Shown here: positions 1-50,381 of the stretch, piece by piece
How the letters are laid out: each line of letters begins with the position of its first letter
Position numbering within the stretch: the stretch's first letter is position 1
Sequence record: SRR31156797_7389
Length of the DNA stretch: 50,381 nucleotides
Reading direction: 5' to 3' (one strand)
Position numbers and translations under genes: made by a program
The notes under the pieces: model-generated
What the model was told of the DNA's origin: nothing
The model's database searches: none
The model's input: only the letters and a program-made list of their open reading frames with translations

Positions 1-2
1 CC

Positions 3-836
3 CAGATTCATCAAATCCTGATGAATCTTTGCACCAATGCCTTCCATGCCATGGAACAGACCGGAGGTGTCCTCGATATTCTCCTCAGAGAGTGTGATCT
101 CTGCCAAGACGATCTCCAACATCAGCCGGATGTGCAACCCGGCAAGTTTGTCGAGCTTTCCATCAGCGATTCCGGCCAGGGCATCAGTCAGGAAATACAA
201 AACAAGATCTTCGACCCCTATTTTACCACCAAAAAAATAGGCACGGGCACCGGTATAGGGCTTTCTATTGTCCGTGGTATTGTCAGCAGTTATGGTGGTT
301 TCATAACTTGCGAAAGTGAACCAGGAAGGGGCACAACCTTTCACGTTTTTTTTCCGGTCATTGAGCAGGAGATTACCCCTGTGATCAATCCGGTTGAACC
401 GATCCCCTGCGGCACAGAACAGATCCTCCTGGTTGATGACGAAACAATCCTTGTTGAAATGTGGAAGACCATGTTTAAAAGCCTTGGCTATGAGGTGACG
501 ATTAAAACAAGCAGCCTATTGGCCCTGAGCAGCTTCCAGGAACAGCCGGACCGCTTTGATGCGGTTATCACTGATTTGACCATGCCAGGGATGACAGGAT
601 ACGATCTCGCTCAGCGGATGCTGCAGCTACGGCCTGATTTGCCGATTATTCTTTGTACTGGTAACAGTAACCTTATTTCAGAAGAAAAAGTAAAATCCTT
701 GGGGATTAAAGAACTTGCCTGCAAACCAGTAGCCAAAGAAAGTCTGGCCATTCTTCTAAGAAAGGTACTTGATCAAAGGAAAACGGGAGAGCGGGTCACT
801 CTTATTAAAGAACGTACTAGACCGGATTTCTTATGA
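3..836 (+). CDS. Hybrid sensor histidine kinase, C-terminal part (HATPase_c plus receiver domain); 5' end lies outside the window
   Basis: The frame is open from the window edge (QIHQILMNLCTNA, N box). Also present: ISDSGQG (G1), IFDPYFTTK (F box), GTGTGIGLS (G2), then a receiver domain with ILLVDDE, VITDLTMPGMTG and CKP. Confidence 0.93.
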   Translation, partial: QIHQILMNLCTNAFHAMEQTGGVLDILLRECDLCQDDLQHQPDVQPGKFVELSISDSGQGISQEIQNKIFDPYFTTKKIGTGTGIGLSIVRGIVSSYGGFITCESEPGRGTTFHVFFPVIEQEITPVINPVEPIPCGTEQILLVDDETILVEMWKTMFKSLGYEVTIKTSSLLALSSFQEQPDRFDAVITDLTMPGMTGYDLAQRMLQLRPDLPIILCTGNSNLISEEKVKSLGIKELACKPVAKESLAILLRKVLDQRKTGERVTLIKERTRPDFL

Positions 837-1184
837 ACATTATGCCAATTCGTTCTATTGCACACATTTTTTTTATGTTGGGCAAAGTCACATAGAGTTA
901 CAACTTTCCATAATGCTCACCAAAAGTCAGTCCATACCGCGTCCTTTTCTTCAGTATTTCGGCAAAGAATAGAGACTGCTACCAGGGGCGACACTTACCC
1001 ATTCACACCCAAAAACTTTGAACCTAATGCAGCCTGATCTGACGAAAAGGGGCTACCCTTTTTCAATTTTAACGCGTTCCTAATCATTTCCTATTTTCTG
1101 CCCTGTATCCATTGGCTGTTCATCGTAACGGGACCAACCCGTTTACGTACACTTTGCTTTTATAAGGTAACCTGGAGGGAAGGA

Positions 1185-2912
1185 ATGCAAGTACAATTAA
1201 AAGGCGTGGTAAAATACTGGATTGCTGTCGGTTGCATTGCGTTAACCATGGGCAATGCAAATGCTGGCAACAATTGGGACGAAAAGTGGCATCACAACGG
1301 CCAGGGTCACCAGACAATGGACAGCATAATTGTTATGATACCAGACGGATGTGACGAAACTGTGCAGACAGTCGCAAGGTGGTACAAAGGTGAGGACCTT
1401 GCGGTTGACAGGATGCAGACCGGTGCGGTTAAAACACACATGGCTAACTCAATTATCACCGGATCTGCTGCCGCTGCTACGGCATTTGCAACCGGTCATA
1501 AAACGTCAGTACGCTTTCTGGGAATTGGACCTCGAACCGAAGATCTGCTCTCAGGCCTTGAGCCGACCGCTGAGCCGTATGCACCTGTTGCAACCATCCT
1601 TGAAGCTGCCCAACGCGCTGGTAAAGCAACAGGTATTATCGCAACCAGCAGGGTAACCCATGCAACGCCGGCAGCTTTTGCAGCCCACATCCAAGATAGA
1701 GGGTGGGACAACGATATCATGGAGCATATGGTTTATAACAATATTGACGTTGTTTTTGGTGGCGGAGCACGCCATTTGATCCCAACCGAGGAGAGCTATA
1801 CGACCTCTTTTGGTGATACATGGAAAGGTAAAAGAACCGATGGCGAAAACCTGATTCAGGTATTACAGGAGCGAGGGTATCAGTTCATTGACAGCAAGGA
1901 GCAGCTGAATACCGTGAACTCAGGGAAGGTGTGGGGAATGTTTGACGACAGCCATATGCAACCGGACATGGATCGTCAATACTTCGCAGAACATGAGCCA
2001 TCTCTTGCCGAGATGGTTCAAAAAGCCATCGATATTCTCTCCCAGGATCCTGACGGCTTTCTGTTAATGGTTGAAGGCTCTCAGGTTGACTGGGCTGGCC
2101 ACAACAACGATCCTATTTATATGGTGAAGGACTTTATCGCCTTTGATGATGCCGTAAAAGTGGCCAATACCTTTGCCAGCGAAGATGGCCGGACAGCAGT
2201 CATGGCCTACCCGGATCATAACACCGGTGGTATGAAAATCGGACATTACGCGACAGCCATGGGCTACACGGAAACCACCATCGAAAACCTGGTAGAACCG
2301 TTGAAAGCAATGAAGACGTCTGCTAACGGCGTTGTCAAGATGATGGTTGATGATTCTGATGATGCTCTGGTTGCAAGCGCTGCGGAACACTGGGGAATTG
2401 ACTTAAGTCTAGAAGATGTTGCTGAAATTCGCGATTTTCAGGATGCTGGCCTCAGCCTAAGTTATGCCTTGGCCAGGGTTGTCAGTGCACAATATACAGT
2501 TATCGGGTGGACAACCCACGGACATACAGGTGAAACCGTACCTCTCTGGATGTATGGAGAGCCCACTCCTGGACACGTGATAGACAACACGGACCTTGCA
2601 ACAATCGCCGCTGACATTATCGGAGTTAACCTTCGCAAAACAACCAAAAAACTTTACCGTGATCTGGATAGTGTAACCAGTGATTATACAATAGACTTTG
2701 AGACAGACCCGGACAACCCTGTACTGAAGGTAGCTGGCGTTGAATTACCTTTAAGCAAGGACTACATGGTAAAAAAAGAATATAAAAGAAAAAACAAGAA
2801 AACCATCTATAAGGAGAAAACCATCCAACTTCCCGGTTTGACCGTATACGCTCCACAGACAGAAAAAGTATACCTTTCGGTAAGAGCCCTTAAAAAATTA
2901 CATCTTTTATAA
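1185..2912 (+). CDS. phoA: Alkaline phosphatase (PhoA family), secreted, with a C-terminal extension
   Basis: Signal peptide; IPDG; ITGSAAAATAFATGHKT (catalytic Ser); SRVTHATPAAF; EGSQVDWAGHNND; DHNTGG; HGHTGETVP. RBS GGAGG upstream. Confidence 0.92.
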   Translation: MQVQLKGVVKYWIAVGCIALTMGNANAGNNWDEKWHHNGQGHQTMDSIIVMIPDGCDETVQTVARWYKGEDLAVDRMQTGAVKTHMANSIITGSAAAATAFATGHKTSVRFLGIGPRTEDLLSGLEPTAEPYAPVATILEAAQRAGKATGIIATSRVTHATPAAFAAHIQDRGWDNDIMEHMVYNNIDVVFGGGARHLIPTEESYTTSFGDTWKGKRTDGENLIQVLQERGYQFIDSKEQLNTVNSGKVWGMFDDSHMQPDMDRQYFAEHEPSLAEMVQKAIDILSQDPDGFLLMVEGSQVDWAGHNNDPIYMVKDFIAFDDAVKVANTFASEDGRTAVMAYPDHNTGGMKIGHYATAMGYTETTIENLVEPLKAMKTSANGVVKMMVDDSDDALVASAAEHWGIDLSLEDVAEIRDFQDAGLSLSYALARVVSAQYTVIGWTTHGHTGETVPLWMYGEPTPGHVIDNTDLATIAADIIGVNLRKTTKKLYRDLDSVTSDYTIDFETDPDNPVLKVAGVELPLSKDYMVKKEYKRKNKKTIYKEKTIQLPGLTVYAPQTEKVYLSVRALKKLHLL

Positions 2913-2939
2913 CCCTCCACTCAAGGAAACGGGCAATAC

Positions 2940-3425
2940 CTAGTACTGCCCGTTTCCTTTAAGCCACCACGTGGTAAAGGTGATTGGATAGAGAAACGTG
3001 GCATCTTCATCATCGCGTTGCCAGGGAGAAAAATCAGTATCCATGATCATATCAGATATTTTTTGTAAAAAGGCTTTGTCAACACCACTTGATTCCATCA
3101 CCTCAGCCGCAATCGCCTCGCCGGTATACTCAACTGTAACTTTGAATACGGCTCGGCCGGAATTAACCTGCTGCTCCTCCTTGTCATTGACCATTTTGAA
3201 CAGAACCTGAGCGTTACAGTAAGGAAATTGCATATCTGCCAAAACACTTTGCTTACTGCGTGGCCCGCTGATAATTTGCAGGCCATCAACTTGTTGGGGC
3301 TTTTCCTGAAGGCAGGTCTTAGGATCAAACGAGGTAGTATTATCCAGGGTGCTGCACCCGCTGCCAAGCAAAAGTAACACACCTAACCCTAGAGTCTTTT
3401 TTTTCGAACAGTTCCACCATCTCAT
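2940..3425 (-). CDS. Lipoprotein with a TonB C-terminal/AgmX-PglI-like domain
   Basis: Lipobox LLLGSGC; the C-terminal G-x-V-F-x-V-x-V..G....AEV.ESS..D..F...I....F.P....YPITF pattern is typical of TonB-C-like folds. The start may be 3479 instead. Confidence 0.6.
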   Translation of the reverse strand: MRWWNCSKKKTLGLGVLLLLGSGCSTLDNTTSFDPKTCLQEKPQQVDGLQIISGPRSKQSVLADMQFPYCNAQVLFKMVNDKEEQQVNSGRAVFKVTVEYTGEAIAAEVMESSGVDKAFLQKISDMIMDTDFSPWQRDDEDATFLYPITFTTWWLKGNGQY

Positions 3426-3497
3426 ATCTTGGATTATCCTGTGTAAAGGTAAGGACAATTGTCTAATTGAACAATTCATTAAGATGTCCTCATTTTT

Positions 3498-4430
3498 TTA
3501 AAGGAGCGGTTTACCATACTCCTTTATCTGGTTTTTCATTCTCAGTAGTTCAACATTTCCAGGGACAACGACTTCAGAATCCGGCTCGTAATCCAAACTT
3601 CTTCTACGCCCCCTGTATTTAACGGTACTCAAAATCAGCTTCATTGTCTCAAGCCGGGCCTTGTGCTTATCATCTGATTTTACGATCCACCACGGGCACT
3701 CTTTGGTATGTGTTTTTTGCAGCATCACCATTTTCTTATGGGTAAATTCATCCCATAGATCCTGGGCCTGAAGGTCAACCTCAGAAAGTTTCCACTGTCG
3801 TAACGGGTCATTACGTCGTCGCTCAAATCTATTTGCCTGCTCCTCCTTGGAAACAGAAAAATAAAGTTTAAGCAAGATCGTTTGCCCCGCATCCAGGATA
3901 AAGTTATTTTCGTAGAGGGTTACTTTTTTTAAGAATCGATGATATTGATCACTGGTACAAAATGACATAACCGGCTCAACCATTGCCCGATTGTACCAAG
4001 ACCTGTCAAAAAGAACGATTTCACCTGCTCTGGGAAATTGCTCGATATATCGTTTCATGTGCAGCTCGGTCCGCTGCACCTGGTTGGGTTTTCCCAAAGC
4101 CACCACCCGGTAATGTTTTTCGTTCATATATCTGGTTATCCGACGTATCGTCCCACCTTTTCCGGAAGCATCCCGCCCGTCAAAGAGAATGATCATTTTT
4201 TTTCCGGTTCGCTCCAGATGTGCCTGCATTTTAATGAGCTCAGCCTGGTAGGTCTTCAGCTCCTCTGCTTTATAATGTTTTATCAAGGCAGACTTAATAA
4301 TTTCCTGCTTATGTTTTTCCTTAAGTATGGAGTAAATCTGCTCATGGTAATAGCTATCAATTTCCGGCTTACTCGATTGATAATCAAGGTTTTTTAATAC
4401 ATCTGTAATGCTGCTGGTGATATCGTTCAT
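3498..4430 (-). CDS. ppk2: Polyphosphate kinase 2
   Basis: DGRDASGKGGTIRR (Walker A), LFDRSWYNRAMVEPVM, RRNDPLRQWKLSEVD, PWWIVKSDDKHKAR. Confidence 0.95.
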   Translation of the reverse strand: MNDITSSITDVLKNLDYQSSKPEIDSYYHEQIYSILKEKHKQEIIKSALIKHYKAEELKTYQAELIKMQAHLERTGKKMIILFDGRDASGKGGTIRRITRYMNEKHYRVVALGKPNQVQRTELHMKRYIEQFPRAGEIVLFDRSWYNRAMVEPVMSFCTSDQYHRFLKKVTLYENNFILDAGQTILLKLYFSVSKEEQANRFERRRNDPLRQWKLSEVDLQAQDLWDEFTHKKMVMLQKTHTKECPWWIVKSDDKHKARLETMKLILSTVKYRGRRRSLDYEPDSEVVVPGNVELLRMKNQIKEYGKPLL

Positions 4431-4734
4431 ATCTGTTTGGTTACTGAATCAAGGTTTGCTGACTTCTGTACTGAATAGTTATAGAAAAAGACGGACAAGT
4501 CAGGGTAGCATACCTCTCTTATATTAGTATTCTGTTAGGAGAAAGATGATCGTTTCATTTTTGTTATACCTTTTGATATCAATAGCAAAAGCTTTCATTT
4601 GCACGATACAGGTATAAAGTCGATTGAGTGGTAAGATAAATTAAGCCTGAATTAACGCTGTTTTTATTGCTTTCTCTTTTCTTCTGTTGTTGGATATCGT
4701 TCAAGCTGCACGATAATACTCTTCTTTGCCGCCT

Positions 4735-5836
4735 ATGCTGAACAATTTAGCTGCACGTTTAGGGCTGAAGCTCTTCATGCTCTTGACAGCCATTATCATC
4801 TTCTCCATTTTCCCCCTGGCCTATATGGCCGCCATGCAAACTATCGAAAGCTTTGCCGAGGAAATAGCTGATATAAATGGAATTGAAATACAAAGCCAAG
4901 CGTTTTGATTCTTGCTTCGGAAGCACACTATATGGTCGCTGGTGAGATGGAAAAGCCTGGGTGGATTTTTGAAGTCGTGGTTCGTGAAAAAAATTGCAAG
5001 GTGTTGATATTGCACCTTACGTGATCAAGTTCCTCCGTACAGTTGGTAGTGCATACTTTGGTGAAGTTTGGGCAAAGGTAACATCATGGCAGGGTAAACA
5101 AGTTCTTGTCGGCACCATTATAGATGTCAGTAACTTAACATATCATCAGCAGCAGTTGCAGGCCCGTGAATACCAGCTCCAGCAATCCCTAACGAAAAAA
5201 GAAGCGCTTTTGCGAGAAGTGTACCACCGAACAAAGAACAATATGCTGGTCATTATCTCCATGCTAACGCTTCAACTCATAGAAATACCAGACCAACGGG
5301 TAAAAACAATATTTCATGAAACTGAAAACCGAATCAGAGCCATGACCCTGGTCCATGAGAAGCTCTACCAATCAAAAAACCTTGCCGAGATAGAATTGGG
5401 CTCGTATCTCCAGGACAATGCCGAGAGCCTGATCACCCATATGACGCTCAAGAAAAGGATTTCCCTCCAAGTGGACGTTCAACCTGTTGCGATAAATATC
5501 GATAATGCCATTCCTCTTGGCCTGGTGGTAAATGAAATTATAACCAACTCGCTCCAACATGCCTTTCCAGAGAAACGAAAAGGCACCCTGCTCCTCAAGG
5601 TTACCTCGATTTCTGACAATACCATACATGTGACCATTGCCGACGACAGAATTGGTCTGGTGGATGAAAGTGATTTGCTGCATGGAAAGACATTTGGGAT
5701 GCAGATTATCTACAATCTGGTAACCATGCTGTTAAAAGGTACGATTGCGATGAATGAAGAGAAAGGCCCGTGCTACCAGATCACCTTTCCCAAAACAGAC
5801 TATATCAAACATATCCAACAAGAGTTGGTCTCATAA
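4735..5836 (+). pseudogene. Fragmented membrane sensor histidine kinase (TM, Cache-like, PAS, HisKA_2, HATPase)
   Basis: Three frames: a TM N-terminus at 4735-4908 ending in TGA; a Cache-end-like piece HYMVAGEMEKPGWIFEVVV from 4908; and PAS end plus EVYHRTKNNM and EIITNSLQHAF at 4994-5836. The G1 box reads DDRIG instead of DDGIG. Confidence 0.75.
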
Positions 5837-5886
5837 ACCCCTTTTTTCCACAATGCGTCTGAACCATATATTTTTTGTGCATAACG

Positions 5887-7665
5887 ATGAGTGACCTACC
5901 ACACCTGTTCAACTATCGTGATTTTCTAAAAAATCATTATGGAGATATACTGTACCGAGTTCCGCTTGATACCGGATCAAGCTGTCCCCATCGCGGAACT
6001 AGTGGTAGTGGCGGCTGTACCTTCTGCCCGGAAGACGGTGCAAGAGCTGTACAACTTGGCAATATTCAAGATATTCGAGAACAAATTCATGCAGGGATCA
6101 CTTTTGCCCAAAAACGCTATCAGGCACAATCTTTCATGGCTTATCTCCAGGCGTTTACCAGTACTTTTACCTCGGTAAAGCTGCTGAATGAGCTCATAAA
6201 AATTATTCGAGAAGAACATGATTTTAAAGCGATAACCTTTGGCACCAGGCCTGACTGCCTTTCTCCAGAGGTCATAACCTACCTTAAGGACCTGCATCAA
6301 CAGCTTGATGTCTGGGTTGAGCTCGGTATCCAGACGGTTCACAACAAGAGCCTTCAACGTATTAATCGCGGTCACGACTGGGCATCTGGTCATGAGGCAA
6401 TTTTAAGACTCCACCAGGCAGGGATCTTTGTCGGCGTTCACCTTATTATTGGCCTCCCGGGCGAATCACTGCCCCATTTCCAACAAACCATGGAGACCCT
6501 GGCACCACTTCCTATTGATGCCATCAAACTGCATAACCTGCATATCATCAAGAACACCACTCTTGCCGAGACCTTCCGCAAAAATCCCTTTCCAGTGTTC
6601 AAAGAATATGAATATGCTGAAATTCTGCTCAAACTGCTGCCGCTCATCCCGGCGGACCGTCCTCTGATCCGGCTAACTACAGACACACCGCAAGAAGTAT
6701 TGATTGCCCCCCAATGGTCAATGTCTAAGGGGCAGTTCCGTCATTATCTGCTGCAACAACTGCACAAACGCCAAATACACCAGGGAATGGCCCTCCAATA
6801 TCCAACCCAGAAAAATACAACCAATCAACCAATGGAAACAAAACCCGTAGCTTTTCTTACCGAAGATGGGAGCATCACTTTCTGGAATACAGAACTCAAG
6901 GAATATTATCACACCCTTGCCGGAGCTCGGTCAGAAGCTGGAGAGAAATACTGCTTTCCGGGCCAACTGGAAAAACGCCTTGGCAACGGACCAGTTCGAA
7001 TTTTGGATATATGCTTTGGCCTTGGCTATAACAGCCTTACAGCCTGTGAGCAGGCAATTCGAAGTGGTGGGAATGTAGAAATAACTGCCTTGGAAATAGA
7101 TAGACGGGTTGTGGAGACTGCAGCCGAAAAACTCTGTGAGACCGATACCGCCTTTCACTGGAACAACTGTCTGCAGACACTCTGCAAGAAAGGAATATGG
7201 AGTGAAGCAGGGTGCTCGATCCGTCTTTTATGGGGAGATGCCCGCCACACCCTCACCCAGGTGGAAGCCCCCTTTGACCTGATATGGCTCGATGCCTTTT
7301 CCACCCAAAGAAACAGTGAACTGTGGACAGTCGATTTTTTTGAACATTTGCGTCCTTTACTCCACCCTTCTGGCGCCCTGCTCACTTACTGTGCCGCTAT
7401 TCCAGTAAGAGCAGGATTACTGGCAGCAGGGTTTATAGTGGGGGAAACCGATGCCTTTGGCCGCCCAAGAGGCGGGACCATTGCCGGATGCAGCCAGGAT
7501 ATAATCAGCCAACCGCTGCCGGAACGCGATCTCTTCTTAATGGAAACCCTGCGTGGTATTCCTTACCGAGACCCCCAGCAAACTCGGACCAACAAGGAGA
7601 TACTGCGCCACCGTGAACTCGAAATTGTGCAGCGCAAAAAAGATATCAATCAAGAGCAGCCTTGA
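5887..7665 (+). CDS. TIGR01212 (YhcC/YtqA-type) radical SAM protein fused to an MnmC/MnmD-type tRNA methyltransferase domain
   Basis: N-terminal part: SCPHRGTSGSGGCTFC, YLQAFTST, GTRPDCL, ELGIQTVH, INRGH, IKLHNLHII. C-terminal part: TEDGSITF..EYYHT..GA..E, ILDICFGLGYN, WGDAR, WLDAFS..RNSELWT. One uninterrupted ORF. Confidence 0.85.
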   Translation: MSDLPHLFNYRDFLKNHYGDILYRVPLDTGSSCPHRGTSGSGGCTFCPEDGARAVQLGNIQDIREQIHAGITFAQKRYQAQSFMAYLQAFTSTFTSVKLLNELIKIIREEHDFKAITFGTRPDCLSPEVITYLKDLHQQLDVWVELGIQTVHNKSLQRINRGHDWASGHEAILRLHQAGIFVGVHLIIGLPGESLPHFQQTMETLAPLPIDAIKLHNLHIIKNTTLAETFRKNPFPVFKEYEYAEILLKLLPLIPADRPLIRLTTDTPQEVLIAPQWSMSKGQFRHYLLQQLHKRQIHQGMALQYPTQKNTTNQPMETKPVAFLTEDGSITFWNTELKEYYHTLAGARSEAGEKYCFPGQLEKRLGNGPVRILDICFGLGYNSLTACEQAIRSGGNVEITALEIDRRVVETAAEKLCETDTAFHWNNCLQTLCKKGIWSEAGCSIRLLWGDARHTLTQVEAPFDLIWLDAFSTQRNSELWTVDFFEHLRPLLHPSGALLTYCAAIPVRAGLLAAGFIVGETDAFGRPRGGTIAGCSQDIISQPLPERDLFLMETLRGIPYRDPQQTRTNKEILRHRELEIVQRKKDINQEQP

Positions 7666-7671
7666 GGGTAT

Positions 7672-8460
7672 TTACTCGTTTTTGAAGACAAGGGCATGAT
7701 TAGCACCAAAACAGCGCTTGACAGCAAGGAAAACAACCAACACCGAACCTAGGGCTGTGGAAGCCGTGAGCATCACCATAACTATAATCTGGTACCGGAT
7801 GGCGACCATGGGGTCAGTACCCGACAAAATCTGTCCAGTCATCATCCCCGGTATAAAGACAATACCCACTCCCATCATGGAATTGATCGACGGAATCATC
7901 CCCGCTTTGATTGCGTCCCGAGCAAAGGGACGCCCTACTTCCGAGGAGGAGGCACCCAGACAAAGCTGCATCTCAACTTCTTGACGCCTGGCATGCAGAT
8001 CAGCAAACAACCTTTCCAGACTGATGGACAAGGCCGTCATGGAGTTTCCAACTATCATTCCAGCAAGCGGTATAAAATAATCTGGCCGCCACCATGGTTT
8101 TGCTCCAACAATAACCCCGGTGACAATCACCGAAATGAGCAGATAACTTAAAAACATCGAAATAAAAACAGGGAAAAGCACCGGCACTTCGCTTTCCCTG
8201 ACCCGCCCCTTGATAATATGGACAGCCGACCCGATCATGATGGTAAATATTGCCAGAGAAACCCACACACTGGGATGCCCAAATACCAGGGTCAGCACGA
8301 AACCAAGAATAAAAAGCTGGCTCACCGAACGAACCGTACCAACCAGCAAGTCTCTCCCCAACCCCAATTGTAAGTAACACGAACAGCCTCCGGCGATCAA
8401 GACAAGAGCAAGAGCCAAAACCAGCTGCCAGAGAGTAAGATCAATAATTTGTTCCGTCAT
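7672..8460 (-). CDS. fetB: FetB/YbbM (UPF0014) ABC permease
   Basis: R...QL.ILGFVL, IPLAGMIVGNSM, PSINSMMGVGIVFIPGMMTGQILSGTDP..AIRYQI. Confidence 0.88.
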   Translation of the reverse strand: MTEQIIDLTLWQLVLALALVLIAGGCSCYLQLGLGRDLLVGTVRSVSQLFILGFVLTLVFGHPSVWVSLAIFTIMIGSAVHIIKGRVRESEVPVLFPVFISMFLSYLLISVIVTGVIVGAKPWWRPDYFIPLAGMIVGNSMTALSISLERLFADLHARRQEVEMQLCLGASSSEVGRPFARDAIKAGMIPSINSMMGVGIVFIPGMMTGQILSGTDPMVAIRYQIIVMVMLTASTALGSVLVVFLAVKRCFGANHALVFKNE

Positions 8461-9161
8461 CGTGTCCCCTCATCCAAGTGATGACCGGCTTCACAGAGAC
8501 TACCATTATCAAGCGCAAACCTCCTGACTGCCACCTGTTTTGGTTCAAAATGCGCATGGCTGATCATGATTATCGTCAAACCCTCTCTGTTAAGGTTCTC
8601 TGTCACTTTTTCCACAACTTTTTTGCTCACTGGATCAAGAGCACTCACCGGTTCATCAAGCAACAGCAGCTCTGGTTTCAGGAGTAGAGAACGAATCAGG
8701 CACAAACGCTGACGCTGCCCAACGGAAAGAGCTGCTGCAGAAGCCTCAAAGTCCACATCATGAAGCAGCACCCGATCCAGGTATTCCCTGAGTTGGTCGT
8801 TCGATGGCAGGGCAAGGGACCGGTTGGCCCGAAACCCATAGGACAGCAAAAGGTTTTCCCTTACCGTTCCTTGGCTGAGAGTCGGTGTCTGCTGCAGCAT
8901 GACCATCTTGGTCCGTAACTCCGGAGGCGGCAAGATATTCAGATTCTTACCCCGAAACATAATGGCTCCAGACTGTATTTCTTCCAGCCGGACCAACAAA
9001 CGCATGAAGGTGGACTTCCCGCCTCCTGAAGGCCCGGTGATCACGAGAAACTGACCACCTTGGACCGTTAAAGACAACGTGTCCAACACCAAACGATTGT
9101 CTGCTGTTTTGTGTGAGAGTTCTTTGACAACCAAAAGCGGCTGATGCACAGAGTGCGGCAT
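8457..9161 (-). CDS. fetA: FetA/YbbL-like ABC ATPase
   Basis: GPSGGGKST, LSVGQRQRL, LLLDEPVSALD. Overlaps fetB by 4 nt; ATG at 9161 is the plausible start. Confidence 0.82.
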   Translation of the reverse strand: MPHSVHQPLLVVKELSHKTADNRLVLDTLSLTVQGGQFLVITGPSGGGKSTFMRLLVRLEEIQSGAIMFRGKNLNILPPPELRTKMVMLQQTPTLSQGTVRENLLLSYGFRANRSLALPSNDQLREYLDRVLLHDVDFEASAAALSVGQRQRLCLIRSLLLKPELLLLDEPVSALDPVSKKVVEKVTENLNREGLTIIMISHAHFEPKQVAVRRFALDNGSLCEAGHHLDEGTR

Positions 9162-9284
9162 GATTACAATGCTCCCATTCCTTCGATTATCATTAAGTTG
9201 CACAGAAGTCAGTATTCGTGTTGTTTCCTCCGGCACGATTAACACCATTTTGCCGGGGTTGACAGCCCTGAACGGTACTGACTG

Positions 9285-9364
9285 GTAACACGTTTTTATA
9301 ATTCGTGTTGACACATTCACGAATACCGGGGTATTGAGTGTTACGAATTAAAAAATCATCACAC
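9285..9364 (+). promoter_or_regulatory. Two NikR-like operators flanking a TTGACA -35 element
   Basis: GTAACAC-N13-GTGTTGA (9285-9311) and GTGTTAC-N13-ATCACAC (9338-9364). TTGACA at 9308-9313. Directly upstream of a Ni/Co ECF operon. Confidence 0.65.
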
Positions 9365-9410
9365 TGGCCATCGTATAGCTCACAACACAACCATTTAACA
9401 GGAATCAGCA

Positions 9411-10220
9411 TTGAAGAACAAGCTTCGCTCCATACTCTTTTTATTCAGCGCTCTAGGCTGCCTTTGTTTGTCCGTGGTACCCAGCAGCTACGCCCATTTT
9501 GGTTCCATTATTCCCAGTGCTGCCATTGTAAGCCAAGGTGACAATCCTTCTATAGTACTTGATATCGCTTTTCTCCACCCCATGGAACAACACCTTATGC
9601 ACATGGCAAAGCCAAAAGAATTCGGTGTATTCCATGGCGGGCAAAGAAGCGATCTCACCCAAACGCTCCAGAAAAAGAAAGGAAAAGGGGAGACCCAATC
9701 ATTAACCAGCTGGCAGGCAGCATATACCCTCAAACGCCCTGGTGATTACACTTTTTTTGTGGAACCGCAGCCATATTGGGAACCAACAGAAGATGCCTTT
9801 ATTATTCACTACACCAAGGTGTGTGTGCATGGATTCGGCCTTGAACAAGGATGGGACCAACCCGTTGGACTTGCAACGGAAATCATTCCCTTGACGCGGC
9901 CTTACGGGTTATGGACCAACAATCTCTTTACTGGCCAGGTACTTCTCAACGGCAAACCTGTTCCCTTTGCCGAGATTGAAGTGGAGTATCTCAACGAATC
10001 ACAACATAATCCATCTCTGGTCACCCCACCAAGCGCCCCTTATATCACCCAGGTCGTTAAAGCAGATAAAGCAGGAATCTTTTCCTATGCCATGCCGCGA
10101 CAAGGGTGGTGGGGTTTTGCAGCCCTCAACCGAGCCGAATGGAAACTGTCTCACGATGGGACAGATAAAAATGTTGAACTTGGAGCCGTTTACTGGGTAC
10201 ACACTATTAATATGGATTAG
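9411..10220 (+). CDS. DUF4198 periplasmic Ni/Co uptake protein (NikK-like)
   Basis: Signal peptide with His at mature position 1 (SYA-HFG); [50 protein letters not shown]. Confidence 0.85.
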
Positions 10221-10553
10221 ATGAAAACACAGACAATCACATCTCTCTTTTTTTGCTCTGCCTATTTCCTTTACGCCGCCCACCCTGCCTGGGCCCATAA
10301 AGTCAATATTTTTGCCTATATTGACGGAGAAACGGTATACACAGAAAGTTATTTTTCAGATGGGAAACCGGTTATTGAAGGAAAAATCGAGGTGATGGAC
10401 AATGCTGAGCAGTTACTGCTCCTGGGAACAACGGACAAACAGGGATTTTTCACCTTCCCCTTACCCGCAAGCAAGGGCCAGCTTATTATTGTCCTTGATG
10501 CTGCCTTGGGTCATAAAAACAGGTTTACCCTCAAACAGGCGGCTAAGGAGTAA
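10221..10553 (+). CDS. NikL/CbiL-like periplasmic domain protein
   Basis: Signal peptide followed by AHKVNIFAY..G..VYTESYFSDG, GTTDKQG.F.F and A.LGH. Confidence 0.75.
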   Translation: MKTQTITSLFFCSAYFLYAAHPAWAHKVNIFAYIDGETVYTESYFSDGKPVIEGKIEVMDNAEQLLLLGTTDKQGFFTFPLPASKGQLIIVLDAALGHKNRFTLKQAAKE

Positions 10554-10559
10554 GCACGA

Positions 10560-10919
10560 TTGAAGAGTAAAAAACCATTAAAACACTTCTTGCTGGTAAG
10601 CGGTCTCTTGCTGACAATGCTGATGATGATGCAGCCGGCACTCCTTTTTGCCGCTGACGACAATGAAAGCAGGCAGGCAGACCAAACAGAGCCTGTGCAA
10701 CAATACACCTGCAGCGAACTTGGCACGTTAATTATTAATCAACAAAAACAGTGCACCCAGAGCCTGCGAAGCTTGAAGCGTGATATGGCAGCACTGCAGC
10801 AAAAAATGGATCAACCCGGCATACAAGATATTACCGCCGGTATCGGTTACATTCTCGGCATCTTCGGTACGGCAGCATTTGTTGCCTCCAGGCGCAAACA
10901 AACAAAAACAAACCAATAA
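10560..10919 (+). CDS. NikL/CbiL C-terminal-like protein (coiled coil plus C-terminal TM anchor)
   Basis: TTG start with an AAGGAG RBS, signal peptide, coiled coil, then the PGIQDITAGIGYILGIFG TM segment. Confidence 0.7.
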   Translation: MKSKKPLKHFLLVSGLLLTMLMMMQPALLFAADDNESRQADQTEPVQQYTCSELGTLIINQQKQCTQSLRSLKRDMAALQQKMDQPGIQDITAGIGYILGIFGTAAFVASRRKQTKTNQ

Positions 10920-10922
10920 ACC

Positions 10923-11558
10923 ATGCACATTGCAGACGGCGTCCTGCCCACTTCCATCATTTTTACCACCTATGCCCTTTCAAGTGCTGCCATTGCCTAC
11001 AGCCTGCGCAAAATTAACCCTGATGACCTGCCAAAGATTGCCGTTGTCACTGCATCTTTTTTTGTCGCCTCCCTGATTCACCTTCCGCTGGGGCCAACAA
11101 GTGTACACCTGCTGCTTCCCGGCCTGATGGGCGTTCTTTTGGGGCCGGCTGCAGCGTTCCTCAGTGTCGCCGTTGGCTTGGTACTGCAATCAATCCTGTT
11201 TCAATTCGGCGGACTTACCGCTCTTGGAGCAAACAGCTTGATGATTGGTATACCTGCGGTCTTGTGCGGCCTCTTTTTTCTTTGTTTCCAAGGTACGACC
11301 CTGCGGAGCAATGTTGTGAGTGCAGCCATTACTGGAGGTTTGGGGACCTTATTAGCAGCCCTTATCCTGGCCGGTCTGCTCTATACCAGCGGCGAAAGTT
11401 TTTTAAGGGTTGCGCAACTCGCACTGGTCGCGCATATTCCGGTGGTCCTCATTGAGGCAGTTGTCTCCGCAGCCACAGTCTCTTTCATCTTCCGCGTAAA
11501 ACCTGAAATGCTCAACTGGTCTCGCACCCTCGTTTGCACCAATGACGCAGCCAGATAA
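10923..11558 (+). CDS. cbiM: Ni/Co ECF S component (CbiM/NikM)
   Basis: N-terminal MHIADGVL metal-binding signature; FFVASLIH.P.GPTSVHL; FGGLTALGAN; AHIPV..IE. Confidence 0.92.
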   Translation: MHIADGVLPTSIIFTTYALSSAAIAYSLRKINPDDLPKIAVVTASFFVASLIHLPLGPTSVHLLLPGLMGVLLGPAAAFLSVAVGLVLQSILFQFGGLTALGANSLMIGIPAVLCGLFFLCFQGTTLRSNVVSAAITGGLGTLLAALILAGLLYTSGESFLRVAQLALVAHIPVVLIEAVVSAATVSFIFRVKPEMLNWSRTLVCTNDAAR

Positions 11559-12483
11559 CATTATCCTAGTTTCGCCCTGGATAGCCTGCGCCATCATCGG
11601 CCTTATCATCACTTGGCCACTCTACCTGCTTGGCAAAAAACTATGGTGGCCAACAAACAGCAATGATTGTGATACCACTCAACCAGACTGGTCTACAGCT
11701 CCAGGCAAAATGGAAGAACACAGGCTGTCTTTTTTTCACACTTGGGATCCACGGTTTAAAATAGCTACCCTCTTTACATTCTGCTTTGTGGTTGTCTCCC
11801 TGGACGCTCTTGGTACCTGCCTGTTAGCCCTGCTTATCTCAATTTTAGCCGTCTTTTTGAGCCACACCCCGTTGATACGTGTCCAAAAAAGATTGGTCGC
11901 TCTTTCAGGCTTTCTGAGCATGTTCCTGGTGATACTCCCGTTTACCAGCCCTGCGGTAGAGCAAGAAACCATCCTCCTTTTTCCGCTCTTATCAACATTC
12001 CCATTTCATATGTACGGTTTGCTGACAGCGGTTCTGATTTGCATTAAAGCCTGCAGCGTTGCCCTGATCATGGAGCCGATGTTTGGCACCTCGTCGTTAA
12101 CTGTTTCCCTGCAGGCTCTGCAGCAGATCGGTGTACCTTCGCCAATCATCCAAATGCTCCTTCTTACCCATCGCTTCATTTACCTTTTTCAACAAGAAGC
12201 ACACCGCATGCACAGGAGCATGAAACTCAGAGGCTTCTCCCCTAAAACCAATATTGCAACCATGCGCATCACCGGAAATTTTTTAGGGATGCTCTTTATC
12301 CGCTCCTACGAGCGAACCCAGCATGTCTACGAGGCTATGCTCAGCCGCGGTTACAATGGTGTTTTTCCCATGTATACACAGCACACAATCTCGGTAAAAG
12401 ATATTGCCATCACTGGAATCTGGCTGGTAATTGGACTCGCCTTGCTCCTTTTTGACGCCCCTGTCCAGTCTCTATGGCTGTGA
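11542..12483 (+). CDS. cbiQ: Ni/Co ECF T component (CbiQ/NikQ) with an extra N-terminal TM helix
   Basis: WDPRFKI, RFIYLF..E..RM..S.KLRGF, GMLFIRSYER...VYEAMLSRGY. Confidence 0.9.
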   Translation: MTQPDNIILVSPWIACAIIGLIITWPLYLLGKKLWWPTNSNDCDTTQPDWSTAPGKMEEHRLSFFHTWDPRFKIATLFTFCFVVVSLDALGTCLLALLISILAVFLSHTPLIRVQKRLVALSGFLSMFLVILPFTSPAVEQETILLFPLLSTFPFHMYGLLTAVLICIKACSVALIMEPMFGTSSLTVSLQALQQIGVPSPIIQMLLLTHRFIYLFQQEAHRMHRSMKLRGFSPKTNIATMRITGNFLGMLFIRSYERTQHVYEAMLSRGYNGVFPMYTQHTISVKDIAITGIWLVIGLALLLFDAPVQSLWL

Positions 12484-12511
12484 CCGATTATCCCTCTGGA
12501 CCAATGACCCT

Positions 12512-14131
12512 ATGACCCAATCCCTTACTCCTGATCCTCCGCCGATCTTTCAATGCAGGCAACTCTGCTTCACCTACCCTGACAACACAACAGCCTTACA
12601 TAACATCAACCTTTCAATAAGCCCAGGGGACCGTATCGCCCTTGTAGGCCGCAACGGTTCTGGCAAATCCACTCTTATTCGACATTTCAATGGTATTCTC
12701 CCGATACAAAAGGGCGACCTCCTCTACCACGGGACACCACTTGCAGAGGAGCATCTTTCACACATCCGCCTCAAGGTTGGGGTGCTGTTTCAAGATCCGG
12801 ACAATCACCTGTTCTGCAATAGTTTATACGAAGATGTGGCATTCGGTCCTCTGAACCAAGGAAAAGAAAGAGACGAAGTTGACCATCTTGTCAGGACAAG
12901 CCTTACCAATGTCGGCCTGGAGCAGTACCTGTTCAAATCGGCCCATCTGCTGAGTTATGGACAAAAAAAGCGGGCTGCCTTTGCCACCATCATGGCCATG
13001 GAGCCGGAAGTGCTTATCCTTGATGAACCAACCGCCAACCTTGATCCTCATCAGGAGCGTATCTTCAAGCAACTCCTTACCAACTTTGCGGGTACACTCA
13101 TTATCATAGACCATGACCTACTCTTTCTTTATGAGATCTGCACCCGTGCTGTTGTCTTGACAGAGGGGAAAATTCACCACGATTTCGCCATGGATGATCT
13201 GGTGTCCCACCCCCAAAGTCTGCACGAACATGGACTGGACTTCATGTTCCGTTTTACCTGCTGCGGTACACACCATAGCACGCCTCACCACCATCACCAC
13301 CACCATACCCATGATCATAACAGCCGAGACAGCCACCTCCCTGCTCCCTCTTTACCCAATTCCCCACTGTTAGAGCTCCAACACTACACCTTTGCCTATC
13401 CCGATAACAGCCCAGGAGTATCGGACATCAACCTTTGTATTACCCAGGGTGATACCCTCGCACTTGTTGGTGAAAACGGTGCTGGAAAATCAACGCTGGC
13501 CCATTGCTTGATGGGCCTACACCAAGGAAAAGGCTATCGCCTGTTTAATGACAGCCCCCTTCCCAAAGGGGCACACCGTATACTCCGCCAGCACATCGGT
13601 ATGGTTTTTCAACACTCAAGTGATCAACTCTTCTGCCCTTCCTGTTGGCAGGAAGTTGCCTTTGGGCCCCAGCAAATGAAACTGTCCGGGCAGGAAATAA
13701 AGCAACGAGTACAAGAGGCTCTCGCCGCCATGCAGCTTGAGGGGTATGACAATCGAGTACCGCTGCATATGAGCGGTGGGGAACGGAAAAGGCTGGCCAT
13801 CGCTGCTATTCTGGCAATGCAACCTGCTATCCTGATCCTGGATGAACCAACTCCCAATCTTGATCCGCAAAGTGCATTACTGCTGATGGAACTCCTTAAG
13901 CTGCTGCCAGTCACGACAATACTCATCACCCATGATCTTTTTTTCATCCGCAATCTTACCAGAAGAACAGTAGTCATGCACCAGGGGCGTATTGTACGGG
14001 ATTACGCCACCACTGATTTTCTTGCCGATGACCACCTGCAGGCCGTCAATGGCTTAGACTACACCTATAAAAATAGCTGCATACAAACAATCCAAAAGCT
14101 GCAGAATAAAAATCTCGCAAAGGACCAATAA
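12512..14131 (+). CDS. cbiO: Double-domain ECF ATPase (CbiO/NikO) with a Cys/His-rich linker
   Basis: Two ABC domains (GRNGSGKST, FQDPD, LSYGQKKR, LDEPT; and GENGAGKST, MSGGERKR, LDEPT) joined by CCGTHHSTPHHHHHHHTHDH. Confidence 0.9.
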   Translation: MTQSLTPDPPPIFQCRQLCFTYPDNTTALHNINLSISPGDRIALVGRNGSGKSTLIRHFNGILPIQKGDLLYHGTPLAEEHLSHIRLKVGVLFQDPDNHLFCNSLYEDVAFGPLNQGKERDEVDHLVRTSLTNVGLEQYLFKSAHLLSYGQKKRAAFATIMAMEPEVLILDEPTANLDPHQERIFKQLLTNFAGTLIIIDHDLLFLYEICTRAVVLTEGKIHHDFAMDDLVSHPQSLHEHGLDFMFRFTCCGTHHSTPHHHHHHHTHDHNSRDSHLPAPSLPNSPLLELQHYTFAYPDNSPGVSDINLCITQGDTLALVGENGAGKSTLAHCLMGLHQGKGYRLFNDSPLPKGAHRILRQHIGMVFQHSSDQLFCPSCWQEVAFGPQQMKLSGQEIKQRVQEALAAMQLEGYDNRVPLHMSGGERKRLAIAAILAMQPAILILDEPTPNLDPQSALLLMELLKLLPVTTILITHDLFFIRNLTRRTVVMHQGRIVRDYATTDFLADDHLQAVNGLDYTYKNSCIQTIQKLQNKNLAKDQ

Positions 14132-14293
14132 TCACAAGGACAATACTCTGTAACGGGTGGCTCGACATCCCCCAAAACCCAGACTCCAACATCTACAAAA
14201 AAGATCATAATTTCAAACTATTATATTTACAGCCGACCCAATATCGATTATTTGAAAAAAGAAGATTACCCATGTCCACGAGTACCAGAAAAC

Positions 14294-14887
14294 ATGATAT
14301 TGGATCGATTTTTCGCCACATACATCACGTCTCTCCTGCTGTGCCTTCTCCTTCTTTCCGGGTGCGGACAAAATACACCACCCCTCCCGGTTCTTGGAAC
14401 CTTTGATCAAGATTTTTCACTGACTAATCAGGATGGTCAAATCGTTACCCCCTCCACCTTGAACGGCAAAATTTATGTAGCTGATTTTTTCTTCACCACC
14501 TGCCCAACCATCTGCCCGATCATGAAAGTTCAAATGACCAGGGTTTATGAGGCATTTCTTGATAATCCGCAGGTCCTGTTACTGTCGCATACCATTGATC
14601 CAGATCACGATACCGTGGAGGTACTCCACGACTTTGCGCAACGGTTGGAAATAAAGACCGACAAGTGGCATATGGTCACCGGACCCAAAAGCATGATATA
14701 TCCTCTGGCCAAAAGCTATATGCTGGGAGTGGTGGAGTCCAGCCAGGCTCCTGGCGGCTACATCCACAGCGGCAGTTTCTGCCTGATAGATACAGACAGG
14801 AATATTCGCGGTTATTACAACGGTACAGACAGTGCTGAAGTGGACCAGCTTATTAAAGACATAGGGAGACTGCAGGGAGAAAAGTAA
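14294..14887 (+). CDS. SCO1/SenC family copper chaperone lipoprotein
   Basis: Lipobox LLSGC; FFFTTCPTICP (CxxxC); IDP.HDT; YIHSG (His ligand). Confidence 0.92.
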   Translation: MILDRFFATYITSLLLCLLLLSGCGQNTPPLPVLGTFDQDFSLTNQDGQIVTPSTLNGKIYVADFFFTTCPTICPIMKVQMTRVYEAFLDNPQVLLLSHTIDPDHDTVEVLHDFAQRLEIKTDKWHMVTGPKSMIYPLAKSYMLGVVESSQAPGGYIHSGSFCLIDTDRNIRGYYNGTDSAEVDQLIKDIGRLQGEK

Positions 14888-14889
14888 AA

Positions 14890-15300
14890 ATGAAGATCAG
14901 GCCACTGATCCTCCTGTTCATTGGAGCGGGGCTCCTCGCCGCACCAATTACTACACCAGCTATGGGTGATGAAGGACAGCAGCTTTATCAAATCCACTGC
15001 AGCCGGTGCCATGGGATGGAAGGCCAGGGATTTCGCCGTCTCTATCCCGCTCTTCAAGGCTCACCCTACTTTGGACAAAAGCTGGTGCAGCTCCCTTGCA
15101 TCATCCAAAACGGGCTAACCGGTAATATCCCTTTACAAGACGGAAGCTATAATCGAACAATGCCTGGCAACAGACTCCTGGATACAGGCCAAATAGTCCG
15201 TCTGATGCGCTATACTTCCCGATTTGCAACCGGAGAATCTGCTGCGACAACCACAATTACTTCAGAAGAAGCTGCCCACCTGCTCCAACGATGTCGGTAG
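14890..15300 (+). CDS. Monoheme c-type cytochrome
   Basis: Signal peptide; CSRCHG; YPAL; distal Met in YNRTMPG. Confidence 0.88.
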   Translation: MKIRPLILLFIGAGLLAAPITTPAMGDEGQQLYQIHCSRCHGMEGQGFRRLYPALQGSPYFGQKLVQLPCIIQNGLTGNIPLQDGSYNRTMPGNRLLDTGQIVRLMRYTSRFATGESAATTTITSEEAAHLLQRCR

Positions 15301-15344
15301 AATGAAGTACTTCTTCTTTAACTTTTCACCTGCGAGGTAACGGT

Positions 15345-15764
15345 ATGGGGCGTTATCAATTTTTCAGAGTATGCGTTGCAGTTCTCCTGATATTTGGCCT
15401 ATCTGCAGGATGCCAAAACAGACAACAGCAGGAAGTTAAACAACTGCAGAGCGAAGTAATGCGGATCCATGATCGCACCATGGAAAAAATGGGCTACATG
15501 TATGAACTTGAAACCAGTCTCCAGCAGTTGATGGCTCAAAAAAAGCACAATGCAAGTGTAACGGACAGAGAGGCCATTCAAAAATTACAGCAAGCCCAGA
15601 CAGCTATGATGCAGTGGATGCACAAGTATGCACCACCAAAAGAGGATACCCCCTATGCTGAACAGATGACGTATCTGCTTGACGAAAAACAAAAAATCAG
15701 CCGCGTCGAACAACTCACCACAGAAGCTATCCAGTTAGGCGAGTCTTTGACCGAGCTGCCATAA
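15345..15764 (+). CDS. Met/His-rich helical lipoprotein of unknown function
   Basis: RBS GAGG; lipobox LSAGC; EVMRIHDRTMEKMGYM and AMMQWMHKY motifs. Confidence 0.75.
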   Translation: MGRYQFFRVCVAVLLIFGLSAGCQNRQQQEVKQLQSEVMRIHDRTMEKMGYMYELETSLQQLMAQKKHNASVTDREAIQKLQQAQTAMMQWMHKYAPPKEDTPYAEQMTYLLDEKQKISRVEQLTTEAIQLGESLTELP

Positions 15765-15824
15765 AGGTTCTTGATGGTCATTGTCGCCACCCCTTGCCGG
15801 CACCTAATTCCCGAAAAAAACTTC

Positions 15825-18461
15825 TCACCCCCCTGAAAACACTGTTTTTTTCCTGCCGCCCCAACCAAGGGGAATACAACAGCAGCAGCCGAACACAACC
15901 GCTGCTGCCCCGAGTCGTAAAAACTCCTCAACTGTAAGGGGTACCACCCCAAACAAACGGTGCAGTGGTGTATAGAGAATAACTCCCTGGAGCAGAAGAG
16001 AAAGTGCTACCGAACTCCACAACCATGGATTAGTCAACAATCGTACTCTGTAGCTGCTGCGAATGACAAAAACCAGTAGCATTTCAAAAAGGACCACATA
16101 CGTAAAGGCCACCGTTCTTGCGCGCTCCAGCTCTCCTGTGTCTTGGCTTGCCCCCCCTGCAGTCTCAAAACAGAACAACCCGATCAATGCACCGGCAATA
16201 CCGACAAAAAGCAGCAAACGCAGATGATAAACTGAAAGGATGGGTGCCTGCTTTACAATCGGAGGTCTCTGCATAATATCCCTGCTGTAGGGATCAACAG
16301 TATAGGCCAATGCCGGAGCTCCATCGGTAATAAGGTTAATCCATAACAGGAGTAAAGCGGTCAGCGGCAGGTTCCACCCCAGGAGTACAGCCAGAAAAAC
16401 CAGCAGCACTTCCATCAGGTTACCGGAAAGGAGCAACATAATAGATTTCTGGATGTTCTCATAAATCCCCCTGCCCTCTTCGACGGCATCAACAATATTG
16501 GCAAAGGAATCATTGAGCACCACAAAATCAGCCGCCTCTTTTGCCACTTCAGTCCCGCTGCCCACCGCTATACCGATATCAGCCTTTTTCAGAGCCGGTG
16601 CATCGTTGACACCATCACCGGTCATAGCTACAATATGCCCGCTCTGTTGCAGTGCTTTAACGATGCGCAGTTTATGTTGCGGGATCACCCTTGCAAAAAT
16701 ATCAGTGGCCTGCACAGCAGTAATCAGTACATCATCACCCATACCGTCCAGTTCCTTGCCAGTCAACACCTTCCCTGTAATCCCTATCTGCTCACCTATA
16801 GCTTTTGCCGTTTCTTTATGGTCTCCAGTAATCATTATCGGTCTGATACACGCCGCTCTTGCTCGCTGAATAGACACGGGTACGTCTCGACGGGGTGCAT
16901 CGATCATTGCCTGGAGCCCGACAAAGACCAACCCGGTCTCATCAATCACATGGCTGCCCCCAATCTCACGATAAGCAAAGGCCATAATCCGCATGGCTTG
17001 GCTTGCGAATTCATCTATTACCGCGGTAATCCTCTCCCTTTCTTTTGCAGTAAGGGCGACGATACTGCTATCAGCTTTCTGAAAATAAGAACAATTTTGC
17101 AAAAGGTGATCCGGAGCACCTTTGGTATGGACAAAAACACCATCCTTTGTCCGAATAAGGACACTCATACATTTACGCTTTGCATCAAAAGGAAGTTCAT
17201 CGAGTCGCTCTCCTACAATGGCAACACCTGCAGTTGCAGCACTGACCAACAGCGCACACTCCGTCGGGCTTCCAGTAACTCCGCGGCTGCTGCCTCGACC
17301 ACTGTATTCGGCATTGCTGCAGGTAATCCCAATGGTGAACAACAGCCGTTCCATCGATGAAAGAGTTCCCTGTTCTGGAGGGTGAACAAGGTCAATTTCC
17401 CCCTCCATGGTCCAGCCCTTTTCGACGGTCATTCGGTTTCTGGTCAGTGTCCCTGTCTTGTCCGAACAAATAACATCACAACTACCAAGGGTTTCTACAG
17501 AGGTCAGGCGCCTGACCAATATTTTTTTCAAAAGCAAACGCTTGGTCCCTATGGATAGGGCAATGGTTACCACTGCCGGCAGTGCTGTTGGCACAGCTGC
17601 AACAGCAAGACTTATGACAACAAAAGAAAAATCGATGAACACCTTCATGTCCAACGGCTTTCCATCGGTAAGGGATCGGCCAATCAGAAGAAAAAAGACC
17701 AGCAGACAGATTCCAGTGATCACCAGTCCTAGTTTGCGACCAAAAATATCCAGCCTTCTTTCAAGCGGAGTTTGTTCCTGTTTGGCTGTTGCGATCATTT
17801 CTGAAATCCTGCCAACTTCTGTTTCCATACCAATATCGGTGATAACCGCCATACCTCTCCCACTGACAATGGAAGAAGCGGAAAAAATCATATTACGCCT
17901 GTCTGCCAAGGGCAACTCACCAGGTAAAGGCTCTATTATTTTGGAAACAGCGAGGCTTTCACCGGTGAGGATTGATTCTTCAACCTCTAACTGGGCAACA
18001 TTGAGCAGACGACCATCTGCCGGAACTTTGTCCCCTGACTCCAGACAGACGATATCTCCCGGGACCAATTGCTCCCCATCAATACGCAGTCGTTTATTCG
18101 CCCTTATCACTGTTGCAGTTATCGTGGTCATTTTGCGCAGCGCTTCCAATGACCGGTTTGCCTTAAGTTCCTGAATAAAGCCAATCAGCCCATTCATGAT
18201 CAGGATGGCGAGAATAACCATTGCATCAGTATATTCGCGGAGAACAAGAGAAAAGAGCACTGCAAACAGCAACAAGTAAATGATAAAACTGGTAAATTGG
18301 TGGAGTAGAATCCGCCATGCTGGCACAGGCGGTTTGTGCTGTATACGGTTGGGACCGTACAGGCGTTGCCGTTTCTCTACCTCTTCCGGTGAAAGTCCCT
18401 CCTGCGAGGTTTGTAAACGATCAAGTACTTCAGCAACTGCGGCAGAATAAATACCATCCAT
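15825..18461 (-). CDS. Cation-translocating P-type ATPase, P2A (Ca2+-ATPase)-like, with an atypical TM4
   Basis: TGES, CSDKTGTLT, KGAP, MITGD, MTGDGVNDAPALK; TM5 GNLME; TM6 WINLITDG; TM4 reads AVPTALP. Confidence 0.93.
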   Translation of the reverse strand: MDGIYSAAVAEVLDRLQTSQEGLSPEEVEKRQRLYGPNRIQHKPPVPAWRILLHQFTSFIIYLLLFAVLFSLVLREYTDAMVILAILIMNGLIGFIQELKANRSLEALRKMTTITATVIRANKRLRIDGEQLVPGDIVCLESGDKVPADGRLLNVAQLEVEESILTGESLAVSKIIEPLPGELPLADRRNMIFSASSIVSGRGMAVITDIGMETEVGRISEMIATAKQEQTPLERRLDIFGRKLGLVITGICLLVFFLLIGRSLTDGKPLDMKVFIDFSFVVISLAVAAVPTALPAVVTIALSIGTKRLLLKKILVRRLTSVETLGSCDVICSDKTGTLTRNRMTVEKGWTMEGEIDLVHPPEQGTLSSMERLLFTIGITCSNAEYSGRGSSRGVTGSPTECALLVSAATAGVAIVGERLDELPFDAKRKCMSVLIRTKDGVFVHTKGAPDHLLQNCSYFQKADSSIVALTAKERERITAVIDEFASQAMRIMAFAYREIGGSHVIDETGLVFVGLQAMIDAPRRDVPVSIQRARAACIRPIMITGDHKETAKAIGEQIGITGKVLTGKELDGMGDDVLITAVQATDIFARVIPQHKLRIVKALQQSGHIVAMTGDGVNDAPALKKADIGIAVGSGTEVAKEAADFVVLNDSFANIVDAVEEGRGIYENIQKSIMLLLSGNLMEVLLVFLAVLLGWNLPLTALLLLWINLITDGAPALAYTVDPYSRDIMQRPPIVKQAPILSVYHLRLLLFVGIAGALIGLFCFETAGGASQDTGELERARTVAFTYVVLFEMLLVFVIRSSYRVRLLTNPWLWSSVALSLLLQGVILYTPLHRLFGVVPLTVEEFLRLGAAAVVFGCCCCIPLGWGGRKKTVFSGG

Positions 18462-18735
18462 ATCGCGACCCTAACCTAGAGAAAAAGGCATATAACGGTA
18501 GACTTATAGTAGAACCATGGACAAGAATGTGCCACCTATTTTTCAGTACCAAGTCAGTGCATCATAAACCAAGATGAAGAAAGAGCTTACAGCCCGATTT
18601 CCAGCCCCCATTCAAATTGAATTTACCAGTCTGTCTCCAAATAAATAGTAAAATTCAATTTGATTCAAAAAGGCAGTTCACATATAGTTGTTTAGTAAAG
18701 GGAATCTATACACTTTTTCAAAAAGGAGATACCAT

Positions 18736-19044
18736 ATGATCATGAAAATACTCGCCTGCCTGCTTACCCTGCTATTAGCTGCAACAACAGCATTTGCGCT
18801 CACAGCCGAAGAAAAACGAATAAGGAAGAAATACGGGACCAAATACAATGCCAAGGCTGTAATTTACCAAACAAACAAATGCGTTGATCAATACATGCTG
18901 CTCAGCGACAATCCGGATGTAACAACCCTGCAACCATGGTGCGAACAAAAGGTGATTGATGGTTGGAAGCCTTTTTCAAAGGCTGAATTGGAAAGAAGGG
19001 TAAACGCAAAAAAATCCAAGCAAACCATTATCATTGAAAAATAA
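18736..19044 (+). CDS. Small basic secreted hypothetical protein
   Basis: Strong RBS AAGGAG, signal peptide ending AFA, two Cys residues, hairpin immediately downstream. Confidence 0.75.
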   Translation: MIMKILACLLTLLLAATTAFALTAEEKRIRKKYGTKYNAKAVIYQTNKCVDQYMLLSDNPDVTTLQPWCEQKVIDGWKPFSKAELERRVNAKKSKQTIIIEK

Positions 19045-19052
19045 GCGGCGGT

Positions 19053-19076
19053 AAACCACTCCTAGGTGGATGGTTT
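19053..19076 (+). terminator. Putative intrinsic terminator
   Basis: AAACCA...TGGTTT hairpin followed by T-rich sequence, just after the 18736-19044 ORF. Confidence 0.45.
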
Positions 19077-19201
19077 TGCATTTTGGTAGGAAAAGGGGGT
19101 TCGACAGAAGCAGACACTGCCAAAAAGGAAAAGCACATACATAAAGAACTTAGATATCATCCCCTTACTGACATTTTGCAAATCCCTGGATGCACTAAAA
19201 G

Positions 19202-19240
19202 CAAACCAGCCGCTGCACAAAATGTGCTGCGGCGGGTTTG
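19202..19240 (-). terminator. Putative terminator of comEA
   Basis: CAAACCAGCCGCTGCAC-AAAAT-GTGCTGCGGCGGGTTTG imperfect inverted repeat. Confidence 0.6.
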
Positions 19241-19255
19241 TACAATACACCTTAT

Positions 19256-19591
19256 TTAAAGCGACAAAAAAGGCTTAATCTGTTCAAGCAGTGCCGCATC
19301 AATGCCATCCACATTTACCAGATCAGCAAGACTCGTAAAAGCTCCGTGGGCCTCCCGATAGGTTGCAATGGCCTGACCTACCTTATCTCCAATACCTGGA
19401 ATACTTGCCAGAGCATCAATACTGGCCGTATTAACATTCAGTTTCTCTGCTACTGCAGCAGCTTGACCTGCCATCTCTGTCATCGATCCGGTGGTTTTGG
19501 TAAGGTCTGTTGCTAATATGGTTGCTGGTGCGGCCAGTAAACATATACTAAGAATGCCAGCTCCAATCTTTTTACTTTTTGTAATCTGCAT
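19256..19591 (-). CDS. comEA: ComEA-family helix-hairpin-helix DNA-binding protein
   Basis: Signal peptide; LNVNTAS..LASIPGIG...AIA.YRE.HG.F.S..DL..V.GI; RBS AAGGAG. Confidence 0.9.
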   Translation of the reverse strand: MQITKSKKIGAGILSICLLAAPATILATDLTKTTGSMTEMAGQAAAVAEKLNVNTASIDALASIPGIGDKVGQAIATYREAHGAFTSLADLVNVDGIDAALLEQIKPFLSL

Positions 19592-19711
19592 CAGGATGCT
19601 CCTTTTGTTAATTTAGCATTAAAAATAAGTACTTCCATGGTACACAACTAATGTTTACACTAATAAATAACAAGTAAAAATTTGGTAAAGAAGCTAACCA
19701 CACTCCTCGGC

Positions 19712-19740
19712 TTGACCAAGCATGTCAAATTGACTACAAT
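19712..19740 (+). promoter_or_regulatory. Sigma70 promoter with a palindrome overlapping the -35 element
   Basis: TTGACC-N17-TACAAT; TTGAC-N7-GTCAA at 19712-19728. Confidence 0.65.
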
Positions 19741-19815
19741 TAAATGATCTGTGTAATCATACACGCTGGTGAGCTGTTACCCACTATATCGATCACCTTT
19801 CCCACGAGAGAAACT

Positions 19816-20037
19816 ATGGAAGATTTGATGTTAAACATGGAAAAACTGCAAAAAGAAGTAAACAGGGCAATTAAGGAGCTTGCTGCCTCAAAAAACCTGG
19901 AAGAACGCATCAAACTGAGTGAGCTGATTAAAAACCTCTCAGACGCAACAGGAGTCTATTTCAACTTTGCCTCGGAAATGATGATGCATGACATGGAACT
20001 GGGTGACGATGAATTTGATGATGAAAGACCCTTCTAA
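19816..20037 (+). CDS. Small hypothetical protein (helical, acidic C-terminus)
   Basis: Lies after the sigma70 promoter and 23 nt before the next gene, with protein-like composition. Start is 19816 or 19828. Confidence 0.65.
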   Translation: MEDLMLNMEKLQKEVNRAIKELAASKNLEERIKLSELIKNLSDATGVYFNFASEMMMHDMELGDDEFDDERPF

Positions 20038-20060
20038 ACAACTTCAACATTACAAATACC

Positions 20061-20768
20061 ATGCCAGTAGTCCTTCCTGTATTAAATGGCGATGATTATA
20101 CTGTCAATCCAAGCAAGATAATCGCTCTTGGACTCAATTATATTGAGCATATCAAGGAGAGCCAATCCGTTGATGTCCAGAATTTCACTGACGAAATCCC
20201 CAGCGAACCGGTGCTCTTTCCCAAGACACCAAATGTGCTGATTGGCCCGGATCAGCACATTATTCTACCACAATTTGTGAATACCTGCGGCTTTGAGCAA
20301 GTACGAACTGATTATGAGGCTGAACTAGCCCTGATCATTAAGGACAGAGTTAAAAATCTGGACCAGACTGAGGCCATGGAACACATTTTCGGCTTCACCT
20401 GCTTTAATGACATCAGCCAGCGCAACCTGCAAAAAAGTGACAAGGCGGGATGGTTTCGCGGCAAATCGCTGGATACGTTCGGCCCCATTGGGCCGATTAT
20501 TGTCCCGCCCCAAGAACTGGGAGATCCAAACAATTTGGAGATAACCTGCCGCCTCAATGACCGGGTAGTGCAGCACTAAAACACCCGCCACATGCTGTTC
20601 AAAATCCCGGAAATTGTCGCCTACGTTTCCCTAAACTTTACCCTGGAACCAGGTGACATAATTATAACCGGCACTCCGAGCGGAGTAGGTCCACTGCAAG
20701 ACGGGGATGTGGTGGAGGTGGAGATAGAAAAAATCGGGACTTTGTGCAACCCGGTAAAGGCAGAGTAG
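20061..20768 (+). pseudogene. Fumarylacetoacetate-hydrolase family gene with an in-frame TAA
   Basis: KIIALGLNY.EH, DYEAEL, NDISQR and KSLDTFGPIGP precede the stop at 20577-20579. The same frame continues [42 protein letters not shown] to TAG at 20768. Confidence 0.88.
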
Positions 20769-20815
20769 CAGCTAACTGACCAGCACCCCCGCCGCGGTTA
20801 TGACCCTGATACAAA

Positions 20816-20854
20816 AGGCCTCTGACACATTGGCATCCAATGCGTCAGAGGCCT
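20816..20854. terminator. Hairpin terminator between convergent genes
   Basis: AGGCCTCTGACACATTGG-CAT-CCAATGCGTCAGAGGCCT near-perfect inverted repeat; T-run follows on the minus (ilvD) strand. Confidence 0.75.
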
Positions 20855-20891
20855 GAAAAAGGCACCCTATATAAAAGAATAGAAACGACTT

Positions 20892-22721
20892 CTATTCTGG
20901 TAAGATTCGAACAGCTCCTCTATCTGCAGAAGCCGCAAAGTGTGCATAAAGCTTGAGGGCCGTGGAAACGGTTCTGTCCCTATCCGGAGTATATGCGCAT
21001 TCCCCGTTACTTTCTTCAGCCTGTTTCCGTGCATTGAGCTCGTCTTCGCTGACAAGCAGGTTAATGGAACGCTCTGGTATATTAATGTCCACAGGATCAC
21101 CATCACGCACAAGGGCAATGGCCCCGCCACTCGCCGCTTCAGGCGATACATGGCCGATGGACAACCCGGAGGTACCTCCTGAAAATCGACCGTCCGTTAC
21201 CAGCGCGCAGGCCGCGCCCAGGTGCTGAGACTTCAGGTAAGAGGTTGGGTACAGCATTTCCTGCATCCCCGGTCCGCCCTTGGGTCCTTCGTACAGGATA
21301 AAAACCACATCCCCTGCACTGATAGCACCGTCAAGTATTCCCTCACAAGCTGCGTCCTGGGAATGAAAAACGCGGGCCGTCCCTTTGAAATGAAGGATAG
21401 ACGGATCCACTCCAGCAGTTTTTACGATACAGCCATCTACGGCAATATTCCCATACAGTACTGCCAAGCCTCCATCTTTAGAATAGGCATGCTCCATATC
21501 GCGGATACACCCATTTTTTCGATCAGTGTCAAGACTTGGATATGTGGCATCCTGTGAAGCCATGACCAGATTACGCTTTCCTCCCGGTGCACTGAAATAG
21601 AGCTGCTTCGCCTCTTCTGTCACTGTCGGCCGCATAATATCATACTGGTCTAAAGCTTCCTGCAAAGTCAAACCATCGGCACGATATACACTTGTGTCCA
21701 GTAGACCGCCGCGGTCCAACTCACCTAGGATAGCCAGTATTCCGCCTGCCCGATTGACATCTTCTACATGGTAATTTGAGCTCGGTGCAACCTTGGAAAG
21801 ATTGGGAACGCACTTCGACAGCTCATTCATATCAGCCATTGTGTAATCCACGCCTGCTTCGTGAGCAATGGCAAGGAGATGAAGAACGGTATTGGTCGAA
21901 CCGCCCATGGCAATATCTAGAGACATGGCGTTATCAAACGCTGCTTTAGTAGCAATGGAACGGGGAAGCACAGAATCGTCTTCTTCCTGATACCAGGCAT
22001 CGCACATGGCAACAATACGCTGGGCAGCCTGCTCAAAAAGGCGCATTCGTGCCGCATGGGTTGCAACAACCGTCCCGTTTCCAGGAAGTGCAAGCCCCAG
22101 GGCCTCATTGAGGCAGTTCATGGAATTGGCAGTAAACATACCAGAGCAGGAACCGCAGGTGGGGCAGGCAGAACGTTCTACAATTTCAACCTCTTCGTCA
22201 CTGACAGTGTCATCAGCGCCCATGACCATGGCGTCTACCAGATCGAGGGCCTTGCCAGCAGCTTTTCCCGCTTCCATTGGGCCACCGGAGACAAAGACAG
22301 CAGGGATATTCAGTCGCATTGCTGCCATGAGCATCCCAGGGGTAATCTTATCGCAATTGGAGATGCATACCATCGCATCCACCTTATGGGCATTGCACAT
22401 ATATTCCACGGAATCAGCAATAAGTTCCCTGGACGGTAATGAGTAGAGCATTCCGTCATGCCCCATGGCAATACCATCGTCGATGGCAATGGTATCAAAC
22501 TCTGCGGCAAAGTATCCCTGACTCTCGATCATGGCTTTTACCTGTTGCCCAATTTCGTGGAGATGCACATGACCGGGAACAAACTGGGTAAAGGAGTTGA
22601 CGATAGCAATTATTGGCTTGCCTATCTGTTCTTCCTTCATGCCGTTGGCCCGCCAAAGGGCTCTGGCGCCAGCCATTCTTCGCCCGCTCGTTGTCTCTGC
22701 ACTTCTTAATGGAATTGCCAT
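20892..22721 (-). CDS. ilvD: Dihydroxy-acid dehydratase
   Basis: [66 protein letters not shown]. Confidence 0.98.
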
Positions 22722-22994
22722 GCTCTCTTCTCCCTTAAAACTAAATTTTACACTACATATGTTTACAGCAGCTTACCTGCTGGCGGCAAATCCGTACGAC
22801 CATAGGTACAGTCCCCAGCAACAGCTGCAAATTTTGTTTTTCCCACACTTTCCTGGAAAGATCCCAGGCATAATACATTAAAAAAGTAACCTGTTGTACC
22901 GGCTCGTTTTTTTATTTTTTCCTTGTATTTTACTGTTAGTCCGCGATAGTACCTTATTAGAGACCTTTGTCAATTCTATACTGGTAGATACAAT

Positions 22995-24173
22995 ATGAAG
23001 CAGCAGGAGATTAATTACTGGATAACCTCTATGCTCAACAAGCATGAGCGGGTGTCTGACCTTAACATTACCGTTGGCAAAACCCTGCAGGTTGAAAGTG
23101 ACGGCGCTCTGGTTTCGGTGGATGTTCAGCCACCGGTCACTGAACTGACCCCTTTTCAATCAGAGGTGTTTGCTTTAAATCTCATTGGCGGTAACAAACG
23201 ATTGCTGAGAGACCTGGTTACTAAAGGGTCATGTGACCTTTCTTATTCGCTGGATGATAAAGTCCGCTTCAGGGTAAATATATTCTCCCAGCGCGGCTAT
23301 TATTCAACGGTTCTCCGAAAACTGGAAACTACCATCCCAACCATCAAAGGGTTTCAATTCCCCGATGCCTTTTCCAAAATGTCGAAGGAGGTAAATGGGC
23401 TGATCCTTTTTACCGGAGCCACAGGAACAGGGAAGACCACCTCCATGGCTGCCATTCTCAACCGCATCAACGAAACCCGTCCGGTTCACATCGTGACCCT
23501 GGAAGACCCTATTGAATACGTTCATCCCCACAAAATGGCCACCTTTAACCAGCGTGAGCAGGGGGATGATTTCGACTCTTTTGCAAGCGGCCTGCGAGCG
23601 GCTCTTCGCCAAGCTCCGAAGGTAATTCTAGTTGGTGAAATCAGGGACCGGGAAACCCTGGAGATAGCCCTCACAGCGGCAGAGACAGGCCACGTTGTTT
23701 TCTCCACCCTCCATACGATTGATACAGGCCAAACTATCAATCGTATTCTGGGTATGTTTGAACAAAATGAACAACCCCAGGTCCGTAATCGACTGGCCGA
23801 CACTATCCGCTGGGTAGTGAGCCAGCGCCTGCTACCCCGTATTGGCGGGGGCCGTATCGCTGCCCTGGAAGTTCTCTGTACCAGCCTGCGAATCAAAGAC
23901 TTGATCATCAATGGCGAGACAGAAGAAAAAACCTTTTATAATATAGTCAAAGAGGGCTCGACCAGGGACATGCGCACCTTTGACCAGCATTTGCTGGAAC
24001 TGTTTGAAACTGGTTTGATAACCGAAGAGTCTGCTCTCTCCTACTCGTCCCATAGAAGTGAAATCAAACGGGGCATGGATACCCTCAAGGCTGCTCGCGG
24101 TGAACGGACCTCAAGCATCAGCGGATTGCACATGGAAGAGGAAGAGAAGGACCAGTTTGACAATTGGTCATAA
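22995..24173 (+). CDS. PilT/PilU family type IV pilus retraction ATPase
   Basis: GATGTGKTT, TLEDPIEY, LRAALRQAP.VILVGEIRD.ET, AETGH.VFSTLHT, SQRL. Confidence 0.93.
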   Translation: MKQQEINYWITSMLNKHERVSDLNITVGKTLQVESDGALVSVDVQPPVTELTPFQSEVFALNLIGGNKRLLRDLVTKGSCDLSYSLDDKVRFRVNIFSQRGYYSTVLRKLETTIPTIKGFQFPDAFSKMSKEVNGLILFTGATGTGKTTSMAAILNRINETRPVHIVTLEDPIEYVHPHKMATFNQREQGDDFDSFASGLRAALRQAPKVILVGEIRDRETLEIALTAAETGHVVFSTLHTIDTGQTINRILGMFEQNEQPQVRNRLADTIRWVVSQRLLPRIGGGRIAALEVLCTSLRIKDLIINGETEEKTFYNIVKEGSTRDMRTFDQHLLELFETGLITEESALSYSSHRSEIKRGMDTLKAARGERTSSISGLHMEEEEKDQFDNWS

Positions 24174-24210
24174 GACAATCAGACGATATGCATAACTCTT
24201 GGATCTACAG

Positions 24211-24891
24211 ATGATGAATCAATGCCCCCATTGTCAGGGAAACATACGTTTTAACTCAGACCAGCAAGGCAAACTGGAACAGGCCTTGGCAAACCTGGAG
24301 CAGGGAAAGTTACTCACACTTAAATGTCCACACTGTCAAAAGTCGATCAAAATTGACAAAGACGGACAATCGACCTCACCTGGCAACGGGGTCCAGCCAC
24401 CTGGCCCGCCAAATCTGGACTGGCTTACCAGCGGTGTTGTTCAGGGCGAAGAAAAAGTAGAAGATGTACCCATGGCGCTGGTTCTGTATCAACCGTCAGC
24501 TTTTTGTGACACTATCTGCAGTGCAGTGGAGTCTGTGGGATATCAGGTTGTTCGCGCTCAAACGTCTCAGGAAGCCATTGAAAGGATGCGTTTTGTAAAT
24601 TTTGCCTGTGTCGTGTACCAGGCTGATCTTGAAGGATCCCTTGAGCAATCACCTTTTCATAGGTACCTTAGCAAGATGTCAATGGAACGGCGGCGTTACA
24701 TCTTTTATATCCTCGTTGGCCCTAATTTTCATACCCTATATAACTTGGAGGCAATGGCACATAGCGCGAACTTGACCGTTAATCTCAACGACATCAAATA
24801 TATGGATGTTATTCTTCACAAAACCATTCCCGATTACGAAGAGCTGTTCGGACCGATGATGGAAGAACTTGGAGCCTACGGTAAACGATAA
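24211..24891 (+). CDS. Zinc-ribbon plus receiver-like domain protein
   Basis: CPHC...CPHC pair, Pro-rich linker, then a flavodoxin-like alpha/beta region (ALVL...GYQV..A....EAIERMR). Start may be TTG at 24199. Confidence 0.7.
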   Translation: MMNQCPHCQGNIRFNSDQQGKLEQALANLEQGKLLTLKCPHCQKSIKIDKDGQSTSPGNGVQPPGPPNLDWLTSGVVQGEEKVEDVPMALVLYQPSAFCDTICSAVESVGYQVVRAQTSQEAIERMRFVNFACVVYQADLEGSLEQSPFHRYLSKMSMERRRYIFYILVGPNFHTLYNLEAMAHSANLTVNLNDIKYMDVILHKTIPDYEELFGPMMEELGAYGKR

Positions 24892-25201
24892 AAAAACAAT
24901 AAACCCGCAGCCCTTTCTGTTGACCTCACAAACAGAACCAAGGATAGAGCCCCTTGCTTATCGTAATAGTAGAGCCAAGGAAGGGACTCTATGCAATCAA
25001 TTTCCCAGCTTACCACCTGCGCCCCTATAAAAAGCAAGAAAAATACAGTTTTTCAACAAGAAACAGTTGTTTTTCAAGAGCAACTCTGTTATTTATGCCC
25101 GTTCGGAGTAGTGGATATAATAACCCTCATCCCTATAAACTCTTTTAACCATTAACCTATTAAACGGCCGTTCACACTGGTCAAAACAGGAACAACAACC
25201 C

Positions 25202-26938
25202 ATGACTGACAACCGAACTCAACCCGCATCAGCGGCAGATGACAATAGCTTCGAAGAAATGAGCTTTGCCGAGCTCTTCGAGCAGGAAGAAAACAACACC
25301 GTTATAAATGTTGGCGAAGTCGCCATTGGGGCGGTCGTTGATATTAACAGCGATGCAGTTTTAATCGATGTCGGAGACAAAGCTGAAAGCTATATTTCTT
25401 TATCTGAATTTCGTCACGAAGACCCAGACAGGGTTATCAATATCGGTGACGAATTTGAGGTATTTATCGAAAAGAGAAAAGAGGAAGGTGGACTTCTTCT
25501 CTCTCGAGAAAAGGCCATTGCCATTAAGGTCTGGGAAAAGATTGCGCAAATCCAAGAAGACGACGGAACTATTGAAGGTCGGATTGACAACCGGGTCAAG
25601 GGCGGGATGTCCGTTGACATCGGCGTTCCAGCCTTCCTGCCATACTCTCAAATTGACCTGCGCCCTGTAAAAGACCTTGATGCTCTGATCGGTCAGACTT
25701 TTGAGTTCAAAATTCTGAAATTCAACCGCAAACGCAACAATGTGGTAATCTCCAGACGCGCAATCCTTGAGGAGCAGCGTGCTGCAATGCGTGAGCAGAT
25801 GCGCACCACCCTTGAAGAAGGTCAGACTATCCGTGGCGCGATTACCAACATCACCGACTATGGTCTGTTCATCGACCTTGGCGGCATGGACGGCCTTTGT
25901 CATATTACAGATCTCTCTTGGGGTCGTGTTTCTCACCCATCCAAGCTGTACACAGTGGGTGAAGAAATTGAAGTTAAGATCCTCAAGTATGACAAAAACT
26001 CCGATCGTGTATCACTCGGTGTCAAGCAGTTGAAATCAGATCCATGGGAAGAAGTACCAGAACAGTACCCAGCTGGTGCTCAGGTCACAGGTAAAGTTGT
26101 TTCCATTACAGATTACGGTGTGTTCGTCGAATTGGAAGAGGGTGTAGAAGGGCTTGTCCATATCTCTGAAATGAGTTGGTCTAAAAAGCCTCGTCATCCA
26201 TCCAAAGTTGTGGCGGTTGGAGATGAAATTGACGTTCAGGTTCTCAATGTTGAAGCCGAAACAAAGCGAATTTCACTGGGTATGAAACAGCTGCAACCTA
26301 ACCCATGGGACGTGGTTGAAGAAAGCTATCCTGTTGGCGCAGTTATAGAAGGCAAGATTAAGAACATCACTGATTTCGGTATCTTTATTGGTATTGAAGA
26401 AGGCATTGACGGCCTCATTCACGTATCAGATCTTTCCTGGACTGAGCGCATCAAGCATCCGTCTGAAAAATATGCTAAAGGCGAGACCATTCAGGCGGTT
26501 GTCCTGAAGATCGACAAGGAAAACGAAAGGTTCTCCCTTGGCGTAAAACAGCTTGAGCCCGATCCATGGCAAGCTGCAGCCAATAACTACCCCATTGGCT
26601 CCACCGTGGAAGGAACCATCACCAATGTGACTGATTTCGGCGTTTTTGTTCAGTTGGAAGAAGGCATTGAAGGCTTGGTACATGTCTCTGAGATATCAAG
26701 AGACAAGGTAAAAACACCGGTTGGCATGTTTACCGTTGCCGATACTCTCCAAGCCATGGTGATCAACGTATCTGCTGATGACCGTAAGATTGGTCTTTCT
26801 GTAAAAGCGTTGGAAGAAAAAGATGATAATGATGGTGAAGTTCCTGAGGAGTACGCTCAGAAACAAACTGCAGGACCATCAACTTTTGGAGACCTTTTGA
26901 TTGCCGCTGCGGGTGAGGACGACGAAACCAAGTCCTGA
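25202..26938 (+). CDS. rpsA: 30S ribosomal protein S1
   Basis: Six S1 repeats (NITDYGLFIDLGG.DGL.HITDLSW, ITDYGVFVELEEGVEGLVHISEMSW and others). Confidence 0.98.
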   Translation: MTDNRTQPASAADDNSFEEMSFAELFEQEENNTVINVGEVAIGAVVDINSDAVLIDVGDKAESYISLSEFRHEDPDRVINIGDEFEVFIEKRKEEGGLLLSREKAIAIKVWEKIAQIQEDDGTIEGRIDNRVKGGMSVDIGVPAFLPYSQIDLRPVKDLDALIGQTFEFKILKFNRKRNNVVISRRAILEEQRAAMREQMRTTLEEGQTIRGAITNITDYGLFIDLGGMDGLCHITDLSWGRVSHPSKLYTVGEEIEVKILKYDKNSDRVSLGVKQLKSDPWEEVPEQYPAGAQVTGKVVSITDYGVFVELEEGVEGLVHISEMSWSKKPRHPSKVVAVGDEIDVQVLNVEAETKRISLGMKQLQPNPWDVVEESYPVGAVIEGKIKNITDFGIFIGIEEGIDGLIHVSDLSWTERIKHPSEKYAKGETIQAVVLKIDKENERFSLGVKQLEPDPWQAAANNYPIGSTVEGTITNVTDFGVFVQLEEGIEGLVHVSEISRDKVKTPVGMFTVADTLQAMVINVSADDRKIGLSVKALEEKDDNDGEVPEEYAQKQTAGPSTFGDLLIAAAGEDDETKS

Positions 26939-27086
26939 TAGACAACGGAAAATCTGGTAGCAATAGGATGTTTTGGTATCGCTGAAAAACGATATTGAAA
27001 CATCCTTTTCTATTATACCGCATAGGCAGAATTCGTTGCCCCCAAACCCGACAATGCGGAAGAAGATATTAAAAGGATAAATTATC

Positions 27087-27371
27087 ATGCTTAAGCGTGA
27101 ACTGGTCAACGCGGTGTCAGCACAACTTGGTGATTATTACAAACAAGATATCGCCCAGGCAGTTGAAATTATACTTGAAGAGATAGCTCAAGCGCTTGCC
27201 GAAGAAAGAAGAGTCGAAATTCGCGGTTTTGGCAGTTTTTCAGTCCGAACACGAAAGCCCCGGACAACCAAAAATCCAAAAACCGGCAAAATGATGGATA
27301 TACCAGCTCGTAAAACCCTTCACTTTACGATGAGTAAATCATTGAAGGAGGTTTTAATAAAGGCTGAGTAA
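27087..27371 (+). CDS. ihfB: Integration host factor beta subunit (HU/IHF family)
   Basis: RVEIRGFGSFSVR...NPKTG; conserved position after rpsA. Confidence 0.88.
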   Translation: MLKRELVNAVSAQLGDYYKQDIAQAVEIILEEIAQALAEERRVEIRGFGSFSVRTRKPRTTKNPKTGKMMDIPARKTLHFTMSKSLKEVLIKAE

Positions 27372-27388
27372 CTGGTACTTTACAACAC

Positions 27389-27426
27389 AAAAAAAGCCGG
27401 TAACTGATATCAGATACCGGCTTTTT
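27389..27426. terminator. Bidirectional intrinsic terminator
   Basis: AAAAAAAGCCGGTA...TACCGGCTTTTT between convergent genes. Confidence 0.8.
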
Positions 27427-27468
27427 CTATTAGATGCTAACTGTGCCTCAGGTCTTCTGGAATAGTTT

Positions 27469-28101
27469 TTAAAGAAAAGGTTCTATCGCGCCTTTTCCTT
27501 CGCGTAGTATTTCAGGGAAATCTGAAACAAGGGAAATGACGCTGGATGGGTCAGGATAAACCTCACCTCCATCGATGATGAGATCCACCTGGTTACCAAA
27601 CTGTTGATCGGCATCATAGCCGTCAACAATTGTGGTCACTCCAGAGTCTTCATCTTCTGCTGTGGCACTGGTATTAAGGACAGGATTACCAAGTTCTTCC
27701 AACAGAGCCTGGCAAATGGGGTTGTCAGGAACCCTTATACCAACCGTCTTCTGTTTGGTTAACATTATCTTGGGCACCAATTTAGTGCCTGGCAGGACAA
27801 AGGTATAGGCTCCAGGTAAATTCTTTCGCATCAGGCGATAGGCAACATTACCGACATGCCCGTATTCACTGATATTGGTCAGTGACGAGCACATAAAGCT
27901 AAAAGGTTTATGTTTGGGTCGCCTTTTAATTTGATAGACCCGCTGAACAGCCTTTTTGTTGAAAATATCGCAGCCGATTCCATACATGGTATCGGTAGGG
28001 TAACAGATCACGCCCCCTTTTTTTAGCGTCTCCACCACCTGCGCGATGAGTCGCGCCTGCGGATTATATGGATTTATTTCAAGTATCCTGGCCATTGGCA
28101 A
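27469..28101 (-). CDS. Sua5/YciO/YrdC family protein (YciO-like)
   Basis: GGVICYPTDTMYGIGC, IKRR...KPFS, PGAYTFVL, TVGIRVP, TSA. Confidence 0.9.
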   Translation of the reverse strand: MPMARILEINPYNPQARLIAQVVETLKKGGVICYPTDTMYGIGCDIFNKKAVQRVYQIKRRPKHKPFSFMCSSLTNISEYGHVGNVAYRLMRKNLPGAYTFVLPGTKLVPKIMLTKQKTVGIRVPDNPICQALLEELGNPVLNTSATAEDEDSGVTTIVDGYDADQQFGNQVDLIIDGGEVYPDPSSVISLVSDFPEILREGKGAIEPFL

Positions 28102-28454
28102 ATCTGGATTGCTTTTTGTGAAAAGGGGTTAAAGGGGATCTAACAAGATATTCCCGTTGACGAACGGCTCAGAAGTAAAGCAGGTACAGAGTAAAAAATC
28201 CAGGAATTTTTTGATGTCCGCTTATTTCCTTTTAAACAAGAACATGCTACATTTTAAGCCCTACTTATATATCAATGCAGAGCTTCTAACTCAACACCAT
28301 TTTATACAGGCCTCTCAACACGAAGTACACATAGAGAACTGTTTTTCTTTCTACCTACAAAACATCCACACCTCCATACAAAAAAAAGGTTTGGATCGAT
28401 TACACTAAACCCAAAGCATCTGGCATTAACGACGCCACCGCATCAGGAGAGTTT

Positions 28455-29915
28455 ATGCTTAACAAAGATATCCCTCTAGCCCTTACCTTTGATGATGTAC
28501 TTCTGGTTCCAGGTCCGTCAGAGGTTCTTCCCTCTTTAGTATCATTAAAAACCCGTTTGACACAGTCCATAGATCTTTGTGCTCCTCTTGTCAGTGCGGC
28601 CATGGACAGTGTCACCGAACACAAAACAGCCATCGCCATGGCAAGGGAGGGGGGGCTTGGTATCATTCATAAAAATATGAGTGTCGAGAGCCAGGCAAAA
28701 GAAGTTGAACAGGTAAAGAAGTCTGAATCCGGCATGATTGTAGACCCCATTACCGTCGCCTCTAAGCAGAGCGTGGCTGAAGTACAGGCTATAATGAAAA
28801 CCTACAAGATTTCAGGTTTACCTGTACTTGATGGAAATAAGCTGGTCGGTATTGTCACCAACCGAGACTTACGTTTTGTCTCCGACGATGGGTTGCGGGT
28901 CAGTGATGTCATGACCAGTAAAAACTTAGTCACAGCCCCGGTTGGCATTCCGTTGGAACACTCCAAGGCCCTCCTCCACGAGCACCGGATTGAGAAACTA
29001 TTGGTAGTGGATGAAGCTGGAAGCCTAAAAGGTTTGATAACAATTAAGGACATAGAAAAAATAAAAAAATATCCTTATGCGGCCAAGGATGAAATGGGCA
29101 GACTCCTTGCTGGAGCTGCCATCGGAATTGGTCCGGAAATGCTAGAACGAACACAAGCATTAGTTGATGCCAATGTTGACGTGGTCACCCTTGATTCTGC
29201 ACACGGCCATTCCAAGAATGTTCTTAACGGTATCACTGAGATTAAAGCACATTTCCCCAACCTGCAGGTCATTGCAGGCAATGTAGCCACAGCCGAAGGT
29301 ACCGCAGCATTAATCAAAGCAGGTGCAGATAGCGTCAAAATTGGCGTTGGTCCAGGATCAATATGCACTACCCGTATCGTCGCCGGGGTCGGGGTTCCCC
29401 AATTGACAGCACTCAAAAACTGTGTTGCTGAGGCCAGTAAACATAACATTCCGGTCATTGCCGACGGCGGCATAAAGTATTCAGGTGATATCTGCAAAGC
29501 CATTGGTATAGGCGCCCACTCAGTTATGATTGGTTCACTTTTTGCTGGCACCGACGAAACCCCTGGAGAAACTTTTCTTTACCAGGGGCGAAAATACAAG
29601 GGCTATCGGGGTATGGGCTCCATTGGCGCAATGAAAAAAGGTTCAAGTGATCGTTATTTTCAAGAGCAGCAAGAGGGCAGTAAACTGGTACCAGAGGGCA
29701 TTGAAGGAAAAGTACCATATCGCGGCCCCATATCGGAAATGATCTACCAGCTCCTTGGAGGACTCCGCTCAGGAATGGGCTATACTGGTGCAGCGACCAT
29801 TGAAGAGTTGCATAAACGTGCCAGTTTTGTCCAGATATCAGCAGCTGGCCTCCGTGAATCCCATGTTCACGACGTTATCATTACCAAAGAAGCGCCCAAT
29901 TACCGAACAGAGTAA
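28455..29915 (+). CDS. guaB: IMP dehydrogenase
   Basis: [11 protein letters not shown] domain pair, [23 protein letters not shown]. Confidence 0.98.
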
Positions 29916-30062
29916 GTACTACCCGGATTTCTCTTAAATATGGCGCCACATTGTTCAATTAAATAGCACCTCCTTAGGTTGAGCAAAGCCATGAGAAATC
30001 CGGTTCAATTGTCCCTGCAGGCCTAAAACTTACACTTATCAACCACTGACAATATAGACGAC

Positions 30063-31613
30063 ATGACAAGCCACTCTGAAAAAATCATCATTCTCGACTT
30101 TGGCTCTCAGACCACCCAGTTAATTGCCCGCCGCGTCCGCGAGCAAAAGGTATATAGTGAAATTCATCCCTATACCCTGCCGCTGGATGATCTCAAGGCA
30201 ATGCGCCCTACCGGTATCATTCTCTCAGGCGGTCCAGCAAGTGTTTATGATGACGATGCACCGATAAGTGACCCGCAAATATTTGAACTGGGGATTCCTG
30301 TTCTTGGTATCTGCTATGGTGCTCAATTGATGATGGTCCAAAACGGCGGGCGGGTAGAAAAAGCTGAAAAGCGAGAATTCGGCAAAGCTGATCTTAATAT
30401 CGATTATACTGCCGGTCTTTTTGCCGGTATGGAAACCGCACCAACTCATTACCAGGTATGGATGAGTCACGGAGACCGTATTGAAGAACTTGCCCCAGGG
30501 TTTACAGTGACTGCGACCAGTGGACATTCTCCTTATGCCGCTCTTCGCCATGAAGAAAAACCCTTTGTTGCCGTGCAGTTTCATCCGGAGGTTGCCCACA
30601 CCCTTATTGGTAATGATGTACTGCGCAATTTCGTTTTCGGTTTATGTGGATGTAAACCGGAATGGACAATGCATTCCTTTATTGATGCAACAGTAAAGGA
30701 TATTCAAGATAAAGTAGGGAAAGAAAAAGTCATCTGCGCACTTTCCGGTGGAGTTGATTCATCGGTGGTGGCCGCTCTGATCCACAAGGCCATTGGTGAT
30801 CAGTTAACCTGTATATACGTCAATAATGGTCTAATGAGGGCCGGTGAATCTGAAAGTATTCTTAATTTTTTCACTCAGAAAACAAGCCTACAGCTCATTG
30901 ATGTTAATGCAGAGTCATTCTTCCTGGAAAAACTGCACGGAATTTCCGATCCAGAGGAAAAACGGAAGAGGATTGGTTTTGGGTTTATAGAGATATTTGA
31001 GCAGGAAGCAAAAAAACTGGGTGATGTAAAATTTTTGGCCCAAGGCACTCTGTACCCTGACGTGATCGAATCGGTCGAATTCCGGGGCAAGGCTCCCATC
31101 AAATCCCATCACAATGTTGGCGGGTTACCGGAAAGGATGCACCTTGACCTTATTGAACCTCTCAGGGAACTCTTCAAGGATGAAGTCCGCGAACTCGGTC
31201 TTGAACTCGGCCTCCCGGAGCAGGCTATCTACCGCCAACCTTTCCCTGGCCCCGGGCTTGGTATCCGTATCATGGGCGAAGTCTCAGAAGAGCGTCTCCA
31301 CATCCTCCGCCAGGCTGATGTTATTGTTCTTGAAGAGATAAGAAATGCAGGTTGGTATCGCAAGGTCTGGCAGTCGTTTGCGGTGTTGCTCCCCATCCAA
31401 ACTGTGGGAGTCATGGGTGACGGACGAACCTATGAGCATGTGATTGCTCTTCGCTGTGTTGATTCTATAGACGCCATGACTGCTGACTGGTCGCGGCTGC
31501 CGTATGATATTCTCGGTCGCATTTCCAACCGAATTATTAATGAGGTCCGCGGTGTTAACCGTGTAGTATACGATATTTCTTCAAAACCGCCATCCACTAT
31601 CGAGTGGGAATAA
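30063..31613 (+). CDS. guaA: GMP synthase (glutamine-hydrolysing)
   Basis: [42 protein letters not shown]. Confidence 0.98.
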
Positions 31614-31623
31614 AGAGCATATT

Positions 31624-32406
31624 ATGCTGAAAACAGGTATCTACGTTGATGCCGAAAACATCAAAATGAGCGGCGGTTATGGCATGCGTTACGATGTCCT
31701 GGTGGACATTGCCAACGAAGGCCATTCTGCCCTGCTCAGGGCTAATTGTTACCTCGCGGAAGACCGTGAAAGAACCCAAAGCGATCAGGAATATCGTCAA
31801 AAAGTTTACTCCTATCACGATATCCTCCGCCAGTGCGGGTTCAAGGTAATTAAAAAATATGTCCGTCGCTTTCAAGATGATGAGGGTAATATAACGACCA
31901 AGGCTAATGCAGATATGGATCTGGCTATTGACGCTCTGCTGCAGGCACGCAACCTTGATCGCATTATCCTGCTTACTGGCGATGGTGACTTCATTCGCTT
32001 AATTATTGCCCTGCAAAATATGGGATGCAGGGTAGAAGTTATCGGTTTCCACAATGTAAGCAATGCATTACGGGAAGTTGCCGACTCGTACATGTCCGGC
32101 TTCCTCATCCCGGGACTCCTTCCCATCAATAACTATCCCTCCCAGGATGGATCCCATGAACAGTGGCAACGCGGTACGGTAGCTAATTTTAATATGGAAA
32201 GAGGATTTGGCTTTTTCCGCTATTACCGATTGGAAAAGAGACGTCTCGTTCCATATACTGTTTTTTTTCACCTCTCAAAGTCGACCCTGGGTTCAGATCA
32301 ATATTTCCTTGACCAGGGAAGAATTTTTGAATTTCGCATTGTTGAAAACCCTGCAAACGATAACCGTTCAGAGGCGTGGGACATCAGGCTCCTCAAGGAA
32401 CCCTAA
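31624..32406 (+). CDS. NYN (LabA/DUF88) domain protein with a C-terminal cold-shock-like domain
   Basis: IYVDAENI, KANADMDLAID, LLTGDGDF, GCRVEVIG; C-terminal GTV..FN.ERGFGF and VFFHLS (RNP1/RNP2-like). Confidence 0.88.
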   Translation: MLKTGIYVDAENIKMSGGYGMRYDVLVDIANEGHSALLRANCYLAEDRERTQSDQEYRQKVYSYHDILRQCGFKVIKKYVRRFQDDEGNITTKANADMDLAIDALLQARNLDRIILLTGDGDFIRLIIALQNMGCRVEVIGFHNVSNALREVADSYMSGFLIPGLLPINNYPSQDGSHEQWQRGTVANFNMERGFGFFRYYRLEKRRLVPYTVFFHLSKSTLGSDQYFLDQGRIFEFRIVENPANDNRSEAWDIRLLKEP

Positions 32407-32530
32407 CCTACTGCAGTATATATTGTCGCTGTTTATCCAATAGTGACAATTAATTTATTTTCTTCATTGAATCATGCCTGGCCGATGGTTATGCTTTAGC
32501 TAATTGGGAACGTATATCCTGTATAATCAA

Positions 32531-32645
32531 AGGGATGAGATAGCCACCGGCCTTTGAAGCCTCTTGAAAATCCTCCCTCCGCAGCCAGCCCCTTGTCCTG
32601 CAAGTTGTCTCGTAGTCACAGGATGGTTACTCTCCCTCTTTTTTT
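32531..32645 (+). ncRNA. Candidate structured RNA (sRNA or 5' leader of glk)
   Basis: TATAAT at 32522-32527. 5' AGGGATGAGATAGCCA can pair with 3' TGGTTACTCTCCCT; internal TCCTG/CAGGA stem; ends in a T7 run. No known family recognised. Confidence 0.35.
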
Positions 32646-32678
32646 AAATCAAAAAAAGGCATATCTCCTCTGGACACG

Positions 32679-33689
32679 ATGACCGATAACGCACTCCTTC
32701 TGGCCGGTGATATAGGCGGCACCAAAACAACCCTCGCACTGTACCGCCAATCGGAATGGCCGGAGCCCCCATTGGCGCAGCATACCTTTCAAAATTGCCA
32801 GGCAACAGATTTTTATCAACTCGTTGATCAGTTCCTACAGCAAAATAACGCAAACCCAGCTTTCGGGTGTTTTGGTATTGCCGGCCCTGTCGTTCACAAC
32901 CAGGCAGAGATGACCAATCTTGACTGGACTCTCTCCGCAGAACATCTTCAACAACAATTTCACCTTAAACACACTTTCCTGATAAACGATCTGGTTGCAA
33001 CTACCATGGGAGCCGTTCTGCTGCCAAAGGCCGACGTTGAAATACTCAATACCGGCAGGCCTGTATCCAATGCTACCGTTGCAGTTCTTGCCCCAGGCAC
33101 AGGACTGGGACAGGGCTTTTTAACCCATGATGGAGCTCAACTCGTTCCCCATCCTTCTGAGGGTGGTCACATCAGTTTTGCACCAAGAGGCGCACGCCAA
33201 ATACAGTTGCTTACCCATATGCACCAGAAGTATGCACATGTCTCCGTCGAGCACGTCTGTTCCGGCAGCGGCTTGCCCAATCTGCTTGACTTTATGCAGA
33301 CTCAGATCCCAGTCCCTCCCCAACTTATTAAAGAGTTGGCCCTTACCAGTGATAAAACACCGGTCATTATAAGCGCTGCTCTTAAGGCATTACATAATAA
33401 CCAGACAGACCACATTGCCCTGCAAACCATTTTACTTTTTATCGATATCCTTGCAGACCAGGCAGCCAATCTTGCGTTAACCACCATGGCTCTGGGGGGA
33501 ATCTTTCTTGGCGGCGGGCTCGCCCCAAGAATCAAGCCCTTCATTACTCACGAGCGTTTCATGGCTCTCTTTACCAGGGGCGTCTATCAAGAGTTGTTGC
33601 AAGATATTCCTCTAAAAATAATACTCAACCCGCACACAGCAACTCTGGGTGCGGCAGCATATGGATTCCAAAAGATAACAACACTCTAA
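32679..33689 (+). CDS. glk: Glucokinase (Glk family)
   Basis: LAGDIGGTKT, FGIAGPV, MTNLDW, LINDL, APGTGLG, SEGGH, VSVEHVCSG.GL. Confidence 0.93.
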   Translation: MTDNALLLAGDIGGTKTTLALYRQSEWPEPPLAQHTFQNCQATDFYQLVDQFLQQNNANPAFGCFGIAGPVVHNQAEMTNLDWTLSAEHLQQQFHLKHTFLINDLVATTMGAVLLPKADVEILNTGRPVSNATVAVLAPGTGLGQGFLTHDGAQLVPHPSEGGHISFAPRGARQIQLLTHMHQKYAHVSVEHVCSGSGLPNLLDFMQTQIPVPPQLIKELALTSDKTPVIISAALKALHNNQTDHIALQTILLFIDILADQAANLALTTMALGGIFLGGGLAPRIKPFITHERFMALFTRGVYQELLQDIPLKIILNPHTATLGAAAYGFQKITTL

Positions 33690-33715
33690 GAAAACATCTC
33701 TCCACAGGAGCTGTT

Positions 33716-34405
33716 ATGAGCAAAGGCATGGTCAAAAAGGTCATCATTGTCTCCGTTATCCTTGTACTAATCCTGCTGTTCAAGTTTTTCGGATTAGGCG
33801 ACTACCTGACCCTGGACTTTCTCAAACAAAAACAGGATGCCCTGCTGACTATGTCCGAAGCTCGGCCACTCCTTATTTTATCCCTCTATTGTATCACCTA
33901 TATCGTGGTAACAGCACTGTCCCTTCCTGGAGCTGCAGTGATGACCCTTGCTGGTGGTGGACTTTTTGGCCTGATGACAGGAACTGTTGTCGTCTCTTTT
34001 TCCTCAACCATCGGTGCCACTCTAGCCTGTATCGTTGCCCGTTACCTGTTACGTGACTGGGTCCAAAAAAAATTTAGCGATAAGCTGATAAAAATTAATC
34101 AAGGTATGGTTAAGGAGGGTGGTTTTTATCTGTTCAGCCTCCGTCTGGTACCCCTGTTTCCCTTTTTTGTAATCAATCTGGTTATGGGGTTAACCTCAAT
34201 CCGCCTGGTAACTTACTACTGGGTCTCTCAGCTGGGTATGCTGCCGGCTACCATTGTTTATGTCAATGCCGGAAAAGAACTTGCTAAGATCGACAGTCTG
34301 GCCGGCATCCTCTCACCTCGTCTCATTCTTTCTTTTGCTCTGCTCGGCTTACTGCCGCTTCTCACCAAAAAGCTCCTCACTCTATACGCAGCCAGAAGAG
34401 GATAA
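33716..34405 (+). CDS. TVP38/TMEM64 (DedA superfamily) membrane protein
   Basis: ALSLPGAAVMTLAGG.LFG, LRLVPLFPFFVINL.MG, SQLGMLPAT.VYVNAG. Confidence 0.92.
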   Translation: MSKGMVKKVIIVSVILVLILLFKFFGLGDYLTLDFLKQKQDALLTMSEARPLLILSLYCITYIVVTALSLPGAAVMTLAGGGLFGLMTGTVVVSFSSTIGATLACIVARYLLRDWVQKKFSDKLIKINQGMVKEGGFYLFSLRLVPLFPFFVINLVMGLTSIRLVTYYWVSQLGMLPATIVYVNAGKELAKIDSLAGILSPRLILSFALLGLLPLLTKKLLTLYAARRG

Positions 34406-34436
34406 CACGCCAGCAAATTCGACACGGAGATAATAT

Positions 34437-35906
34437 ATGCATAAATATGATTTTGATATAGGTATTATTGGTGGCGGCGCGGCGGGCTTGACTATCACTG
34501 CCGGGGCAGCACAGTTGGGTGCGAGAACGCTCCTGATTGAAAAAGAACAGCTGTTGGGGGGCGACTGTCTCCATTACGGGTGCGTACCCAGCAAAACCCT
34601 TATCAAGTCAGCTCACGTTTATCATAATATTAAACAAAGTCGGGAATTCGGTCTGCCCCAAGCCACCATAGGCCCGGTACATTTTCCGGATATTGCAACC
34701 CGTATTCAGCAGGTGATAAGTACCATCCAAGTCCATGACTCGGTGGAGCGTTTTTGCAAATTGGGTGCCCAGGTTGCCTTTGGCCATCCTCAATTTACAG
34801 ATGAACACTCCGTACGCCTTAACGGCAAAAGTCATTCTGCCAGGTTCTGGGTCATTGCTACCGGATCTGAACCAGCACCACCAAAAGTCGAGGCGCTTCA
34901 TCATATAGATTACATTACCAATAAGGAAATTTTTTCCTTGAATGCCCTTCCAAAATCCATGTTGGTCCTCGGTGCGGGTCCCATTGCCGTGGAAATGGCC
35001 CAAGCCTTTAACCGACTTGGCACCGCAGTTACCGTGGTCCAGCGATCAGGACAAATCCTCAGTAAAGAAGATAAAGATATGGCTGATACAGTCATGGAAG
35101 TGCTTACGCTGGAAGGTATCCGTTTTTATCTCAATGCCGCAGTGGTTGATGCCTATGAAAAAAATGGCGCTAAACAGATCGTGATAGAGGGAGACGATGG
35201 TCAACAGGAAACACTGAAGGCCGATACGGTTCTTCTTGCCCAGGGCCGATCCCCCAATATCCATGATATGGGCCTAGCTCATATAGGCCTTAAGTGCAGT
35301 CCCTCAGGTATTGCTGTCGATGAACGAATGCGGACCAACCATCCACATATCTTTGCCGCAGGCGATATCACTGGTCGGTTTCAATTCACACATGCTGCGG
35401 GCTATGAAGGCGGCATAGTGGTCTCCAATACTCTTTTTCGCCTGCCGCGCAAGGCAGACTACACCTGGATGCCCTGGTGTACCTACACCGATCCAGAACT
35501 CGCGTCTCTTGGCTATAATGAAAAAAGAGCACAGGCCGCCGGTATCGACTTTACTGTCTGGACCGAAGAATTCAGTAACAATGACAGAGCACAGGCCGAA
35601 GGGGAGACCACAGGGAAACTCAAGCTACTGCTCAATGACAAGGAAAAACCCATTGGTGTACAGATTGCAGGTCCAAGGGCCGGAGACTTGCTTGGCGAAT
35701 GGGTCGCTATCCTCGGCGGTGGGGTAAAGCTCTCTACCCTGGCAGGGACAGTTCATCCCTATCCAACTCTGGGAGAAATCAACAAAAGAGTAGCAGGCAG
35801 TTATCTGTCGCCGAAAATATTTTCCAATACTGTGAAAAAGGGGCTGCAGTTCTTTTTCCAACTCAAAGGGCCGGTGAACGACCCATGTTCAAAACTTGAG
35901 AACTGA
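34437..35906 (+). CDS. Pyridine nucleotide-disulfide oxidoreductase (LPD/MerA-like family)
   Basis: IGGGAAG, GGDCLHYGCVPSK redox disulfide, GAGPIAVE, AAGD, HPYPTLGE. Confidence 0.9.
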   Translation: MHKYDFDIGIIGGGAAGLTITAGAAQLGARTLLIEKEQLLGGDCLHYGCVPSKTLIKSAHVYHNIKQSREFGLPQATIGPVHFPDIATRIQQVISTIQVHDSVERFCKLGAQVAFGHPQFTDEHSVRLNGKSHSARFWVIATGSEPAPPKVEALHHIDYITNKEIFSLNALPKSMLVLGAGPIAVEMAQAFNRLGTAVTVVQRSGQILSKEDKDMADTVMEVLTLEGIRFYLNAAVVDAYEKNGAKQIVIEGDDGQQETLKADTVLLAQGRSPNIHDMGLAHIGLKCSPSGIAVDERMRTNHPHIFAAGDITGRFQFTHAAGYEGGIVVSNTLFRLPRKADYTWMPWCTYTDPELASLGYNEKRAQAAGIDFTVWTEEFSNNDRAQAEGETTGKLKLLLNDKEKPIGVQIAGPRAGDLLGEWVAILGGGVKLSTLAGTVHPYPTLGEINKRVAGSYLSPKIFSNTVKKGLQFFFQLKGPVNDPCSKLEN

Positions 35907-36154
35907 CTGCCAGGACTGGATCATATCAGCCCCCATAACGGATACTGAACATAATGTTGCAGCTGCCTGGATATTGGCTGCGGCAAAGTCTTTCATATAA
36001 ACCTCTGGGCTTGACTAACACGCCTACAAGTATAATTATATTCAAGGAATTTTAAACGCCTGTTGCAATCGTTTATAATCCACCATAGGGAATTGCCACA
36101 CGAACCACCCAGGATTCCCTAACTTAGAAAATGTACTTTTAGGAGAATTTGTGA

Positions 36155-37621
36155 ATGCAATTTAATCACTTTATTTCAAGGAGAACCCTACATACCACCC
36201 TTGTTTTTTGTTTTATAGCTTTATTCTCAACCATCAATGCCTGTGCACAGGAAGAAGCTGACATTGCCCTGCTTGACCGCTCTGCAAAGGCCTTTGCCTC
36301 GGTGGTCAAAAAGGCAGGCCCGGCAGTGGTTCATGTGGCTGTTGAAAAAGCAGTGGGCAGAGGTATGCAGGCAAATCCCCACGATTTTTTTAATGATCCG
36401 TTTTTTGAACGATTCTTTGGCCCTCAGTTCAAACAGCCTCGAGATAAACAACAGCCTCGTCAATATCGTCAGCAGGGTGCAGGGTCAGGGTTTATTTTTG
36501 ACAGCAACGGCTATATTCTAACCAATAATCATGTGGTTGAAGGTGCTGAAAAAATAACAGTCCGTCTTGATGATAAACGGGAATTTAAAGCCAAAGTCAT
36601 TGGCACCGATCCTCAATCAGATGTCGCCATTATCAAGATTGACGGTACAAACCTGCCGACTCTTCCCTTTGGCAATTCAGACAATCTCGAAGTCGGCGAA
36701 TGGGTCATTGCAATCGGCAGCCCCTTTGAGCTTAACCAAACGGTAACAGTTGGAGTAGTAAGCGCTAAAGGACGCAACCGGGTGGGAATCACTGATTATG
36801 AAAATTTTATTCAGACCGATGCTGCCATTAATCCTGGCAATTCCGGTGGCCCCTTGTTGAATATCCATGGTGAAGCCATTGGTCTTAACACTGCTATTTT
36901 TTCAAAAAGTGGTGGTTATATGGGAATAGGCTTTGCCATTCCCATCAACATGGCCAAGTCCATCAAGCAGCAGTTGCTTGATCACGGCACGGTCACCCGT
37001 GGCTGGCTGGGAGTCATGATACAGGACGTGGATGAAGACTTGGCACAATCCTTTGGGTTGGATAGTGCCAGCGGCGTTTTGATTGCAGAGGTTACCGATA
37101 AATCCCCTGCTGCCAAAGCAGGCATCAAACAAGGGGATGTTCTGATTGCCCTCAACAAAGTCCCCCTGACTAACGTAGCTGATCTACGCAACAAGATTGC
37201 CATGACCTCACCCGATTCAAAGGTTAACTTTGAGCTTATCAGGGACGGAAAATCAAAAAACATCTCCGTTACCATTGGTCAGCAACCAACCAATATGGCA
37301 GCAACACAGCCGTCTGCCACACCGCAGACCACTGCTTTGGGAGAATTTGGACTGTCACTTCAGGAACTCACCCCTGAACTTGCGGAACAATTTCAATACG
37401 AGCCCAATCAGGGTGTACTGATTACTGCGGTTGAGCTTGACAGTCCAGCAGGACGCGTTGGCCTGCAGGCAGGACAATTGATTGAAGAGGTGAACAGACA
37501 GCCGGTAAGCAACCTTTCTGAGCTTAAAAAAGTTCTATCATCTTCGAAAAACAAACAACAAGTACTACTCCGCACCCGTGCGGGAAAATCAAGCCAATAC
37601 GTTGTATTGAGAAACGAGTAA
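36155..37621 (+). CDS. DegP/DegQ (HtrA) serine protease with two PDZ domains
   Basis: GSGFI, TNNHVV, DVAIIK, QTDAAINPGNSGGPL, RGWLGV. Confidence 0.96.
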   Translation: MQFNHFISRRTLHTTLVFCFIALFSTINACAQEEADIALLDRSAKAFASVVKKAGPAVVHVAVEKAVGRGMQANPHDFFNDPFFERFFGPQFKQPRDKQQPRQYRQQGAGSGFIFDSNGYILTNNHVVEGAEKITVRLDDKREFKAKVIGTDPQSDVAIIKIDGTNLPTLPFGNSDNLEVGEWVIAIGSPFELNQTVTVGVVSAKGRNRVGITDYENFIQTDAAINPGNSGGPLLNIHGEAIGLNTAIFSKSGGYMGIGFAIPINMAKSIKQQLLDHGTVTRGWLGVMIQDVDEDLAQSFGLDSASGVLIAEVTDKSPAAKAGIKQGDVLIALNKVPLTNVADLRNKIAMTSPDSKVNFELIRDGKSKNISVTIGQQPTNMAATQPSATPQTTALGEFGLSLQELTPELAEQFQYEPNQGVLITAVELDSPAGRVGLQAGQLIEEVNRQPVSNLSELKKVLSSSKNKQQVLLRTRAGKSSQYVVLRNE

Positions 37622-37634
37622 TATTGTAACCTCT

Positions 37635-37665
37635 ATAAGCCGGTGGATATACTCCATCGGCTTAT
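37635..37665 (+). terminator. Putative terminator after the protease gene
   Basis: ATAAGCCGGTGGA-TATAC-TCCATCGGCTTAT followed by a T-rich tract. Confidence 0.65.
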
Positions 37666-37763
37666 TGCCTTTCTTTCCTGTTTTTCCGGCCCCCATCATT
37701 ACAGGGTCAACTGGTTGTTTGTAACCGCCAAATCCGACCATCAATGTTCACGCAGGAGATCAT

Positions 37764-40502
37764 ATGTCCCACCAGATTGATTTTTCACATTTCGATTCCA
37801 GGCAGCAGTTCAACTCCCAAGGAAAGCCATACACACATTACGCAGTTAAGAGTCTTACCGATCTTGGATTTGGCGAAGTTTCCAGGTACCCTTTTTCCAT
37901 CCGCATCCTGCTTGAAAATTTGCTTCGCTATTTTCACCGTAATATGGCGACAGGAAGCCAGCTCAATGCTCTCGCATCATGGCGACCGGACGCCCTGCCA
38001 AATATGGGAATCCCCTTTATGCCAAGCCGGGTTATTTTGCAGGATTTTACTGGAGTACCAGCCTTGGTTGATCTTGCAGCATTACGATCGGCTGTTGCCC
38101 GCAATGGCGGTGACCCTGCATCTATGAACCCATTCATCCCGGTAGACCTGGTCATCGACCATTCCATCCAAGTGGACAAGTACGGGTCAGACGATGCGTT
38201 CAATTTTAACGTGTCCCGCGAAATGGAGCGTAACAGGGAACGCTATACCATGCTCCACTGGGGCCAAAAGGCATTTGATAATTTCCGGGTAGTCCCCCCG
38301 GGAACCGGTATTGTCCACCAGGTCAACCTCGAATACCTGGCCACTGTTACTCAGACTGCAACAAAAAACGGAATCAGCTATATTTATCCAGACAGTGTTC
38401 TGGGCACCGATTCCCACACCACCATGATCAATGGAATCGGTGTCATGGGATGGGGGGTTGGCGGCATCGAGGCAGAAGCAGTACTGCTTGCCCAACCATA
38501 TACCCTGCAGATCCCTGAAGTTATAGGAATGCGATTAAATGGCTCACTCCCTCCCGGAACAACTGCCACCGACCTGGTTTTGACCATTACCAAATTCTTA
38601 CGTGAAAAAGGAGTTGTGGGCAGATTTATCGAATTCTTTGGCCCGGGACTGGAAAACCTCAGCCTGCCCGACCGCGCGACCATCGCCAATATGGCACCTG
38701 AATACGGTGCAACCATGGGATTTTTCCCGGTAGATAGGGAAACGCTTCGCTACCTGCGCAACAGTGGGAGGACCGCCGAACAGGTCCAACTGGTTGCCGA
38801 TTATTTTCAGGCTGCAGACCTCCTTTACAGTACAAAAATGACAGAGCCGGAATATACCTCTGTTTACAATATCGACCTGGGTGAGACTGTCCCCTCCCTG
38901 GCTGGACCTCGAAGACCCCAGGATTTACTGCCGTTGGCTGCAGTAAGTAAAGATTTTTACAACCAGTTTTCACAACAGGTTGAACACCGCCCAGCACCTA
39001 TTGAAGCGGGAAATATGGACGGCTGTCCAACCTGCGACACCACTCCGGTTGAATGCAGCTCAGCTGACAAAAACTGTGGTAATGTCGCCAATGGTTCCGT
39101 GGTTATTGCAGCTATTACCAGTTGCACCAACACCTCCAATCCAGATGTGATGATCGGGGCTGCGCTGCTTGCCCGCAAGGCAGTACAACTTGGGTTACAA
39201 TGTAAACCCTGGGTAAAAACCAGCCTTGCACCTGGGTCCAAGGTGGTGACCCGTTACCTGGAAAAAAGTAACCTGCTGGCCGATCTTGAAACGCTTGGCT
39301 TTAATCTTGTCGGCTATGGCTGCACCACCTGCATTGGGAATAGCGGTCCCCTGGACAAGACGGTGGCAGATGCCATCCAAAGTAAAAAGCTAATCACGGC
39401 AGCTGTGTTGAGCGGTAACCGAAATTTTGAAGCCCGTATCCATCCACAGATTCAGGCAAACTACCTTGGCTCGCCCTTGCTGGTGATTGCCTATGCCCTC
39501 GCCGGAACCGTATTGATAAATATGGAAACCGATCCGCTTGGCATCAGTGCCAAGGGAGAACCTGTTTACTTAAAAGATATCTGGCCCACCAAAGAAGAGA
39601 TTCGTGAAACCGTCCAAGAGGCAGTCACTGCTGACCTTTTCGTTGACAGTTATGCAACAGTTTTTGACGGCGACGAGCAATGGGAACAACTCCACGGAGG
39701 CAGCAACAGTCTTTTTCCTTGGGATAGCGAATCCTCCTATATCCGTGAACCACCTTTTTTTACTGACCTTAACAAAGAGCTGCCCCCAGCAACGAATATT
39801 CAACAGGCTAGGATTCTTGCCCTGTTCGGCGACACTATCACCACCGATCATATATCCCCAGCTGGCGCTATTGCGCCAGAAAGCCCTGCCGGTACATATT
39901 TACAAAGCCTAGGGATCAGCCCAAACGACTTTAATTCCTATGGTTCACGACGGGGAAATCACGAAGTTATGATCCGCGGCACCTTTGCCAATATTCGAAT
40001 TCGCAATACTATGGTTGACCGGGAAGGTGGGTACACCAGGTTTATGCCAGACGATAGGGAAGTCACCATTTATGATGCAGCCATGCAGTATCAACAGACT
40101 GGTACACCGCTGGTTGTCTTTGGCGGCAAGGATTACGGTACCGGAAGCTCGAGAGATTGGGCTGCAAAAGGAACCATGCTGCTTGGGGTACGTGCAGTTA
40201 TTGTCTCTTCCTTTGAAAGAATTCACCGTTCTAATTTAGTGGGAATGGGTGTGCTGCCCCTGCAATTCGAACCTGGCACCGACATTCAAACCCTGCAGCT
40301 CAGCGGGCAAGAGGTTGTCTCCATTGTAGGCATGGATGCTGACCTTACACCAAAACAGAAGCTGGAAGTGCTTGTTGAGCGACCAGATAGCACCCAAATT
40401 ACCATACCGGTCACCCTTCGCCTTGATAACGAGATGGAGATCGATTATTTTCACAACGGTGGCATACTGCACAAGGTGCTGCGCCAGATGATCACCCGGT
40501 AA
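37764..40502 (+). CDS. acnA: Aconitate hydratase A
   Basis: RVILQDFTGVP, GIVHQVNLE, AAITSCTNTSNP, GYGCTTCIGNSG, TTDHISPAG, GSSRDWAAKG. Confidence 0.97.
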   Translation: MSHQIDFSHFDSRQQFNSQGKPYTHYAVKSLTDLGFGEVSRYPFSIRILLENLLRYFHRNMATGSQLNALASWRPDALPNMGIPFMPSRVILQDFTGVPALVDLAALRSAVARNGGDPASMNPFIPVDLVIDHSIQVDKYGSDDAFNFNVSREMERNRERYTMLHWGQKAFDNFRVVPPGTGIVHQVNLEYLATVTQTATKNGISYIYPDSVLGTDSHTTMINGIGVMGWGVGGIEAEAVLLAQPYTLQIPEVIGMRLNGSLPPGTTATDLVLTITKFLREKGVVGRFIEFFGPGLENLSLPDRATIANMAPEYGATMGFFPVDRETLRYLRNSGRTAEQVQLVADYFQAADLLYSTKMTEPEYTSVYNIDLGETVPSLAGPRRPQDLLPLAAVSKDFYNQFSQQVEHRPAPIEAGNMDGCPTCDTTPVECSSADKNCGNVANGSVVIAAITSCTNTSNPDVMIGAALLARKAVQLGLQCKPWVKTSLAPGSKVVTRYLEKSNLLADLETLGFNLVGYGCTTCIGNSGPLDKTVADAIQSKKLITAAVLSGNRNFEARIHPQIQANYLGSPLLVIAYALAGTVLINMETDPLGISAKGEPVYLKDIWPTKEEIRETVQEAVTADLFVDSYATVFDGDEQWEQLHGGSNSLFPWDSESSYIREPPFFTDLNKELPPATNIQQARILALFGDTITTDHISPAGAIAPESPAGTYLQSLGISPNDFNSYGSRRGNHEVMIRGTFANIRIRNTMVDREGGYTRFMPDDREVTIYDAAMQYQQTGTPLVVFGGKDYGTGSSRDWAAKGTMLLGVRAVIVSSFERIHRSNLVGMGVLPLQFEPGTDIQTLQLSGQEVVSIVGMDADLTPKQKLEVLVERPDSTQITIPVTLRLDNEMEIDYFHNGGILHKVLRQMITR

Positions 40503-40509
40503 CAATCAA

Positions 40510-40554
40510 AAAAGGCAGGTAATCGTGGTGGCATCACGTCACTCCCTGCCTTTT
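40510..40554 (+). terminator. Putative terminator after acnA
   Basis: AAAAGGCAGG...CCTGCCTTTT. Confidence 0.6.
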
Positions 40555-40571
40555 CTCCTAAGTCAACCCAA

Positions 40572-42089
40572 ATGCCTGATATCGTTTTAACCACTTTAAA
40601 TGCACGTTATATCCATGCCTCTATTGGACTGCGCTCCCTGCTTGCAAACCTGCAGGAACTGGAATCAGAGGCAGAGATTATCGAGTTTACCATTGCAGAC
40701 CGACTGCAGGACGTTGCTGAAAAGATTCTCGCCCTGCAGCCACGCATTCTCGGCATCGGAGTGTATATATGGAATGCTCTCCAAGTTGAACAGCTCACTC
40801 AAATTATAAAAATACTCTCTCCAGCGACAATCGTTGTGCTTGGCGGCCCTGAGGCAAGTCACGTTCCTCACAGAGTCAACCTGGATGCTGCAGACCATAT
40901 TGTCCGGGGAGAGGGCGAAACAAGTTTTTATCGCCTCTGCCGCACTCTGTTGGACGATCCTGGAACGGCTGAAAGAATCATTGCGCCAATTCTTCCGGAT
41001 ATCGATGCACTCCATCTGCCTTACGACTATTACAATGACCAGGACATACAACATCGAACCATGTATGTTGAGGCATCCCGAGGATGTCCGTACACCTGCG
41101 AGTTCTGTCTCTCCTCCATTGACAAGCAGGTACGCTACTTTGAAATAGGCGGCTTTATCAACTCTCTGGAAAGCTTGTGGCAACGAGGAGCCAGGAATAT
41201 CAAATTCATTGATAGAACCTTTAACCTTAATTCCGAGCGCGTTATCCAGATACTGGACTTCTTTCTCGCTAAAAGCCCACCTTACTTGGTCCATTTTGAA
41301 GTCGTTCCCGATTACTTTCCCGCCCCAATAAAACAACGATTGTCTCAGTTTCCATCAGGTACACTACAGCTTGAAGTAGGTGTCCAGACCTTAAACGGGC
41401 AGGTAGCACAAGCGATCCACCGTAAATTGGATATGGAAAAATTAAAGGAAAACCTGCACTTTCTTGAGCACCAAACCCATGCCCACCTCCACCTCGATCT
41501 TATTGTCGGTCTTCCGGGGGAATCTCTGGAGAGTTTTGCCTGCAATCTCAATACGCTCACCACTCTGACCACAGGAGAAATACAGCTAGGAGTACTCAAA
41601 AAACTCTCGGGAACCACCATCAATCGACATGATCGGGCGCACAACATGGTGTACTCGCCTTTGCCGCCCTATGAAATACTAGCCAACGACCTGATCGACT
41701 TTGCAACCATGCAGCAGTTTAAACGGTTTGCCCGCTTCTGGGACCTTCTCTACAATAGCGGCAACTTCAGTGGCAGCGTTACTCTCCTCTGGCAAAACAC
41801 CGATACCTATAGCGGCTTTGCTAACTTTTCCTCCTGGCTCTATCAAAACACTCTCTCAACCTGGCAAATTTCGCTTCGCAGAATGGCTGAACTGCTCTTT
41901 CATTACCTCGTGGATGAAAAGCAGCAGCCGCCTGCAACGGTTGCTGACAGTATTGCAGCGGATATCCAAAAAATACAGGGACGCAGGCTGCCCCCCGTCA
42001 TCAGGGAACACACCACCGGTCCATCATTAAAAACCAAGCAAAAAAAAGCAGCAAGTCCTGGAAAAAGGCAACAAAAGCACTTGTTATAA
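40572..42089 (+). CDS. B12-binding-domain radical SAM protein (DUF4080-type C-terminus)
   Basis: TLNARYIH.S.GLR.L, GVYIWN, LGGPEAS, GEGE, EASRGCPYTCEFCLSS, FIDRTFN, HLDLIVGLPGE, PPYEIL, YNSG.F. Confidence 0.88.
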   Translation: MPDIVLTTLNARYIHASIGLRSLLANLQELESEAEIIEFTIADRLQDVAEKILALQPRILGIGVYIWNALQVEQLTQIIKILSPATIVVLGGPEASHVPHRVNLDAADHIVRGEGETSFYRLCRTLLDDPGTAERIIAPILPDIDALHLPYDYYNDQDIQHRTMYVEASRGCPYTCEFCLSSIDKQVRYFEIGGFINSLESLWQRGARNIKFIDRTFNLNSERVIQILDFFLAKSPPYLVHFEVVPDYFPAPIKQRLSQFPSGTLQLEVGVQTLNGQVAQAIHRKLDMEKLKENLHFLEHQTHAHLHLDLIVGLPGESLESFACNLNTLTTLTTGEIQLGVLKKLSGTTINRHDRAHNMVYSPLPPYEILANDLIDFATMQQFKRFARFWDLLYNSGNFSGSVTLLWQNTDTYSGFANFSSWLYQNTLSTWQISLRRMAELLFHYLVDEKQQPPATVADSIAADIQKIQGRRLPPVIREHTTGPSLKTKQKKAASPGKRQQKHLL

Positions 42090-42365
42090 TTTTTTCTCGT
42101 CTCCCCCTGCTTTAATCTTCATATCTTTTTTGTTCACTAGCAGGTTGCCCCGGATATAAACCACTTGAGTTCCTCAACGGCTGAAGAGCACTTTTATGTA
42201 AAGTGCATTTCTCAGTTACCAACCGAGGAAGTTGTCCGCAAAATATTATTTTCGGACAGGCTCCTCCTTATTGTGTGCTATAATTTTTATTACACACGGT
42301 AGAATTACAACTTTCGCTACCGCCCTATCATTTACTTCACTGTAAAGTGTTTTGCGGAGGATTCC

Positions 42366-45300
42366 ATGCTCCACCATAAGCAATCATTATCCTGGGTAGT
42401 ATCTGTTCTCGCCTGTCTATTCTGTGCATCGATTACTGTTGCAGCAGATATCCCGCAACAGCTTGAGCCATGGGTACCATGGGTATTGCATGATCAGGAC
42501 AACAGGCTTTGTACATCCTCATTTGATGGCGAAAAGAAATTCTGTATATGGCCGCATCCGCTGCAGTTGGATGTACAAGACAGTGGTGGATATTTTTCAC
42601 AGACCTGGGAAATGAAAACTCCTGGATGGATTGTCCTTCCCGGCCAAACAAAACTTTGGCCACAACAAGTGGTCATCAACAATAAGTCCGCACTGGTAGT
42701 CAACAAAAAAGGCGTACCAGCACTTCATGTACCTCAATCAGGTGCGTATACCATCAAGGGGAGTTTCACCTGGGCAAGCCTGCCTGAATCAATCAAGGTT
42801 CCTCCCGGTACCGCTTTTGTCGATTTCAAGCTCAACGGCAAAAAGCGGCTTGCTGATATAAACAACAACACTCTCTGGCTTTCCGGCAAGTCCTCAGCAC
42901 AAAAGACAAAAAACGAAGATACCGTTCATACTCAGGTTTACCGGCACATCAACGACACTATTCCCATGGTTATCACCAGTCAAATCGAGGTTCAGATTTC
43001 GGGAAATCCCCGTGAACTACTGATCGACTGGCAACTTCCTGCAAACCAGATACCTATCAGCCTGCAATGCTCCCTACCGGTAAAGATAGGTACGGACAAC
43101 CGGATTCATATGCAGGCCCGGCCCGGTAATTATACAATCGTGTATCAATCGCGCCTTAAAGGCCAGGTAGACACCCTGTTTTTTTCTCCATCCCCAATAG
43201 GTCCGGAAAGAGAATATTGGAGTTTTGAAGCACAAAGTCAGCTCCGCATGGTGAAAATTAACAGCGAAGCTGTGGTTGTTGATCCGAGCCAGACACCTCT
43301 TCCCAAAGTCTGGCATAAATTTCCATCCTATCTGGTAAAAAAAGGCCAGTCACTGAACTTTGAAACACTGAAACGAGGAGACCCAGAGCCTGCTCCCAAT
43401 CGTCTCAACCTCCATCGCAGTCTATGGCTAGACAGCGATGGCCAGGGGATGACCATCAAAGACACCCTCTCCGGGACGGTTACTCAGCAACCACGACTTG
43501 CAATGCAGCTCCCAGCCAAGCTCGGCAGAATGGTAATCAACGGCAGGGATCAACTCATCACCCGGGTTACAGAAGACGGGCCGGAAGGGGTTGAGGTGAG
43601 GCAGGGTAAAATCAAAGGCCTTGCCATAAGCAGAATAGAAAAAACCAATACGTTCCCAGCCGGAGGATGGGGCCAAAGTATCCACACACTCTCTGCGGAT
43701 CTTGTCCTCCCTCCTGGTTGGAAATTATTGTATGCATCTGGTGTCGATTCTGCAAAAACATGGATATCGAACTGGACTCTACTTGATTGCTTTATCGTAC
43801 TCATCATCGTCATTACTTCATTTAAACTGCTGGGGCCTGTGAAAGGCATAATTGCTCTCATCGCGTTAGTACTCTCCTATCACGACCGAGACGCACCAAT
43901 ATTTATCTGGCTGGCCCTGCTTGCTTGTATTGCCATGGTTAGGGCAATGCCGGATTCCAAATTGACCAGACCAGTTACCCAACTCAAGCTTGCGATCCTC
44001 GTTGGCTTGGTCATTATGATACTCCCTTACAGTGTTGAGCAACTGCAAGCAGGATTTTTTCCCCAGCTGGAAAAGGTATCTCATTTCTCTTCTCCTCCCA
44101 TGGAAAACCTGTCATTTGATGCAGTCAAGGATAGCGAACAAGATTCTCTTCCTCAAGCTGCTCGAAGATATGCGACTAAAGCAAAGTCCGAGCTAGCTCT
44201 TTCTTCAGCTAAACGCCGTTACCTATCCAGTCAGCAACATGAACAGCAATATGATGTACAATCCAAGGTACAGGCAGGGCCAGGGATGCCAACTAAAAAA
44301 TGGAGGAACATTCGGCTCTCCTGGAACGGTCCGGTGGAAAAAGAACTGGAATTACGCCTCCTGCTCGTCTCCCCTTTTATCAACCTCCTGCTCATTGTAG
44401 TAAAAGTTGCAGCCGTTTTTCTGCTCGCTTTTTTTATGGTGGACTTTAAAAATGATGCGACTATACCGTGGAAAAAGGCTCTCCCATCGGTTAGCCCTAC
44501 AGCCATCGCCTTGTTTTTTGCTCTTACCCCAATCTCGGCGCAAACCGGATACTGTACAGAATATCCCAGCCAGGAACTCCTCGATACTCTCCGCACAAGA
44601 ATACTGCAGCCAGCTCCCTGTTTTCCAAATTGCGCTGATTTCAACGCCATGGACGTTAATCTTCATGGCAATGAAATTAAAATTAAATTACAGGCCAATT
44701 GCAGTGCGGAGTCAGCTGTAATGCTTCCACAGGGTAAAGGCATATTCTGGCGATCCATCAAGGTTGATCAGCAATCCGCTCCAGCTTTTGCCGATAAAAA
44801 AAACGTATGGCTGCCTCTCCCAGCCGGTCAGCAAGAAATATTCCTTTCCGGAACCATAAACAGATCAGATGTACAATTATTTTTCCCCCTTCCCCCACAT
44901 GTTGTCACCTTCGACGGACAAGGAGAATGGTCGGTTGCAGGACTCGATGAAAACCATGTGCCCGAGGACCGGCTCCAGTTTACCAAACAAGAGACACTGG
45001 CACAGCAAACCGACTTTGGTACGTCCACCCTGCCCCCACTCATGCAGGTCGAGAGAATTCTCCACCTTGGACTTCAGTGGCGAGTTGAAACCATTGTTAC
45101 CAGGATCTCACCAGAAGGGACTGCGGTCTTTCTCTCTATACCGCTGCTTACAGGTGAATCCGTGACAGACCCAGCCTATACGGTGGAAGATCATAGAATT
45201 GCTGTCCACTTTGCCCCTGATGAGCGTGAAAAACGATGGGATTCCGTGTTTAAAAAACAAACACAGATCACCCTGCTGGCTCCACAGTCAACAAAATGGA

Positions 45301-46412
45301 ACGAAATTTGGCGAATGAATGCAAGCCCGATCTGGCATGTGGAAGCAAAAGGTATCCCTCCGATTCATCACCACTCAAATAAAGGGGCATGGCAACCGGT
45401 GTGGCACCCCTGGGGAAATGAGCACCTCACCTTGAACATCTCCAGGCCGGAAGGTGTTCCTGGCCCCACCAAGACCATAGAATCAAGTACCCTGACAATC
45501 AGTCCGGGAATCAGGTCCACCAGCATGCACCTTGACTTCACCATTCGATCCACCCGTGGTGATCAGCAACACGTCATTTTACCTGATGCATCCATTGTGC
45601 AGTCAGTCAAGATAGATGGGCGAAAACAACCAGTAAAAAAGGACAATATCGTCGGTATTCCTCTCCGCCCAGGTACCCAGCAAATCGCTCTTGACTGGAG
45701 AACAGCAGGCGGCGTTACCACCTTTTACCAGGTACCGGAAATTGATCTTGGCATCGTCAGCGTTAATTCAAATATCGAGATACAGATCGGCAAGCGATGG
45801 GTATGGTTCGTCAAGGGACCTAAAATGGGACCTGCTATTCTCTTTTACAGCGAATTGCTGATTATCTTGCTGGTGTCCGTACTTTTGGGAAGATCAAAGA
45901 TGACGCCGCTTAAGAGTTATCATTGGGCGATACTGGGGGTTGGTTTATGCCAGAGCGGCCTGGTACCTTGTTTGATTATTGTCGGCTGGTTTATAGCCCT
46001 TAAAATGAGGCTGGAAAAAGGAAATGAGTTAAATAATGCCTGGTTCAATCTGGTCCAGATCGCGCTGATCTTGCTCACCCTTTTCACCGTAGGTGCACTG
46101 GTTTTTGCGGTCCGTAACGGACTGCTCGGGCATCCCGATATGTTGATCGCTGGTAATAATTCAGACAGTTTCCTGCTCATATGGTATCAGGATCGAGTAA
46201 CCGAGGGCATTCTTCCTCAGCCCACGGTTATTTCAATACCCATGATGGCCTATCGAGTAACCATGCTCGCATGGGCGCTGTGGCTTGCTTTTAACCTTCT
46301 ACAATGGATAAAATGGGGATGGACCTGTTTTACCAATGATCGACCTTGGGCACCAATACGTTTTACCCGCAGAAAAAAAGAGAGCAAATCAGAGAGTGCC
46401 ACTGACTCCTAA
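42366..46412 (+). CDS. Large (1348 aa) membrane protein with two repeated extracytoplasmic-beta plus TM-bundle halves; function unknown
   Basis: Long ORF, RBS GGAGG, signal peptide; two hydrophobic helix clusters, each preceded by a long beta-rich region. Confidence 0.85.
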   Translation: MLHHKQSLSWVVSVLACLFCASITVAADIPQQLEPWVPWVLHDQDNRLCTSSFDGEKKFCIWPHPLQLDVQDSGGYFSQTWEMKTPGWIVLPGQTKLWPQQVVINNKSALVVNKKGVPALHVPQSGAYTIKGSFTWASLPESIKVPPGTAFVDFKLNGKKRLADINNNTLWLSGKSSAQKTKNEDTVHTQVYRHINDTIPMVITSQIEVQISGNPRELLIDWQLPANQIPISLQCSLPVKIGTDNRIHMQARPGNYTIVYQSRLKGQVDTLFFSPSPIGPEREYWSFEAQSQLRMVKINSEAVVVDPSQTPLPKVWHKFPSYLVKKGQSLNFETLKRGDPEPAPNRLNLHRSLWLDSDGQGMTIKDTLSGTVTQQPRLAMQLPAKLGRMVINGRDQLITRVTEDGPEGVEVRQGKIKGLAISRIEKTNTFPAGGWGQSIHTLSADLVLPPGWKLLYASGVDSAKTWISNWTLLDCFIVLIIVITSFKLLGPVKGIIALIALVLSYHDRDAPIFIWLALLACIAMVRAMPDSKLTRPVTQLKLAILVGLVIMILPYSVEQLQAGFFPQLEKVSHFSSPPMENLSFDAVKDSEQDSLPQAARRYATKAKSELALSSAKRRYLSSQQHEQQYDVQSKVQAGPGMPTKKWRNIRLSWNGPVEKELELRLLLVSPFINLLLIVVKVAAVFLLAFFMVDFKNDATIPWKKALPSVSPTAIALFFALTPISAQTGYCTEYPSQELLDTLRTRILQPAPCFPNCADFNAMDVNLHGNEIKIKLQANCSAESAVMLPQGKGIFWRSIKVDQQSAPAFADKKNVWLPLPAGQQEIFLSGTINRSDVQLFFPLPPHVVTFDGQGEWSVAGLDENHVPEDRLQFTKQETLAQQTDFGTSTLPPLMQVERILHLGLQWRVETIVTRISPEGTAVFLSIPLLTGESVTDPAYTVEDHRIAVHFAPDEREKRWDSVFKKQTQITLLAPQSTKWNEIWRMNASPIWHVEAKGIPPIHHHSNKGAWQPVWHPWGNEHLTLNISRPEGVPGPTKTIESSTLTISPGIRSTSMHLDFTIRSTRGDQQHVILPDASIVQSVKIDGRKQPVKKDNIVGIPLRPGTQQIALDWRTAGGVTTFYQVPEIDLGIVSVNSNIEIQIGKRWVWFVKGPKMGPAILFYSELLIILLVSVLLGRSKMTPLKSYHWAILGVGLCQSGLVPCLIIVGWFIALKMRLEKGNELNNAWFNLVQIALILLTLFTVGALVFAVRNGLLGHPDMLIAGNNSDSFLLIWYQDRVTEGILPQPTVISIPMMAYRVTMLAWALWLAFNLLQWIKWGWTCFTNDRPWAPIRFTRRKKESKSESATDS

Positions 46413-46493
46413 GGTTTCAGGCTATACCGGAAAAAAATCTACCAACTTACAGCGAGGGCAGTCGTTGGGCTGAGTGTAATCATAACAGCGAAT

Positions 46494-47153
46494 TCACCGC
46501 GCCTGCCATGCCTGCTCCCAAAAATCGATCTCGCACTGCAAGCTGGTAGTAAAGCTATTCATTGCTTCCTCCTGTTCCGGTAAATCAGTTTCCTGTGCAT
46601 AACGGTTAAGGCATTGTATCCATTGCGCTGCCATCTCCTGAACCGACGCATCAGCATACAGGTCCAGCCAGAGGCGGAAGGGGTGCTCAGGATTTTTTGT
46701 TTCCGGCCGCATACCCAGCCGCCGTCCCACCTCGGCATACAAGACAGTACAAGGGATTGCCGCTGCGAGTCCTACCAAAACAGAGGCATGTCTAGTCGCA
46801 TTGCTTTCTTGACGAATATAAGCCTCGGTCGCAAGACCCGGAGGTTCGGCTCCCAACTCTACTCCCAGTTCACCTAAAAGCTCCTCCTGAATCCCTAGCT
46901 CTGCCTCTTCTGAGAGCAGAGCGGAATCAACAAACAATTTTTTATCAGCCTCTGAGGATACCCGATCTGCCAGAGTTCGGCACACCTGTATATAGTTCTG
47001 CAGGTACAGACCGTCCTGAATCAGATAATGCCGTATCTGGGGGATACTCAGGGTGCCGACAGCCAACCCTTCAACAAAAGGGTGTGTTGCGGCCTGCTCC
47101 CACTTCCCTGCACAGGCTGCCAGACAGCGTTGATAAAAAGAAGAGGTACTCAA
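46494..47153 (-). CDS. tenA: TenA/THI-4 family protein (thiaminase II-like)
   Basis: HPFV..L..GTL, YLIQD..YL, PC...[16 protein letters not shown]. The likely start is TTG at 47153 after GAGGGG; the ORF track extends it to 47207. Confidence 0.85.
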
Positions 47154-47188
47154 AACACTTTTCCCCTCTTCTTTTCTCTTTTCTGATC

Positions 47189-47890
47189 TCAAGGTTTGAC
47201 AGCGCATACGGCCACATAATCTCCCGAGTCATATCCAGGGATAGGGTCCTGCGGTGTCGTATCGGAAAAACAGGGATGACGTGTCAGCGTCTGTGCATAG
47301 AAAAGATCTTCAAATCCAGCCTTCAATGCGGAATCAATTTTATCCTGAGTCGGACGCCAGTTAGCTCCACCGGCTAACTCAACTGGATAAGGATCACGCG
47401 GGAGCACTCCACGGAGCCGTTCATCATTCCAGGTGCCATAGGCACCACCAAGGCGATACAGAATCCCGTAGGAGCTTTCAGCCGGTACATCGATAAGCAG
47501 CACACGCCCACCTGGCTTGAGAATACGATATGCTTCTGTCGCTGCCGCATCCAGGTCTGCAATATAGCTTGGCGAGCCATTGAACATCACCGTATCATAC
47601 AACCCGTCACCAACAGGCATCTGCTCAGCACCTGCCTCGGTCACGGTCATACCACGCTTGCGGGCGATCTCCCCCATCGGTGCAGAGGGCTCCACGCCTT
47701 CTGTTATTGAAACACCATATTCTGAGAGTAAAAGCTGCTCAAACAGTCCCGTTCCACAACCAACACTCAGGGTTCTTCCCGGCGCAGTACCAAGCACATG
47801 CGCCACCAGCCGCAGCTCAGATTCAAGAATAGCCTGATTTTTTTGAAACCAGGCATCATACGCATCCGAATAATCATCAAATGTAATCAT
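47189..47890 (-). CDS. Class I SAM-dependent methyltransferase
   Basis: FD.Y...[37 protein letters not shown]. Confidence 0.9.
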
Positions 47891-48044
47891 TTACCAACTC
47901 CTTCCAATTCAAAACAAAAAATAAATCGCAAATTGCAATACAGAAATATACATCGATATAAAACGAAGAAACGACACAGAGAAAATCAGACGTGCCTTAA
48001 AAGCACTACCCACAAAAAGAAAGCTGAAAAGCTCATCAGAACCT

Positions 48045-48830
48045 TCAAAGAGGCACTTTTTCCGCCTCACGGTCCTCCTCTTCTCCCCCTTTCGACAAGT
48101 GCAAAATGGCTTCATTGGCTAAAATTAAACCAAAGATACCAGTCAAGGTCGGCAGACTACCAAGGATGACACGTTTTCGTCCACGGTTTTCATATTTATT
48201 TGCAGGTGGTACGTTTGGATCTGACACAGGTGGAGTGTAGGTAAAGGTAACCTTTTCTGTTGAATATACGCAGCGGATGCCGGTCTCTATCCCAATTCTT
48301 CTCAGTCGTTTACGTACCCTTTTCGCAAGTGGACACCCACGGCTTTCTGCGATATCTCCCACTGCAATTTTTCCGGTGTCAGTTCGTAACGCGGCACCCA
48401 TTGAAGATAGAAGAGGGATTCCCCTGTTATATACTTCTGCAAGCAATTGTATTTTGGGGTTAAGACTGTCAATTGCATCAATGACAAGATCCGGGGTGGG
48501 ATCCAGGATGGTGTTCAGCGTTTCCTGATCAGCAAATACCTCTTGTGCCTCTATCCGGCAATTGGGATTAATGGCACGTACCCTTTCTTCAGCCACCTTG
48601 GCCTTGGGCTGATAGAGTGTTGATTCAAGAGCAAGAATTTGCCGGTTGATATTACTGGGTTGAATGGTGTCAAAATCAAAAAGACGCAGGCTGCCGACAC
48701 CGGCCCTGGCAAGCCCTTCCACAGCATAGCCGCCAACAGCACCAAGACCAATCACAACCACAGTACTTTTCTGCAGCCTTCTGAACCCACTATCTCCGAG
48801 AAGCTGCTGTGTGCGTAAAAATCTTTCCAT
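48045..48830 (-). CDS. tcdA: ThiF-family tRNA threonylcarbamoyladenosine dehydratase
   Basis: GLGAVGGYAVEGLARAGVG, SNINRQ, VIDAIDS, SSMGAA, CPLAKRVRKRLR, VYSTE. Confidence 0.87.
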   Translation of the reverse strand: MERFLRTQQLLGDSGFRRLQKSTVVVIGLGAVGGYAVEGLARAGVGSLRLFDFDTIQPSNINRQILALESTLYQPKAKVAEERVRAINPNCRIEAQEVFADQETLNTILDPTPDLVIDAIDSLNPKIQLLAEVYNRGIPLLSSMGAALRTDTGKIAVGDIAESRGCPLAKRVRKRLRRIGIETGIRCVYSTEKVTFTYTPPVSDPNVPPANKYENRGRKRVILGSLPTLTGIFGLILANEAILHLSKGGEEEDREAEKVPL

Positions 48831-49635
48831 TTTCCCAGACAGATACCTTTAAATCTTTTAGGTTTATCTTTTTTAATTGCGCAACCTTTTGATAAAGGTC
48901 TGCTACCCACATAGGTTCATTGTATGCTCGTCCCTCTTTAGCCATCCACCCAGGCGCCAATTGATCCGGAGCATCGGTCTCAAGCAGTAATCTTTCCACC
49001 GGTGTCTCGACTAACACCTTTTTCAGCCTAGTCTCATCTTTACCGAGCAGACGTGTGGAAAAAGAAATATAGGCACCAGCCTTAACCAGCCTCCGCATCG
49101 TTTCTACAGAACCTGAGTAGGAATGAAGCATGACAGGAGGTGCATCTGGCCCGGCAAACTCCTGTTCTAAAACGTCGACCACTTTCCCCCAACTCTTCAC
49201 ACAGTGAACAACCAGGGGACGATGGTATTGAAGAGCAATATTAACCTGGGCCCTAAACAATGTAATCTGGTGATTAAAATCAACCGGACAACGTTTATCG
49301 AGCCCTGTTTCCCCCACACCGCAGCTATGCTGCTCAAGTATCATGCAAAAACGACCTTTCCAACCCTCTGTTGCCGAATCTGCATACCAGGGATGGATAC
49401 CAATAAAGGGTATAACCCCAGGTATGGTCTGAGCGAGTTCAACCACCCTTGTCCAATCTTTTTCCGAGGTAGCATTACAAAAAAATCGTTCTGTACCTTT
49501 TTGTCTGGCTCGGCCAATGACCAATGGTAATTGGTCTTGAAGACGTTTATCCTGCAGGTGTAAATGGGCATCCAGATAGCTTGCCGCAGTATTCCTGTTG
49601 AGAACTTCTGCTGAGGATTTCATATTAATTTTCAC
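48790..49635 (-). CDS. TatD family hydrolase/DNase
   Basis: DAHLHL, GIHPW, GETGLD, VVHC, LHSYSG, LLETDAP. The start could be 49623. Confidence 0.92.
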   Translation of the reverse strand: MKINMKSSAEVLNRNTAASYLDAHLHLQDKRLQDQLPLVIGRARQKGTERFFCNATSEKDWTRVVELAQTIPGVIPFIGIHPWYADSATEGWKGRFCMILEQHSCGVGETGLDKRCPVDFNHQITLFRAQVNIALQYHRPLVVHCVKSWGKVVDVLEQEFAGPDAPPVMLHSYSGSVETMRRLVKAGAYISFSTRLLGKDETRLKKVLVETPVERLLLETDAPDQLAPGWMAKEGRAYNEPMWVADLYQKVAQLKKINLKDLKVSVWENGKIFTHTAASRR

Positions 49636-50173
49636 AATAATAATACCGCATACCCAGTTACAAGACTGGTACCCTCACTTCGGCTGTCAAAGAATTCTTT
49701 CTTCTATAGAAATAAACAAGCTAACAGCTCAGTCAATATCTGATTCATATTAAAGGGCGGAATCACGGGCAACTGATAGCTGCCAATGAAGAATTGGAAA
49801 GGTGCAACAACGTCTTAGAATAAGACTGCAAGGACAACGCTCCATCCCATAATCACGGTATTCTTCCAGGAACTGCTTGAGTTGATAGTGCCGGCAAACA
49901 CTCACCACTCAGTAGCGGACATGGTAATTAAAGAAGAACTCCGGTGCTGTCTGACCTACTGGGATTGGAACTGGCAACCATGCCTTCTCTGTCCACAATC
50001 TCTACCGATAATGGACAGAAACGGAAGCAAAAACGATAGTCACCCTGAAAAATTATTTTTCAAAGTCTCAGGTGATAATAATAAACAGGAGGGATAAGAT
50101 AACGGACACCCTGACGCAGCACTCCCAGATTCAGCCACTTTTTCCCGCCCTGAAACCGTTTTGCTCGTCCGGA

Positions 50174-50205
50174 AATAAAAAAACCGGACCACATATATGA
50201 TCCGG
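50174..50205 (-). terminator. Intrinsic terminator, the probable expression platform of the cobalamin riboswitch
   Basis: Minus strand CCGGATCATATATGTGGTCCGG followed by TTTTTTTATTT. Confidence 0.75.
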
Positions 50206-50270
50206 GGATGCCCTGAAAGTCCTCGTATCGAAAGCGTCTTCACATGCCTAGAAAAGATCACTTCGCACTT

Positions 50271-50381
50271 CAGGCAGGTCTTCTGACTTCCGGATCATTC
50301 TACTCACTGCGCCTTCCCGATATATATATCAGTGACATTTATGCAGTTTTCGTCCCCGGTTACAGCGGCGGGCCCGTCTCC
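50271..50381 (-). promoter_or_regulatory. Cobalamin (B12) riboswitch; 5' part cut by the window edge
   Basis: Minus strand GGGCCCGCCGCTGTAA...GTCACTG...CGGGAAGGC...AAGTCAGAAGACCTGCC (B12 box), with the elements in canonical order. Confidence 0.92.

Follow-up and report, generated by a model that had tools for sequence, protein, structure and literature searches.

A predicted MnmL-MnmC2 fusion enzyme for oxygen-independent completion of mnm5(s2)U34 in a Desulfogranum-like organism

Introduction

How the synthesis of mnm5s2U is finished in anaerobes without the O2-dependent oxidase MnmC1, a question that stayed open until 2023-2026, is the problem on which a gene at positions 5887..7665 (+ strand) of a 50,381-nucleotide stretch of DNA (sequence record SRR31156797_7389; the whole stretch is termed the window) bears. 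Located at the tRNA wobble position, mnm5s2U adjusts how Lys, Glu and Gln codons are read. The gene product joins an MnmL-type (TIGR01212) radical SAM domain to an MnmC2-type methyltransferase domain and is probably, at a likelihood that we place near 0.8, a bifunctional O2-independent enzyme that carries out the two final steps in the formation of mnm5(s2)U34 in tRNA.

Both the fusion type and its interpretation have already been published. A sequence-only reading of the window had left unsettled whether this exact fusion had been reported; YtqA/MnmC2 fusions were reported in 2023, the accessible text counting three in COG genomes plus 70 more in InterPro and using them as fusion evidence for MnmL (10.1101/2023.12.21.572861). 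The present data likewise support the view of the sequence-only reading that the fusion provides Rosetta-stone evidence for the YhcC family, yet the same argument was made in that publication. The accessible text of a later study demonstrates anaerobic conversion of cmnm5s2U to nm5s2U by E. coli YhcC (MnmL), both in vivo and in vitro, the in vitro conversion of cmnm5s2U-tRNA being SAM-dependent; MnmC1 requires O2, YhcC is its anaerobic replacement in E. coli, and organisms with MnmL alone tend to be anaerobes (10.64898/2026.05.18.725915). The gene is thus a typical, well-supported representative of a class already known; by itself it raises no new question, and it illustrates the answer cleanly in a natural setting.

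Results and Discussion

A single reading frame encodes both domains

The gene lies in one uninterrupted reading frame in the ORF listing (5875..7665, + strand) and, counted from the ATG at 5887, encodes 592 residues followed by a stop codon. The closest homologs also comprise 592 residues and align over 100% of the query. Pfam and NCBIfam scans confirmed the initial claim that this one frame contains a full TIGR01212-type radical SAM domain and an MnmC/MnmD-type methyltransferase, and all of the motifs quoted in support of it were found in the translation, namely CPHRGTSGSGGCTFC (C33, C44 and C47), DGS..EYYH..GA..E (residues 327-350), LDICFGLGYN (residues 373-382) and LDAFSTQRNSELW (residues 468-480). 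Two spacings were in error: the CPHR-to-GCTFC spacer has 6 residues instead of 7, and the LDAFS-to-N gap has 3 instead of 2.

That two separate genes have been joined artificially, through assembly, a frameshift or gene calling, relatives carrying the two unlinked, had been recognized from the start as a danger to the proposal and has a negligible probability. The frame of the gene is unbroken, and the same single ORF, free of internal stops, is present in the three relatives G001, G002 and G052. Among the homologs listed, 120/120 share the architecture (PF16199, PF04055 and PF05430; 504-660 residues, 48-86% identity) and derive from independent sources, some on contigs of 4.1-5.6 Mb, while the C-terminal domain alone was matched in 0 genomes of a 121-genome sample of the order. 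The fusion is therefore conserved as a single ORF, both among relatives and across phyla. Its taxonomic spread, which the sequence-only reading had proposed to survey, extends over several phyla among the homologs listed, named sources including Desulfogranum, Desulforhopalus, Pontiella, Planctomycetota and Gemmatimonadetes; the closest named relative in this set is Desulfogranum marinum (84% identity). Both domains occur in 57 of the best 150 representatives at 50% identity, the radical SAM domain always being first.

The neighbouring genes encode PPK2, a HisKA_2 kinase, a UPF0014 protein with an ABC ATPase, DUF4198 and CbiMQ. None is tied to tRNA modification, and operon context thus gives no functional evidence. 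No tRNA genes were found within the window, and scans for promoters and terminators near the gene revealed no excess over shuffled sequence (3 against a mean of 3.0 and 2 against a mean of 2.6, respectively).

The radical SAM half

The N-terminal half (residues 9-304; 5911..6798, + strand) matches the TIGR01212 model, "tRNA modification radical SAM protein MnmL/YtqA", in the NCBIfam scan with 252.7 bits over profile positions 4-301/302, exceeding the 180-bit cut-off of this equivalog model. Pfam places Radical_SAM (PF04055) at residues 42-204 and Radical_SAM_C (PF16199; 70.7 bits) at residues 210-292. The domain is 33% identical to E. coli YhcC over 295 residues (E 4e-52), and its best solved-structure relatives are Elp3 radical SAM domains (E 1.6e-13), indicating an Elp3-like fold. 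The [4Fe-4S] cluster motif, C33-x10-C44-x2-C47 (5983..6027, + strand), has its three Cys invariant in 38/38 aligned fusion homologs, as are about 60 other positions of the domain, and the same Cys are likewise invariant in a three-way alignment of the fusion with E. coli YhcC and with the standalone paralog of Desulfogranum described below.

Two substitutions affect residues K21 and R279 of E. coli YhcC, two conserved basic residues of the cleft for which the accessible text of the YhcC study proposes a role in tRNA binding (10.64898/2026.05.18.725915). In the pairwise alignment they correspond to I21 and K281, respectively, and count against the assignment. At least 90% of fusions have K281, and R24, next to I21, aligns with K24 of the E. 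coli protein and is nearly invariant among fusions.

The two halves are connected by a polar linker of variable length (residues 305-318; 6799..6840, + strand), as first read at about 6800-6840. It coincides with a gap-rich, unconserved stretch of the alignment and with residues 306-313 (pLDDT <50), the only internal low-confidence stretch in the AlphaFold2 model (overall pLDDT 89.1, pTM 0.85).

The methyltransferase half

The C-terminal half (residues 319-574; 6841..7608, + strand) is an MnmC2/DUF752-type class I methyltransferase domain. Pfam detects PF05430 (Methyltransf_30) at residues 440-533 with 86.8 bits (E 1.4e-24), above the gathering score of 22 bits, and the best PDB match is Aquifex MnmC2 (3vyw_A; E 6.4e-24 over residues 317-574, 26-27% identity). 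A Foldseek search with the model also placed this protein at the top (3vyw_D; E 2.5e-20, TM 0.73 normalised to target) together with 2qy6_A, the N-terminal domain of E. coli MnmC (TM to target 0.71), and also retrieved Elp3. Counting against the assignment, the tRNA_MNMC2 model NF033855 aligns over residues 334-528 (profile positions 3-201/209) with 99.2 bits, below its equivalog_domain cut-off of 136. The models NF002480 (55.7 bits) and NF002481 (48.4 bits) were also below their cut-offs of 540 and 600, respectively, and match through the methyltransferase part only; no DAO/FAD (MnmC1) domain was found in the ORF by the Pfam scan.

The AdoMet-binding and catalytic residues of MnmC2 were mapped with the Aquifex numbering given in the accessible text of PMC3527978. 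Motif I, LDICFGLGYN (residues 373-382; 7003..7032, + strand), corresponds to L107-N110 in the (GX)GXGXN motif of the Aquifex protein and is predicted to bind AdoMet; D374, F377, G378, G380, Y381 and N382 are invariant in the 38 fusion homologs. E403 and D451 align with the motif II Glu and motif III Asp. Motif IV, DAF...N.ELW within LDAFSTQRNSELW (D469-W480; 7291..7326, + strand), contains the catalytic Asp by alignment: the Aquifex counterparts of D469 and F471 are D193 and F195 (in E. coli the essential Asp, D178, and F180), those of N476 and E478 are N200 and E202, and D469, F471, N476 and W480 are invariant in the fusion alignment. Overall, the Aquifex residues N110, E133, D174, D193, F195, N200 and E202 are identical to N382, E403, D451, D469, F471, N476 and E478, all invariant in 38/38 fusions except E478 (at least 90%). 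Past the Pfam domain, a conserved C-terminal tail, RG.PYRDP...N.EILR.R (residues 556-576; 7552..7614, + strand), aligns in part with the C-terminus of Aquifex MnmC2 and has G557, Y560, D562, P563, I572, L573, R574 and R576 invariant in 38/38 fusions.

Pathway genes in related genomes

Pathway context was taken from two proxies for the window's own genome, Desulfogranum marinum DSM 2058 (G001) and a related MAG (G002), both of which carry fusion orthologs 84% identical over residues 1-592. MnmG (875 bits), MnmE (about 400) and MnmA (about 305) are all above cut-off in both genomes. MnmC1 (TIGR03197) is above cut-off in 0/2 (best match 57.5 bits against 174.2) and MnmM (PF06962) is present in 0/2, while the fusion is the sole strong MnmC2 in each. 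The expectation that the host would possess mnmE and mnmG without an FAD-type mnmC is thus borne out in the two proxies, with mnmA also present and MnmM absent.

Two weaker matches in G001 were inspected and rejected. The best TIGR03197 match (57.5 bits) is a generic 381-residue DAO-family oxidase beside a 469-residue FAD/NAD oxidoreductase, and a second PF05430 match (26.3 bits, in an 895-residue open frame) is a membrane-anchored spermidine-synthase-like protein. On sequence alone, a non-orthologous FAD oxidase may still be present.

Clades, paralogs and rival readings

A tree built with FastTree places the fused radical SAM domains in a clade of their own, apart from the half containing E. 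coli YhcC. For two proteins in this clade the fusion partner is not MnmC2 but the queuosine enzyme QueH, and the radical SAM module is thus not tied to MnmC2 alone. G001, G002 and G052 each carry, besides the fusion, a divergent standalone TIGR01212 paralog (215.3, 216.4 and 176.8 bits, respectively, the last just below the cut-off of 180). A tblastn search of a plasmid collection with the standalone paralog returned only distant TIGR01212 matches (31-34% identity) on chromosome-sized records.

The position of the clade means that function transfer from the validated E. coli YhcC has to bridge a deep divergence, with identity of about 33%. It is consistent with a different reading, in which only the methyltransferase half belongs to the mnm5 pathway, acting on nm5(s2)U made directly by the MnmEG ammonium route, and the radical SAM half catalyses another reaction at or near position 34 or acts on another substrate. 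The QueH fusions and the loss of K21 would fit this reading too, as would the statement, in the accessible text of the 2023 report, that TIGR01212 and IPR005911 hold paralog subgroups that are not necessarily isofunctional (10.1101/2023.12.21.572861). We nevertheless consider it improbable, because the TIGR01212 equivalog score is far above cut-off, the proxy genomes have no other cmnm5-to-nm5 enzyme (MnmC1) above cut-off, and fusion to the enzyme of the next step, with both active sites kept intact across phyla, is most simply read as a shared pathway. Furthermore, according to the accessible text of the YhcC study, no residues were found to distinguish YhcC-type and YtqA-type proteins, both of which perform the same reaction, and the ammonium route lacks direct in vivo support in E. 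coli (10.64898/2026.05.18.725915).

The second TIGR01212 copy in the relatives also counts against the assignment. With fusion and standalone copy side by side in G001, G002 and G052, and with the standalone form the commoner one in the order (the only form in 18/121 sampled genomes), the standalone paralog could be the working MnmL and the fused radical SAM half either redundant or specialised for a tRNA subset or for selenated or unthiolated substrates. This appears slightly less probable still. The invariance of the cluster Cys and about 60 further N-domain positions in 38 fusions argues that the radical SAM half is active, the standalone gene follows cupin and FmdE-like genes and shows no connection with tRNA modification, and its product is no nearer to E. 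coli YhcC (32% identity) than the fused domain (33%).

The 18/121 standalone-only genomes have no strong MnmC2 and no MnmM. Since they thus contain no recognisable nm5U methylase, the standalone proteins of this group might have a role other than feeding mnm5s2U synthesis, or their hosts might stop at nm5s2U or possess an undiscovered methylase. These options form part of a speculative wider reading, which we regard as rather unlikely as a whole: the MnmC2-fused radical SAM domains would constitute a distinct TIGR01212 subfamily, separate from the validated YhcC type, captured also by QueH and maybe serving as a general "wobble-34" module, and the Desulfogranum lineage would have added the fusion to an older divergent standalone paralog.

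Proposed function

The preferred reading remains that of a bifunctional enzyme. From the architecture, conservation, catalytic residues, pathway context in relatives and homolog biochemistry we infer that the fused protein performs both reactions. The MnmC2 reaction has been shown by others for Aquifex DUF752 and E. coli MnmC, and the MnmL reaction for E. coli YhcC. In the proposed mechanism, MnmEG would make the cmnm5 side chain that is the substrate of the radical SAM half. A [4Fe-4S] cluster on C33, C44 and C47 would cleave SAM reductively to generate a 5'-deoxyadenosyl radical, which would take a hydrogen from the cmnm5 side chain, leading to loss of the carboxymethyl group and formation of nm5(s2)U. 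The MnmC2-type half would then turn nm5(s2)U into mnm5(s2)U by N-methylation, using a second SAM and D469 of the DAF motif as the putative base.

By performing the cmnm5 step, the radical SAM half would occupy the place of the O2-dependent FAD oxidase MnmC1 in E. coli MnmC. The initial proposal that an Fe-S radical domain stands in for the flavin oxidase is therefore favoured, as a prediction from the conserved fusion, the gene content of the proxies and the intact catalytic residues of both halves. Desulfogranum species are strict anaerobic sulfate reducers, and because the closest named relative is Desulfogranum marinum, an O2-independent route fits the source organism. The gene physically joins a radical SAM enzyme, predicted to be demodifying, with the enzyme predicted to act after it, in a relative of Desulfogranum whose close kin have neither MnmC1 above cut-off nor MnmM. 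The fused MnmL-MnmC2 is a candidate for biochemistry that could reveal the hand-over of an intermediate between active sites.

Comparison with known systems

E. coli MnmC (MnmC2 plus MnmC1; PDB codes 3awi and 3ps9) likewise combines demodification and methylation in one polypeptide, and its methyltransferase domain is homologous to the C-terminal half of the window protein (3awi, E 6.3e-8; 2qy6, TM to target 0.71). E. coli MnmC, in contrast, contains an FAD/DAO domain where the fusion has a radical SAM domain, and the domain order is reversed, the methyltransferase being N-terminal in E. coli MnmC and C-terminal in the fusion. Lacking the FAD domain, with reversed order and given the O2 need of MnmC1, the window protein is not a member of the MnmC family. 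One homolog (P0066) carries the name MnmC in a source, and several records say just "TIGR01212 family radical SAM protein"; the gene could be useful as an annotation anchor for this reason.

Aquifex aeolicus DUF752/MnmC2 (PDB code 3vyw) shares identical AdoMet-contacting residues and the catalytic Asp with the C-terminal half. It is a standalone nm5U methyltransferase, thought to use the MnmEG ammonium route, whereas the methylase of the window is preceded by a domain predicted to be demodifying. E. coli YhcC and YtqA (MnmL) of B. subtilis and Streptococcus share the family model and three-Cys motif of the N-terminal half, but are standalone proteins whose partner methylase, MnmM in Bacillota and the MnmC2 part of MnmC in E. 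coli, is a distinct protein; in the window gene the methylase is fused. The published YtqA(MnmL)/MnmC2 fusions have, in the accessible text, the same domains (PF04055, PF16199 and MnmC2) and the same predicted role, cmnm5s2U to nm5s2U to mnm5s2U (10.1101/2023.12.21.572861). The window gene does not differ in kind from this class, of which it represents a further member, from a Desulfogranum-like organism.

Gene and domain architecture

A single open frame occupies positions 5875..7665 (+) of the window and, by ORF scan and translation, encodes 592 amino acids counted from the ATG at 5887, which is also the length of the four closest homologs among the matches listed (84-86% identical, 100% coverage). 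Pfam identifies Radical_SAM at residues 42-204, Radical_SAM_C at residues 210-292 and Methyltransf_30 at residues 440-533 (E 1.4e-24). TIGR01212, NCBIfam's current 'tRNA modification radical SAM protein MnmL/YtqA', is matched end to end by residues 9-304, which cover profile positions 4-301 of 302 and exceed the 180-bit cut-off with 252.7 bits, and tRNA_MNMC2 (NF033855) is matched by residues 334-528 with 99.2 bits, below its 136-bit cut-off. The two-domain, single-ORF organization noticed in the sequence-only reading is thus confirmed by ORF scan, Pfam and NCBIfam. The polar linker it placed at 6800-6840 matches residues 305-318, a set of variable, gap-rich columns in the fusion-family alignment that includes the sole internal stretch of the AlphaFold2 model with pLDDT <50 (residues 306-313). 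Every motif it quoted is found in the translation, with two spacer counts to be amended: the cysteine motif contains x6 rather than x7, and LDAFS...N has three intervening residues, not two.

Active sites and predicted structure

Residue conservation was read from 38 aligned fusion proteins, which share 47-84% identity with the window protein. Invariant residues of the radical SAM half are C33, C44, C47, R121-P122-D123 and G162-H163; in the methyltransferase half they are D374, F377, G378, G380, Y381, N382, E403, D451, D469, F471, N476 and W480. Residues 317-574 align with Aquifex MnmC2 (3vyw_A; E 6.4e-24) in HMMER, and the residue roles described in PMC3527978 were read onto this alignment. 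All Aquifex residues compared are identical in the window protein: motif I (L107-N110, here L379-N382), E133 (E403), which contacts the ribose hydroxyls of AdoMet, D174 (D451) and E202 (E478) at adenine N6, N200 (N476) at adenine N7, and D193 and F195 of the DAF motif (D469 and F471). Aquifex D193 is the proposed catalytic base, equivalent to the essential E. coli D178 (PMC3527978). Both predicted active sites are intact in the window protein.

The AlphaFold2 model built from the 38-fusion alignment is confident (mean pLDDT 89.1, pTM 0.85). A Foldseek search of the PDB placed Aquifex MnmC2 at the top (3vyw_D; E 2.5e-20, TM to target 0.73), followed by Elp3 radical SAM domains (8pty_C; E 4.4e-13) and by E. 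coli MnmC's N-terminal domain (2qy6_A; TM to target 0.71). E. coli YhcC and the N-terminal domain share 33% identity (E 4e-52) and the three cysteines. Two conserved cleft residues are pointed out for EcYhcC (10.64898/2026.05.18.725915): in the pairwise alignment R279 corresponds to K281, but K21 to I21.

Distribution of the fusion

Scoring of 8000 candidates from a 90%-clustered protein collection gave 2434 proteins of 325-1036 aa at E <= 1e-3, and PF16199, PF04055 and PF05430 occur together in 120/120 of the matches listed (504-660 aa, 48-86% identical). Sources among these listed matches include Desulfogranum mediterraneum, Desulforhopalus, a Desulfobulbus propionicus MAG, Pontiella (several), a Planctomycetota MAG and a Gemmatimonadetes MAG, and certain of the homologs sit on contigs of 4.1-5.6 Mb. 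When 1.84 billion 50%-identity representatives were searched exhaustively, 8181 proteins were retrieved at E <= 1e-3 and 798 at E <= 1e-30. By BLASTP, 57 of the best 150 representatives match both query halves, with the radical SAM domain first every time and near-complete copies of both domains in 37; the N-terminal half alone is matched in 87 and the C-terminal half alone in 6. Two close loci were found in the genome collection, in Desulfogranum marinum DSM 2058 (G001, locus L002) and a Desulfobulbus sp. MAG (G002, locus L001), each 84% identical over residues 1-592 and each one ORF without internal stops. Artefactual joining of separate genes is refuted by these intact ORFs and by the same architecture in 120/120 matches listed.

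Annotation of the fusion class is inconsistent between sources. The Pontiella homolog P0066 bears the source name 'bifunctional protein MnmC' yet lacks the FAD oxidase domain, and most other fusion homologs listed are named merely 'TIGR01212 family radical SAM protein'.

Phylogeny of the radical SAM domain

A FastTree tree of 132 rows comprised the window protein, the standalone D. marinum paralog, E. coli YhcC and 129 of the best 150 representatives, the other 21 being left out for a missing N-domain hit or <250 N-domain residues covered. In this quick, midpoint-rooted tree, built without B. subtilis YtqA from a list skewed to the query, 48/48 MnmC2-fused domains fall in one 57-row group (SH-like support 99), together with four long proteins whose architecture is not settled, three short proteins and two QueH fusions. 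E. coli YhcC and the D. marinum paralog are placed in the tree's other half, of 69 rows.

Ten other long TIGR01212 proteins were scanned with Pfam, revealing three QueH fusions (P0165, P0176 and P0210, with QueH on either side of the radical SAM domain) and one fusion each to a CCA-adding enzyme (P0258), Maf (P0253) and a rhomboid domain (P0240); in the other four, radical SAM domains alone were recognised. Two of the three QueH fusions nest within the MnmC2-fused clade of the tree. QueH goes unmentioned in the main text of 10.1101/2023.12.21.572861.

Pathway context and gene neighbourhood

Pathway genes were scored in D. marinum and the Desulfobulbus MAG, the nearest available genomes, as proxies for the window's own genome. 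MnmG (875 bits each), MnmE (399.6 and 394.8 bits) and MnmA (307.5 and 304.8 bits) are over cut-off in both, while neither genome yields MnmM (PF06962) or MnmC1 (TIGR03197) over cut-off; the top MnmC1-like match, at 57.5 bits against 174.2, is a generic DAO-family oxidase. The sole strong PF05430 match in each is the fusion, a second, weak match in D. marinum being a spermidine-synthase-like membrane protein. The proposed check, mnmE and mnmG present without an FAD-type mnmC, therefore holds in these two genomes.

The window neighbours of the fusion gene are PPK2, a HisKA_2 kinase, a convergent UPF0014 protein with an ABC ATPase, DUF4198 and CbiM/CbiQ, with no tRNA-modification genes among them. 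Downstream synteny is common to the window, L001 and L002. The HisKA_2/HATPase_c histidine kinase gene directly upstream (window 4994-5836, +) is missing from the corresponding position of both L001 and L002, indicating local insertion here or loss in the relatives. Promoter and terminator scans around the fusion gene remained at background level. Elsewhere in the window, a B12-binding radical SAM protein whose C-terminal domain is DUF4080 (40572-42089, +) lies just upstream of a 1348-aa ORF (42366-46412, +) that matches no Pfam family at E <= 1e-5.

Occurrence within the order and a second paralog

The order of D. marinum was sampled with 121 genomes, possibly incomplete, such that negatives denote 'not found' rather than 'absent'. 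The full-length fusion was detected in 2/121, D. marinum and a further genome (G052), to which strong PF05430 matches (88-92 bits) are also confined; 13 further genomes have PF05430 at E <= 0.001, all <=34 bits. Neither MnmM nor a C-terminal domain match by itself was found in the 121 genomes. Within this order the fusion thus has a patchy occurrence and, in this sample, was never found split.

TIGR01212 is over cut-off in 20/121 genomes, 18 of which hold the standalone gene only, without strong MnmC2 or MnmM. Since no organism is known to end at nm5s2U (10.1101/2023.12.21.572861), these 18 may possess an undiscovered methylase, another end product or another radical SAM function. D. marinum, the Desulfobulbus MAG and G052 each hold both the fusion and a standalone TIGR01212 paralog of ~320 aa (215.3, 216.4 and 176.8 bits, respectively), located at L009:1447-2412 (-), L008 and G052:C24:38975-39859. 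The D. marinum paralog shares 34% identity with the fused domain and 32% with E. coli YhcC. Upstream of it are a cupin gene and an FmdE-like zinc-ribbon gene, and a spermidine-synthase-like methyltransferase gene is convergent to it.

Functional assignment and relation to known systems

A preprint from 2023, 'Alternate routes to mnm5s2U synthesis in Gram-positive bacteria' (10.1101/2023.12.21.572861), describes MnmC2 fused to a YtqA/YhcC-subgroup radical SAM domain, in three proteins from COG genomes and in another 70 from InterPro. YtqA was nominated from these fusions and from ytqA-mnmM clustering, genetically validated and renamed MnmL; the fusions suggest that the pair can substitute for MnmC1/MnmC2, and 'these predictions await experimental validation'. 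In the chemistry proposed there, a 5'-deoxyadenosyl radical takes hydrogen from cmnm5s2U, with oxidative decarboxylation then giving an imine that is hydrolysed to nm5s2U. The 2026 preprint 10.64898/2026.05.18.725915 shows that MnmC1 is O2-requiring, that anaerobic cmnm5s2U demodification depends on YhcC, and that cmnm5s2U-tRNA is converted to nm5s2U by reconstituted YhcC with SAM; organisms with MnmL only tend to be anaerobes. Our literature search found no experimental study of fused MnmL-MnmC2.

The window gene is a genuine representative of this published MnmL(YtqA)-MnmC2 fusion class. The sequence-only reading was right that a radical SAM domain takes the place of the flavin oxidase, as is in print in both sources, and that the fusion is Rosetta-stone evidence for the YhcC family, a point already made in the 2023 preprint. 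From its sequence, the protein is predicted, with a probability of roughly 80%, to be an O2-independent bifunctional enzyme converting cmnm5(s2)U34 to mnm5(s2)U34; the doubt stems partly from the fused domains forming a clade apart from the sole validated enzyme in the tree and from the second TIGR01212 paralog in the same genomes. The gene is chiefly of value because its product could readily be chosen for a first biochemical assay of the fused enzyme. Lacking the FAD domain and with its domain order reversed, the window protein falls outside the MnmC family proper, although it is predicted to work alike.
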